A program made the translations under genes and the position numbers. From Octopus vulgaris (taxonomy: Eukaryota), in NCBI GenBank assembly GCA_951406725.2, contig OX597832.1:6014001-6078000 (forward strand): 64,000 bases of DNA. The letters run 5' to 3'. The notes beneath the pieces were generated by a model. It did no database searches. It was not told the DNA's origin and was given only the letters and a program-made list of their open reading frames with translations. Positions 1 through 64,000 of this stretch are shown here, piece after piece (positions within the stretch are counted from its first letter, which is position 1; every line of letters begins with the position of its first letter).

Positions 1-410
1 CGATTATAGCAATGAAATATGGCAAAACATTCCCATAGAATTTAGTAATCACTTAGCGAATTCAATGCCGAGGCTTTGTTCAGCCGTTATTAAGAATAAA
101 GGCTACGGCACAAAGTACTAATATGTATTTCGTTCTTGTTGCTCATTTTTGCTACAATCTTAAGCTTTAAATAAAATTATAATGATACGGTCTTAAACTA
201 ATTTTACCAGTAAATTTGAAACGTTTATATTAATTTAGCATTAGAATTCTTCAAGTTGTATAAAAATAATTATTGTCTGCATCATTCGAAAGAGAAATAA
301 ATTCTGCATAATTTGTAACAGATAAAAATAATTTGTATGATGTTAGTAACAAAATATTTTGCAAGAAATAGAACGTTTATCATCGGTCTTAAATTTATTT
401 GTTGCCAGTG
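1..410 (+). mobile_element. 3' end of a Tc1-like DNA transposon
   Basis: 20-121 encodes WQNIPIEFSNHLANSMPRLCSAVIKNKGYGTKY*, a typical Tc1 transposase C-terminus. Ends ...CAGTG at 410. Confidence 0.75.
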
Positions 411-760
411 CATGTGGGTAGGTATGTATATATATTTATAAAAAAAAAACAAGTATCATTGCTTATAACGACTGCAGCAGAATTTCTGTTACACGAGAAA
501 ATGTTCTCCTATTCTCTCACCCAGTTCCTGTTAAGTATGTAAAGAATACTAGCAGTTACTGCGTGTCAGTAACAAACATTTAATGAATAAATGTCAGCTG
601 AAAATGTACACATAAATACAAGTCAAGTTATACTATTAGATATGCACTGGCGTGTGTTCTTGTTCTCATATCGTGTCTGCTCACATATAAATTTGTGCCA
701 GTACACAGATACTTGAGCTTATAACTGTACATATGCACCCTTGCGTACTTATGAAGATAT

Positions 761-801
<41 letters not shown>

Positions 802-827
802 CATACATACATACATACATACATACA

Positions 828-858
<31 letters not shown>

Positions 859-1041
859 TTATGATATTTATGTATATGTATATGAATCGCTGATGAAATC
901 ACCCAAAAATGAACGATATTATCGTTAAAGTTGTGAACTTGTAAAGATTTTTAGGACGATAACTGATGAGGATAGGGCATGTCCATGTCTTGTGCGTGAA
1001 TTTCCCGTTCGCTTATTTCCACTTGTGTTTAATTTTTGAAT

Positions 1042-1083
<42 letters not shown>

Positions 1084-1089
1084 TTATAT

Positions 1090-1634
1090 ATCACCTCTCC
1101 CACTACCCAACATCACCGCACCACACACCACCACACCACAACACACCACCACACACCAACACCACCATACCACACCACATCACACCACCCCGCACGTACT
1201 ACCATTGACTACCTCCCAGCACCCACACCAACGCACACACTAACACTGACCACTTCCCAGCACCTACACCATCATCCATACACCTACATATGCACACACA
1301 CACACGTCAATATCACCAGCCCCCTTCCACACGCACATACACGCTCTCACATACACACGCACGCGCACCTTCGTTTTGGGATCACCACTACTTTATTATC
1401 TCCCCTTCTTCCTTGCTCTCCTGTGTGACCCCTTCTGTCTGGTGCTCGCCATGATAGATCGCTAGCCACTAAACCTTTTTCTATTTTCTCTCCCTGTTTA
1501 ATTCTGTGTTTCTTTCTGTCGAAGAGCGTAGGTTCGAAGCGTAGACTTTCTCACTTCCCGAGCGTTAAATTAATACATCTCTTTGTTGTTTACACACCCG
1601 TCTTCGTCTTTTGTTTTTTTGTTTTGTTTTTGTA

Positions 1635-1640
<6 letters not shown>
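1090..1640 (+). mobile_element. Older copy of the same PLE-like repeat family
   Basis: CA-rich leader, a degenerate motif at 1511-1546 (TCTTTCTGTCGAAGAGCGTAGGTTCGAAGCGT) and a shared 3' body. A further 3' fragment lies at about 63358-63447. Confidence 0.5.
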
Positions 1641-1716
<76 letters not shown>

Positions 1717-4007
1717 GAATTAGACTACACAAATTGGGTACTCACATACATACACACACACATATATGTATGCATGTATGTGTGTATGTCTGTCTATATA
1801 CATACACATATGTATACACATACACATACATACATGTATACATACATTCATACATACATACATACATACATACATACATACATACATACATTCATTCATA
1901 CATACATACATATATATGTTTATATATATGTGTGTGTGTATGTGTGTGTGTGCGTGTGTGTGTGTATAAAGATATTAATTCTTGTTGCCTAAATGCCTAA
2001 ATTCCAATAACGTTGCCTTGTTTCTAGGTAGCGAACTGCCACTTTCTTTATTGGTGAGAATTTTGCGAAGATAACCAGAACATAATAAAGATACATATTA
2101 TATTTGTGTATGCGTGCGTGTGTATGCGTGTGTAGGTGCGTATTTGTGTGTACGTGTAAATATATGTGCGTGTGTGTATCTCTATATATATCTGTAAGTA
2201 CATACAAGTGTATGTGTGTGCTGTGTATGCAAGTATTTATATAGAGAGAGACACATATACATATTTACAATTTATGCACACGCACTGCACGCGTGCGCGC
2301 ACACACGCACTCAGTTAAACATACGGACGCACATATATACACACACACACACACACACCATGCTCGCGCGCGCGCACACAGACACACACAGACACATACG
2401 GACGCACATACAACTAAACAAAAACATTGAGATCATGCAGTATCAGGGTTTACTAGCACTACAATAGCATTTCTGTTACAGTAGATTATTTTCTCTGACC
2501 CAGATCCAATGCAGTAAAGAATACCAGCCAGTAACGTTGTCTCGGTAACAAACATCTACAAAAGAAATGTCAGTTGAACTTTTATCGCAGGCAAGAATGA
2601 ATTATCTCTTCTTTTTCTTTCAGTTTTTTTTAATAATAAGAGAATGTCTTCTTTAAGAAGCATACACGCACAAATAAAAAAAAAACACGAAAGGCGTCAC
2701 TACATTTCAAGGTATGTAGAGCAGTAGTTCTCGCATATGTAACGCAATAAACCGAAAATCTTCGAATATTTGAAATTAACCAAATAATCAGTAGACAAAA
2801 ACTATTTCTAATAAATGCTTAAAATCTGAAAACAATAAGCAAGGGACATGACTCTGAAGAGCAATATATTCAAATTTTTGGAGAACAAGGACAATTTAGA
2901 TTAGTTTTAATCTGGTCTTTAAAGTCAATTGGTGAATGTAAATGAGATATTTGGGTGAAGCATATTCTACTCAGGAAACTAAAAGTGACGACAGTTTAGT
3001 TCAACTGCGCGGCACTTTGGGCCAAACCGTTCACCGGACTTTGATGCCTGGGAGTGCTTCAAAATATTCTGGGTGGGCATTAATTTGTATTACGGGAAGA
3101 TTTTCGTTAACTGTATTTTCTAAATCTGATAATGCACTTTGAATAGTGAGAGGAAAATGCCGTCCAGAGCACCCTCTTAGCGACGGGCATGCTTTGGGCA
3201 AATGTCTTCTACTATAACTACGGTCAACCATTGCCTTATGAGGGAATCTGATAGATTAAAACTGTGTGGAAGTTCATTATGTGTATGTGTGTGTATATAT
3301 ATACATATATGTGCGTGTGTATGTGTGTGCATATATACATACATTGCGCACAGGCACTCACACACTAACACACGCATAAATGGTAAACAGCTTGCTTCTC
3401 AACCACATGGTTCTAGGTTCAGTCCCAGTGTATGGCACTTGGGCGAGTGTCTTCTACAACAGCCTCAGGCAGACCAAAGCCTTGTGAGTGGATTTGGTAG
3501 ACGGAAACTGAAAGAAGCCCGTCGTATATGCGTGTGTGTGTGTGCGTGTGTGTGTGTGTGTGTGTGCGTGTGTGTGTGTATTTATCCCCGTAACTTAGAG
3601 GTTTGGCAAAAGTGACCGATAGAATAAGTGCCAGGCTTAAAAGAATAAGTCCTGGGGTCGATCTGTTCGACTAAAACGCGGTGCTCCATCATGGCAGCAA
3701 TCACATGACTGAAACAAAAGAACATATATATATACACACAATACACACACACAAACACTGTACAAACACACGTAGTTGAATGGACGTTGACAGAAGTATG
3801 TGTGTGTGTGTGTTTGTGTTTGTGCTTGTTTCTCTCACATTCCTTGACAACCAGTACTGGTTTGTTAACATTCCTGTAACATTAGCAGCTCGGAAAAAAA
3901 AAACCGAACCAGAACCCTCCAAGGTAGTACACCAGCATAGCCGTAGTCCAATGACTGAAAAATGCAGAAAATAAACGATAAAAGACGAAACAAGACATTA
4001 TGTGTAC

Positions 4008-4112
<105 letters not shown>

Positions 4113-4129
4113 TATTTATATATGTATAT

Positions 4130-7100
4130 GTTTTGCAAACAACTTGCGCATGCAAGTGCAACCAGTCGAAAGATCCGCATACCGGAAGTCTGCAAGTGTC
4201 TGGGGTCATCAGGAGAGAATGTGCGCCGTTTCAGGACCTGCCTCTTAACAGCATCATTACGCACCGGCCCCCTTCACTGAAATGTTAACAAGCCCCATTT
4301 GCTAGATCAACTGGTTATCGGATATAGCTCAGTGTTCTTCTAGCCATTGCTCATCGTTTCTTGTTAACCAAATCCAGTGGTTTGTCTTTTCCACTGTAAT
4401 TTGGATGTCATTCATGGTGGTATTTATTCGTTTTACGACTAGTTAGGCCAACAGTCGCCTCACACTATGTTCAACGAATCCTTTACATCCGACTTCGATT
4501 GGAAAATGCTCCACTTTCCAGCCTGTGTCATCACATTCCTCAAGGAGCGTCCATATTATCTTTCTGAGGAATCGTTAACTCAACTAGATTTACCACTTTC
4601 TTTCTTTCACACTATATTATGATATCCGGTTTCTTCGTAACTGGGATGGGAAAGAATCCTTGGCACCCTGGTAAATCTGCAGCCACCTCCCAATAGCCGT
4701 TTCGCTTTCCATCGCTCACAGGAAGTTTCTTCTTCTTGAAACGGATATGCTCTCCTGAGTGCAAGAATGTAATGAAATCTCCGGTTGGTTTTTTCAATCG
4801 TTTTTTGCCACTGTTGATGAGAACAATTTGGTTCTTTATAGCATTGAAGATAACCTTAAGGACAAGATTGTGTCTCAATGTATATCTATTCCAGCGGACA
4901 GTTGGGAAGAATATGTTCCAGTGTTCCGACTTTTCTTCATCTGCATATATCATTTTCTCAGACGTTCCATCTTACTAGATTTGTAGGCAATGGCAAAACA
5001 TCGCAGGATGAACGAATCAGAAAACTTAGCCGTGATGAAAGTCTACCTCCGTATCTCATTCCAACTTATTTTTCTCTCAACAACGTGTTCGTCCCATTTT
5101 GTCATCTGTCCTTGTTGTGCGCATTGAATCAAATGAAGCTCTCTTCTCTGTATCCCTTGCTTTGACACTGTAGCTAGCAACAGATCTGCGTTCGCACCGC
5201 ATCATGCCTGCAAACCGTCTGAATCGATGTGCGCCAAATCCAAGTCCCTTCCGATGAATTTGCGTTGCATCTACTATATCTCGGTGTGTAAGTGAAGGTG
5301 AAATATCCTCAGTCTCTGCTTCTGCTTTCCACTTTCTGGCTGTTTTTACATCTGGTGGATTACGCCTGATTTCTATATCCTTCGACTCTCTCAGTATCAT
5401 CACCATTCGAACCTTCCCTAGTTTATAAATTTTGACTATTGATGCCAGTGATAATACAACGAGCCTCTTTTACGATAGAGAGCTGAACAGTTCAATATCC
5501 GAGGTGGGCCTAGCCACATTTTAATGAACACATTACACTTTTGTTCAATGATTTGAACTCACGACAATGCCACCTCGTATATTAGAAGTGACCGCGAAAG
5601 GCGCGAATATAAGTTGAACTGTAAGCTCCATATTTTATATTTACCTGGTAGCTTTGAGCTATCAATTGCTGTTAAACCATCCTCAGCTTGTTTCATAATT
5701 TGCATCCCGCGACTCCTATCCGACAATGTTCCAGCTTATACATGCCCCAAGCTATTAACGGATTCTTCCTTGACTTTTGGAATGCTTTCTTCAGCCATTT
5801 TAAACTTAACTTCTTTTTGCACTTACTTAATAAATGTCAGACTATACGACTTTTTTTGCCCTGAATCTCATTCTTTACCACTTCACCAACCCGTCTAGCT
5901 CAAGAAGGCTTTCTGCATGATTTGCTTGTCTGTCGACAGAAATATCACGTCATCCATGAAGGCCTTCTTAGGTGATTGTGCGATTTGTTCCGAAAAATCC
6001 GCTGCTTTCAAAATCATCTCCATGACTAGGATAAACCACGTGAGAGATGTTGTGCTACCAGCAGCAATGGCAATCTCCAGTTGGTGTCAATTTGTTGAAA
6101 AATTTCCAGCAGTAAACCTCATCTCAAAACTGTCATAATATACCCTCATTAATCTCGTTACTTTCTCTGGATTGTGGAAGTGGTCTATGGCTCTCATGAG
6201 CAATTCGTGTGGCACTGAGCCATATACATTAACTAGATCAAGCCATACCACGTTCAGACTTATCTTGTTCTTTTTGGTGTCATGGATCGTTTTCCAAATC
6301 GAAAAATGATGTTCAACGCATCCAGGGATTCCAGGGATTCCAGCCTTTTGAACAGTCATCGCATACCCATTACTCTGTAGATATGTCACCTTGAGAGAAT
6401 TCTCCTTGAAAGAATTCCCATAAAGACCTTGCCTTCCACATTCAATAAGGATATCAACTCCTGGGGCTCTCTTTTCTCTTGCTTTTCTCACAAAATCATT
6501 CACCTCTTTCTCCCTGATGTTCCCAATTTGAAATTTGATATCAGGTTCTAAGAGATGCTTTAGCCCATTTATAGGTGACAATGGCTGGTTTCGGTTTGGA
6601 TCGCTAGAGGTTTCTTTAATATGAACATCCAATTCTTCTTTTGTGCACAATATAGTGCCACTCTTTAATTCAGTGAATAGCTTCTTAGTAACCCCGTACG
6701 GGTTCTTGAGTCCTTTTGCTTTCTTTTCTTCGCTCATATCGGCGGATGTGTTGTTGCACATAACGGCATTTTCCTTTAAAATCTTCGCACAGCTGCGCGA
6801 GGCCAGGTTTTTCGTCTTCCTTCGCACATTTCCATCGCTTTCTTAGGCTCTTCTTTTCCCTCCTCAACTGTTTCATTTTTCTGATCCTCCTGCTTGGGCA
6901 ATATTTTCCTTTCGCTTATTGGTCCCATATTTCAGTCCAAATAATTGCTTTTCTTGTATCGTACATTGAGCTTGCTAACTTCCCCAGTTTCTCCACTGTA
7001 GATCTTGTCATTTTATAAAGAGCTTTACATACCTTGTTCTCAAATTCTTTATATCTTCCTTTCTCATTAGCAGCAGGCTACATAACCCTCGGTTTTCTAC

Positions 7101-7650
7101 GAGTACTATCTGATGCACAGTCTTATAACCTGCAGTTTCTTGTCGAGAAGAGGTCTTTGCTGTAGCATTTATCGATCCGCAGTGCTTTGAGTCCGGAGAT
7201 AATTTACCACGTGTTTTTCGATCAGATGATCCACAATGCTCAGTCCACTTCTTACAAATGTCTTTCCCTGCTGGGTTTGATTGCTTCTCGATTTCCACCT
7301 CTCGGTCAATCATGGGGCTGTTATTCTCATTGGTTGTTGTATAATATTGTACAGAGGTGAGGATTGTAAGTCCGCAGCCTCCGCCAGTCTTTCCTGTCGT
7401 CAATAGTCTTTCATTTGTGAGCTCGTCTTACCGAGCAGTCTTCTTGTCTTTTCAAGATGCCTAACCGTCTTCCAGGCATGTCAGTTGTTACCTACCACAA
7501 GTTCTGTGATGTTTTGCAAACAACTTTTACATGCAAGCACTACCATTTGAAAGCTCCGCATACCGGAAGCCAGCAAGTGTATGGGGTCATCAGGAGGGAA
7601 TGCGCGCAGGTTCGGGGCCTACTCTCAACAGCATCATTGCAGAACCTAAA
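4130..7650 (-). mobile_element. Decayed R2/Hero-like non-LTR retrotransposon (RT plus restriction-like endonuclease)
   Basis: Frameshifted motifs QKAGIPGIPGCVEH, VVWLDLVNVYGSVPH, KAFMDDV, RYTLRHNLVL, KKPDIII and HFPIEVGCKGF. Confidence 0.85.
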
Positions 7651-9336
7651 ATCTTTCGCCAGCCTGAAACTTTCTCTTTGAGGCCCTGCGGGTAGAGAAT
7701 CGGTTAATGGGCTTACAGTTCTATGGTACATATATCGTATTATTGCAAAAGATGACTTCGGTGTAACACAAAAATGCAACGACTTAGAGCAAGTTCCTTT
7801 TGTGGTCGATGAAAAAGTTTCAATCTATGGAAAAGAATTGGTGGAACAGTCGTGAGATCTTTCGTCTATTTGCATTTTGACAGCTATACTTGTAATGACT
7901 CTGATCTCAAACTATATCAGCCTTTACCTTGCCTTTTCCTTTGGACAATATCAGTGCCATGGAGCGGGGTACTCACGTTCACAGAGAGCTGCTAGTCTCC
8001 TAGAAATATACCTATCCGGGCCTGCGAATACAGGTAAAGACACACAGTCAACCCTGAGCAACGGAAGCTTTGTATCTTTTTACTGGCACAGATTAGTGAC
8101 TATCATTATGACTGAAATACGTAGATGTATAAAACTTCAAATGAATATGGAATGAGACGATTTGGCATGGTTTTGGGACGTAGGAGATTTAGCGCAACTG
8201 ACTGGACATTCAGCCTGTTTTTGCGACAGTAATTTTTGCGCTAGAGGTAAACACGTACGCGCGCGCAGAATTATCCGCATTCAAATGGGAAGGTGGTGAG
8301 AGAGAGATAGAAAGAGTGGTTGAGAGGGAGAGAGAGACACATGTACATACGTTACAATTTATTAATTGGACACGATTGTCACAAACACTTTCCCTCTCCT
8401 AATACTCATAAAAAGAAATATGCTCAGAGAAATAACGCGGGAGTGACACTGAAATGCCTGATGTCAAATAAGTCAGTGTCGAATCAGCGACGTCAAACAA
8501 CCGACGCGAAAACAGCTGTCAAAACGTCTCTTACCTAAATGGATACTGTAGAGCAGCATAACAAATTTGTTTGTAAGCAGAGCTACGGTTCTCCCACGAG
8601 ACACTGAAAAAACAACAAGCGACTTTCTGCTTTAGTGTTCTTTAAAACACTTGACAAAGACAAGGGTTTCAGTAGTTACCCAACAATTCAATGGGTAGAT
8701 GTACATTCATGATTTTAGTTGAAAGTTACATTTAGCAGCTATCAACATATTCATTCATCAACGACCTCATTCTAAACACAAGAGTGCAAAACAGCTAGAT
8801 ATTAATTCGTCGCTTACTTGCCGTTTAGCTAATTTATGGAAAGAGGAATCTGCCCTTTTAAGATTTTACGGCAGAAATTAAGACTAATGACATGATTTAA
8901 TTTTAAATCTGTTCTTCTTATTGTTTGTATTGTCATTTAGCCTCATATCAGTCATGGTTGAGTAGTTTATGACTGAAGGCATTCCATCCGTGTATCCACG
9001 ATAACATTATCCTGTGTATCTTTGTTTTTTAAGTCGATAGGGTTTGATTCAAGAGAGATTTTACTGGTATTTCTTGCAGATCAAGTGACCATATAAAGAT
9101 TTCCATACTGGCTAGTTGACCCTTATTTTATTCAATCAGTTCCAGTTCTGAAGATATAGCTTACCCTATTTTAAGCTAATGCATCTATTCCTATATTAAA
9201 ATTCTGAACCCTAGCTACACTTTACATTTTTATGCGATGGAAGTTAGACGTGTTTTATCAGTTTTTGTCCTATCATCTCTAATTGATTAATTATCTATAA
9301 TTATGATGAAAAATAACACTACTAATGACATTAATA

Positions 9337-10533
9337 TTGGGGTCATCCCATTAATAATGCCGTTTTTTTTTTCAATTGCATAAACTAAAAGTCGGAGTGG
9401 GGCGGGAAAAATACCTGTATCAACTTGTTATAAAAGCAGGTAGTAATTTTACCTTGTGCTTAATCTTAGTGCGAGTTCGATTTTTAAGTTTATTTTTTCA
9501 AAGCTATAATGAAAGTGACAAAAGGAGCATATTCGGCATATTTTGCTTTATGAGTTCAATAAAGGCAACAAAGCAACGGAAAGTGCGAAGAATATTAATG
9601 CAGTATATGGGAATCGGACAATAAGCGTAAGCCAGTATCAATGGTGGTTCCAGAAATTCCGAGCCGGAAACTACAGCCGGGAAGACGAGCCTCGTCCTGG
9701 AAGATCTGTAGAGATTGAAGAGGACGTTCTGTAAACCCTGGTGGAACAAAATCCCATCGTAACTGTTGAGGAACTAGCAGAGAAGCTTGGATTTGGTCAT
9801 TCAACCATTCATCGACACCTGTGTGCCATCAGAAACTTTTCGAATCTAATCGCGCGCAGAATGAATGTGTGCTCTTCTTTGCTGTCACGTCTCACGAATA
9901 CACCATTTTTGGACCGAATAGTGACTAGTGACGAGATATAGGTTCTCTATAAAAATGTCAAGCGCCAAAGACAGTAGGTAGTGAAAGGAGAAACACCGGC
10001 ACACCAGGCTAAAGATCTTCCCGCACGTAAGGTGTTCTTATCTGTTTTGTAGTATATGGAAGGTTTTGTCAACTTTTAACTTTTAAACCCAAGCCAAACG
10101 ATGACAAAGGAAATCTACTGCAAGCAGCTTGAGCAGCTCAAGACGAAAGGTGTTCTTCCATCAGGATAATGCTCGGCTACAGACAACGGGGATGGCATTC
10201 CAAAGCTGGAGCTGTTTGAATGGGAAACGATGCCCCACCCACCATATTCGCCGGACATTGCCCCATCTGATTATCATTTATTCTACAGTCTTCAAAATCA
10301 TTTGGACCGAAAAAATATGAATTTTGCAAACGAGTTCAGAACAATGCTGGAGAAGTATTTTTAGTCACAGACAAGTGAATTTTGGAAGAGGGTCTTTACA
10401 AGTCTCCCAGATAAATGGAAGAACATTATGGAAAATGAAGAGTATATTTTAGATTAAAAAAGAATTTTTCTTATTTTAATTTTAAAAAATAAAAGAAGTA
10501 TAAAAAACATGCATTATTTATGAGGTAACCCAA
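9337..10533 (+). mobile_element. Decayed mariner (DD34D) element with TIRs and TA target duplication
   Basis: Ends TA-TTGGGGTCATCCCA...TGAGGTAACCCAA-TA. Motifs WFQKFRAG, EPRPGR, IVTSDE, HQDNAR and HPPYSPDIAPSDYHLF, with stops and frameshifts. Confidence 0.92.
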
Positions 10534-11861
10534 TATACTACATTCTAATTAAAAGAACCACATATAATGAAATCAGTTTATTTCAACATAAAATCTTAAA
10601 AAACATTGAATGAAAAAGGTGTCTGTTTTGAATATTTATGCAGTAAATTCCCTGAATTAAGCGTGAAAAGGCAAGGGTTTTATGGTTTGTAGATAAGAGA
10701 GCTTATCAGACATTTATATATTCAACGGATACTACTGAACCCTATGCATGGTCTTCGTTTGTTTTAATTATCTAAAACCTTCTTCACAACCACAAGGCAG
10801 ACAACTAATTTAAATAAATGGAGTAGACTGTTCCCGATTTGAACGCGTAGCTGTAACATGAACATCAGGGTTTATTACACCTGAAGTCATTTCATTCATC
10901 TAGAAGTTTGATAATATAAGAAAAAGGAAAATGATTTTATCGGGATATAATGACAATAAAGGAGAGGTACTAACGAAGGTGGAATACCTGTAGCAGACTA
11001 CTACTAGAATTTCCAGCAAGATTGTTTTGGTAAATACTTGTAAAATAAGCCACTTCTATGTTGAATAATTGATCATTTAATCTTTATTTTTTAGTTACAA
11101 TTGCTGTAGATTTTGATGCAGTACACTATAAGCATTTTATGTTGAATTAATTCTTCCTACAATAAGCGCAATACATGGGATTGGGGGGCAGGAGGATAGT
11201 AGATATTACATCGATCCCAGTACTTATTTTATCGACACGGAAAGATGAAAGGCAATGCAGACCTCGGCGAAATTTGAATCCAGAATGTAAGGACGAAATA
11301 CTGCTTTGCATGAGGTTGCTTATGTCTTCCAAAATATATTTAACATCAATATTATGGTTATTTTTGTATTAAATTATCAAACCATTAATTAGGATTGACA
11401 GGACATAATCGATGTAAATTTTGGAATCAGCAGCCCTAAATATACGTAGCCTCCAAGGCACCAAAATGTAAGAAGCAACTGAGACCCCTAATTTCAACGC
11501 ATGATATAGCTTATCTCATAAAGAGATAAGCCGTATCTCCAAAACGAAATTTGATAGAGTAGAACTGATGGTATATTCAGAATCAACACCCCAAATCCGT
11601 CCCCAGCAAATCTAACCTCCAAAGCCTTTTTGTCACTGTTATCTAACTGAGACATTAGCACACAATGAGTCAGTAGCATGTACTTTGGACACCAAGAGAA
11701 AAGTGTACCACAGAAACCTTTTTTTTATATTTCAGTGCCGGTTTTAACATTAAGCAAATGGCAACATAATATATAACAGTTCTTTTGATAAATTTTAAAA
11801 GTGTTAAAAATTTGCATTTTCCCTGTTGCCCTAGTTATAATAATTTTCTTATACTACTTAC

Positions 11862-13371
11862 AATTGCTTAATGTTGTAAATTTATCTTTTCAGGACACGC
11901 AATGTAGTTGTTGCGGCCACTACTGTCGTGCAGAGCACCAGACTATATTAGATGTTACATTTTGGCGACTTCCTAATAGTGGACAATTTAACCAGCCTAC
12001 GTTGATGATATAAACATAAACACACCACATGAAAGTGACTCTACCAGAGCTAACGAGGAAGAGAGAGAGAGAGAGAGACTTCAAGCAATAGCAACCGAGT
12101 GTTAGAAGGTATCACGGCTGCGGTCGGTTGGAAAGGTAGCTTAAAATAATTGCGGAACTTCTCTCGCAAAGAAACTGAATTGTTAATCTATTATTTCACA
12201 TTTAACACATATTTCCTTTTTAGTTTCACAGGGGAAGGGTCAATAACTGTTGTCTCATATACTGAATATGTTAACATATCAGCCTACAAAATCCATATCA
12301 ACATTTATACAGGACATACATACAATAAGGGCTTTGTAAGACACATGAGCAATTTCTAGGTAAATGTTAGACTGTTTTTACTCCAGAAGTGATCTGAGAC
12401 ATCACGAATGGAAATTTAAAAATGAACATTGGTTAATGCTCGTATTTGAAGATAATATTGCAAGAAATTTTAATTCATTTTAATTAATTAAGATTATTTA
12501 AATATAGATTGTAATGTGTAGTGAGACCTCTTCAGCGAATCATTGCTCGATTGTCAGTGTAGACTTTACACAAGTAGTGAAAGATGAAAAGATGATTATT
12601 AAATAATACTTTGTAACGAAGATTTTATTTCCATTTTCATTTTTTGCCTTTAGTCAGTAAGTGTTATTTCCTATTTGCTTCTATCTAGAAATCAAAGGAA
12701 ATGATTACAATTCCCTTCAAAATTTGTTATTGTGACCTGGACATCAAGGTTTTCAAACTGACCTATTTTCCATTACATTTCAGACAGATTCAGTGCTGAG
12801 TTGCTGTAGTAGAAATATCATTATAGCAAATATTCTGCTCAGTACCACAGATTTACGTGTCAGTTGCTTGACCATAACCACCTAAGCATGTCCCTTAGTG
12901 ACTAACAATATGTGTATCTCATTATAAGCAGGAGTAGTGAGGGAGCATCATAGCCATGTGTTGAGAGGAATTCTTTGGGGTTTTAACAAATGTAAGAAAT
13001 GCAAAATTTGAAGGAAATAGGTATTTTTCATGCTTTCTAGAAGTAAGCAAATAGGAAATGACAGTTCTTACTCAAGGACAAAAATCGTGTTACACAGTGT
13101 TATTCTGTTTATTGTGTCTAATTAATGATGAACAGTATCTGAGAAATCTTCTAAGGGAAAGTGATTGTCAATACTTGAATTCTATAGATTATTAAATGAA
13201 ACAAAACGTATCAATTTCTGGTTATCACATTTATGACTGACAATGATCTTACCTGTAGGTCAGTTACATAAATTTTGGTGGGGGTGGATTTTTACGCCGG
13301 TTACTCCCGACAAGCATTATTGAAGGGAGGTTATAGTTTGGGATGAATGTACAATAAAAGCATTGGAGGCC
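11862..13371 (-). pseudogene. Relic exons of a probable Ly6/uPAR (three-finger)-type gene
   Basis: Exon 13371-13253 (CAG|...|GTAAGA) begins GLQCFYC. Exon 12049-11862 (CT-tract TAG|...|GTAAGT) holds a frameshifted C.C....GC/RN-like end. Internal stops are present. Confidence 0.4.
12641..13085. mobile_element. Old MITE with about 90-bp imperfect terminal inverted repeats
   Basis: TTTCCTATTTGCTT...CTAGAAA...CCTTCAAAATTTG at the left end is mirrored by CAAAATTTGAAGG...TTTCTAG...AAGCAAATAGGAAA at the right end. Confidence 0.55.
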
Positions 13372-13409
13372 CTGAACAAGATGTAAGAAACCAGAAAACT
13401 TTGATGGGC

Positions 13410-13950
13410 TGCTTGTTTGCCTAATCTTCTTGCTTGATGGGCTGTGGTCATCCCAGGTTAGTGGTCCCAGGGGTGTCATCATATTTAGAGCTGGCCAAAT
13501 CCACCAGTGCTCTCCATCGCTGGCGGTCCCGTGCCAAACTCTCTGCATCCTCCAAGATGACGTCGAACCTCTGGAGATCTTCCTTAATCACGTCCAGCCA
13601 CCTGGTGCGGGGCCTGCCACCAACCCTCTTCGAGCCCACAACACCCGCGTCGAATGAGAGTAAAGCCCTGGTAGAATGATCTAGTGGAAGACGGAGGGTA
13701 TGTCCGTACCACCACATGCGACGGATTGCTATGAGGTAGGAGGCTGCAGGCTGAGGTGAGCGCACACGCAATTCTTTGTTGGAAACGTGATGATACCACT
13801 TGCTGCTCTCAATGGTTCTTTGCTATCGAAGCCGTCGACCCTCTTTGCCAGGGGCTTCAAAAGGGGTTACGTTTCTACTCCATAGAGGAGAATGGATGCA
13901 TTGTTGCATTGTTGATGCATTGTTGATGCGGAGCTTCGTCTTCTGGGAGA
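13410..13950 (-). mobile_element. RTE-clade 3' fragment or non-autonomous derivative
   Basis: Encodes RRMWWYGHTLRL...GRPRTRWLDVIKEDL...ARDRQRWRALV and has a CAAG-type tail. Confidence 0.8.
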
Positions 13951-13952
13951 AG

Positions 13953-16900
13953 AATCTGGAAGACTTGTAATTGTTTGAAATAAATTTATTTACATATATA
14001 CCAAACTAGTTTCAACTATATTTTTGTTTATCAATGGTAAAAATTTAGGATTATGAATTAGAAAAACATTTTTTAAAATTTCAATGTTAACAAAATAAAA
14101 TGTTCATAACAGACAAATTTAGAATTATGAATTAGAAAAACGTGTTCAAAAATTTCGTTGTTGACAAGTTTAAATGTTCACAACAGTCAATAATTTTAAA
14201 ACTGTGCATCAGTTTGTTTGAATGTACAAAGCTCATTAGTGTTAGTAGTGATGGACAAGAAATGAATATCATCAAAGTTTCGGTCATGCTTAGTTAAGAG
14301 GGAAAAAACAAGGGAAGAATGAAGATAGTAAGACATACGAGAGATAGTTCAACTCAACTTCTTATATTCTCCCCAGAAAGCTACAAATTAAAGCCATCCC
14401 CAATGAACCAGCAAAACAGAGAGAACTTAAAGGAAAAGTGATTCTGGAGAACTTCAAAATGGAGACAGAACTCCCGAAACTCAGCTCAATCCGACCAAGG
14501 AAAGTTCACTTCAATTGATGAAGAAATGAAGGTTGAAATCGCGAAAAAAAGCTCAAGGGGAATTTTTTGATAATACCATTCTACTCTGGAGAAAGAACTA
14601 TGAAAACGAGGAAATAATCTCACTTCAAAGATGGGAAAAAAACAACGATTGGTTCAATCACCATGAGGAAAAATTCAAGGAGGAATACCAATCTGATAAC
14701 CCTTTCTTGAAAACAACTAAAAATTATGAATTCCATATGACCGGAAGAAAGTCACTACCGGAACAATACCAGAATGCCCATCCAGAACCAAGAATAACCA
14801 ATACCCTCTCCGGGGTTCTAAATACTCATCAAAGACACAAAATGGGAAATTCCATTGCACCCTTCCCCTCAAGACAAAACACCCCCACTCAAAGATACAG
14901 AAACCCATCTCTCCTCAAGAACCCTCCACGTCTCAGACGTAACATCATCGTAAATAACTCTTTCGGACAGATCTATAAGAGAAATAAGAACTCTTCACGT
15001 CCGAGACACATTTCACATAAAGAAGACTTCGAACAGGACTAAAGAATTAGTAGTAACTACTCCCGCTCGAAACATTTCTTCCACAATAACCACTTGATCC
15101 AAACAGGATATAACCATTACGACAACCCCACTCAGAGCCGACCGCAACGGAGAACACACAATAGACCAAGGGTCAGCGGAAGGACAATCAACAGGAACAC
15201 TAACTTTTTACATCAAAGCCCAAGGAACCATTTTTTAGACAGACTGGGCCAAAACCGGGACACTTGATAACACCAAAGAAATGTGAGATCCCGAAGATGA
15301 TAAATCTCTAACATAAAACCTTTTCAAACCAGCAACTCGAAATTCTCGCAAAGGGAATGAAGTTCACCCCAACACCACAAAGGTCGAACGTAAATGATAC
15401 ACAAAATGATTTTCAGGAATTCTGCAGAAAACTTCGCTGGATAAAGAAAATAATGAGCAATCAATACTTCACAATAAAAGTTGACGAGTCCGACAAAAGG
15501 AAGAAACCAAACTCTGGATAACTTTTGTGATTTAGCTTTCAATTACCCCTACAATTTACTCCCACCTCGAAATTTAAAACAAACACTAGTCGAGAAGAAT
15601 GGGAAATCATTAATAATCTCAAGGAGGATGACAACATAATTATAAAAGAAGCCGATAAATGGAGTGCTGTAGTAACCATAGACTCAGAAAAATACATAAA
15701 CACTAACCTAATCCTCCTTCAGGACAATACCTACTAAGAAAATATCAACAACTACAGTCAATCCAAGATGATGATATAACTTTCAACCCTTATCCACCAG
15801 TTCCAACAAAGTTTAGCGGAAAAGGAGAGAGATTACATGACTAGATTTGACTGCAAAACCAGCAACTTTTATGGACTTCCCAAAATCCACAAAAGTGAAG
15901 CCATAAATGAAACCTGCAACAAATCAACTTCTGTAGTCATAAATATTCCACACCCGAGAATTCTCAAAATGAGACCAATTGTGGCCGGTCCCTCGTGTGA
16001 GACACACTGACTCAGTAACTTTATTGACGTTCTCCTTAAATTTATTCCCCAGCATATACCGAGCTTTATAAGGGATGAACTATCTCCCGAACAAAACCAG
16101 CAAGGACTCCCTTCTGGTTCCTTTCGATGTAGTGAACCTCTACACCTCGATTTCTCACGAATACGGAATAATAGCCATACAATACTGGCTGGAAAAATTC
16201 CCAAATGACATTCCTGACCGAATCGTTGAAGGAATAGAATTCATCCTACCGAACAACTTCTTCAACGAGAACATTTAGAGACAAAAATCAGGCACGGCGA
16301 TGGGAACAAGGGTAGCCCCTACTTTTGCCAACCTTGTCATGGTATACTTGGAAGTCCAAATAGACTGAAATTTGGAAACAACTTCCAAAAATACTGGAAA
16401 CGTTACCTGGATGACTGTTTCATTTTGTGGCCACTTAACCTTGAACAACTCTCAAAATTTAAAAACTTAATCAACAGCATTAACCACAGTATCCAGTTCA
16501 CAATGGAATACAGCCACAAACAACTAACCTTCTTGAACATCTTAATCATAAAAAGAGATATTGAAATTGAAGCTATCCTCTTCAAAACAACGGACACAAA
16601 ACAATATCTTCAATTTTCCTCCTGCCACCCAAAACATACTAAAATGAATATACCGTTTAACTTAGCAAGAAGAATTTGCACGATTGCATCAAATCCCGAA
16701 ACCCGAGAAAAGCGACTCCAAGAACTTAAAAACACATTACTAGATAGAAAATACTCGGCCAGTCTAATCTAAACGGAATAGAACGTGCAAAAATGATAGA
16801 CATCCAACAGTTACGGAAAACAAGAAAACACCATGACACACTTAAAACTTTATCTTACGTATCCACATACAATCCGAGGAACAGGGAAGCATACAACATT

Positions 16901-17920
16901 ATCCACCAAAACACACCCACACTTTATGAAGGACCTGCGAATGAAAAAGGCACTGGAAACATATAAAGAAAACTGCAATCCTTAAAACAGTTACTCACCA
17001 GCGCCAAATTATCCACCAAAAATACAATCCCACTTGTCAAAAAGTACAACCGCCCTAACTGTGGAACTTGCATCTTCCTCTTCGAGGGCTCAACATACAA
17101 AGTTAAGTCAGATCAAACTTTTACTTCCCCTGTGGTTCGAAGAACGTAATCAATGTTCTCAAATGTGGAGAGTGTGGTGGAGACTACATAGGTCAAACTA
17201 ATTTAACCTTGAGGGATAGACTAACGGTGCACAGGCAACAAAGCCGGGACCCCACGACTAGGAAAATCCCCATAAGCAAACATCTAGACCAATGCCCTGC
17301 AAACATAAGTCAGAAATACCAAATCTTCCCTCTCTATCAATGCACCGGAAACACTTCAACCCAATTCCGTTTAAATAAGGAAAGCATACTCATTAAAAAA
17401 ATATAAACCACAGCTGAATATCCTTTAGAAAGAAGAAAAAAGGAAAAAAAGAGAAAAAAGGAAAAAAAAGACTCAATATCTCCACAAACGACTGATGACA
17501 GTTCCCCACAGAGAAGCCAACCAGGCAGAACGACAAACTTGACTACCGGAAAAACAAGACGTCATCAGTACTTTAAAAAATCAAAAATCAGATCCGCTCG
17601 CACAAAAAATTATAAATAGACCGGATTCCAAAAAACACCGTTACAAGCGAAAATCCTTTGATTTTTTCCCTCTTAACTCAGTATGATTGAAACTTTGATG
17701 ATATTCTACTAACACTAATGAACTTTGTACATTCAAACAAATTGATGCACAGTTTTAATATTATTGACTGTTATGAACTTGTCAACATTGAAATTTTTTA
17801 ACATGTATTTCTAATTCTAAATTCTAAATTTTTACCATTGCTAAACAAAAAATATAGTTGAAACTAGTTTAGTATATATGTAAATAAATTTATTTTAAAC
17901 AATTACATGTCTTCCAGATT
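13953..17920 (+). mobile_element. Decayed Penelope-like element (RT plus GIY-YIG) with inverted terminal pLTR repeats
   Basis: Motifs FYGLPKIHK, MRPIVAG, FDVVNLYTSI, GTAMGTRVAPTFANL, RYLDDCF and CGECGGDYIGQT. 13953-14248 is the reverse complement of 17706-17920. Confidence 0.9.
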
Positions 17921-18009
17921 TAGGTGCATTTTCAACAACAAATTTGCCTGTATCTTTTCCTGCGTGGAAATACACACCCTCTTTTGTCTTATACACACAC
18001 ACACACATG

Positions 18010-18033
<24 letters not shown>

Positions 18034-18043
<10 letters not shown>

Positions 18044-18307
18044 AGGGATGACCACTAAGTGGACATCCATTATGCAAGAAGTTGACCCCCTATGATCTTA
18101 CCACTAAGAAAATAATGTTCTCAAGAAAATTTAGCAAACGCCAGAACGTAAGCGAGCAAGACAAATGAAAAGATACAAAATATAAAGATTAATCACAAAC
18201 CGGTTTGTGATTTTCTTGAGAACATTCCTTTCTTAGTGGTAAGACCATAGGGTGTCGACGTCTAGCATAATGGATATCCACTTAGAGGTCATCCCTCTTA
18301 TATGTAT
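18034..18307. repeat. Foldback element: about 95-bp inverted arms, with (TA)n on the left flank
   Basis: ATAAGAGGGATGACC...TCAAGAAAAT is mirrored by ATTTTCTTGAGAAC...GGTCATCCCTCTTAT. Confidence 0.8.
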
Positions 18308-18374
18308 GTAATATAATTTTTCTAAATCTTCAAATTTTTCTATATGCTAGACCACTGGTTTTAAATTGATATTA

Positions 18375-18411
<37 letters not shown>

Positions 18412-20014
18412 CAAATCACGTGGAGGCCTTTTACAAAATATTCTGCAACCATTATACGTAATGAATCGTCAGTAGTCCATATATCCGAAAAAGAGACACA
18501 CTAAGCATTAATTAGACCAGTAATATATTTTTAGGAAGTTAAATGTTATGGCCGGTCAGAGAGTGACCATAACATTTAAATTCCTAAGATGTGTGTGTGT
18601 GTGCGCGCGCGCGTGCGTGCATGCGTGTGTATTTTATGTATGTGCACACATACAGACTCACCCAAAAGTGCATGCATACACACACACACACATATATCTA
18701 TATCTATATATATATATCTTCTTTCTTTCTTTTCTTTTACTTGTTTCAGTCATTTGACTGCGGCCATGCTGGAGCACCGCCTTTTAGTCGAGCAACTCGA
18801 CCCCAGGACTTATTCTTTTTGTAAGCCCAGTACTTATTCTATCGGTCTCTTTTTGCCGAACCGCAAAGTAACGGGGACGTAAACACACCAGTATCGGTTG
18901 TCAAGCAATGCTAGGGGAACACACACAAACACACACACATACATATATATATATACATATATACGACAGGCTTCTTTCAGTTTCCGTCTACCAAATCCAC
19001 TCACAAGGCATTGGTCGGCCCGGGGCTATAGCAGAAGACACTTGCACAAGATACCACGCAGTGGGACTGAACCCGGAACCATGTGGCTGGTTAGCAAGCT
19101 ACTTACCACACAGCCACTCCTGCATACATGCATACATGCATAAATACATGCATACATACATGCATTCATACATGCATACATACATACATACATGCAGACA
19201 TACATACATGCATATAATTTTCTGTGCGCGCCTGTGAATATGGAGAATGGTAGAAGTGCTTCTACGTGCAAATGCACCATCATCAAAGATAAATATAATT
19301 GTAGATGTGATACTTTTGCATGTACTCAAAAGATTGCTAACCAGTGTCGGTGTACATATTCTGCAAATGACCAGTCTATGAGATATGATATGAATGCTAT
19401 CTCATTCGAGTAAAAACCGGATTTATACAGTCTAGTTTATCTCACAACGACCTGACCTGCGCTATCTCTCTCTCCCTCTCCATCTCTCTCTCTCCCTCTT
19501 ACACACACACATACTCTGTGTGTGTATGCGCGTGTATATATCGTGTGTGTGTGTCCTAGTGTGTTCTCAAGGGCGAATCCTGTGAAGTAGCATGTAAGCT
19601 GTCCGTGATCTGAATGTGTGATCTGGGGTCGACGCTCTCTTGAATTCATTTCTCTTTATTTTCGTTATTAACACTTTGGGGAGACATAAATAACTGTTTA
19701 CTTTTCTTTCATCCCGCCCCAAGCCTTATAAGGAGTCATTAATATCTCCTACACAAAGGGTGAGAGTGATAATACCTTATTAGAAAGTCAAATTGCATAA
19801 TTTATTCTGTTAAACTTCATTATTTCACCGGTCTGAGTTCAAATTCACAGCAGTTTGCTGATTCTGAAAAATCGTGGTCTTTCATCGACTTGATGAGAGC
19901 TAACTCGATTAAGTTAAGACTAATACGATCACTGTTTATGCATGCATGTATATATTTATATGTATGTGTATGTGTGTACATATATATATGTATATATGTA
20001 TATAAAATAATAAA

Positions 20015-20250
20015 TGCCCCCTTTTAAAGCCTAGCCAGGCTCATGGTTTCAATGGCGTATGTGTTCCCCAGCTGGACTGGACGCCAGTCCATCGCAGCGT
20101 TACTCATTTTTGCCAGCTGAGTGGATTGAAGCAACGTGAAATGAAGTGTTTTGCTCAAGAACATAACGCGTCGCCCGGCCCAGGAATCGAAACCACAATC
20201 TTACGATTATATTGCTGACACCCTAACCACTAAGCCACGCGCCTCCACTT
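20015..20250 (-). mobile_element. tRNA-derived SINE family D (related copy at 43068-43345)
   Basis: Minus-strand head GTGGAGGCGCGTGGCTTAGTGGTTAGGG...GGTTTCGATTCC, and a shared tail CCATGAGCCTGGCTAGGCTT. Confidence 0.7.
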
Positions 20251-20427
20251 GTGTGTGTATAAATATATATATAGAGAGAGAGAGGGGGAAAGAGAGAGAG
20301 AGTGTGTGTGAGAAAGATAAATAGATAGATAGATAGATAGATACACACCTCACACACACGTATCTATTTATATATGTATGTGTGTGAGTGTGTGCGTGTT
20401 AGTGTGTGCGTGTGAGTCTGTGGGGGG

Positions 20428-21560
20428 GGGGGGGCTGAAAAGTTCATAAGCTGAACAAAATACTCTTATGGAATGTGATCAAATGAGGTTTCTTTTTCAA
20501 CATAGTCCTCATTACGATCTACACACTTCTTCCAAGGTTGCAATGCTTGGATCCCATTGGTAAAGAAACTTACATCATATTAGTCAAAAGAGTCATCCCC
20601 AGCAGATATGACTTCATCATCACTGTGATACTGGTTCCCAGCCAAATGTCTTTCATATTGGGGAACAGATGATAGTCAGATTGTGCCAAATCAGGAGATT
20701 AAGGACGGCTGTCGACCAACTCAAAGCCACAGTCATTCACAACAGCCATTGAAACCAACGATTCCTATGCTGCAGCGTTGTCCTGATAATACAAGACACC
20801 TTTCGTCAGTTTTCAGGATAGTTGGTCTTGATAGTCTTTCGTAACTGCCTCAGCAAACTGGCATAGTAATCTCCAGTGATAGTGTAACTCTTTTGACCTA
20901 CATTGTTAAATACACCTACATCGTTAAATACAAATGGCGAAGCGAGTCAGGAAAAGCCAAACGGTCGAGCTGTCTTAACTGATGAGTCAACGGAAATTGC
21001 CGAAACTGACGCGTCAGTATTAAGAATTCTCGATTTGCACTTTTCGGACGATTATGGTCTCTGTTAGTGTATATGTTTTCATTCATGTACGTCAACTACA
21101 GTATTAGAGCGTTTGGTCTTGATAGTCTATCGTAACTGCCTCAACAAACTGGCATAGTAATCTCCATTGATAGTGTGACTCTTTTGACCTACATTGTTAA
21201 ATACATATGGCGAAGGGAGTCAGGAAAAGTCAGGAAAAGGTATAATAATTTCCATTGATAGTGCAACTTTTTGGAAAATAGTCAATAAACACAATGCCTT
21301 TGCATCCCTAAGACTAAGGCTATCGCCTTCCCTGCAGATGAAACCACTTTGGCCTTCTTTGGAGTAGTGAGGAGGGATGTTTCCACTACACGGATTGTCT
21401 TTTTGTTCCTGGTTCAAAATTAAAAAAATCAGCACTCATTCTGGGTGAAGAAGCATTCAAGGAAACCAGCTGCGTCTGCCTCAAAAAATGTCAGATTTCC
21501 CCGCGATGTGATCAGCAATACGCGACACCTACCGAGCAGAAAACTTGGTCAAGCCAAGGT
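20428..21560 (-). mobile_element. Decayed mariner transposon interrupted by an HHR-bearing insertion
   Basis: End GGGGCTGAAAAGTTC. The minus strand encodes DLAQSDYHLFPNMK and TINGDYYA-like motifs. Confidence 0.7.
20973..21025 (+). ncRNA. Canonical type I hammerhead ribozyme
   Basis: TCTTAA-CTGATGA-GTCAA(CGGAAA)TTGCC-GAAA-CTGAC(GC)GTCAG-TA-TTAAGA. All core nucleotides are present, with a GUA triplet (cut after 21019). Confidence 0.87.
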
Positions 21561-21562
21561 TG

Positions 21563-21593
<31 letters not shown>

Positions 21594-21604
21594 TTGCGTG
21601 TGTG

Positions 21605-21678
<74 letters not shown>

Positions 21679-22119
21679 CATACATATATTTGCGTGTGTG
21701 TGTGCATATATATATTTATATATGTATACTCTTTTACTCTTTTACTTGTTTCAGTCATTTGACTGTGGCCATGCTGGAGCACCGCCTTTAGTCGAGCAAA
21801 TCGACCCCGGGACTTTTTTTTTTTTTTTTTTTTTTACTTGTTTCAGTCATTTGACTGCGGCCATACTGGAGCACCGCCTTTAATCGAGCAACTCGACCCC
21901 GGGACTTATTCTTTTGTAAGCCCAGTACTTATTCTATCAGTCTCTTTTGCCGAACCGCTAAGTGACGGGAACGTAAACACACCAGCATCGGTTGTCAAGC
22001 AATGCTAGGCGGACAAACACAGACACACAAACACATACACACACACTTATATATATATACATATATACGACAGGCGTCTTTCAGTTTCCGTCTACCAAAT
22101 CCACTCACAAGGCATTGGC

Positions 22120-22890
22120 TTATCTGGTATTCCTTGAAGAAATTTTTCCAGACTCCGTTTAAAGGTGATTGGATCATTTTCCTCTTTGATCAGTTTTGGG
22201 ACAATGTTAAACAGGGCAGGGCCTTTTGAGGAAAAGAAATCGTGTTGTAATCCTGAATTGGGCAGGGGACGTATGGCCCGTGGTCCCAGCCTTGGATGAA
22301 CCTTGAAGCTAATGTTCAGGTCGTTTGGGTAGTGTTGGCAGTATATTTTCCACATCGTGCCAATGATCTACCACTCGCGGCGGCGCTGGAGAGAGTAGAG
22401 TTTCAAGGCTTTAAGGCGGTCCCAGTAATCGAGATCAATCATGCTCTTAATTCGTTTAGTGAATTCCCTCTGGAGTGATTCAATTTTCGAGATATTTTGT
22501 TTTGTATAGTGTGACCACAGGGGGTTGCAGTATTCGAGGTGTGGCCGTACAAAGGAGGAGAAAAGTGGAATGATGACACCTTGTTCTCTGGACCGGAAGG
22601 TTCTTAAGATCCAGGAGCTCATCCTACGAGCTATATCGACCTTATTGTTGATGTGGGCACTCCAACTGAGATTGTTATCAACAATTACTCCTAGTTTTTT
22701 TATATTATTAGTTGCTGTGAGCGGTTCCCCTGAAGGAAGATAGTGTGGCTGTTTTAGTATAGTCTTTCTTCCCAAAATGCATCAGCTCAAATTTTCCCTC
22801 GTTTAGTTGCATTTTGTTTTTGTCTGCCCATTGACTCACCGCATATAGATCAGATTGGAGTTAAGCTCAGTCTTCATTGGTGATTTTCTG
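22120..22890 (-). mobile_element. CR1/L2-clade LINE 3' fragment
   Basis: LGVIVDNNLSWSAHI...FVRPHLEYCNPLW...LKALKLYSLQRRRE, abutting a truncated SINE. Confidence 0.85.
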
Positions 22891-23066
22891 GAGAAGATAT
22901 ATGTGTGTGTGTGTGTGTGTGTATTTGTTCGACCAACGGCGGTGTTCCAGCATAGACGCAGTCACATGACTGAAACAAGTAAAACAATAAAAAAACAATA
23001 ATAAATCTCTGAACGAGGTATGTACCTCACAATAAAAAAACTATGCCATTTTAATCCCCAGCAAGC

Positions 23067-23109
<43 letters not shown>

Positions 23110-23110
23110 T

Positions 23111-23159
<49 letters not shown>

Positions 23160-23341
23160 CGACAGGCTCCTTTCAGTTTCCGTCGACCAAATCCACTCAT
23201 AAGGCTTTGATCAGCTCGAGTAGACGACATTTGTCCATGGTGCCACGCAGTGAGACTGAATCCGGAACCATGTGGTTGGGAAGCAAACTTCTTACCACAC
23301 AGCCACGCCTGCGCCTACACACACACACACACACACACACA

Positions 23342-23394
<53 letters not shown>

Positions 23395-26300
23395 ATACGC
23401 GCGCGCACGATAGGCGAGAGCTGGGTATGCTGAGTATAGAAAACACGTAGTAGACCTCAAAACGATTTAAACTTGCTTCATGTAAATATATTTATATCAA
23501 GTCTAACTGCGTTTACTTCATTACTATCTCTCTCTCTCTCTCTCTCTATCTCTATCTCTCTCTGCGTGTGCGTGTGTGTATGTATGTAGTTATATATCGT
23601 TTTTAATGGTAAAGCTCGAAGATAAAGTATAAATAACAGCGTGTAAATACTGTATAAAAAAATTCCCATTTGGATGAAGAACGAAAAAGGCAGCCGTGAC
23701 TCGTAGAGATGACGGACGTTCTACCACTGTACCAAAGCAACCCTTCGGCTTCATCTATCCATTCTAGAAGCTTTGTTCTTACTAGCGAGAATGGTATGTT
23801 GTTTACGTCATTCAAATTTAGAAACTTCAAGTGTCACCGTTAGAAACGATCTATTTCATGTCTCTCGAAGTTTTAGATTCGTAAGACGCAATCGATGTGT
23901 GTGTGTGTGCGTGTGTGTGTGTGTAAGAGATGTTTGTGTATGTATGTATATATGTATGTATATATGTATGTATGTATTTAATGGAGATGTTTGGTGGTGT
24001 TCTAACGATGCTATAAATTTCTTAGATATTAACTACCACATAAAATGTTCTTGATATTTCTTATTTTTTCTAGAAACCTAAGGAAAATGAAGCCTGCATT
24101 TATTCACATAACTTGAATATGATATCCAAAATCAGTTGCTTGATAAATAAAATCTGGAATATTTTCCAAATACGGAGTTAATAAACATATACATTTAAAT
24201 TTGGAGTTGTTTTGCGTAATTATAATTCACGAGATTTGACTAGAAAATTCTAAAGTTAAAGATACATGACTTTGAATAACCATTATATATGTATGACCTT
24301 TATTACTCTACATTAGATCAGATAAGTTATTTTCTTGTTATATTTGAGAAAAACTTCATACACTTTCATACTACGGAGTTTTAACTATATCTATACAATC
24401 CCTTAAATTATTATTCAGAGGAGTGTTGAGTTCAAGACGACGTAGAGACGGTAACTAACTACCCATGACAACAACGATTTGGTTGAAAATTTCCAGACGA
24501 TATCCTCAGCCAAGGATTTTATAACCACTTTAACTACGTAAAATATCTTTGGTAAGTGTAGGGGAAACAGAAAACTGCACATGTAAGTTCATAGGGAAGA
24601 GGCACGATCTCCTAATATTGTCCTCAAGATTTGGGCTGTACAGTATTACAACAAAACTCTAGCTGTCTAGCATCTCATGTTGGAGAGATTACAGTAGCGG
24701 AAGTTTCGTTAGCACATGATTCTCCAGGATTTTGTGTCCTATATTGCTCGTGCAACACAATTGATAGTTTTGATAGGAAGGAGATAAAAGAACTGTTATG
24801 AAGGCAGTATCCAACCTGTAAATGAAAGAAGCGATCGGAGCTGTAGAGAATATATGAGAATGATTGAGGGCGAATGCGAAACAAATGGATATCCCACCGG
24901 AATAACAAAGATTTCAAGGTATCATGATCTCTGAACTTTGACAGAAAGAAGAGGAAGACCTTACGACAGAAGCAATGAAGTTATGAAGCCGGTGGACATG
25001 AGTTTGATATATATCTGCTGAACAAAGAAAACGATGGTGTAATATGCTGTGAAAACTAGTTACGATCTCGTTTAAGGTCGATGTACGATGCAATTCCCTT
25101 CCCGGACAATTCCAAACGATCAAACAAAGATAAAACACCCGTTTCATCGTTTATGTCATCTGTGTGGTGTCTGCGCATTAATAGAATGTATTCTGGCAAA
25201 ATTCAAGTCATCCCTAGGAGAATGTTTCTGATGACATTGTCGAAAGTGTATTAAAATAGTAATGAATTACCAACATGAATGCGATGAGAATCAACTCCAA
25301 ACTACACCTGATTGTTTTCTACAGAGAATGTTAAAATAGGCCAATGCAAAGGTCTAAACAAAGGTAAACCAATACAAAGACTCCTAAATACTGCTAATGA
25401 GAGGATGTTCAGAGGGCTTAGAGGAATTACTGGTATTTCAATGCCATAGTATGATAACGGAGCAACGTTCTAACCTTATGGGCAAGACCTACTTGACAAA
25501 ATTAAGTTCTAGTCATTGTGACCCCGTCATATTACCTTCCAAACGCAATGTGAAAGGGTCACATGACTATGAGACATTGGGATGGATCTGTATAATAATG
25601 CCAGTAAATGTAGATATCGTGGATTGGATCCATAATGTCTTATGTGACTTGCATCAATTTAAAAATATAGAGGAAAAGAAACGCTTCATCATGGATATGA
25701 AAAATTCGGATATTCCACCATAATAGCAGCAATATTGTCGGCACGCCAAGGTGCCGAGCTGGCAGAAACGTTAGCACGCCGGGCGAAATGCTTAGCGGTA
25801 TTTCGTTAGTCTCTATGTTCTGAGTTCAAATTCCTCCGAGGTCGACGTTGCCTTTCATCCTTTCGGGGTCGATTAAATAAGTACCAGTTATGCACTGGGG
25901 TCGATATAATCGACCTAATCCGTTTGACTGTCCTTGTTTGTCCTCTCTGTGTTTAGCCCCTTGTGGGTAGTAAAGAAATAGGTATTTCGTCAGTCTCTAC
26001 GTTTTGAGTTCAAATTCCGCCGAGGTCGACTTTGCCTTTCAGCCAGGTGCGTACTGGGGTCGGACTAATCGACTGGCCCCCTCCCCCAAAATTTCGGGCC
26101 TTGTGCCTAGAGTAGAAAAGAATATTGTTGGCACTCCTTGAGAAAGTAATATCGTCGGAATGTGCAGAAATAATTCTGATTTCCGTTCGGTTGATATAGT
26201 GCAAGCTGTATGTAAAATATATTTATTAACCCTTTGCTTTCTTGTCTTCTAAGTATTTTACTCACCGTAGATATATTAAATTTTTTAACCCATTACTATC

Positions 26301-27358
26301 ATATATCAGTTTGAGGTCCTGACATCCTGCTATCACGCTACACTAAATATTGTGTCTATTTATAGCAGAAAATTATACAAGATGTTGGAGTCGATAATTT
26401 ATATTGCTCCTACTATACTTTACATCAAATTTATATTGCTCCTACTATACTTTACATCAAATTTATAACTTTATCACTTAATTTATGCAGCTTACTACGA
26501 CTATACAAACGGAAAGAGCAACATTCATAACTATGACTTCTGCTTAGACTGTAGGATAAGAATGAAAGACGGTTCTAACAGAGTTGCATGGTAACGAATG
26601 TAGGTTAACATTTGCCATACAAACGTCAGCGGAAGAATGTTATTACAAGGAATGAAAATTAGGTAAAGTACTGAGTACAAAGTTCAAAAACTAGAATATT
26701 AATTACATATACGACAATATAAAACTCTGCTGTTGGTTCCTGGTTATGCGACACCCATTATATATGATGGTGTGACGAGACTGGACTATGATTCTGATTC
26801 GTTTTATTCATTTATGTCTTTTAGTCATTGAACTGTAATCATGCTGGGGCACCGCCATCAAGGCGTTAGTCAGTCATATCAACCACAGCATTTATTTTAG
26901 TCTGGTGTACCTATTTTATCAATCTCTAATGTTGAAAATCTAGTTTAACATATAAAAGAACCCAACTTAAAAAATACTATTCTTTGAACAAGAGTTACCT
27001 ATAGTATTCCTTTATATCTATTAACATAACCATAGATGCATAAACATAGAAGCAAAGACGAACACAACCCCAGGTATGACTGCGTAGGTTTAGAACTTTC
27101 CTTCCCAATCACACGATTTGAGGTTCAGTCCCATTGCGTGAGGAAATGTATCTTCAGGGTTATTAAAAGTTTGTGAGTGGATTTCATAGACACGAACTGA
27201 AAGAAATCGACCCCAGGACTTATTCTTTGTAAGCCTACTACTTATTCTATCGGTCACTTTTGCCGAACCGCTAATTTACGGGGACGTAAACACACCAGCA
27301 TCGGTTGTCAAGTGATGTTGGGAGGACAAACGCAGACACACAAACATACACACACGCA

Positions 27359-27470
<112 letters not shown>

Positions 27471-27662
27471 CGACTGGCTTCTTTCAGTTTCTGTCTACCA
27501 AATCCACTCACAAGGCTTTGGTTGGCCCGAGGCTATAGTAGAAGACACTTGTCCAAGATGCCACGCAGTGGGACTGAACCCGGAACCATGTAGTCCGTAA
27601 GCAAGCTACTTACCACACAGCCACTCCTACGCCTAGTGCATAAATATGTGTGAGTGAGAACA

Positions 27663-27741
<79 letters not shown>

Positions 27742-27790
27742 CCTATAATAAATCTCTGAGCGAGATATAAACCGTAGCAATACGGAATCG

Positions 27791-28234
27791 TAATTGCCGA
27801 CCAAGTGTGACGTCCTATACGGGACAGTGCTACTTACGTTTATAGCCCCAGGAAGATATTTCTTCCAGATGGCTAACGATGCACGTTCTGTATTCGATTG
27901 GTATTTGCGCGGGGAGGCCATCGCTCCCATCTCAAGCCTTACGTGATACACACGGACTCGAGTTTCTAGGGTGGTTATCCGTCCTCAGCGTGTGTTAATC
28001 ACCAGCTAGTGATGAAAACTCATTCCACTCGCAAAATACTATATGCGTTTTCCGTTGAGAAACTCGAGTCCGTGTGTATCACGTAAGGCTAGAGATGGGA
28101 GCGATGAACTTCCCTCGCAAATACTAATTGGATGCAGAATGTGCGTCGTTAGCCATCTGGAAGAGATGTCTTCCTGGGGCTATAAACGTCAGTAGCATAG
28201 TCCTTTATAGGACATCACACTTGGTTGGCAATTA
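27791..28234. repeat. Long foldback: about 177-bp inverted arms (pLTR-like)
   Basis: 27791-27967 is the reverse complement of 28057-28234; microsatellites lie close by on both sides. Confidence 0.88.
27948..27995 (-). ncRNA. Type I hammerhead motif with damaged stem II
   Basis: Minus strand reads ACACACG-CTGAGGA-CGGATAACCACCCTA-GAAA-CTCGAG-TC-CGTGTGT. Confidence 0.65.
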
Positions 28235-29099
28235 TATACATACATACATACATACATACATACATACATACATACATACATACATACATACACAGGCATA
28301 CGCTGAGAGAGAGAGAAAGACCGTATGGATAAGTATACGTAAGTGCATCTTAGAGTATTATAGAAAACAACTAATCAATAGCGACAGAAGCCGCATTAAT
28401 ACCAAAAGGTAATATTTATCTCTAACTAAAAGTGGATGTTGTGTTAGAACACAGAACACTGCGTTGTATGCCACGAGAGGACCTCTCGTATGGGCTTGTG
28501 CTGCATTTAAGCAAAATTAAGTGCAGGAATCTCCCACGTTATGGGACTAATCTGTTCCTGAAAAACTATCCGTAACACGGAATTAATTTTCCTGTTGATG
28601 TTCATACTATAATGTGATAATGCGTTCCGATGGATATTTTTGAAGAAGAAAAAAAAAGACACCGAAAAATATCACAACTATTTTTATGCCTGAAAATAAC
28701 AATTTCTAAGCATACACAGTACAATATGAATACGTAAAAATATTTGAAGAGAAATACGTTAGGGAAGAATATGAATCGTAATATCATAATAGAATACATT
28801 CTTACCATAAAAGATATTGAATGCTGTGAGCGTAGTTAGTGATGGAATGAGAGTTGCTGGTAAGATGTGGGACACTGTCTTTCATCTTACAGTTCATCAT
28901 CAACATTTACACGAGGGATGATGCATTTATCCAAAATTGTTTGATGCTAATAGTGCATCGTGATTTTGTACTGATGAGTGTTGGGACTAAATTCATTGTA
29001 ATCTCCTCTTATAATTTTTATGTTACACCATCCATTACAGTTGTTATCTGTTAAAACTTGCTGATTTTCCTCCATAATTATATTCCTTTCAGTCAATTT

Positions 29100-29528
29100 A
29101 TGTGAGTGTGCACGTTCTTTGTTGAAAACGTGATGGCACCATCTGATGCTCTAAGGGATCTGCTATCGAAGCTGTTGATCCTCTTTCTAAGGGTCTTCGA
29201 GAGGGGCATGCTTCTGCTCCGTAGAGAAAAATGGAGAGGGCCGATGCGTGGTAGATACGGAGCTTCGTCTTCCGGGAGATAGAGCTGTGGGGCCAAAGGG
29301 GTTTCCATAGGCAGGCCCCGCACCAGATGGCTGGATGTGCATGGGGAAGATCTCCAGTGGCTCAACGTCACTATCGAGTATGCAGAGGGGCTGGCACGGG
29401 ACTGCCGGCGATGGAGAGCACTGGTGAACCTGGTCGACTCTATGCATGATGACGCCTCTGGGACAGCTAACAAGGGATGATTCCAGCCACATCAAGCAAG
29501 AACATGAACCAAGCAAGAAAGCAAGCAA
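29100..29528 (+). mobile_element. RTE-derived element with a 5' inversion
   Basis: 29100-29280 is antisense and 29281-29528 is sense relative to the 13410-13950 family; CAAG tail. Confidence 0.75.
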
Positions 29529-29599
29529 GTCAGTTTATGTGAAGTTGGTGGAATTTCTGTTTTCTATCTGTATTTTTTCAGTTTGCTTTCGTTTTAACA

Positions 29600-30050
29600 G
29601 CATCAGTTATTTCTTAGAATAGACATTCCTTATGACCTACCAGCAACTCAACCACACCCTCCTGAGTTTCTCAAGACATACATAATTCGCAAGTGCCACA
29701 ACATCATATCGAATTGGATGTAGACTTTCGCCTTGTGGAAAACGCCTTGTAGAAAACTTCTAAAGTCACAGATACAGTTTGGCCACATATTTTTCTAAGC
29801 ATTCAAATTTGAAGATTTCTCTTCATCTTATGACACAGCAATATTACCCACAGCATCCATTATGTTGAACTTCTCCCAGATGTCTCTAACTGTAGGTTTA
29901 TCTTCCTATGAATTGCTATTATAAGTTGTTTGAAAGTACTTCTCAGAAAATTTAACCTGGAGTTAGCCATCACACCTTGATCTAGAAACTGTATACTTGG
30001 GGATATCTTTAACTCTCACATTATCAGAGAGCTTATTTAAGCTCTCTGAT
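29600..30050 (-). mobile_element. pogo/Tigger transposase relic
   Basis: Minus strand IQFLDQGVM (matches the IQPLDQGVI motif) and a downstream KNMWP. Confidence 0.55.
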
Positions 30051-30069
30051 AACGCCGGGTCATAGTGCT

Positions 30070-30405
30070 AGTGCATGCACATACAGCTGAGTGCGTGCGC
30101 ACATACACGCGAGTACTGTACAAATCTCCGACCAATCACATACAGCTAGCTGGCATTCAATTAGTTTCGGGCATTTTGATTGGGTTTTGGATAGAAAATT
30201 CATAAAAAAGTCACTTCTATTGATTTTTTTAATGGCTTTGCGGGGTGACTGGGGAAATGTAAAGATGTGCACGACCACCCTTGGACGGTTTTGAATGACC
30301 ATAGAAAGTGCGAACCCTCTAACTGAAAAATTGTGGATTTGTATAAAGGACACGCACGCACACACACACACACACACACATTTTGCCGTTTATATATATA
30401 GAGAT
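30070..30405. mobile_element. Possible Helitron/Helentron-associated non-autonomous element (similar layout at 42340-42587)
   Basis: Internal (CA)n and a terminal TATATATAGA; preceded by an ACGCCGGG...CTAGT Helitron-like end. Confidence 0.35.
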
Positions 30406-31049
30406 AACTTGTAATAAAACTTTTAGTTTTAATAAAAGCTAATATTTTCTACATATAAATATTTTATTTAAACTCTTATTGTTAGCAGCAATATTTTAAG
30501 TAAAAATTTTCTTGTTCTGTACTTTACCAGATGTAATAAATTGTCTTGATCTTTTCCAAATGTAATAACTTGTCCTGTACTTTTCCAGGTTTATAATCTT
30601 AATATTATTTCTCTTGCTCGCATTTTTCCACGCAACAATACGTGCCGAGTATTGTAAATATATTGCCAATAGATGCAGCTTAATTTTTCTAATTCATTCC
30701 ATTGACATTTTTTTTCAAGTCGAGAAGTTTTGAAGGATCTTTTCCTTTTGAACGGCAGTTTTCAACACAATTTCTAGTTAACTAAACACTTTTAAACTTC
30801 ATATACTGGTAGAATGTGTCAAAAGAAAACATTTTTTTCTCTTGGCTTTCTTGAGAAAATTATAATTTGTAAGTTTAACGTAGTTTAATTTTTCGAAATT
30901 TAACCAATCCTATGCCCTGTATTGAGCTAAAATCATTTGCTGCGTCTAAAACTGAGACAACTGAGCAAACTGACAATCAATTTAGTGCATTATTGACCGA
31001 GCAACGCCGGGTAGCAGGCCGAGGATAGACAGACAGACAGACAAATAGG

Positions 31050-31126
<77 letters not shown>

Positions 31127-31299
31127 TTTCGTCGTGACTTGAGAAAATATACTACAAATATTCACGACGAAAATTACCACGTCATTCTATGTAACTGTAG
31201 ATAGTGACGCATACAAAAATGTGCGTAGACATATTTCTGATATACATAAATATATGCAGAATACATATATACATATATGTGTAGGTATGTATGTATTAA

Positions 31300-31697
31300 G
31301 TATATTTGGTTAATATATAGTTTAACTCCCGGTCACCAAAACAAACAAAAAAAAACAGTCTAATAGGTATTAAAAACGTGTAGAAAACGAATATGAAAGC
31401 AAAAATTTGCGCAGACGAGGAGGGTTGATGGAGGACTTTCGGAAAATTCACACGATCCGATTTTTCCCTCATAACTTTCAAGAAAATGGATATATATTAA
31501 TTAAATTTCATAGAAATACCATTCAAATGTTTTCCGAAGAGGTGGGGAGAGGACTTTCGGAAAATTCACACGATCCGATTCTTTCCTTCAAGACATTCAG
31601 TTTAATAGGTGTTTTCATATTCGTTTTCTGCACATTTTACTTTAGACTTTTTTTTTCTCTGGTGACCGGGAGTTAAACTATATTTTAACCGTATATT
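31300..31697. mobile_element. MITE with about 90-bp TIRs and an internal 32-bp direct repeat
   Basis: TATAGTTTAACTCCCGGTCACCA is mirrored by TGGTGACCGGGAGTTAAACTATA. GAGGACTTTCGGAAAATTCACACGATCCGATT occurs twice inside. Confidence 0.75.
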
Positions 31698-31719
31698 TAT
31701 AGTTTCTGAAATGTTTAAC

Positions 31720-32134
31720 TACTCTTTTACTCTTTTACTTGTTTCAGTCATTTGACTGCGGCCATGCTGGAGCACCGCCTTTAGTCGAGCAACTCGACCC
31801 CGGGACTTATTCTTTTTGTAAGCCTAGTACTTATTCTATCGGTCTCTTTTTGCCGAACCGCTAAGTGACGGGGACGTAAACACCCCAGCATCGGTTGTCA
31901 AGCAATGCTAGGGGAACAAACACAGACACACAAACACACACACACATATATATATATATACACATATATATGACAGGCTTCTTTCAGTTTCCGTCTACCA
32001 AATCCACTCACAAGGCTTTGGTCGGCCCGGGGCTATAGCAGAAGACACTTGCCCAAGATGCCACGCAGTGGGACTGAACCCGGAACCATGTGGTTGGTTA
32101 GCAAGCTACTTACCACACAGCCACTCCTGCGCCT
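31720..32134 (-). mobile_element. tRNA-derived SINE family A, representative near-intact copy
   Basis: Head GGAGTGGCTGTGTGGTAAG...GGTTCAGTCCC, internal (TA)/(TG)n, tail GACTGAAACAAGTAAAAGAG. Other copies: about 3380-3720(+), 18728-19121(-), 21728-22115(-), 23155-23314(-), 27205-27633(-), 34968-35368(+), 38592-39040(+), 40733-40855(+), 42130-42700(-), 46636-46780(-), 57418-57740(-). Confidence 0.85.
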
Positions 32135-32721
32135 ACTTTGATCTTAATTCCAAAATTAGTGGACATTCGTTACAACTGCTTCGCGTAGAAAATCTCATAG
32201 TTAGGATAGCCGTAATGCGGGTGATGCCTGTACTTAATCTTAAACAGAAATAATATACATGTTTTAACTGAACTATATAGATGAGTTCTGCTTGTCAGTT
32301 CAACTGTTCTACTTATCTAAGAGTCAGCAAATTCAATTATCCAGATCAGTTGATTTAAGCAGATAATAATGTGTCTTGGTGCAACAGCTCCGCAAGGTTT
32401 TAACTGAAACCAAACTGAATATGTTGTAAAGATATGCTGTATGTGACGTATAAATCTTTTTCTTTTCTGGTTTTCTCTTGCGACTTGAAGTAGTTAACAG
32501 AACAAGCATTATCGAACGCAAAAAGATCAGCGTCACATTGTTTTGATTAATACTTCTTTTATTTTATAGAAATAAATAATTACAATTGCAAAATATATAT
32601 CAGGAATAATCTCCCTATCACTTTTAAAGATTCAGCCAAGGCAATGCAAAGATATATTTTTCTAGTTTTTTTTTCTTTTAAGATAAATTGTCGTGAAGAG
32701 ATGACAAGAATAAAATTCCTT

Positions 32722-33156
32722 GGATCTATTCGGTTTGACCGGCAGTTTTTCTAGTGGTGTCATATGAAATTGTCACCCATAATTATGACCCTAGTATCGA
32801 TCTATTGCATTTCAATCTGTTTTAGGGTTAGGGTTAGTTAGGGTTAGGGTTAGGGTTAGGGGTAAGAGGAAGGGTATCTTTTTTTCTTCACAAATGTAAA
32901 GAAACCCAATCTGTTTCTTAAACGAGGAACATATTCATACGGCACAGAATGTTTTTTACCTCAATAGACGCCAGTGATTGGTTGAAATTGCAGAAATTGA
33001 AGAAAAAAAACAAATATCTTACAAACTATAGAATTTTCTCAATAAAGCCAAGAGAAAAAGATGTTTTATAAACACATTCTATCAGTATACGAAGTTAAAA
33101 ATTTTTTAGTTACCTGGAAATTATGTTAAAAACTGCCGTTCAAACCGAAAAGATCC
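32722..33156. mobile_element. Non-autonomous DNA transposon (GG-ended TIRs, 8-bp TSD; Merlin-like) carrying (TTAGGG)n
   Basis: TIRs GGATCTATTCGGTTTGACCGGCAGTTTTT / AAAAACTGCCGTTCAAACCGAAAAGATCC. TSD AATTCCTT at 32714-32721 and 33157-33164. Confidence 0.85.
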
Positions 33157-33796
33157 AATTCCTTAACTAATTCATCAAAGTATTCTCAAGAAAATGGACA
33201 AATAATTTAAGGTCATAATAGAGAAAAATGCCGCCGTCTTTTACGTTAGTGTCAGAGACATTTCAACACTAGGAGACAGGCAATGCTGTGAGAGACATTG
33301 CTTCGTGAGGCCAGCGTAAATGTCGCTAAAAAACAGAAAAATTGTGGTTTTTATAACCTTCATGAGAAATTTTTAGAAGCGTCCAAAATCAATCTTTTGG
33401 AATAATTTTCGGTCAAAAACCAAGACGGCTTTGGCTAGTATATTTTTCAACCAATGAAATGAGTCCTTTCAAATTAAGTTTGCTTTACTCGCAAATTACC
33501 GCCAAAAGAACTATCTTACGAACTTAACACTAGTTTATTTTCATTCAATAATACTTTGCTAAAACGCTTTTTACTACTATGTCGAGAAACGAAGTCACTG
33601 TAAGTGTAATCTGATCCAAGGGGAATAATTCCTAAGTTGAAATGCTAAGAGATTACTAATTATCTCCCTTGTAAGCTAAAATTTCAGTTTGATGGATATC
33701 AACAGCGTTTAAAATATACCTAACACAATTTAACGAATCATAACTTTTTCTAGTATAGTAGAAAGAGGTATAAAGCCTGAAAGATATATATCTGCA

Positions 33797-33882
<86 letters not shown>

Positions 33883-36800
33883 CGTCTTCGAGAGAACTCA
33901 AACTAAATTTGACGGGCGTGTGGTATCAGAAACATTAGCACGCCGGGCGAAATGCTTAGCGGTATTTCGTCTGTCGTTACGTTCTGAGTTCAAATTCCGC
34001 CGAGGTCGACTTTGCCTTTCATCCTTTCGGGGTCGATAAATTAAGTACCAGTTACGCACTGGGGTTGATGTAATCGACTTAATACCTATGTCTGTCTTTG
34101 TTTGTCCCCTCTATGTTTAGCCCCTTGAGGGTAATAAAGAAATAGGTATCTTGAAGCATACACATAAAGCTATAAATTAACAGTACATAAATATTGGGCT
34201 GGAAAACCTTTTTGAATAGAATAACGAAAACTGCTCGTGGGACTCGAATCCTCACCTCCTCTAGCCGTGACAGGTATTCTGCCACTGTACCAAAACAATC
34301 CTTCGAATTTTTCAATCCATTTTAGAATGAAGTTGTGTAAAATATGTATTTATTGTATTTATTCATTTTCTATTCAACAAACACTCGCAATGGTTGCATC
34401 TTCTCGATGTTCCAAAGCCATAATACTATTTAATTTTTCAGCAGGAATTATTTCACCGTAAAATCATCTTTTGTATGAGACTCAACAACCATATACGAGC
34501 CTTCAGAATCTCAGAATCTCTTTAGGCGCTACTGAAAACTTCATTTTATTGTACTGAACGAAGTACAGTATTCCGTACAAAGCCTATTTTCCTACTGCCA
34601 GTTATTTCCCTTTAATGCCATATCGCTCACAATCCTGTGCCTCCTTCATTGACACTTTTCTCTCACAAGGAAAAAGCAAATATTTCTTCACTATTGTTTT
34701 AGTAAATAACTTATAACCAAAAATGATTTTTTAATTATTCATTTAAAACTGTGGTTCTCAACTAGGGTTCACATAAGATTTTGTTGTTAACATTTATCTG
34801 CAATAAATCAGTTATACAAGCACAAAATATTTTTAATTTTTTTCTAATCAATTCCTAATATTTAATAATAGAAATATAGTATGATTTTTTTTTTATAAAC
34901 ATCAAATGGCTAAGAGGTTCTATCCAAGTAAAATAGGTATCAAAGGGACCCATTTTTTTAAAATGAATGGCTGTGTGGTAAGTCGCTTGCTTACTGACCA
35001 CATGGTTCCGGGTTCAATCCAACTGCATGGTACCTTCAGCAAGTGTCTTCTACTATACCCTCGGGCTGACCAAAGCCTTGTGAGTGTATTTGGTAGACAG
35101 AAACTGAAAGAAGCCCGTCGTATATATATATATAAATATATATTTGTGTGTGTGTGTGTGTATGTGTATGTCTGTGTTTGTCCCCCCAACATCACTTGAC
35201 AACTGATGCTAGTGTGTTTACGTCCCCGTAACTTAGCGGTTCAGCAAAAGAGACCGATAGAATAAGTACTAGGCTTACAAAGAATAAGTCCTGGGGGCGA
35301 TTTGCTCGACTAAAGGCGGTGCTCCAGCATGGCCGCACTCAACTGACTGAAACAAATAAAAGAGTAAAACAATGATTTAAAACATTATTTATTGAGTATT
35401 ATTGCTTTTCAACATTGCATAACTCTTCATAGTTAGCTTTTTAATGCTTTTTGCATTAAATATATTAACACCAACTTTACTACTTTTACTGTCTAATTTT
35501 GATCATTGCTCTGATTCAATCATGATTTTTCATATTGTATTAGGAAATTTAAAATCGTAAAAATTATAAAACAAATCACCTGTAATGCATAAAGAGACAC
35601 TAAGGCTGCTTAACCTAATAGAAAGAGCAGCAAAATCTTTTTCACTCTTACCCTACTATTTGAAATAATGATTTCAAATTTTGGCACAGGGTCAGCAGTT
35701 TTTGAGGTCGGGGCTGGTCAATTACATCAACCCCAGTACTTGATTAGTACTTATCTTATCAACACTAAAAGGATGAAAGGTAAAGTTGACCTTGGCAGAA
35801 TTTGAACTCAGAAATGCTGCTATGCATTTTGTCTGGCAGCACTAACAATTCTGCCAGCTCGCTGCCTTTGCTGCTTTGAATAACAAAAAGACATGTTGGA
35901 TAACGTAGCCCTAGACACCCCTAAAGTGACAGAATAATCACAGCTAGAATGCTTTATATTATGAATCTTCATCGTTATCATCATCACCATCATTGTTATC
36001 ATCCACAGAGTCCTTCTTTAGCCAAAGGTAGAGCAGGTGATTAAATACAGACAACTGAAATATATACTAGTAATATAGTGCAGTATCTACTTGGTCATTT
36101 GAAAATGTCTATACCAAATTCTTAGAATATACTACAGATTAAGTATGCTTTTCCAACAATAATATTCCTTAATCTGTTCATAAATGGGATACTGATTTTT
36201 CAGAAAAAAAAAAAAAAAATTAACATGTATTACTCCAGAATGGCTTCATAGGATGGATTAAACAAAGGAACACAAAATTCAAGCTACAGACATCTATACA
36301 ATGACCAGTTCCTTCTATCAGACAACATAAAAGCAATAAGAAAATCTCAAAAAGGAATGAATTCTTTTATCAACCTCTTCAGTTATTCATACTGGACACA
36401 GCCAAATCCTCAGAAGTGGGGAAACTGGTTAAAATCATCAAAAGTTAAAACCTAACAAAACCTAACCAAAAAAAAAAGCATCAGTCTTAATATTACCCTA
36501 AGTTTCAACAACCAAACATCTATAGACACCTTTTAACAACCATCAACATCAGCAAAGATTTTGGCTCCATTACCTATTACCCCACTTGTAAATATAAACA
36601 CTTCATGAAGAAGCAACACAAAACACTTGCAAAAAAATAATAAATAAAAACAATATTTCGCAATTCTCAAAACCTGTGGTATACATGAAGCTCACATCTC
36701 AAATATTCAACCTCATGAATGCAATACCAGTAGATTTATCCTCTTATCCTCTAAACAGATACTGCTATGACCTTTCCACATCCTTCAACACATTCACTCA

Positions 36801-38804
36801 AAGAATGGCAACATAATCTTCCCTTCTCCCCATTCTCCTGCTGTAGGTGCACACCTACTTCAACTTTACACCAATCGTTTAAAAACTTGATTCCAAAGTT
36901 ATGGTCTTAAAAGAGCACCAGTCAAATCCACTGTGTCTCTTCTTACCAACACAACCAAAAAACATGAAATACACCCAACCATTAGACACAAAAATGTAAA
37001 CAAACATAATGAAGATAAGTCACCACATAAAGCATTGATTCAGAACAGTTTTATCTGAAGACTGAAGAACTCTAGGCCCACCACTATTAGACATGTACTT
37101 TGATCAGATTGCCTTCCAGCTGAGAGCAAGAAGTGCTTCTTTTACATGATTTAAACATGTTGAGGTCACTATCATAGCAATGAGTGGTAACTACTATTGA
37201 GGCATGTGATATACCAATCTCATACACCAAATATAAAGTTGACAGCAACTACATTATGCCATCTGGAATGTTGTCAGAGAGCTTTTTAAAGCAACTCTCT
37301 AATTCATCTTAGGTGGTACATTATTGCATTGTTTTTGAATATTATTAATATAAGTCCAAAAATAAGTTTTATCTCTATGAGATGGTGTAGTCTATGTTAC
37401 AGAAGGTACAGAGCAATCTTCATCTCAAATCTTTTGACAAATCATTGCAGGCTGAAATATCCTTATTTCTTTATTGCCCACAAGGGGCTAAACTTAGAGA
37501 GGACAAACAAGGACAGACAAACGGATTAAGTCGATTACATCGACCCCAGTGCATAACTGGTACTTATTTAATCGACCCCGAAAGGATGAAAGGCAAAGTC
37601 GACCTCGGCGGAATTTGAACTCAGAACATAACGGCAGATGAAATACTGCTAAGTATTTCGCCCAGCGTGCCAACGATTCTGCCAGCTCGCTGAAATATCC
37701 TGTCTCTAGGTGGCAGACTTAGCTTTCCAACAAATTTTATGTTATGTTTCTGCTTTGTAAAACAATATCTTTATAACAATTTAATCACCAAACACAATCA
37801 AATGTAAATATTTTCCATGGTCATTTTCTTAATTAAACCTGCAAAGATTGAACTCACTAACTTTTATTTCATCCAATATGCTCTTATTTCATCATGAAGG
37901 CTGCAACTTCTAAAATGTACTGCATCCACTTGATATGCAGCAAGTTGCTGCAACACTAATGGATGATGATAATGATACTTTGATTGAAATGGTTTCAGCT
38001 TTCTTTTCATTGTGCCACTCAGATGTAAACATGCTTGGTGTTATATTCTACAAAAAACACAACCTACTGTTCATGATATCACAGGAATGTATTCTGTACC
38101 TGTTAACCAAAGAATGCTGATAATGTTAGCAACCTGAAAAAGCATGCAACTAGACGATTTTGGAACACTCAGTGCTTGCAAACTAGGAGTATATATGCAT
38201 GCTATAACCAACAGAGAACTACTTCAAAACCATCTGTCCATTTTATTGATGTTCCAACTGTGAAGTCTTATGTTATAATATTTCTCATGCAATAAAACTA
38301 CCTGACTTTGGAATTCAAGTTACCAAGGAGGATTTTGTCATCCTGCATGGAATACTCTGGAGTTACTTAGAGAGGAGATACTAGTAATAAGATAATAGTT
38401 GTCATCTTCCATCATGATGGTGAGGTGTCAGGAAAGAGGAGGATAATGTAGATTGTAGCTGGACATATATTAGGTAAAAATGAAAGTCAGTTCAGTACTT
38501 AGACATTATAAACTATTTCCTTACTACCTTCCAACCAACCATTGCACAAAGGAATGGTTGGTCTCTAAGTTTCAGACTTTAATATCAATATAGGAGTGGT
38601 TGTGTGGTAAATAGCTGTGTGGTGAGTAGCTGTGTGGTAAGTGGTTATGTGGTAAGTAGTTTGGTTACCAACCACATGGTTTCGGGTTCAGTCCCACTGC
38701 GTGGCACCTAGGGCAAGTGTCTTCTACTATAGCCATGGGGCAACCAAAGCCTTGTGAGAGGATTTGGTAGACAGAAACTGAAAGAAGCCTGTCGTATATA
38801 TGTG

Positions 38805-38843
<39 letters not shown>

Positions 38844-40141
38844 ATATATGTTTGTTCTCCCAACCATCACTTGACAACTGATGTTGGTATGTTTACGGCC
38901 CCGTAACTTAGCGGTTCGGCAAAAGAGACTGATAGAATAAGTACTAGGCTTACAAAGAATAAATCCTGGGGTCGATTTGCTCAACTAAAGGTGGTGCTCC
39001 AGCATGGCCACAGTCAAATGACTGAAACAAGTAAAAGAGTAATAGCAAAGCACTTTAAATGAGAGACACAGAGGGGCTGCTACATAGAGATTCATTGGAC
39101 TTCCCTCTATTAAAATATATTCTCAGAAAGAATGAAATTAATGTGTTTTACGTGATTTTAGAACCAGGTTATGGTCCTCGTGTGGTAATCATACACCAAT
39201 TTAAGTTATAGTCAAACTCATTCTCGTACGAGTTAGTCACTCTTCAACCAATTTTATATTGATTTTACAAAATGTTGAGCAAAATAAACAACAGTTTTGA
39301 TTCTCAGTCAAAATTATTTTAAGTTGCAAAATATTCTAGAAAAGATGAAAATGTCAAGTTTCTAATATCTTTTGTTGTATCTTGGGATAATCTTTATGCT
39401 AATAATAAACACATACTATTCACTTTACATATTCTATTTCACTTCTTTATTATTTGTCAGTTGGTTAACTATTTAACCAATTAACTAATCAATTGTTCCA
39501 CTATTCGTTTGGTTAATTAATCAATCAGTTACAATTGTCAAAGTCCTTACATTGCCATTTGTAACCTCAACAATGAAAAGCCCTCACTACTCCAGGTCAG
39601 CTTCTGGTCTGACCGTCTCTTAACATTAAGCTCTATATTTATGTAGTTGTGTGGACTTCCATAAAATCTGACAAACATTAAATCTTTGTCCGAGATTATT
39701 CATTGATTTCACCTCATTCTAATTTCTTTTCATCAACACAGTATTACTAACCAGCTAATTAACCAACCAGCTAATTAACCAACCAGCTAATTAACCAAAC
39801 AAAAACTCAGTCTCACAGACATATTAGAATTTAAATAAAAGCAAACAGTTTATAATGTTAGTTATTTTTTTTTATTTTTATTTAAACAAAAATTTTCTTG
39901 TAAGAAAATATCAATAACGTTCGTGATTAAATAATAATTATTTCGGTTAATTATTTTTCCGTTTTCATTTTATGTTAAAAATGCGAAAAGAAGTTACAAA
40001 ATATAAACATATGAGGATAATGTTCAGCAAGAGAAGCAAATTTCTCTAAAAGTAGATAAATGTATATAACGGGAGATATCTAATACTTTTGAAAGTGCTC
40101 TTTATCAAAGTTCGATGAAAGACAACACCTAAAACATCAAA

Positions 40142-40153
40142 TTTATTTTTATT
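40142..40153 (-). terminator. Tandem AATAAA-AATAAA polyadenylation signals of TMEM256
   Basis: Two adjacent AATAAA hexamers about 110 nt downstream of the stop codon on the minus strand. Confidence 0.55.
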
Positions 40154-40263
40154 CATACTGTTCAGCATATCTCATTTCGATTTTTTTTTTTTTTCACAGA
40201 ATTGACTTTTACAGTTCTCTTTGAATACTAGGGATTATTTTCTCTAATAGTCAATTTTTTTAA

Positions 40264-40407
40264 TTAGACCGCTATGATAATCCAGCCCAGAATAAGAAAC
40301 ATTCCACCATAGGGTGTGAATATCCGCAGTCTTTTATCATCAGTTAATGCATGGTAGTAACAAGTGCCTGAAAACAGCAACATTCCAGTTGTGAGCAAGT
40401 AACCAGT
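40264..40407 (-). CDS. TMEM256: TMEM256 homolog, terminal coding exon 4 (TGYLLTTGMLLFSGTCYYHALTDDKRLRIFTPYGGMFLILGWIIIAV*)
   Basis: Acceptor TTTTCAG and stop TAA at 40266-40264. Matches the family C-terminus G..LF.G..YY.AL......P.GG...I.GW. Confidence 0.94.
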   Translation of the reverse strand, partial: TGYLLTTGMLLFSGTCYYHALTDDKRLRIFTPYGGMFLILGWIIIAV

Positions 40408-40489
40408 CTGAAAATTTCAAAGAAAAATAAAAAATGTCATTAAAATGCTGTTAAAAACAAAAATTAAAACAAAAACAATAACTTTTACA

Positions 40490-40626
40490 TTAACCTTTAG
40501 CATGCTTAAGTGCATCATGTTGCCATACAAGTTTTCTCCCCTGCAGCAGCAAGCATATTGTGTTGCATTGAAAGAGGAGAAAACTCATATGGTGACATGA
40601 TGTACTAACAGCATGCTAAAGGTTAA
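40490..40626. mobile_element. piggyBac-like hairpin MITE with TTAA target sites
   Basis: TTAA-CCTTTAGCATGCT...AGCATGCTAAAGG-TTAA with about 47-bp arms. Confidence 0.8.
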
Positions 40627-41026
40627 TATGCAGACATGATATTTGTTCTTTGATATTTTGTTAGTAAAATATATCTGTTAATATATGAGATATTTGATAT
40701 TTCTGGTCATATGAGATAGCACTTTATAGGCACAAGAATGACCAAATGGTAAGGAGTTGACTTCCCAACCACATGGTTGAGTCTTCTACAAATAGCCCCA
40801 GACCAGCCAAAGCCTTGTCAATGGGTTTGGTAGATGGAAACTGAAAGAAGCCATCCCCTGAAGCTGAATCTTTCAAGGATGAAGTACTGAAGAACAACCT
40901 CAGGAAGCTGAACCTTTCAGGCAAGATGACAAAGGATGGAGATACCTGGCACCTTGTTGTACTCAAGAAGACCCAAAGTCCACAGTAGAAATGTTAAGAT
41001 CAATCCTTCTGGTGATGTAGAGCACT

Positions 41027-41487
41027 CATGGCAGTGTCATGTAAAAGTGCCCATGCGATGCCACATAAAAGTAGTCGTACAGTAACACATAAAAGTGCCT
41101 GTGTCATGTCACATAAAAGCACCCATTCAATGCCACATAAAAGTGCCCATGTGGTGCCACATAAAAGTACCCATGTGGTGCCACATAAAAGTTCCCATGC
41201 AGTGCCACGTAAAAGTGCCCATGTGGTGCCACATAAAAGTGCCCATGTGGTGCCACATAAAAGTACCCATGTGGTGCCACATAAAAGTGCCCATGCAGTG
41301 CCATGTAAAAGTGCCCATGTGGTGCCACATAAAAGTGCCCATGTGGTGCCACATAAAAGTGCCCATGTGGTGCCACATAAAAGTGCCCATGTGGTGCCAC
41401 ATAAAAGTGCCCATGCAGTGCCATGTTAAAGTGCCTGTGTGGTGCCACATAAAAGCACCCACGCGGTGCCATATAAAAGCACCCAGC
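41027..41487 (+). repeat. 24-bp minisatellite (GTGCCACATAAAAGTGCCCATGTG, about 19 units) inside an RTE-tail SINE
   Basis: Visible tandem units, followed by the family tail AGGGCATCCAGCCGTAGAAAC...GCCAGCATGG. Confidence 0.9.
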
Positions 41488-42753
41488 ACACACTGTAAAG
41501 TAATTGGTGTTATGGAGGGCATCCAGCCGTAGAAACCATGTCAAATCAGACTGGGGTCTGGTGCAGCTCCCCAACTTGCCAGCTCTGGTCACACCATCCA
41601 ACTCAAGCCAGCATGGACAGGCAGCGAGCTGGCAGAACCGTTAGCACGCCGGGCGAAATGTGTAGCCATATTTCGTCTGCCGTTACGTTCTGAGTTCAAA
41701 TTCCGCCGAGGTCGACTTTGCCTTTCATCCTTTCGGGGTCAGTAAATTAAGTACCAGTTACGCACTGGGGTCAATGTAATCGACTCAATCCGTTTGTCTG
41801 TCCTTGTTTGTCCCTTCTATGTTTAGCCCCTTGTGGGTAATAAAGAAACAGATATACATGTGTGTGTGTGTGTATGACTTCATTTGTCCTCCACTACTGC
41901 TTGACAACCAGTGCTGGTTTGTTTATGTCCCCATAACTTAGCAGTTTGGCAAAAGAGATCAATATGGCCATAGTCTAATGACTGAAACAAGTAAAAGATA
42001 AAAGACAGAATACATCTGTTGTGAGATGCATCTTAATATAACTGCCTATATGATATATTTCTTTATATGATATATCTGTTATCTGATATACAGCTTAGAT
42101 GATATAAATGTTTATAAGATTTTTTCCCCACTTATTTCAGTCATTAGACTGTGGCCATGCTGGGGTGCCCCATGGAAAGGTTTTTCAGTTGATCAGGTAC
42201 CCTTTTTTGTACCCAAGTACCCTTTTTTGATAAACTGTTAAATTATGGAGATGTAAACTAACTTATACCAGTGATAGACCAGCAGAAGTACAAATACACA
42301 CACACACACATTCATTCATGCATATATATATATATATATACGAGCAAAACACCCACCATCCAATGGACGGTGCTGTTGTACTGACACGTACAAATGCATG
42401 TTCCCACGGCTTTATCGATCACATTCTCACCTAGAATGGATTTTTGTAATTTTTTCAAGACTTATACATACCCTGACACCATCAGTATCTACATATCAAA
42501 TTTGAGTGCAATCAGATGGAGGATGCTCGAGATCCTAGAAGACACACACACACACAGACAGACAGAACGGATTTTATATAATAGATAATGGGCTTCCATA
42601 CAGTTTCTGTTCACCAAATTCACTTACAAGGTATTGATTCGCCTAGGGCTATACTAGAAAACATTTGCTCAAAATTCCATGCAGTTGTTCTGGGCATGAA
42701 ACTATACATCTAAATCTTTTTATAAGGTAGATTTGTTTTTGGGATTTTTTTGG

Positions 42754-42953
42754 TTAACCCTTTAGCATTTAAACTGGCCAAAATATTCTACTTGTTTTGT
42801 GTTCAAGCCTGCCAGATCTGACCTCTCACACCTACACTACAATCACAAAATCTTCAAAATCTTGAGACTACAAGATAATGCATAATTCATTCAAAACATT
42901 GTGAAGAAGTAAGCATTGCATTTAACAGAATAATCTGAACATTAAAGGGTTAA
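42754..42953. mobile_element. piggyBac-like MITE (TTAA-CCC...GGG-TTAA); relatives at about 50279-50504 and 58770-58880
   Basis: TTAACCCTTTAGCATT...ATTAAAGGGTTAA. Confidence 0.65.
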
Positions 42954-43519
42954 ATGCAATGTTATCACTAGTTTCAATATACCAATAGCTTGTAAGCAAG
43001 CCTTTCACTGTGTTTTGTCATGGAGAAAATTTCTCGCTGTAGACAAAAGGTGTAAATTTTTTTTTTCTTGCCCTTTTCAAGCCTAGCCAGGCTCATGGGC
43101 CCGGTTTCTGTGGTGTATGTGTTCCCCCTAGCTGGATGGGACGCCAGTCCATCACAGCATTACTCAAGAAACAAGAAGAGAAAATGAGAGAAAGTTGTGG
43201 CGAAAGAGTACAACAGGGGTCGCCACCACCCCCTGCCGGAGCCTTGTGGAGATTTAAGGTGTTTTCGCTCAATAAACACACACAATGCCCGGTCTGGGAA
43301 TCAAAACCGCAATCCTCCAACCGCGAGTCTGCTGCCCTAACCACTGGGCCATTGCACCTCCAAATGGTGTGAATACCACCATGTAATTAAATTATGATGC
43401 TACCACCCTGTAATTTAATTATGATGAGCCATCGATTTTTACTACCAGCTGATGTATGTTGATTGGAATAACATAAGAAAGATTGTCTTTCTTATCAGCT
43501 CAGTGCTGCCATCTGGTTT

Positions 43520-43567
43520 CTGTGACTGAAGAGGAGATAACCACTCCAAAATGCTTGCATCTCACAG
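43520..43567 (+). ncRNA. Type I hammerhead relic with a G12A core mutation
   Basis: CTGTGA-CTGAAGA-GGAG(ATAACCA)CTCC-AAAA-TGC(TT)GCA-TC-TCACAG. All three stems are perfect; GAAA has become AAAA at a CpG site. Confidence 0.72.
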
Positions 43568-46103
43568 TCTGGATAGGTGGGGCTGTGAGCTGATTTAAGT
43601 GTATTTACACCATTTGTCTAGAACGAGAAATTTTCTCCATGACAAAACACACTAAATGGCTTATTTACAAGTCCAAACATGCTACTGGCATATTCGAACT
43701 GGTAATAATGCAATTATACACTTCACCACTTAGTGCTCCCACCCTGTAACTAAAGTGTTAATTTGCTACATTCTAACTATAAACTGAAAGTTAACACTTT
43801 CGAATAACTAGTATTCTTGATTACACACATGTATAAATATGCAACTGAAGAATAACATCTGTATCTTGACATTTTTCATTAGTATTACTACTATCTGTAT
43901 ACTAAAGTTTTGTATTCCTAGCTGTAATAGTAAATTACAAGCTTTAGGTATATCTTAGGAAGATGCCTTTGCAGGTCCTTAGATTACTTAGACTAGAAGA
44001 TTTCAGTGATTGGTATGAAGCATGAAGAATCTGAGGTTAGTATTTGTAGGGAAATTCTGAAGCATTTTAGGACTAGTTGTAGAAGGGGGTGCTGCAAAGT
44101 TCCTGCTTTAAGGGTATCATGAAAGGCCAAGTAGGAGGCCCAACCCTAAGAGGTCTTTAACAAGGCTTAGAAAAGCTGAAGGACCACTACGATAAGTGTG
44201 TAAATTTGAGAAGGGGATATGTTTCTCCATTGATTTTGATTACGAGCTGTCTCAAAGTGTGGCCTATCATATTTTCTTGAGACTTTCCTCTCCTAGGTCT
44301 TGTTGGTATTGAAATGTCATTGATGCTTCTGTATGTGATCTTTGCTTCACATATGGTATAGTGAAAATATCATGGTACTCACATCGATATTAATTAAAAT
44401 GTCATATTGGGACCCTGGGACACAAAGAGAAATGACACTTGAGATGCAACATGTTAACATAAACTTCAAGAGTAGGCCATCCAGTTGATCAAACAACTGA
44501 ATACTCATCAATGGGGAATCTAGTACTATCTGTGTCATTTCATATCAGACCTATCACCTTCAGATCTAACTTCCTATTTCATGTCACCATCACACCTAGC
44601 TCTTCATTGATACAAACACTTCGTACTGTCAGTACCTACACAGCACTCAACAAAATTTGTCTAGATTACAATAGCTCACTTGTGCTCTTCTTTTCCTGCT
44701 AATTAATGAGATATAAACAAAGGACTTTACAAGCCATTTCCTTCTCTATAGCCTTCACAGATATTTCACACCTTACTCCTATGTCACACTATCATGTCCT
44801 ATGATGCTTCTTACACATACTTCATGTCATTAACTATCTGTACTGAAAAGCAAACTTATTCTTCTAACAGAGGTAATAGCTTCATAAATTTATTACACCC
44901 ACGGCTTATTCTATTTCTCACACTCTCACTTCAATCCCTCATATATAAATCAGGTCAACTATGCCTACTGAACAAGAGAGCAGTTTGTAAATGCTATTTC
45001 TGTTTTTCTGGCACATTTCAAGTCTTTGTTCTCAATCAACTTGATACAAATCACACTATATATTTTGTATACCCATTGTTCCTATCAACTTCCCTCTTAC
45101 ATATCAACTAAATCCACTTCTCAGTTAACACTGGAATGTTAAACACTTTATAGCTAATGAGTATTTTGGTGTTTATCTGTTTGGATTATGGTCCATATCT
45201 TTAGATTTTTGACTTGTTCTCCATAGCTCTTCAATACACTCTGCAACGAAAATAAGTATTTCTGTTTTTGTCTCAACTTATGTTCTTGTCTCAAAAATTT
45301 TAAGAATACAGGAGCACTGGTACAGAGTTAAAAAAGAGCTTAGTGAAAACCAACGTCTACACTAAACACCTCAATACTTGCAATGTACCAGTAAAATGTT
45401 TATACTGACCCAACAAGCCATTGGTCCTAATTTTTGTTACTTCAGAACTTGTGCATGATTCTGGCAAAGGTTATTTCATAGTGGGCAAATGCTAAGTAGA
45501 GTTGATTTTGCTTAAGAAACTTTCCCATAAAGAATATGTCCTCTACAATTTCATATCCTGAAACAAATCAGCAGAAAATCTTATCCTGTACCAACTTAGC
45601 TAAAACTGAACTACTTTTAAAGTTTGGTTCATCAGTCTGAAACATGTGTAGTTAACCTTCTCAAATGAATTTCCTTTGCTCTAGTAACATTTAACAATGT
45701 TGCAGCTATATCAGTGATTGGTCATACTAATCATTACAACATTTACAATGAGGAATATAGAGTAAGATTCTTGGTAAAATAAGTTTTGTTTTAAAAATGG
45801 TCTGGAATAGGATGTGTTGTTAAGTAACACCCATTCCTCTCTATTTGAGATGACATATGAATCATTCTACCATGGCTATTCAAGCTATTTTGTGGGATAT
45901 AATCTTCCTAACATTTCATCATCAATCTTGTCATTTAACGTCCACTTTTCCATGCTTTCATTGCTGAGACAGAATTTGTTGAGACATTTTTCTATGGCCA
46001 TATGCCCTTTCTGTCATCAACCCACACCTGTTTCCAATCAAGGTAATATTTTCCCATAGCTAGATGTTGTTTTTCATGCAAGATTGGAAGCAAACTTTAT
46101 TTT

Positions 46104-46291
46104 GATGATAATGATGCTTTAGTTCTATATTTAAGAGATGAGGAATTATGTACATTATTTACATTCGACAGATATTTGTCCTCATCTTGTTTGTTGTTAA
46201 CACAACGTTTCGGCTGATATACCCTCCAGCTTTCTTCAAGTGTCTTGGGGAAATTTCGAACCTGGGTTCTCATTCCTAAGGTATTCTTCAA

Positions 46292-46337
<46 letters not shown>

Positions 46338-46417
46338 GTTCAGGTCACTGCTTGGAATCGAACTTGGAATCTCGGGGTTAGTAGTCTGCACTCTTAACCA
46401 CTATGCCATATGCCCAC
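46104..46417 (-). mobile_element. Composite SINE-like element: tRNA-like head, (AAT)n, hammerhead-bearing body
   Basis: A-box TGGCATAGTGG (46408-46398) and B-box AGTTCGATTCC (46364-46354), followed by an (AAT)n tract and the HHR-like motif. Confidence 0.55.
46199..46244 (-). ncRNA. Degenerate minimal type I hammerhead
   Basis: Minus strand reads GACAC-TTGAAGA-A-AGCTGG(AGGGTATA)TCAGCC-GAAACGTT-GTGTT. Confidence 0.6.
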
Positions 46418-47221
46418 TGTCTTGCAATCCAAAATACCTCAGCTCATTCATCCTCACGTCTCTGGACATTGGCAATGTCCATCTTCTATGTGAGCATTTT
46501 TTGAACAGTTTGATAGGAGCTGGTAAACCAGAGGTCTACACCAAAATCCACTGTAAGCTTTGGTACGGTTTTCACAGCTGGATGCTCTTCTTAACATCAA
46601 CCACTTTACAAATGGATGCTATGAGTTATTTTGAGTTTCTATTTACCAAATCGATACACAAGACTTTGGTCAGCCTGCAGGTATAGTAAAAGATACTTGC
46701 TCAAGGTGGTATGCAGAGGGACTGAACCCAAGACCACATGGTTGGGAAGCAAGTTTCTCAACCATACAGCCATACCTGGACCGTTACAAATTAAAAGTTA
46801 CAGTCCTTACAATTTTAAAGATGGTAGAGAATTGGTGTGGTTGGCATTAGGAAGGGCATCCAGCTGTAGAAACTTTGCCAGATCAGATTGATCCTCGTGC
46901 AGCCTCTGGTTCACTGGTCCTCAGTCAAACAGTTCAACCCATGCCAGCATGGAAAGCGGACGTTAAATGATGATGATGATGAACAACGATGATATACAAA
47001 GTATGGGGGTTTAGTTCACAGGTGATCTATACGATTAGGTATGCTAGGTAAGTGCTGTAATGGATTACTAGGGCTCCAAGGTTATAGCCGAGATGGTAGT
47101 TATGGAGCCATTGCAGATTTCCAATATAGCAGATATATAATTGTTAAAGAGGACAACAAACGCTAAGGCAAAGCAAACATCTCAAGTCATACATATATTA
47201 TTATTAGAAAAAAAATCCAAA

Positions 47222-47277
47222 GTCTCACAGTTGTTTCTGGGATGTCCCATTATATGGGATATTCCATCATCAGAGAC
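47222..47277 (-). ncRNA. Type I hammerhead relic with a non-cleavable GUG triplet
   Basis: Minus strand reads GTCT-CTGATGA-long stem II (TGGAATATCCCAT/ATGGGACATCCCA)-GAAAC-AACT-GT-G-AGAC. Confidence 0.7.
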
Positions 47278-47798
47278 AAATAGGGAAAAATAAGGAAATT
47301 GAGAATGGTATATATTAATGAGATGACAACATAGAGGAAGGGAGTAAAAGAATAAGGAGATGGAGAGAAAGAAGAAAAAAGAAGTATAAAAGTTCATAGT
47401 TCAACTTGCTGAAGTTGTATGAACAAGAGCATAAGTCCTTAGGTGCAATCCTGCATAGATCTATGTGGGTTAAAATCCTGATATAATAGACATCCAGAGA
47501 AAAAAGACATGAACAAATCATGTTCAATAACAGAATGTTATGGGAGCTTTTTATGTGGCACCAACACAGGGCTCTTGCAGGCCAACCCCCTTCCATAGCG
47601 GGAGTAGCATTAACACTTCTGCCACATAAACACACATACCAGTATTTCGAAGACCATAATTAGTGCAAAATCACATTTTAATATTCAATATTTGGTCAAA
47701 AACAATACAAACTGGTTGAGGAATATAAAAATGAATGAGACATTCAAGATTTAAAATATTGCTTTAGAGAACAAAATGACAAATTAATATTTACTTAC

Positions 47799-47879
47799 AA
47801 GATTGGGTCTTCTTGTTAAAGGTACAGTCAACAAAGCCACTGAATGAAGCAGATGTATACTGTTTCCTGTGTCAAAGAC
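47799..47879 (-). CDS. TMEM256: TMEM256 homolog, coding exon 3 (VFDTGNSIHLLHSVALLTVPLTRRPNL)
   Basis: Acceptor TATTTTAG, donor GTAAGT, 81 nt. Aligns to the family motif F..AN..H..HSLALL.VP..R.P. Confidence 0.93.
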
Positions 47880-49464
47880 CTAAAATATAAACAGAATATA
47901 CTTTTTGTAAAATAAAAGCGAGAAAAGAACCGAATATCAATGACATTGACCAATGAATACATGGGAGATTCCTACAATAGTACACAGTTTATTAAGTCTG
48001 AGTAAATGAGACATTATCCCATGTTTAATCACTTCTCAAACTAATTTCACTCTAGGTTATTCACCCACCTTGACTATTCTTCTATCCTATTCTGTCTCGC
48101 ATATTCACCTTGTTCCTTGACCTTACATCACTCTCTCTCTCTCTCTCATTCCAGATGGGAAGCCATGTATTCACCTCTTCAACACTTGCTCCTGTTCCTC
48201 TATCATATTTTCATATTCCTCAATACTATACCCAGCTCAGTTCAGGGAGCTTGTCCTACAAGGACTTGGTACCCTCACCAGTGCTAGTACCATGGAAAAG
48301 GAAACCAGTACATTCTGTGGGGTGGTTGGCATTAGGAAGGGTATCCAGCTGTAGAAACATGTCAAAGCAGACATTGGTGCTCAGCAAAGTCCTCTGGCTT
48401 GCAAGTTCATGTCACAATGTCCAATCCATGCCAGCCTGGAAAAAGGGATGTTAAATAACAAGTATGATGCAGAGTAGAATAAGGATAATTAAGTGAAGAT
48501 GATTAATTAATGCCCAGTTTAAATTCCAGTATGTTACTATTGGTTGAGAAGGAGTGTTTTGCGATCTTAGGTGTAAATTAAAGTGTCAATGAGACAGGAA
48601 AAAGATAGGCTGGTATAATGATATAAAGTTGTAGCTGTTGTTGTTTCATCCCAGGTTAGTCTTGAAAGTGCACATCAGTAACCATATTCGGGCCTTGATG
48701 CCTTGTCTTTTTGTTTATCTAGGATTTCATGATCCAATAGTTCCTTCCTTCCTTTCTTAAAGACGGTTGAAAGTGAACTGAGGAAGATTGGGATTGTGAT
48801 TGCTTTAGTTGGATGATGTGCATACAGTCAGCAATCTTAAACCATTGCAGCAGAAATAATAGATGGTAAAATACACTTAGTGTCAGTGAAAATGCATAGT
48901 CAGGGAAGGCTTGTCTATCAATTGCATACTCGTTTTGGAAATGCAATTCAGAAAGCATAATTGTAGATGGTGACCTCACTAGTGCTAGTGCCATGAAAAA
49001 AGAACCTAGTATACTCTGTGAAGTAGTTGGTATTAGGAAGATATGAGAACAGTACTTTGATACAATGGGTAATGACTACCTAGGGTTACAGTGAACAACT
49101 GTTCAGAACTGAATTTTCAGGCTCTAAAAAGAAAATCTAGCTTTTGTAAGAGTTTTCACTATGTGATGGATGCATGATTGCAATTAAAGGTGATAATAGT
49201 TTAGCCATAGGATCATTCTAATAGAGCAGGCCTACAATCAAAGGTGTGTCAATATGATTATACCATCTTTTTTATTTATCTAGGGCTACATAATCCAATG
49301 TATCCCTTATATCGTGATTTGAGAGAAATCTAATGGCTAGTTTTAACAGGTCAAATGACTGCTGTTGATTAGTGTAAAACCTTACATCTGTAATGTGTTT
49401 AATGGCTTTGAATTGTGCTTATTAGTAGTAGTGAAGATGTAGTATTATAGAAAGTGTAGCTTCA

Positions 49465-49697
49465 AAGGCAGCGAGCTGGCAGAAACGTTAGCATGCTGGA
49501 CGAAATGCATAGCAGCATTTCGTCTGCCGCTACATTCTGAGTTCAAATTCCGCCGAGGTCGACTTTGCCTTTCATCCTTTCGGGGTTGATTAAATAAGTA
49601 CCAGTTATGCACTGGGGTCGATATAATCGACTTAATCTGTTTGTCTGTCCTTGTTTGTCTCCTCTGTGTGTAGCCCCTTGTGGACAGTAAAGAAATA
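49465..49697 (+). mobile_element. tRNA-derived SINE family B, representative copy with a 16-bp TSD
   Basis: Head GGCAGCGAGCTGGCAGAAACGTTAGC...GAGTTCAAATTCC; TSD AGAAAGTGTAGCTTCA. Other copies: 11150-11310(-), 25751-26121(+), 33915-34150(+), 35675-35866(-), 37464-37688(-, TSD GCTGAAATATCCT), 41620-41850(+), 59848-60063(-, TSD TATAGGATGTTTCTT). Confidence 0.88.
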
Positions 49698-50102
49698 AGA
49701 AAGTGTAGCTTCATATCCATAAGAGTACAGGATGATAATGTAAGAGAAAGGAGTAAAAAACTGCAGAACAGGTGGTAAAAGGAAGATAGACTTTGGAAAA
49801 GTAGTAAAGTCGTATCTTAAAATACTAGCTTCACAGAGATGACATCAGACTAACTTGCACAGAAAAAATACAGTGTAATAACTCCTTCTCATCCATCATC
49901 ATAAAAAGACCATAAAACACTGCTAGTTTATTTATAACCATACACGTTGACTGAGTGTATACTCTAATTAAACTCTCACTCAGTATAAACAAATTTCATT
50001 TATATCTTCATAGTTCTGTAGACTTGCCTTTTTTTTTACAGAATATTTCTATGTATAGTTACAACATATAGAATTAAAAAATGAATCAAAAATATCACTC
50101 AC

Positions 50103-50140
50103 TTGTTTTAATTCTGTATTTTTACTCTTTGCATGAATAA
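50103..50140 (-). CDS. TMEM256: TMEM256 homolog, coding exon 2 (38 nt; VIHAKSKNTELKQ)
   Basis: Acceptor TTTTTCCAG, donor GTGAGT. Phase 1 in and phase 0 out joins exons 1 and 3 in frame, and it occupies the position of the short second exon of TMEM256. Confidence 0.85.
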
Positions 50141-51049
50141 CTGGAAAAATAAATCAATATTATATTTAGTGATGATATCTAAACATCATATCAAACATTA
50201 GTACCCAATACATCTTTTGTTATTGTGAGCAAGATCTCAGTTAAGCTTCTTTGATATAGCATCTACAAAAACTAGTTTAGCCTTTTAGCATTCAGATTAC
50301 TCTATCAAAATATAATGTTTGTTTATTCAGATTGTTTGAAAGTAATCATGCATTGTCTTATAGCGTCAAGATTTTGGTGACTGGATTTCTTATTCTTAGA
50401 ATGACCTTGTAGGGTAGGTGTAAGAAATCAGATCTGGCTGGTTCAAACATAAAACAAGCAAAACTTTTGGGCCGGTCATGACAGGCTTAAATGCTAAGGA
50501 TTAAGTATCCAGTTAAACCTGTGTATAGTTAAGCTATTGACAATGAAATCAGCAACACTCCACAAGTTTGTTTAATGGGAGAGTGATTTCTGGACAGCCA
50601 GTGAGGTGAAAAATAAAATGTATAAGCAAACAAAATGACAGATGAATTCAGGTGTGTCAAGCCATCCAATGCTGATTAGGTGCTCCATGGCATCACCTAA
50701 AATGGGAGGACACACATGATACTCTCAATGTCTACTGATCAACTATTGCAATGGTTATAAAATCTTGGTCTGTTCTTGCCTACAGAGCACACAACAGCTC
50801 TCTGTGAGAGTGTACTAGTAAAAGCGTGAAAACAAACATTAATAAAACACAAAAATCTCTTGTAAGTAGTCCTTTGAATTTGTGTCTGGCATTAAAGAAA
50901 GGCATCCCAACCACAGAAACCATGCCAAAGCAAACACTGGAACTCAATTTCAGTCCTTTGACTTGTCAAATCTTCTCAAACCATTCAACCGATGCCAGTG
51001 AAGTAGACAGATGTTAAATAATGGTGATGATAACAACATAAAATCTGTA

Positions 51050-52135
51050 GACTTGATCACTATACACAATCCTCCCAAATCCTCTTTGACAAAAATTCAG
51101 GTGTGTACTATTGTATGCATCTTCTTTACAGCCACTTTTATCTTTTCTATGTCATCAAATTATTGGCCCCAAAGACTATTCTTCATTGGACAAAACAAAT
51201 GGAAGTTAAAGGGCACTAAATCCAGGATGTAAGGTAAATGGAGTACAACTGACCAGCTCAATCTGCCACTCATCTGATATATTGGTTTCAAATTTTGGCA
51301 CAACGCCAGCAATTTTTAGGGAGCTGGTAAGTCAATTACATCAACCCCCAATGCTCAAGTGGTATTTATTTATCAAGCCTGAAAGGACAAAAGCCAAAGT
51401 CAACCTTAACAGAATTTGAATTCAGAATGTAAAAATGGACAAAATGCCACTAAGCATTTTACCCAGGATGCAAACAATTTGACCAGCTTGCAGCCTTTTT
51501 ATAAAGTTGCCAGCAGGTAGCTATGGAGAATCGAACTCCATACTGGGCAAGTGCCCTGTACAATTAAATTAAGTGTTCCCTGACCACTTGACTGATATAA
51601 TACCAAATGATGTATGTAATCACCTATTGTCATGGTAACTGTGGATCATTTTCAGATTCTTGATCAGTTTCTTCTTTGAAGTTTTTTTAGTGTTTCAAAT
51701 GTCCCACTTGCTGTTTACAGCAGAGCCATGTTCCAGAAAATCTATGAGAATGATACTCTTTTCATCCCCCAAACTAGTCACTATATTTTCTGTGTCAATT
51801 GTTGGCACTTGAGCACCTTAGTCCTTGGAGTCTTTATTAGCTTCAGATGCTTCCAATAGATCAGAGCAGGCTTCATCCTTCTCTCCTTCAAATCAAGTAT
51901 CAACTGCTGAAGTACCACTTTGCACACACTTACTGTCATGATCAATGCGACAATCATATGCTACACACCTTCCTTCCAAGCACTGCTGTAAACAGCAGAA
52001 GTGAGCTAGAATGTTAAAACTTAGTGTGCATACACAGCAGAGATCAAGGTCAATCTGTGCCAAGCAGCTTCACTGTGCATACCTTAGCTTCATTACTATG
52101 GCAACAGTCCAGATACTCATTGATCAGACCATGTG
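51050..52135 (-). mobile_element. Highly decayed mariner with a nested SINE (about 51285-51495)
   Basis: Minus strand PYILDLVPFNFHLFCPMK, derived from YSPDLAPSDFHLF. Confidence 0.5.
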
Positions 52136-52162
52136 TATATAGATATATATACAAACATACAT

Positions 52163-52370
52163 AGATCGCCATGTTGATTCGTTAGTTACTGCACGCATTT
52201 TTGCACGCATTTTTGTTTCTCTCTCTCTGTGTATCTTTCTGTTGAAGAGCGTAGGCTCGAAACGTTAAAGACTTGTTTTATTTATATTTCCTGAGCGCCA
52301 TACTAATACAATTGTTTGTTTGTTTCCCACCTGCCTTCGTCTTTTGTCTATTTTCATAAAGCTTCCCGTT
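52163..52370 (+). mobile_element. Non-autonomous PLE-like repeat with a minimal hammerhead-like motif (52234-52271)
   Basis: Near-identical to 58005-58218 and related to 1450-1640. Motif TCTTT-CTGTTGA-A-GAG(CGTAGG)CTC-GAAACGTT-AAAGA; flanked by microsatellite. Confidence 0.6.
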
Positions 52371-52395
52371 GTATGTATGTATGTATGTATACATG

Positions 52396-52434
<39 letters not shown>

Positions 52435-53260
52435 TCATCATCATTTAGCGTCCGCTTTCCATGCTAGCATGGGTTGGACGGTTCAACTGGGGTCTGGGAA
52501 GCCAGAAGGCTGCACCAGGCCCAGTCTGATCTGGCAATGTTTCTACGGCTGGATGTCCTTCCTAACGCCAACCACTCCGTGAGTGTAGTGGGTGCTTTTA
52601 ACGTGCCACCGGCACAGGTGCCAGACGAGGCTGGCAAACGGCCACAGTTGGATGGTGCTTTTTACGTGCCACCGGCATGGGAGCCAGGCGAGGCTGGCAA
52701 CGGCCACGATCGGATGGTGTTTTTTACGTGCCACCAGCATGGAGGCCAGTCAGGGCGGCACTGGCAACAGCCACGATCGGATGGTTCGCTTATGTGCCAC
52801 CAGCACTACCAAGAGGCCACGATATCCTCTATGCTAGCTCTGTCTCTTCAGTGTTCTGTAGGGATGGGTAAATAGAGTCTGGATGTTGAGTGTGCCTCTA
52901 GGCTTCATCAGAGGGCCTAAATGTTTAGGAGAGCCGATACATACAAGAGTCAGTTACTAGTAGCTACAGTGTATTTTTCTCATTGAATAGAGCATAAGAA
53001 GAATAGGAGCAAGACTAGGAGTGTGAAAGGAGTAAAATTTAGTAAAATGGATTAGATATAGGAAAGAGAAATAAGTCATAGACTTCAAGTGTTGCCTTCC
53101 AAGATCCATGTTATTTTGTCCAGTGGTGGATAAAGTTCAAAGGTCATGCTTCACCACCTCGTCCCAGGTTTTCCTAGGTCTACCTCTTCCACACGTTCCC
53201 TCAACCGCTAGGGTGTGGCACTTTTTCACACAACTATCTTCAGCCATTCTCGTCACATGA

Positions 53261-53300
<40 letters not shown>

Positions 53301-53411
53301 ATAGTTATCGCCATACTAATATGGCATTCTTATAAAAATAAGAAAACAAGTGGATGTATTCCACCGAAACTAGGTAAATAAAACCATCGAACAGAGATTG
53401 TCGGAAGCGAC

Positions 53412-53488
53412 ACCTACTGGCTGGCTACGCTGCATTGAAAAGGGGCAATACTCCGAAACGCGTCTGTAGCTGCCGGTCAAGTAGTGTG
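53412..53488 (+). ncRNA. Type I hammerhead ribozyme, U3-A8 core variant (copy 1)
   Basis: Stem I GCTGCA/TGTAGC, core TTGAAAA, stem II GGGG-CAATA-CTCC, GAAA, palindromic stem III ACGCGT, GUC cleavage triplet (cut after 53464). Stem I extends with TGGCTGGC/GCCGGTCA. Confidence 0.85.
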
Positions 53489-53773
53489 GAGCGACTGACC
53501 TCCCTTGTTCGAAGGTTATATGGATACAGTTTGTGTATCAAATAGCTAACTTAAGGCGATGGCCTCATGGAGCTAATAAGCAGACAGCTTTTTTCTTATT
53601 TTTATAAGAATGCCATATTAGTATGGCGATAACTATTATTTTCCGGGAACGCTGCCGCTGTTCTCTTTTAGAGAGACTTAGTAATTTTAATATTTCTATT
53701 ATTGAAAACAAGTGGATGTATTCCACCGAAACTAGGTAAATAAAACCATCGAACAGAGATTGTCGGAAGCGAC

Positions 53774-53850
53774 ACCTACTGGCTGGCTACGCTGCATTGA
53801 AAAGGGGCAATACTCCGAAACGCGTCTGTAGCTGCCGGTCAAGTAGTGTG
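53774..53850 (+). ncRNA. Type I hammerhead ribozyme, U3-A8 core variant (copy 2)
   Basis: Identical core to copy 1; predicted cut after 53826. Confidence 0.85.
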
Positions 53851-54135
53851 GAGCAACTGACCTCCCTTGTTCGAAGGTTATATGGATACAGTTTGTGTAT
53901 CAAATAGCTAACTTAAGGCGATGGCCTCATGGAGCTAATAAGCGGACAGCTTTTTTCTTATTTTTATAAGAATGCCATATTAGTATGGCGATAACTATTA
54001 TTTTCCGGGAACGCTGCCGCTGTTCTCTTTTAGAGAGACTTAGTAATTTTAATATTTCTATTATTGAAAACAAGTGGATGTATTCCACCGAAACTAGGTA
54101 AATAAAACCATCGAACAGAGATTGTCGGAAGCAAC

Positions 54136-54212
54136 ACCTACTGGCTGGCTACGCTGCATTGAAAAGGGGCAATACTCCGAAACGCGTCTGTAGCTGCCGG
54201 TCAAGTAGTGTG
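54136..54212 (+). ncRNA. Type I hammerhead ribozyme, U3-A8 core variant (copy 3)
   Basis: Identical core to copy 1; predicted cut after 54188. Confidence 0.85.
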
Positions 54213-54423
54213 GAACGACTGACCTCCCTTGTTCGAAGGTTATATGGATACAGTTTGTGTATCAAATAGCTAACTTAAGGCGATGGCCTCATGGAGCTAA
54301 TAAGCGGACAGCTTTTTTCTTATTTTTATAAGAATGCCATATTAGTATGGCGATAACTATTATTTTCCGGGAACGCTGCCGCTGTTCTCTTTTAGAGAGA
54401 CTTAGTAATTTTAATATTTCTAT

Positions 54424-54472
<49 letters not shown>

Positions 54473-54487
54473 ATGCATACATACATA

Positions 54488-55687
54488 TTCCAGGGAGAAA
54501 AACTAGAAGTAGTTGATAGTTTCCATTACCTAGGTGATCAAGTCAGTAGCGGGGAAGGGCGCACTGAAAGTATAGCTGCTAGAATAAGAATAGCCTGGGC
54601 AAAGTTCAGAGAGCTCTTACCTCTGCTGGTGACAAAGGGCCTCTCGCTCAGAGTAAAAGGTAGACTGTATGACGCATGTGTACGAACAGCCATGCTACAT
54701 GGCAGTGAAACATGGGCTGTAACTGCTGAGGACATGCATAGCTCACAAGGAATGAAGCCAGTATGCTCTGATGGATGTGTAATGTCAATGTGCATACTCA
54801 ACAGAGTGTAAGCGCCCTAAGAGAAAAGTTGGACCTAAGAAGCATCAGATGTGGTGTGCAAGAGAGACAACTGCACTGGTATGGTCACGTGGTGAGAATG
54901 GATGAGGATAGTTGTGTGAAGAAGTGCCACACCCTAGCTGTTGAGGGAACCTGTGGAAGAAATAGACCCAGGAAGACCCAGAAATAGACCCAGGAAGACT
55001 TGGGATGAGGTGGTGAAGCATGACCTTCAAACATTAGGCCTCACTGAGGCAATGACTAGTAACTGAGACCTTTGGAAATATGCTGTGCTTGAGAAGACCC
55101 AGCAAGCCAAGTGAGACCATAACCTCGTGGCCTATGCCAGGGGTGTAACCAGCCGACTTTATGTCTACCTTTTCTTCATTGGACACTAAACTCTGCTAGC
55201 AAAGACCTGTTGAGGCAAGTGAAATCGAAATCAAATTCGATGACTGGCATCCATTCTAGTGGAGCGCTAAGAGCACCATCCGAGCGTGATCGTTGCCAAA
55301 GCAGTAAACTGGCTTCCGTGCTGGTGGCACGTGAAAAGCATCATTCAAGCGTGATCGTTAACAACATCACCTTACTGGCACGTGAAAAAACATTCGAGCA
55401 AGGTCGTTGCCAGTGCCGCTGGACTGGCTCCTGTGCAGGTGACACGTAAAAAAATACCATTTGAGCATGGCCGTTGCAGTACCATCTGACTGGCCCTCGT
55501 GCAGGTGGAACGTAAAAGCACCCACTACAATCTTGGAGTGGTTGGCGTTAGGAAGGGCATCCAGCTGTAGAAACTTTACCAGATCAGATTGGAGCCTGTT
55601 GCAGCCATCTGGTTCGCCAGTCCTCAGTGAAATCGTCCAACCCATGCTAGTTTGGAAAGCTGACGTTAAACGATGATGATGATGATA
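54488..55687 (+). mobile_element. RTE-clade LINE 3' portion with 3' UTR and (GAT)n tail
   Basis: VDSFHYLG...ARIRIAWAKFREL...KGRLYDACVRTAMLHGSETW...LHWYGHVVRM. The tail is shared with SINE copies at 46830-46980, 48270-48460, 52434-52810 (-) and 62870-63207. Confidence 0.88.
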
Positions 55688-56603
55688 TATACATACACAC
55701 ACACACGTATATACATGTGTGAGTGTGTGTTGGTGAGAGATGGCAAAATTGGTGTTTTGAACCAAAAATACCTTGTGGTTTCATCCCAGTCATGTACTTT
55801 TGTGCTTGGCCAACTCTGTCAAGGAAGCTAAAACAAGTACCAGATGGATATAATTGATTAAACTCCTCAAAGGTGAAGCCCCACCTGGGCCAGTTCAATG
55901 ACTGAAACCATTAAAAGAAAGATGTTACTTCAAAAATATTAAAAAGCAAATCAAAAGTATGCCAGCTGTGTGACTCGGATTATCAAAATAGCTGACATAC
56001 GCAGAGACAACAGCACTGTAACGGATTTATGATGCAGATGGAGGATAAATGCGGGATATAATTTAACTATGTATGGCATGGGTGATATCAACAGTGGATA
56101 TAATACATTGTGTACTTGAAGTGGATATAATACATTGTGTACTTGAAGTTAAAGTAGATCAAGTTTGAGATGATCAGAGAAATAGGCTGTCGAAATCATG
56201 CCAGCAAGGAAAACAGATTTTATATAGTTCTCTTTTTTTGACGAGGGGAGGGGGGGCACAGTGGATCTCGAAACACAAAGCTATAAATAATATAGAATGT
56301 AAATATCGAGTTAAAAACCCTTTAAATAAAAAAAGTGAAAGGCTTATGACTCTAAAAATATATAAGCTAAAAAAGAAAAAAAAATACTACCAAAATTACA
56401 ACTGTGTGAGATATAACACCATACTGATGGAATAATACAAGGTGAGACACATTCCGATCCGACCGCTGAATGGTGAAAATTAACGTCGTTTCAACAGCTT
56501 GTAATATTAGTAGTCATTCAACAGCGTCGAAGATTATAGATGACAAACATTTATATCCACTAGAAATACTAAATAAATGTTTACTACGAGGATAACTACT
56601 TAC

Positions 56604-56778
56604 CATGTGCCCCGATAGCCGCCATCCCGACAGCTAAAGCACCAGAGATGCCGGCCAACCGAACAAAATTAGTTCCAGGAGCATTTGATAACATTACTTC
56701 TTTCACCTGTTCAGCAACAACACTCTGTTTGGGAAGCAGCGAAGCGACTGCATTACTAATTCCGTAAAGCATATCCAT
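56604..56778 (-). CDS. TMEM256: TMEM256 homolog, coding exon 1 (MDMLYGIS...FVRLAGISGALAVGMAAIGAH)
   Basis: ATG at 56778. The translation matches the TMEM256/DUF423 N-terminal motif (F.RL..LSGA.A.G...YGAH). Ends at a phase-1 donor, G|GTAAGT, at 56603. Confidence 0.93.
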
Positions 56779-56779
56779 G

Positions 56780-57210
56780 ATGACAAGATGTGTAGAACTG
56801 CCGCAAATCGCTAAAGTAATTTTAACATGAACACGTCTGACGCGCGACCTTGTCCTACACAACGCAATAAACAAATGAAAGTGCTTTATTTAGTAAACAC
56901 CGCCTTCCCATAACACTAACTTCCTGTACTGCAGCATTAATTACGTTAGCCATCTGTTTTCTGCGATAAATATTCGTAAAATTTTACCACTAAAATTGAA
57001 CGGTGAGACAAAATGTGATATGATTAAATATTTCATCGTATTTTTCCAATATGATTTATTTCGTATCTTTATTTCTTCGTCATGCTGTTGACTGTTCTGT
57101 ATTTTACTAAGATGTAGGTTTATTTTTATACACATACATCATCAGCTGAAAAGTCATTGAAACAAGACAACGAACAGGTGCACGAATTAAGGGAAATGGC
57201 TACAAGTGAG
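56780..57210. promoter_or_regulatory. TMEM256 5' UTR/promoter region, possibly bidirectional
   Basis: Non-repetitive and comparatively CpG-retaining sequence upstream of the ATG. Has a ZNF143/Staf-like TTCCCATAACAC (56905-56916) and an ETS-like ACTTCCTG (56919-56926). Confidence 0.45.
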
Positions 57211-57774
57211 TATTCAGACCGGATCGCACACTCTTGATTTAGAATTATTTCAAAATAAAATTTAAAAAATAATTCTTATATCCAGAGAAACTGTTGAATA
57301 TCCACGGAGGAAAGACAATTTCCCGGTGAACTGGAATTTGTTGTTATGTAGCTCTAAGTCAATACCAATTGTATTCATACCATGAACACCCGCACTTAGC
57401 ATATTCTTTTATTCCTATATTTGTTTCAGTCATTTGACTGCGGCCATGCTGGAGCACAGCCTTTTAGTCGAACAAATCGACTCCAGGACTTATTCTTTGT
57501 AAGCTTGGTACTTATTCCATCGGCCTTTTTTGTCAAACCGCTAAGTTATAGGGACATAAACACACCGATCGTTAAGTGATAGTGGGGGGTGGGGCAAAAA
57601 TAAACATAAAGGCACACATAAATATATACATATATATACGACGGGCTTCTTTCAGTAGAAGACACTCAACCAAGGTGCCACGCAGTGGGACTGAACACCA
57701 CACCATGTGGTTGGTAAGCAAGCTACTTACCACACAGCCATATATATATATATATACACACATATATTATATAT

Positions 57775-58217
57775 CATCATCATCACGTCCAGACCAATCT
57801 TACGCACTAATACTCTCTCATACACACACACACACACACACACACACTTATACATACTAATACATACACCAACCCTATACATACACACATCCAGACCCCT
57901 CCCACGCACTTTTAGCTGGTCCCTCAACCCTTTTATCAACCCTATTATCTCCCCTTATTTCGCTCTCGCGTCTCATGTTTGATCTTTGACCTCTGGCCGA
58001 AATCAGATCGCCATGTTGATTCGTTAGCTACTGCACGCATTTTTTTTCTCTCCTTCTTTCTGTGTTTTTCTCTCTCTGTGTATCTTTCTGTTGAAGAGCG
58101 TAGGCTCGAAACGTTAAAGACTTGTTTTATTTATATTTCCTGAGCGCCATACTAATACAATTGTTCGTTTGTTTTCCACCTGCCTTCGTCTTTTGTTTAT
58201 TTTCATAAAGCTTCCCG

Positions 58218-58218
<1 letters not shown>
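57775..58218 (+). mobile_element. Same PLE-like repeat family, longer copy (motif at 58083-58120)
   Basis: CA-rich leader, then a body shared with 52163-52370; ends in (TA)n. Confidence 0.6.
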
Positions 58219-58262
<44 letters not shown>

Positions 58263-58283
58263 CATGTATATGTATATATATGT

Positions 58284-58323
<40 letters not shown>

Positions 58324-58367
58324 AGAGAGAGAGTGTGTGTGTGTTAGGTGTGATGTACAGAAACTGA

Positions 58368-58646
58368 ATATTGAGAAAAAAAGTTGTCAGAATTTTGGAA
58401 AAAAAATCTTTTTAATTTCTTCATTATTATTAGTGCATGCATTCCATTCTCAAATTCATCAAATAAATTTTTGTGAATGTACAAACAGCTTGTTCATTTA
58501 TATAAAACAGATGTTTTGGTGGGGTGGGGTTTTGCTTAGAGGAAAACATTATTTTTGCTTTTTGGGTGAGATTCTATGGAAATGGAGATGGATAGATAGA
58601 AATATAGGTAGGTAGATGGGCTGAATGATTGATTGATTGATTGATT

Positions 58647-58679
<33 letters not shown>

Positions 58680-61600
58680 GGAGAGAGAGAGAGAGAGCGA
58701 GAAAGAAGGGGTATCCCTCTTCCTATTCATTCATTTATTTAGTCCCTTACCATTGTATTGGAATGGGTTTAAACCGGCCAAATCCGGCCCAATATATTCT
58801 ATATGTTTTATATTCAAACTGGCGATATCTAGCCTCTCACTCCTAACCTACAATGCCATTCTGAAAATAAACAATCACATATTTAGTCCTTTACCATTGT
58901 ATTGGAATGGGTTTAAGGATGGTGGCCTCTTCAAAAAAATAAAAACAGGTGCAATTTGGTCATCACTGAAAATCATTTTGCTTTCTTTCCCTCTTCCCTT
59001 CACCTTTTTTCCTCTTTCTTTCTTTTTCTCCTCTTTGGGTTGTATTTAGAATACAAAATGTTCTCTCTCCTCTTCCAAACATTCAATTTTGGAGGGAATT
59101 TTTTGATAAAATGTAGTCTGTAAAAGGGGAAAATTTAGAATTTTCTGTCACTGCATATTTCCAGATGCGCTTAATGGAATCTTCCGTTATTCCTCTTATC
59201 GGATATGTTGCCTGTGGATTCTTGCATAATGGCAGAGGGAATTATTTGTTTCACCAATGTAATTTTCTTTGCAGTTTGGACAGGTAATGCAGTATATGAG
59301 GTTTTGCATTTTGCAGTTCATACCTGCATTTATTTTGGAAAGGGATCTGCTCTTGAATTCCATGTGAGAACCACTTCCAAGTGTTTGAAGTCGTTGATGT
59401 TGTTGCATGTTCCACATCTCCTATCTCCACATTCTTTTACTAAGAATTATGATTCATTCTCTGATTTGAATTCTGCCCTTGTGAGGTGTGTTTTAAGATT
59501 TTTTGGTTGGCATCTGCAATTCCGTAAGGTGTTTTTTTAATCAGATTTTTCATTTTGGAGTTTTGTAGGAGTATTGGTAAGTTCAATTTTATAGTGTGAA
59601 ACATGTTGGTTATTCCAGAACTGTGTGTGTTAACGAATGGAATTATGTTTTCATTAGCCTTTTCCTTAGGTGCCTGTAGTTGGTGATGTTTAGTTTCATC
59701 ACCTTTTTAATTCCCTCATTAATTAATCCTTAGGGGTATTTCTGCATTGCGAGGAAGCCTTTGAGTTCATTGAGTCAGATTTCACATATTTTGGGGTCAG
59801 TCACTATAGCACAGATGAGTCTTGCCATGCTGTATAGGATGTTTCTTATTTCTTTACCACCCACAAGAGGCTAAACACAGGACAGACAAACGGATTAAGT
59901 CGATTATATCGACCCCAGTGCGTAACTAGTACTTATTTAATCGACCCCGAAAGGATGAAAGGCAAAGTCGACCTCGGCGGAATTTGAACTCAGAACGTAA
60001 CGGCGGATGAAATACGGCTACGCATTTCGCCGACGTGCTAACGTTTCTGACAGCTCACCGCCTTATAGGATGTTTCTTTTGATGTGTGATGGATGGCAAG
60101 AGTAGAAATTTGAATATTGGTGTGTGTCAGTTTTTTTGTAAAATATGTCTGTTGTAACTGTGGAGTTCTGTATTTTTATGTGGATATCGAGGAATGGTAG
60201 TTCATTGCAACAGGATTCTGTCATGAATTTGATGGATGAGTGAAGTGTGTTCAGTATATTGTTAAATATATTTAGATCTTCATTCAATTTGTCCCAGAAG
60301 ATGAAGCAATCATCAAGGAAGTGTTTCCATTTTTTAATGATATATTTCTTGTACTCCTGATCAAAAGTTTTTCCACTTCCTCATAAAGTTTTCTCCCAAG
60401 TATCCCATACCTAAGTTTGCATATGAGGGTGCAAACCGCATACTGATAGCCATGCCCTTTATCTGTTGGTTAGTTTTATTGTCGAATCTAAAGGTATTTT
60501 CTTCTAGTACTAGGTGTGTGGCCTTGGTGATGAAGTGAGTCTTGAAGCATTCATTTATCCATTCTCTCTGTTTCTCTACCCAATGTTTGATTGCTTCCAG
60601 GCCTAAAGTGTGAGGTATATCAGTGTAGAGATTGATAACATCAAAACTTTCGAGTATAGTGCCTTCTGCCTCAGTGGGAGGGATGTTTTAAATGGAATCT
60701 ATGCCATCCCGTACATAACTGGGTATTAGAGGGCACAAAAGTTTTAGGAGTATATCTAAAAAATGACTTTGTTGTTGCGTTGGTGCTTGAGGTCCAGCTT
60801 CCATGCTTTTTTCACCAATCAGGATATATGGGATATTTTATCATAAATCGTAGGTTGCGTCAGTTATGATAATGCTTATTATTCATATTGTAGTTCCTGT
60901 GTTGTCCCTATTTTATTTGTCTTTCTTCCCATGTATTCATCCATCTAGGGTACATATTATTACAGGTTGATGGTTGTCTATATGTTATTTGTCTTTCATG
61001 TTTTTCTTTTCCTTTGTATTTATCCATCTATGGTGTTTGAAATTATGGGTTGATGGTTGTCTTCTATATTTCATGTGTTGGCCATTTGCAGTGTTATGTA
61101 TTGTAGAATATGGGTTTCTAGTGAGTACTTGGGGTGAGATGGAGGTAATTTTTGTGTATGTTCTTGGGTAATTAGGGGTTTGATACCTTAATCCAGTTAT
61201 CCAGTTCCACAGGGGTTGGTGTCTATGTTTGTTTTCAATTTCATTGTATTTCTTTTTCTGTGGTTTCGTTTTCATAATGGATTTATCTCCTAGGTTTTTT
61301 CCATAGTTAATGAACCACTCTTGTTTTCCCCACATTTTTATGGCTTTTTCTTCTTCCTGCTTCTTTCTATAGTTTTTGCAGTTTTTCATGACATTGATTG
61401 TCACTCTGCTAAGCTATTTCAGCAAATATAACTGCATCAGTATTTTTTACTTTCTCTTTGTGTCTTATTTTTCATGATTTTATATTCTAAATATAACTCA
61501 GAGGAGAAAAAGAAAGAGGAAAAGAGAAAGAAAAGGGGAAGAGAAAAGGAAAGCAAAATGATTTTCAGTGATGACCAAACTGAACCTGTTTTTTTTTTTT

Positions 61601-61952
61601 TTTGAAGAGGTCACCTTCCTTAAACCCATTCTAATACAATAGTAAAGGACTAAATAAATAAATAGATGGTGAATAGGAAGTGGGATATCCCTTCTTTCTC
61701 TTTCTCCCTCTACCTATCTGTCTGACCATCCATCCATCCACCTATCTCCATTGTCATGGAGCCTCAGCCAAAAAAACAAAAACAATGTTCCCTTCTAAAC
61801 AAAACTCCCAAAAAAATCTGTTTTATATAAATGAACAAAACTGTTTGTACATTCACAAAATTCTATTTGACAAGTTCCAGAAACAATGAAAGCCCTAATA
61901 ATGAAGAAATAAAAAGATTTATTTTTCCAAGATTGTGATGACTTTTTTCTCA

Positions 61953-61955
<3 letters not shown>
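58368..61955 (-). mobile_element. Second decayed Penelope-like element with long inverted terminal repeats
   Basis: Minus-strand motifs FDVINLYTDIPH, PSYANLGMGY, HFLDDCFIFW and NLIYCITCPNCKENYIGET. 58368 to about 59040 is the inverted copy of about 61500-61955. Confidence 0.85.
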
Positions 61956-62872
<917 letters not shown>

Positions 62873-63201
62873 CCAGCTCTGTCTGGCCCCGTGTCGGTGG
62901 CACGTAAAAGCACCATCCGTTCGTGTCCGTTGCCAGCATTGCCTGGCCCCGTGCCGGTGACACGTAAAAGCACCATCCGTTCGTGGCCGTTCGCCAGCTC
63001 TGTCTGGCACCTGTGCAGGTGGCACGTAAAAAACACCCACTACACTCGCGGAGTGGTTGGCGTTAGGAAGGGCATCCAGCCGTAGAAACACTGCCAGATC
63101 TGACTGGGCCTGACGAAGCCTTCCAGCTTCACAGACCCCAGTTGACCCGTCCAACCCATGCTAGCATGGAAAGCGGACGCTAAACGATGATGATGATGAT
63201 G

Positions 63202-63281
<80 letters not shown>

Positions 63282-63308
63282 CATACATATATATATATTA
63301 TATATATG

Positions 63309-63341
<33 letters not shown>

Positions 63342-64000
63342 GTATACATATATATATTTTTCACTTCCCAGAGCGTTAAACTAATACATCTGTTTGTTGT
63401 CTACACCACTTGTTTTCGCCTTTTTTTTATTTTTGTGAATTCTCCCTATATATATGTGTGTGTGTGTATAACTCCTCATAACTTTAGGCAGGTGGGATTT
63501 TCAGAAAACATTTGCAAATTTGTGTTCTACACATGGGAATTCATATGATTATGAAAACAAAATTATCTTTCCAAACACCTCCCCACTCATAAATCCTAAA
63601 AGTTTCGCTCTTTTTCAAGTTTTTCTTTTTTAATTGGTGTTTCAAATATGGACAGCCCAAATATTTTGCTTAAATCCCAGCAATGAACCACCCTTGGGTG
63701 CATCAGCATTCCATTAAATGGGTTTATAAGAAGAAAAATATTGAAAAGCATTAATACATGTCAAATTGACAAAAATAATGAAGAAAGTGTCAGGTGGTCT
63801 TGAGATGTGCTAAAAATAACAGCTAAATCGCCCTTAAATCATACACAATTATTTATTTATTTGTTTATTTTGCTGGATCGTATGAATTCCCGTGTGTTGA
63901 ATGAAAATTCACAATAATTTTCTGAAATTTCCAAAAACATAAAAAAGTTATGAGTTGGTTATATGGGGTGTTTAAACCAGAATTCAGCCAAATATGATAC

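Follow-up and report, generated by a model that had tools for sequence, protein, structure and literature searches.

Introduction

Non-LTR retrozymes are known in mussel, coral and axolotl (Cervera and de la Pena 2020, PMC7229834), and retrozymes have been described as non-autonomous derivatives of Penelope-like elements (PLEs) in the accessible text of a preprint (bioRxiv 10.64898/2026.07.22.740005). PLEs leave a signature of an inverted truncated arm, a tail at one end and a microsatellite target (Craig 2021, PMC8557442), in which the tail marks two start sites of the reverse transcriptase (RT) (Frangieh 2024, PMC11167929). Hammerhead ribozymes with natural covariation to a U3-A8 pair have been described, and such pairs are stated to be active in vitro (Perreault 2011, PMC3088659). 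About 1,300 U3-A8 motifs are reported in Schistosoma PLE hammerheads (Cervera 2014, PMC4209133), where a short stem III is given as typical of dimer-acting animal hammerheads. Finally, target-specific LINEs of the Tx1 clade include Tx1L in Tx1D, Keno in U2 snRNA and Tx1-Mar in Mariner-N4 (PMC4494074).

Here we describe a tandem array in a 64-kb stretch of the Octopus vulgaris genome (“the window” throughout). We are confident that this array is a single insertion of a young, non-coding, Penelope-dependent retroelement, a non-LTR retrozyme, and that this element also serves as the docking site of L1/Tx1-group LINEs at other loci. The array is thus a cephalopod addition to a known class. Like the animal retrozymes of PMC7229834, it consists of tandem, non-coding 150–450 bp units with a type I hammerhead, low GC and a stable monomer fold. 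Unlike them, the octopus family has a U3-A8 core and mapped PLE-type inverted arms and tail, and it is known here from DNA rather than RNA; the accessible text of that paper mentions neither octopus nor cephalopods. The preprint on PLE derivatives, in its accessible part, covers the same class with the same proposed partner. However, the link to PLEs in Xenopus is pLTR homology, whereas in octopus it is insertion structure, with no homologous PLE found.

Results

The tandem part of the array spans 53342-54426 with a period of 362, 3.0 copies and 99% identity (TRF), and its units differ at 2–4 positions. TRF and unit alignment place unit 1 (362 bp) at 53342..53703, unit 2 at 53704..54065 and unit 3 at 54066..54426, all on the plus strand. 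The third unit stops at position 361, the second of two 3' end sites, and the 60 nt between both sites (54367..54426, plus strand) form a PLE-type “tail” found at this end only. To the left, on the minus strand, lies an inverted, 5'-truncated arm of 52 bp (53295..53346) that corresponds to unit positions 250-301 and ends at the first 3' end site, ~298-301. The insertion therefore ends at 301 on the left and 361 on the right, fitting the two-site rule described below. It is flanked by the (TA)n target microsatellite on the left (53263..53295; sequence and TRF) and by (TA)n followed by (TG)n on the right (54424..54472; TRF).

This layout agrees with the original prediction of three near-identical 362-bp units with no meaningful open reading frame, the longest stop-free frame being 73 aa. 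That prediction ran the array from 53295 to 54426; the array is real, but its tandem part begins at 53342, and the inverted arm at 53295-53346 had been overlooked. The units, each with a type I hammerhead, fall within the 150–450 bp range of retrozymes, and GC is 42–44%, that is below 50%, in the 2-kb bins holding the array. An assembly artefact is excluded, since copies of the family are dispersed and contigs from three of the four public sequencing runs examined contain the head-to-tail joint. The runs X1-X20, which carry seven organism labels and of which none is listed as RNA, contain 69–89% of the unit’s words, with run X19 covering 13 of 28 bins; the unit may be common to close species. 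A short interstitial TTAGGG run lies elsewhere in the window (32822-32861).

Genome-wide, we found at least 184 unit matches in the best 40 of 1,102 candidates. With both alternatives allowed at positions 3 and 8, an exact hammerhead pattern had 897 matches (457+440) and none in controls. The family is dispersed and multicopy. Among the 100 matches listed, the core was U3-A8 in 99 and C3-A8 in one. The 95 full units among the best matches lie 0.17% from consensus outside three polymorphic sites, a set biased towards young copies, and choosing the first 40 loci as best query matches inflates both the apparent youth and the apparent uniformity of the family.

Insertion ends were surveyed in 97 loci, comprising 38 best matches, 23 unranked family-A loci and 36 loci from sister families B and C; end and arm counts omit L056 (which has no unit), L031 and the duplicates L067 and L071. 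Two arms were joined 5' to 5' in 69 of the 97. In 61 of these, one end lay at unit positions 290-303 and the other at 352-362, while in the remaining eight one end lay elsewhere; both ends fell at one site in none of the 69. At least one end was in (TA)n in 36/38 best matches, 22/23 unranked family-A loci and 21/36 loci of families B and C. An LTR-like layout was absent from the loci read. The family thus combines an inverted 5'-truncated arm, a one-end tail of ~60 nt and a microsatellite target, and this end structure upholds the proposal that a non-LTR retrozyme was moved by Penelope-type machinery. As far as the accessible texts on PLEs go (PMC11167929, PMC8557442), the two share two RT starts, a one-end tail, an inverted truncated arm and AT-rich or microsatellite targets. 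They differ in tail length (~60 nt in the octopus retrozyme vs. 30–40 in PLEs) and in the strict one-of-each rule, which holds in 61/61 octopus loci with both ends classifiable.

Arms were longer than one unit in 47 of 71 cases, and the longest seen reached 3.6 kb. At the three polymorphic sites, mixed loci numbered 2/35, 2/39 and 0/39, where shuffling expects 26.4, 17.0 and 24.3, and the two arms of a locus agreed in 16/16, 26/28 and 20/20 cases. Because units and arms share one haplotype, we infer a single-unit template read repeatedly by both strands, in line with what had been predicted; this template was probably a circle, the simplest form it could take. Among 11 rarer variants present in at least two units of a locus, four were in all units, five in all but one and two in a minority. 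The 5' breaks showed a weak excess at the cut site (unit 119-129; 8/107, against 2.6 and 5.8 per 11 nt in neighboring stretches), and a larger peak lay away from it (14 at 160-169). A 392-nt contig from run X2, guessed to be RNA, closes the 362-nt cycle, a result that fits a circle and a tandem equally since contigs cannot separate the two. Some arrays look as though they were duplicated later.

Two decayed PLE copies with frameshifts and stops lie in the window, one at 14530-17400 on the plus strand and one at ~59300-61400 on the minus strand. The best named match of a window PLE fragment was an Octopus protein, and Pfam searches on five window fragments gave no match. The family of the first window copy is old; its copies are 77–85% alike to the window copy, and their 3' ends are unlike the unit (20 loci). 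A role for these two PLEs in mobilizing the array is therefore not supported, as both are decayed and the tested family’s 3' ends do not resemble the unit. The PLE family joined to a retrozyme in L110 was likewise rejected as a partner for its dissimilar 3' ends (20 loci). A young family (L196-L225), recovered in a protein search that took the best 60 of 32,728 candidates, has dozens of intact frames of ~776 aa that are 98–100% alike. Upstream lies a long region rich in proline and asparagine, and on the 3' side mixed microsatellites form a long tract. The family’s linker zinc motif is as in Neptune (label from the accessible text of PMC8557442). It too was rejected as a partner: in 30 loci its 1.5-kb flanks had no similarity to the unit, and its 3' region extends beyond them. 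No autonomous PLE sharing sequence with the unit, pLTR homology included, was found in the 1.5-kb flanks of these three families. PLE pieces touch retrozymes in L065, L106, L107 and L110 and look like nested insertions. In two of these loci, the 5' break of a retrozyme arm directly adjoins a PLE coding fragment (L110:2265-4250 and L107:5837-6144), which may reflect nested insertion or a template switch.

Each unit in the window carries one type I hammerhead on the plus strand, at 53429..53470 (U3-A8 core at 53435-53441), 53791..53832 and 54153..54194. The UUGAAAA cores begin at 53435, 53797 and 54159, and the GUC triplets end at 53464, 53826 and 54188, after which cleavage is predicted. All parts of the motif that had been predicted for each unit are present: stem I, stem II with one G-U pair, GAAA, the palindrome ACGCGU and GUC. 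No further motif of this kind was found on either strand of the window. A search of the window with Rfam gave no hammerhead match at E<=1, and standard models therefore miss the U3-A8 hammerhead. The canonical CUGANGA core had no match in the family-A stem II context.

Five collinear sister subfamilies were found, 84, 77, 51, 55 and 53% identical to the window unit. Across 19 sequences, 96.2% of cells are paired in stems I and II and the 3-8 pair, a value reached by 0/500 shuffles and compared with 35–47% in slid controls; these sequences were hand-picked and related, and kinship inflates such scores. The 3-8 pair was C-G in nine, U-A in seven, U-G in three and unpaired in none, so the suggested compensatory change at this pair stands. 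Covarying stems I and II, the 3-8 pair, GAAA and an NUH cut site together place the motif in type I. In families A–C, 159 of 175 motifs have a palindromic stem III, in four different sequences, as do most of the copies read from D, E and F. Within a monomer stem III would have only 2 bp, and the monomer is in this respect not stable; between two copies it has 6 bp (cofold). The monomer fold has z = -4.7. The palindrome has been kept despite sequence change, as the predicted dimeric stem III would require. Because stems, 3-8 pair and palindrome are all kept across subfamilies, we conclude that the active lineages have been under selection for a dimer-type hammerhead, whereas individual copies in the genome drift. 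In genomic copies, core positions mutate no less than the rest (8/2295 vs. 118/50368).

The U3-A8 core had originally been taken as novel, which the papers of 2011 and 2014 (PMC3088659, PMC4209133) contradict. Those hammerheads likewise show natural U3-A8 covariation in the text available. What differs in octopus is that a single genome has C-G, U-G and U-A side by side in one homologous superfamily, a natural series that offers a ready set for testing the tolerance of the hammerhead core. The U3-G8 wobble of subfamily F (L257, L258, L280, L286) is an intermediate between C-G and U-A. Hammerheads of subfamily D have a fixed U4C core change with C3-G8 (L256, L264, L266, L269-L275, L278); a U4C viroid variant is mentioned in the accessible text of PMC3088659.

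The host gene lies on the minus strand, with its first coding exon, of the DUF423 family, at 56604..56778 (the exon ends at 56604). The better of two frame-restoring candidates for exon 2 is at 50103..50140 (minus strand). This gene, which we take to be TMEM256, would hold the array in intron 1, so the predicted location in the first intron stands on this exon assignment. The hammerhead is antisense to the intron because the gene is on the minus strand. A link to the host gene is not supported, the array being antisense and one copy among hundreds. Within the unit, two sequences resembling a splice donor and acceptor were unsupported as splice sites. The last intron of the gene contains a 24-bp minisatellite of 18 copies (41042-41479).

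The original prediction also overlooked a LINE that targets this retrozyme. Its target sites, at unit positions 62-78, are empty in all three window units: 53403..53419 in unit 1, where it is the 5' strand of extended helix I, 53765..53781 in unit 2 and 54127..54143 in unit 3, with one substitution (all on the plus strand). An intact 5.3-kb LINE lies inside a retrozyme array at L031:1491-6836; its ORF1 has a zinc knuckle and its ORF2 has an APE endonuclease, RT and a zinc finger. Its closest solved relative is L1 ORF2p, and the docking LINEs have L1-group affinity, with the Tx1 label applied by analogy.

A search with the 3' end of this LINE scored 40 of 478 candidates, and 30 loci were read. 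All 20 copies of at least 98.9% identity among them end at unit 61-63 in sense; these represent 16 separate places, five copies being in one cluster. Seventeen run on into the hammerhead, and three meet a 17-bp copy of the target followed by a further LINE. The young LINE is represented by L031, L166-L184 and L186, with a tandem cluster at G000:C2:73.04-73.07 Mb. None of 10 more distant loci was at the retrozyme site, and several end on a similar short motif. The end of one relative, 92% identical, coincides exactly with the 5' end of a U1 snRNA gene (L192:1890-2053), possibly marking a U1-targeting lineage. On the 5' side, retrozyme sequence was in register at all 14 loci checked: 11 full-length copies join exactly after unit 78, giving a 17-bp duplication, and three truncated copies join at unit 78, 58 and ~6. 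Rare host variants are common to both LINE flanks in 7 of 12 pairs. Because the hosts are differently built and of different haplotypes and the flanks share rare variants, these insertions were independent. At L234:380-442, one arm of an insertion has a 63-bp LINE 3' fragment at the target, while the other arm of that insertion has a full LINE there.

A second LINE lineage, with ~30% identity in ORF1, consists largely of ORF1-only elements of 1.7–2.1 kb. Scoring 40 of 276 candidates placed 33/40 loci at the site, across subfamilies ~50% alike. Of the 40, 25 end just ahead of a hammerhead (10 in B/C, 10 in D, three in E, two in F), eight end on a target copy followed by another element, and seven on neither. 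These ORF1-only derivatives dock at the homologous site in subfamilies B–F, often in tandem (L108, L109/L110, L241-L278, L279-L282). Measured from the conserved motif at the LINE end, the hammerhead core is 32–37 nt away and the cut 64–71 nt, given as ranges alone because the rows contained duplicates. A decayed LINE 88% identical to the L031 element lies at an F-type site, where the target is ~50% alike to that of A. Against a threshold of >20% of flanks of one type for target specificity, the two lineages reach 20/20 and 33/40. LINEs of the L1/Tx1 group thus dock in sense just ahead of the hammerhead.

Discussion

Why LINEs dock at this position can be read in more than one way. We lean, with some reserve, towards ordinary endonuclease-set targeting of a harmless multicopy site, inherited along with the target, without any contribution from the ribozyme. 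In Tx1-clade LINEs it is mainly the endonuclease that directs insertion into other transposons and small RNA genes (PMC4494074, accessible text). In relatives of the young LINE, the end falls on a loose motif away from any hammerhead, once at the U1 snRNA 5' end. Moreover, the six target subfamilies are homologous, so docking position may be kept by descent, and 7/40 second-lineage ends have no hammerhead. Yet several observations sit poorly with the endonuclease acting alone. LINEs 88% alike in DNA use targets ~50% alike, and their endonuclease region is slightly more diverged than their RT (88.0% vs. 91.0% identity). In addition, spacing to the core stays at 32–37 nt, the LINE 3' ends have no poly(A) tail and full-length 5' junctions are exact.

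It is possible, if rather doubtful, that the LINE clade borrows its target’s ribozyme to trim a target-matching 3' tail, making targeting partly RNA-guided. A LINE ahead of the hammerhead would be co-transcribed with the retrozyme. The 17-bp duplication rebuilds the 5' strand of extended helix I, and the downstream hammerhead therefore stays whole; it would then trim read-through RNA ~60–70 nt past the LINE end. The resulting target-matching tail could anneal to nicked DNA for precise, poly(A)-free priming, much as downstream target sequence raises R2Ol insertion by annealing (PMC6795142, accessible text). Because the tail would be renewed from the parent copy’s target, the clade could follow or switch between targets ~50% alike. 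The absence of poly(A), the exact 5' junctions and the quick change of target fit this mechanism, which would form a three-tier chain of PLE, retrozyme circle and LINE. If the ribozyme does define the LINE 3' end, insertion specificity would be set in a manner not reported before. Such a mechanism would bear on tools for site-specific gene insertion and could be tested with the intact element.

For the retrozyme itself, we propose that hammerheads, paired as dimers via the palindromic stem III, cut multimeric plus-strand RNA, and that the 362-nt monomer then circularizes. A PLE RT/GIY-YIG protein supplied in trans would nick both strands of a (TA)n tract, and its RT would prime twice on the same RNA, 60 nt apart, and run round the unit to produce tandem arms. 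Circularization is reasonably likely, and we would narrowly expect a dimer of the 362-nt unit to cleave in vitro. The same PLE-dependent element could instead be copied from a linear multi-unit read-through RNA followed by later unequal crossing-over, with no circle needed and the hammerhead weak or dispensable. In the accessible text on an Anolis PLE, hammerhead mutants did not lower insertion in vitro and no reads ended at the hammerhead cut site (PMC11167929). Similarly, only one of nine Xenopus retrozyme dimers was cleaved in vitro, the other eight staying uncleaved (bioRxiv 10.64898/2026.07.22.740005, accessible part), and alternating variants in L032 and L057 resemble later duplication. 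However, some rare variants are fixed throughout a locus and in both of its arms, which requires a bottleneck of one unit, and the stems, 3-8 pair and palindrome are kept across subfamilies ~50% alike. We consider the linear template improbable on balance. For the circular template, the one-of-each end rule and the single haplotype give genome-scale support to the idea that priming is paired on a single circular RNA, a point not yet settled for PLE transposition.

The LINE might also have inserted once and then spread as cargo of the PLE machinery. In L172 an inverted arm is joined inside a truncated LINE, and in L031 a unit of foreign haplotype follows the LINE and stops at the first 3' end site; these two may be cargo events. 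Still, retrozyme sequence lies in register upstream at every one of the 14 loci checked, and truncated copies use the same site. The 11 full 5.3-kb copies sit in host insertions of different build, the two sides of the LINE have rare host variants in common (7/12 pairs), and retrozyme arms reach at most 3.6 kb among those seen. Such hitch-hiking is largely refuted for most LINE copies and, as a general account, very unlikely. Despite its place in the apparent first intron, that the array regulates or processes the host gene is scarcely credible for a very young antisense insertion that is one of hundreds of copies in microsatellites.

The pairing of LINE and retrozyme is the new part of these results, as the retrozyme class and U3-A8 cores were already known. 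Young intact LINEs docking ahead of a hammerhead amount to a parasite of a parasite. We found no report of a LINE docking on a ribozyme-bearing retroelement in the open-access literature searched. The closest relatives in behavior are the Tx1-clade LINEs (PMC4494074), which in the accessible text likewise have an APE endonuclease and RT, insert at one set position of a different repeat or a small RNA gene, re-insert in tandem and have non-autonomous derivatives. The octopus target differs in being a ribozyme-bearing retroelement, with the LINE at a fixed distance from the core. R2 in 28S rDNA, as the available text describes it (PMC6795142), is alike in that its target is co-transcribed and downstream target RNA aids insertion by annealing. 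R2 carries its own HDV-like ribozyme at its 5' end, whereas in octopus the ribozyme is part of the target, on the 3' side of the LINE.
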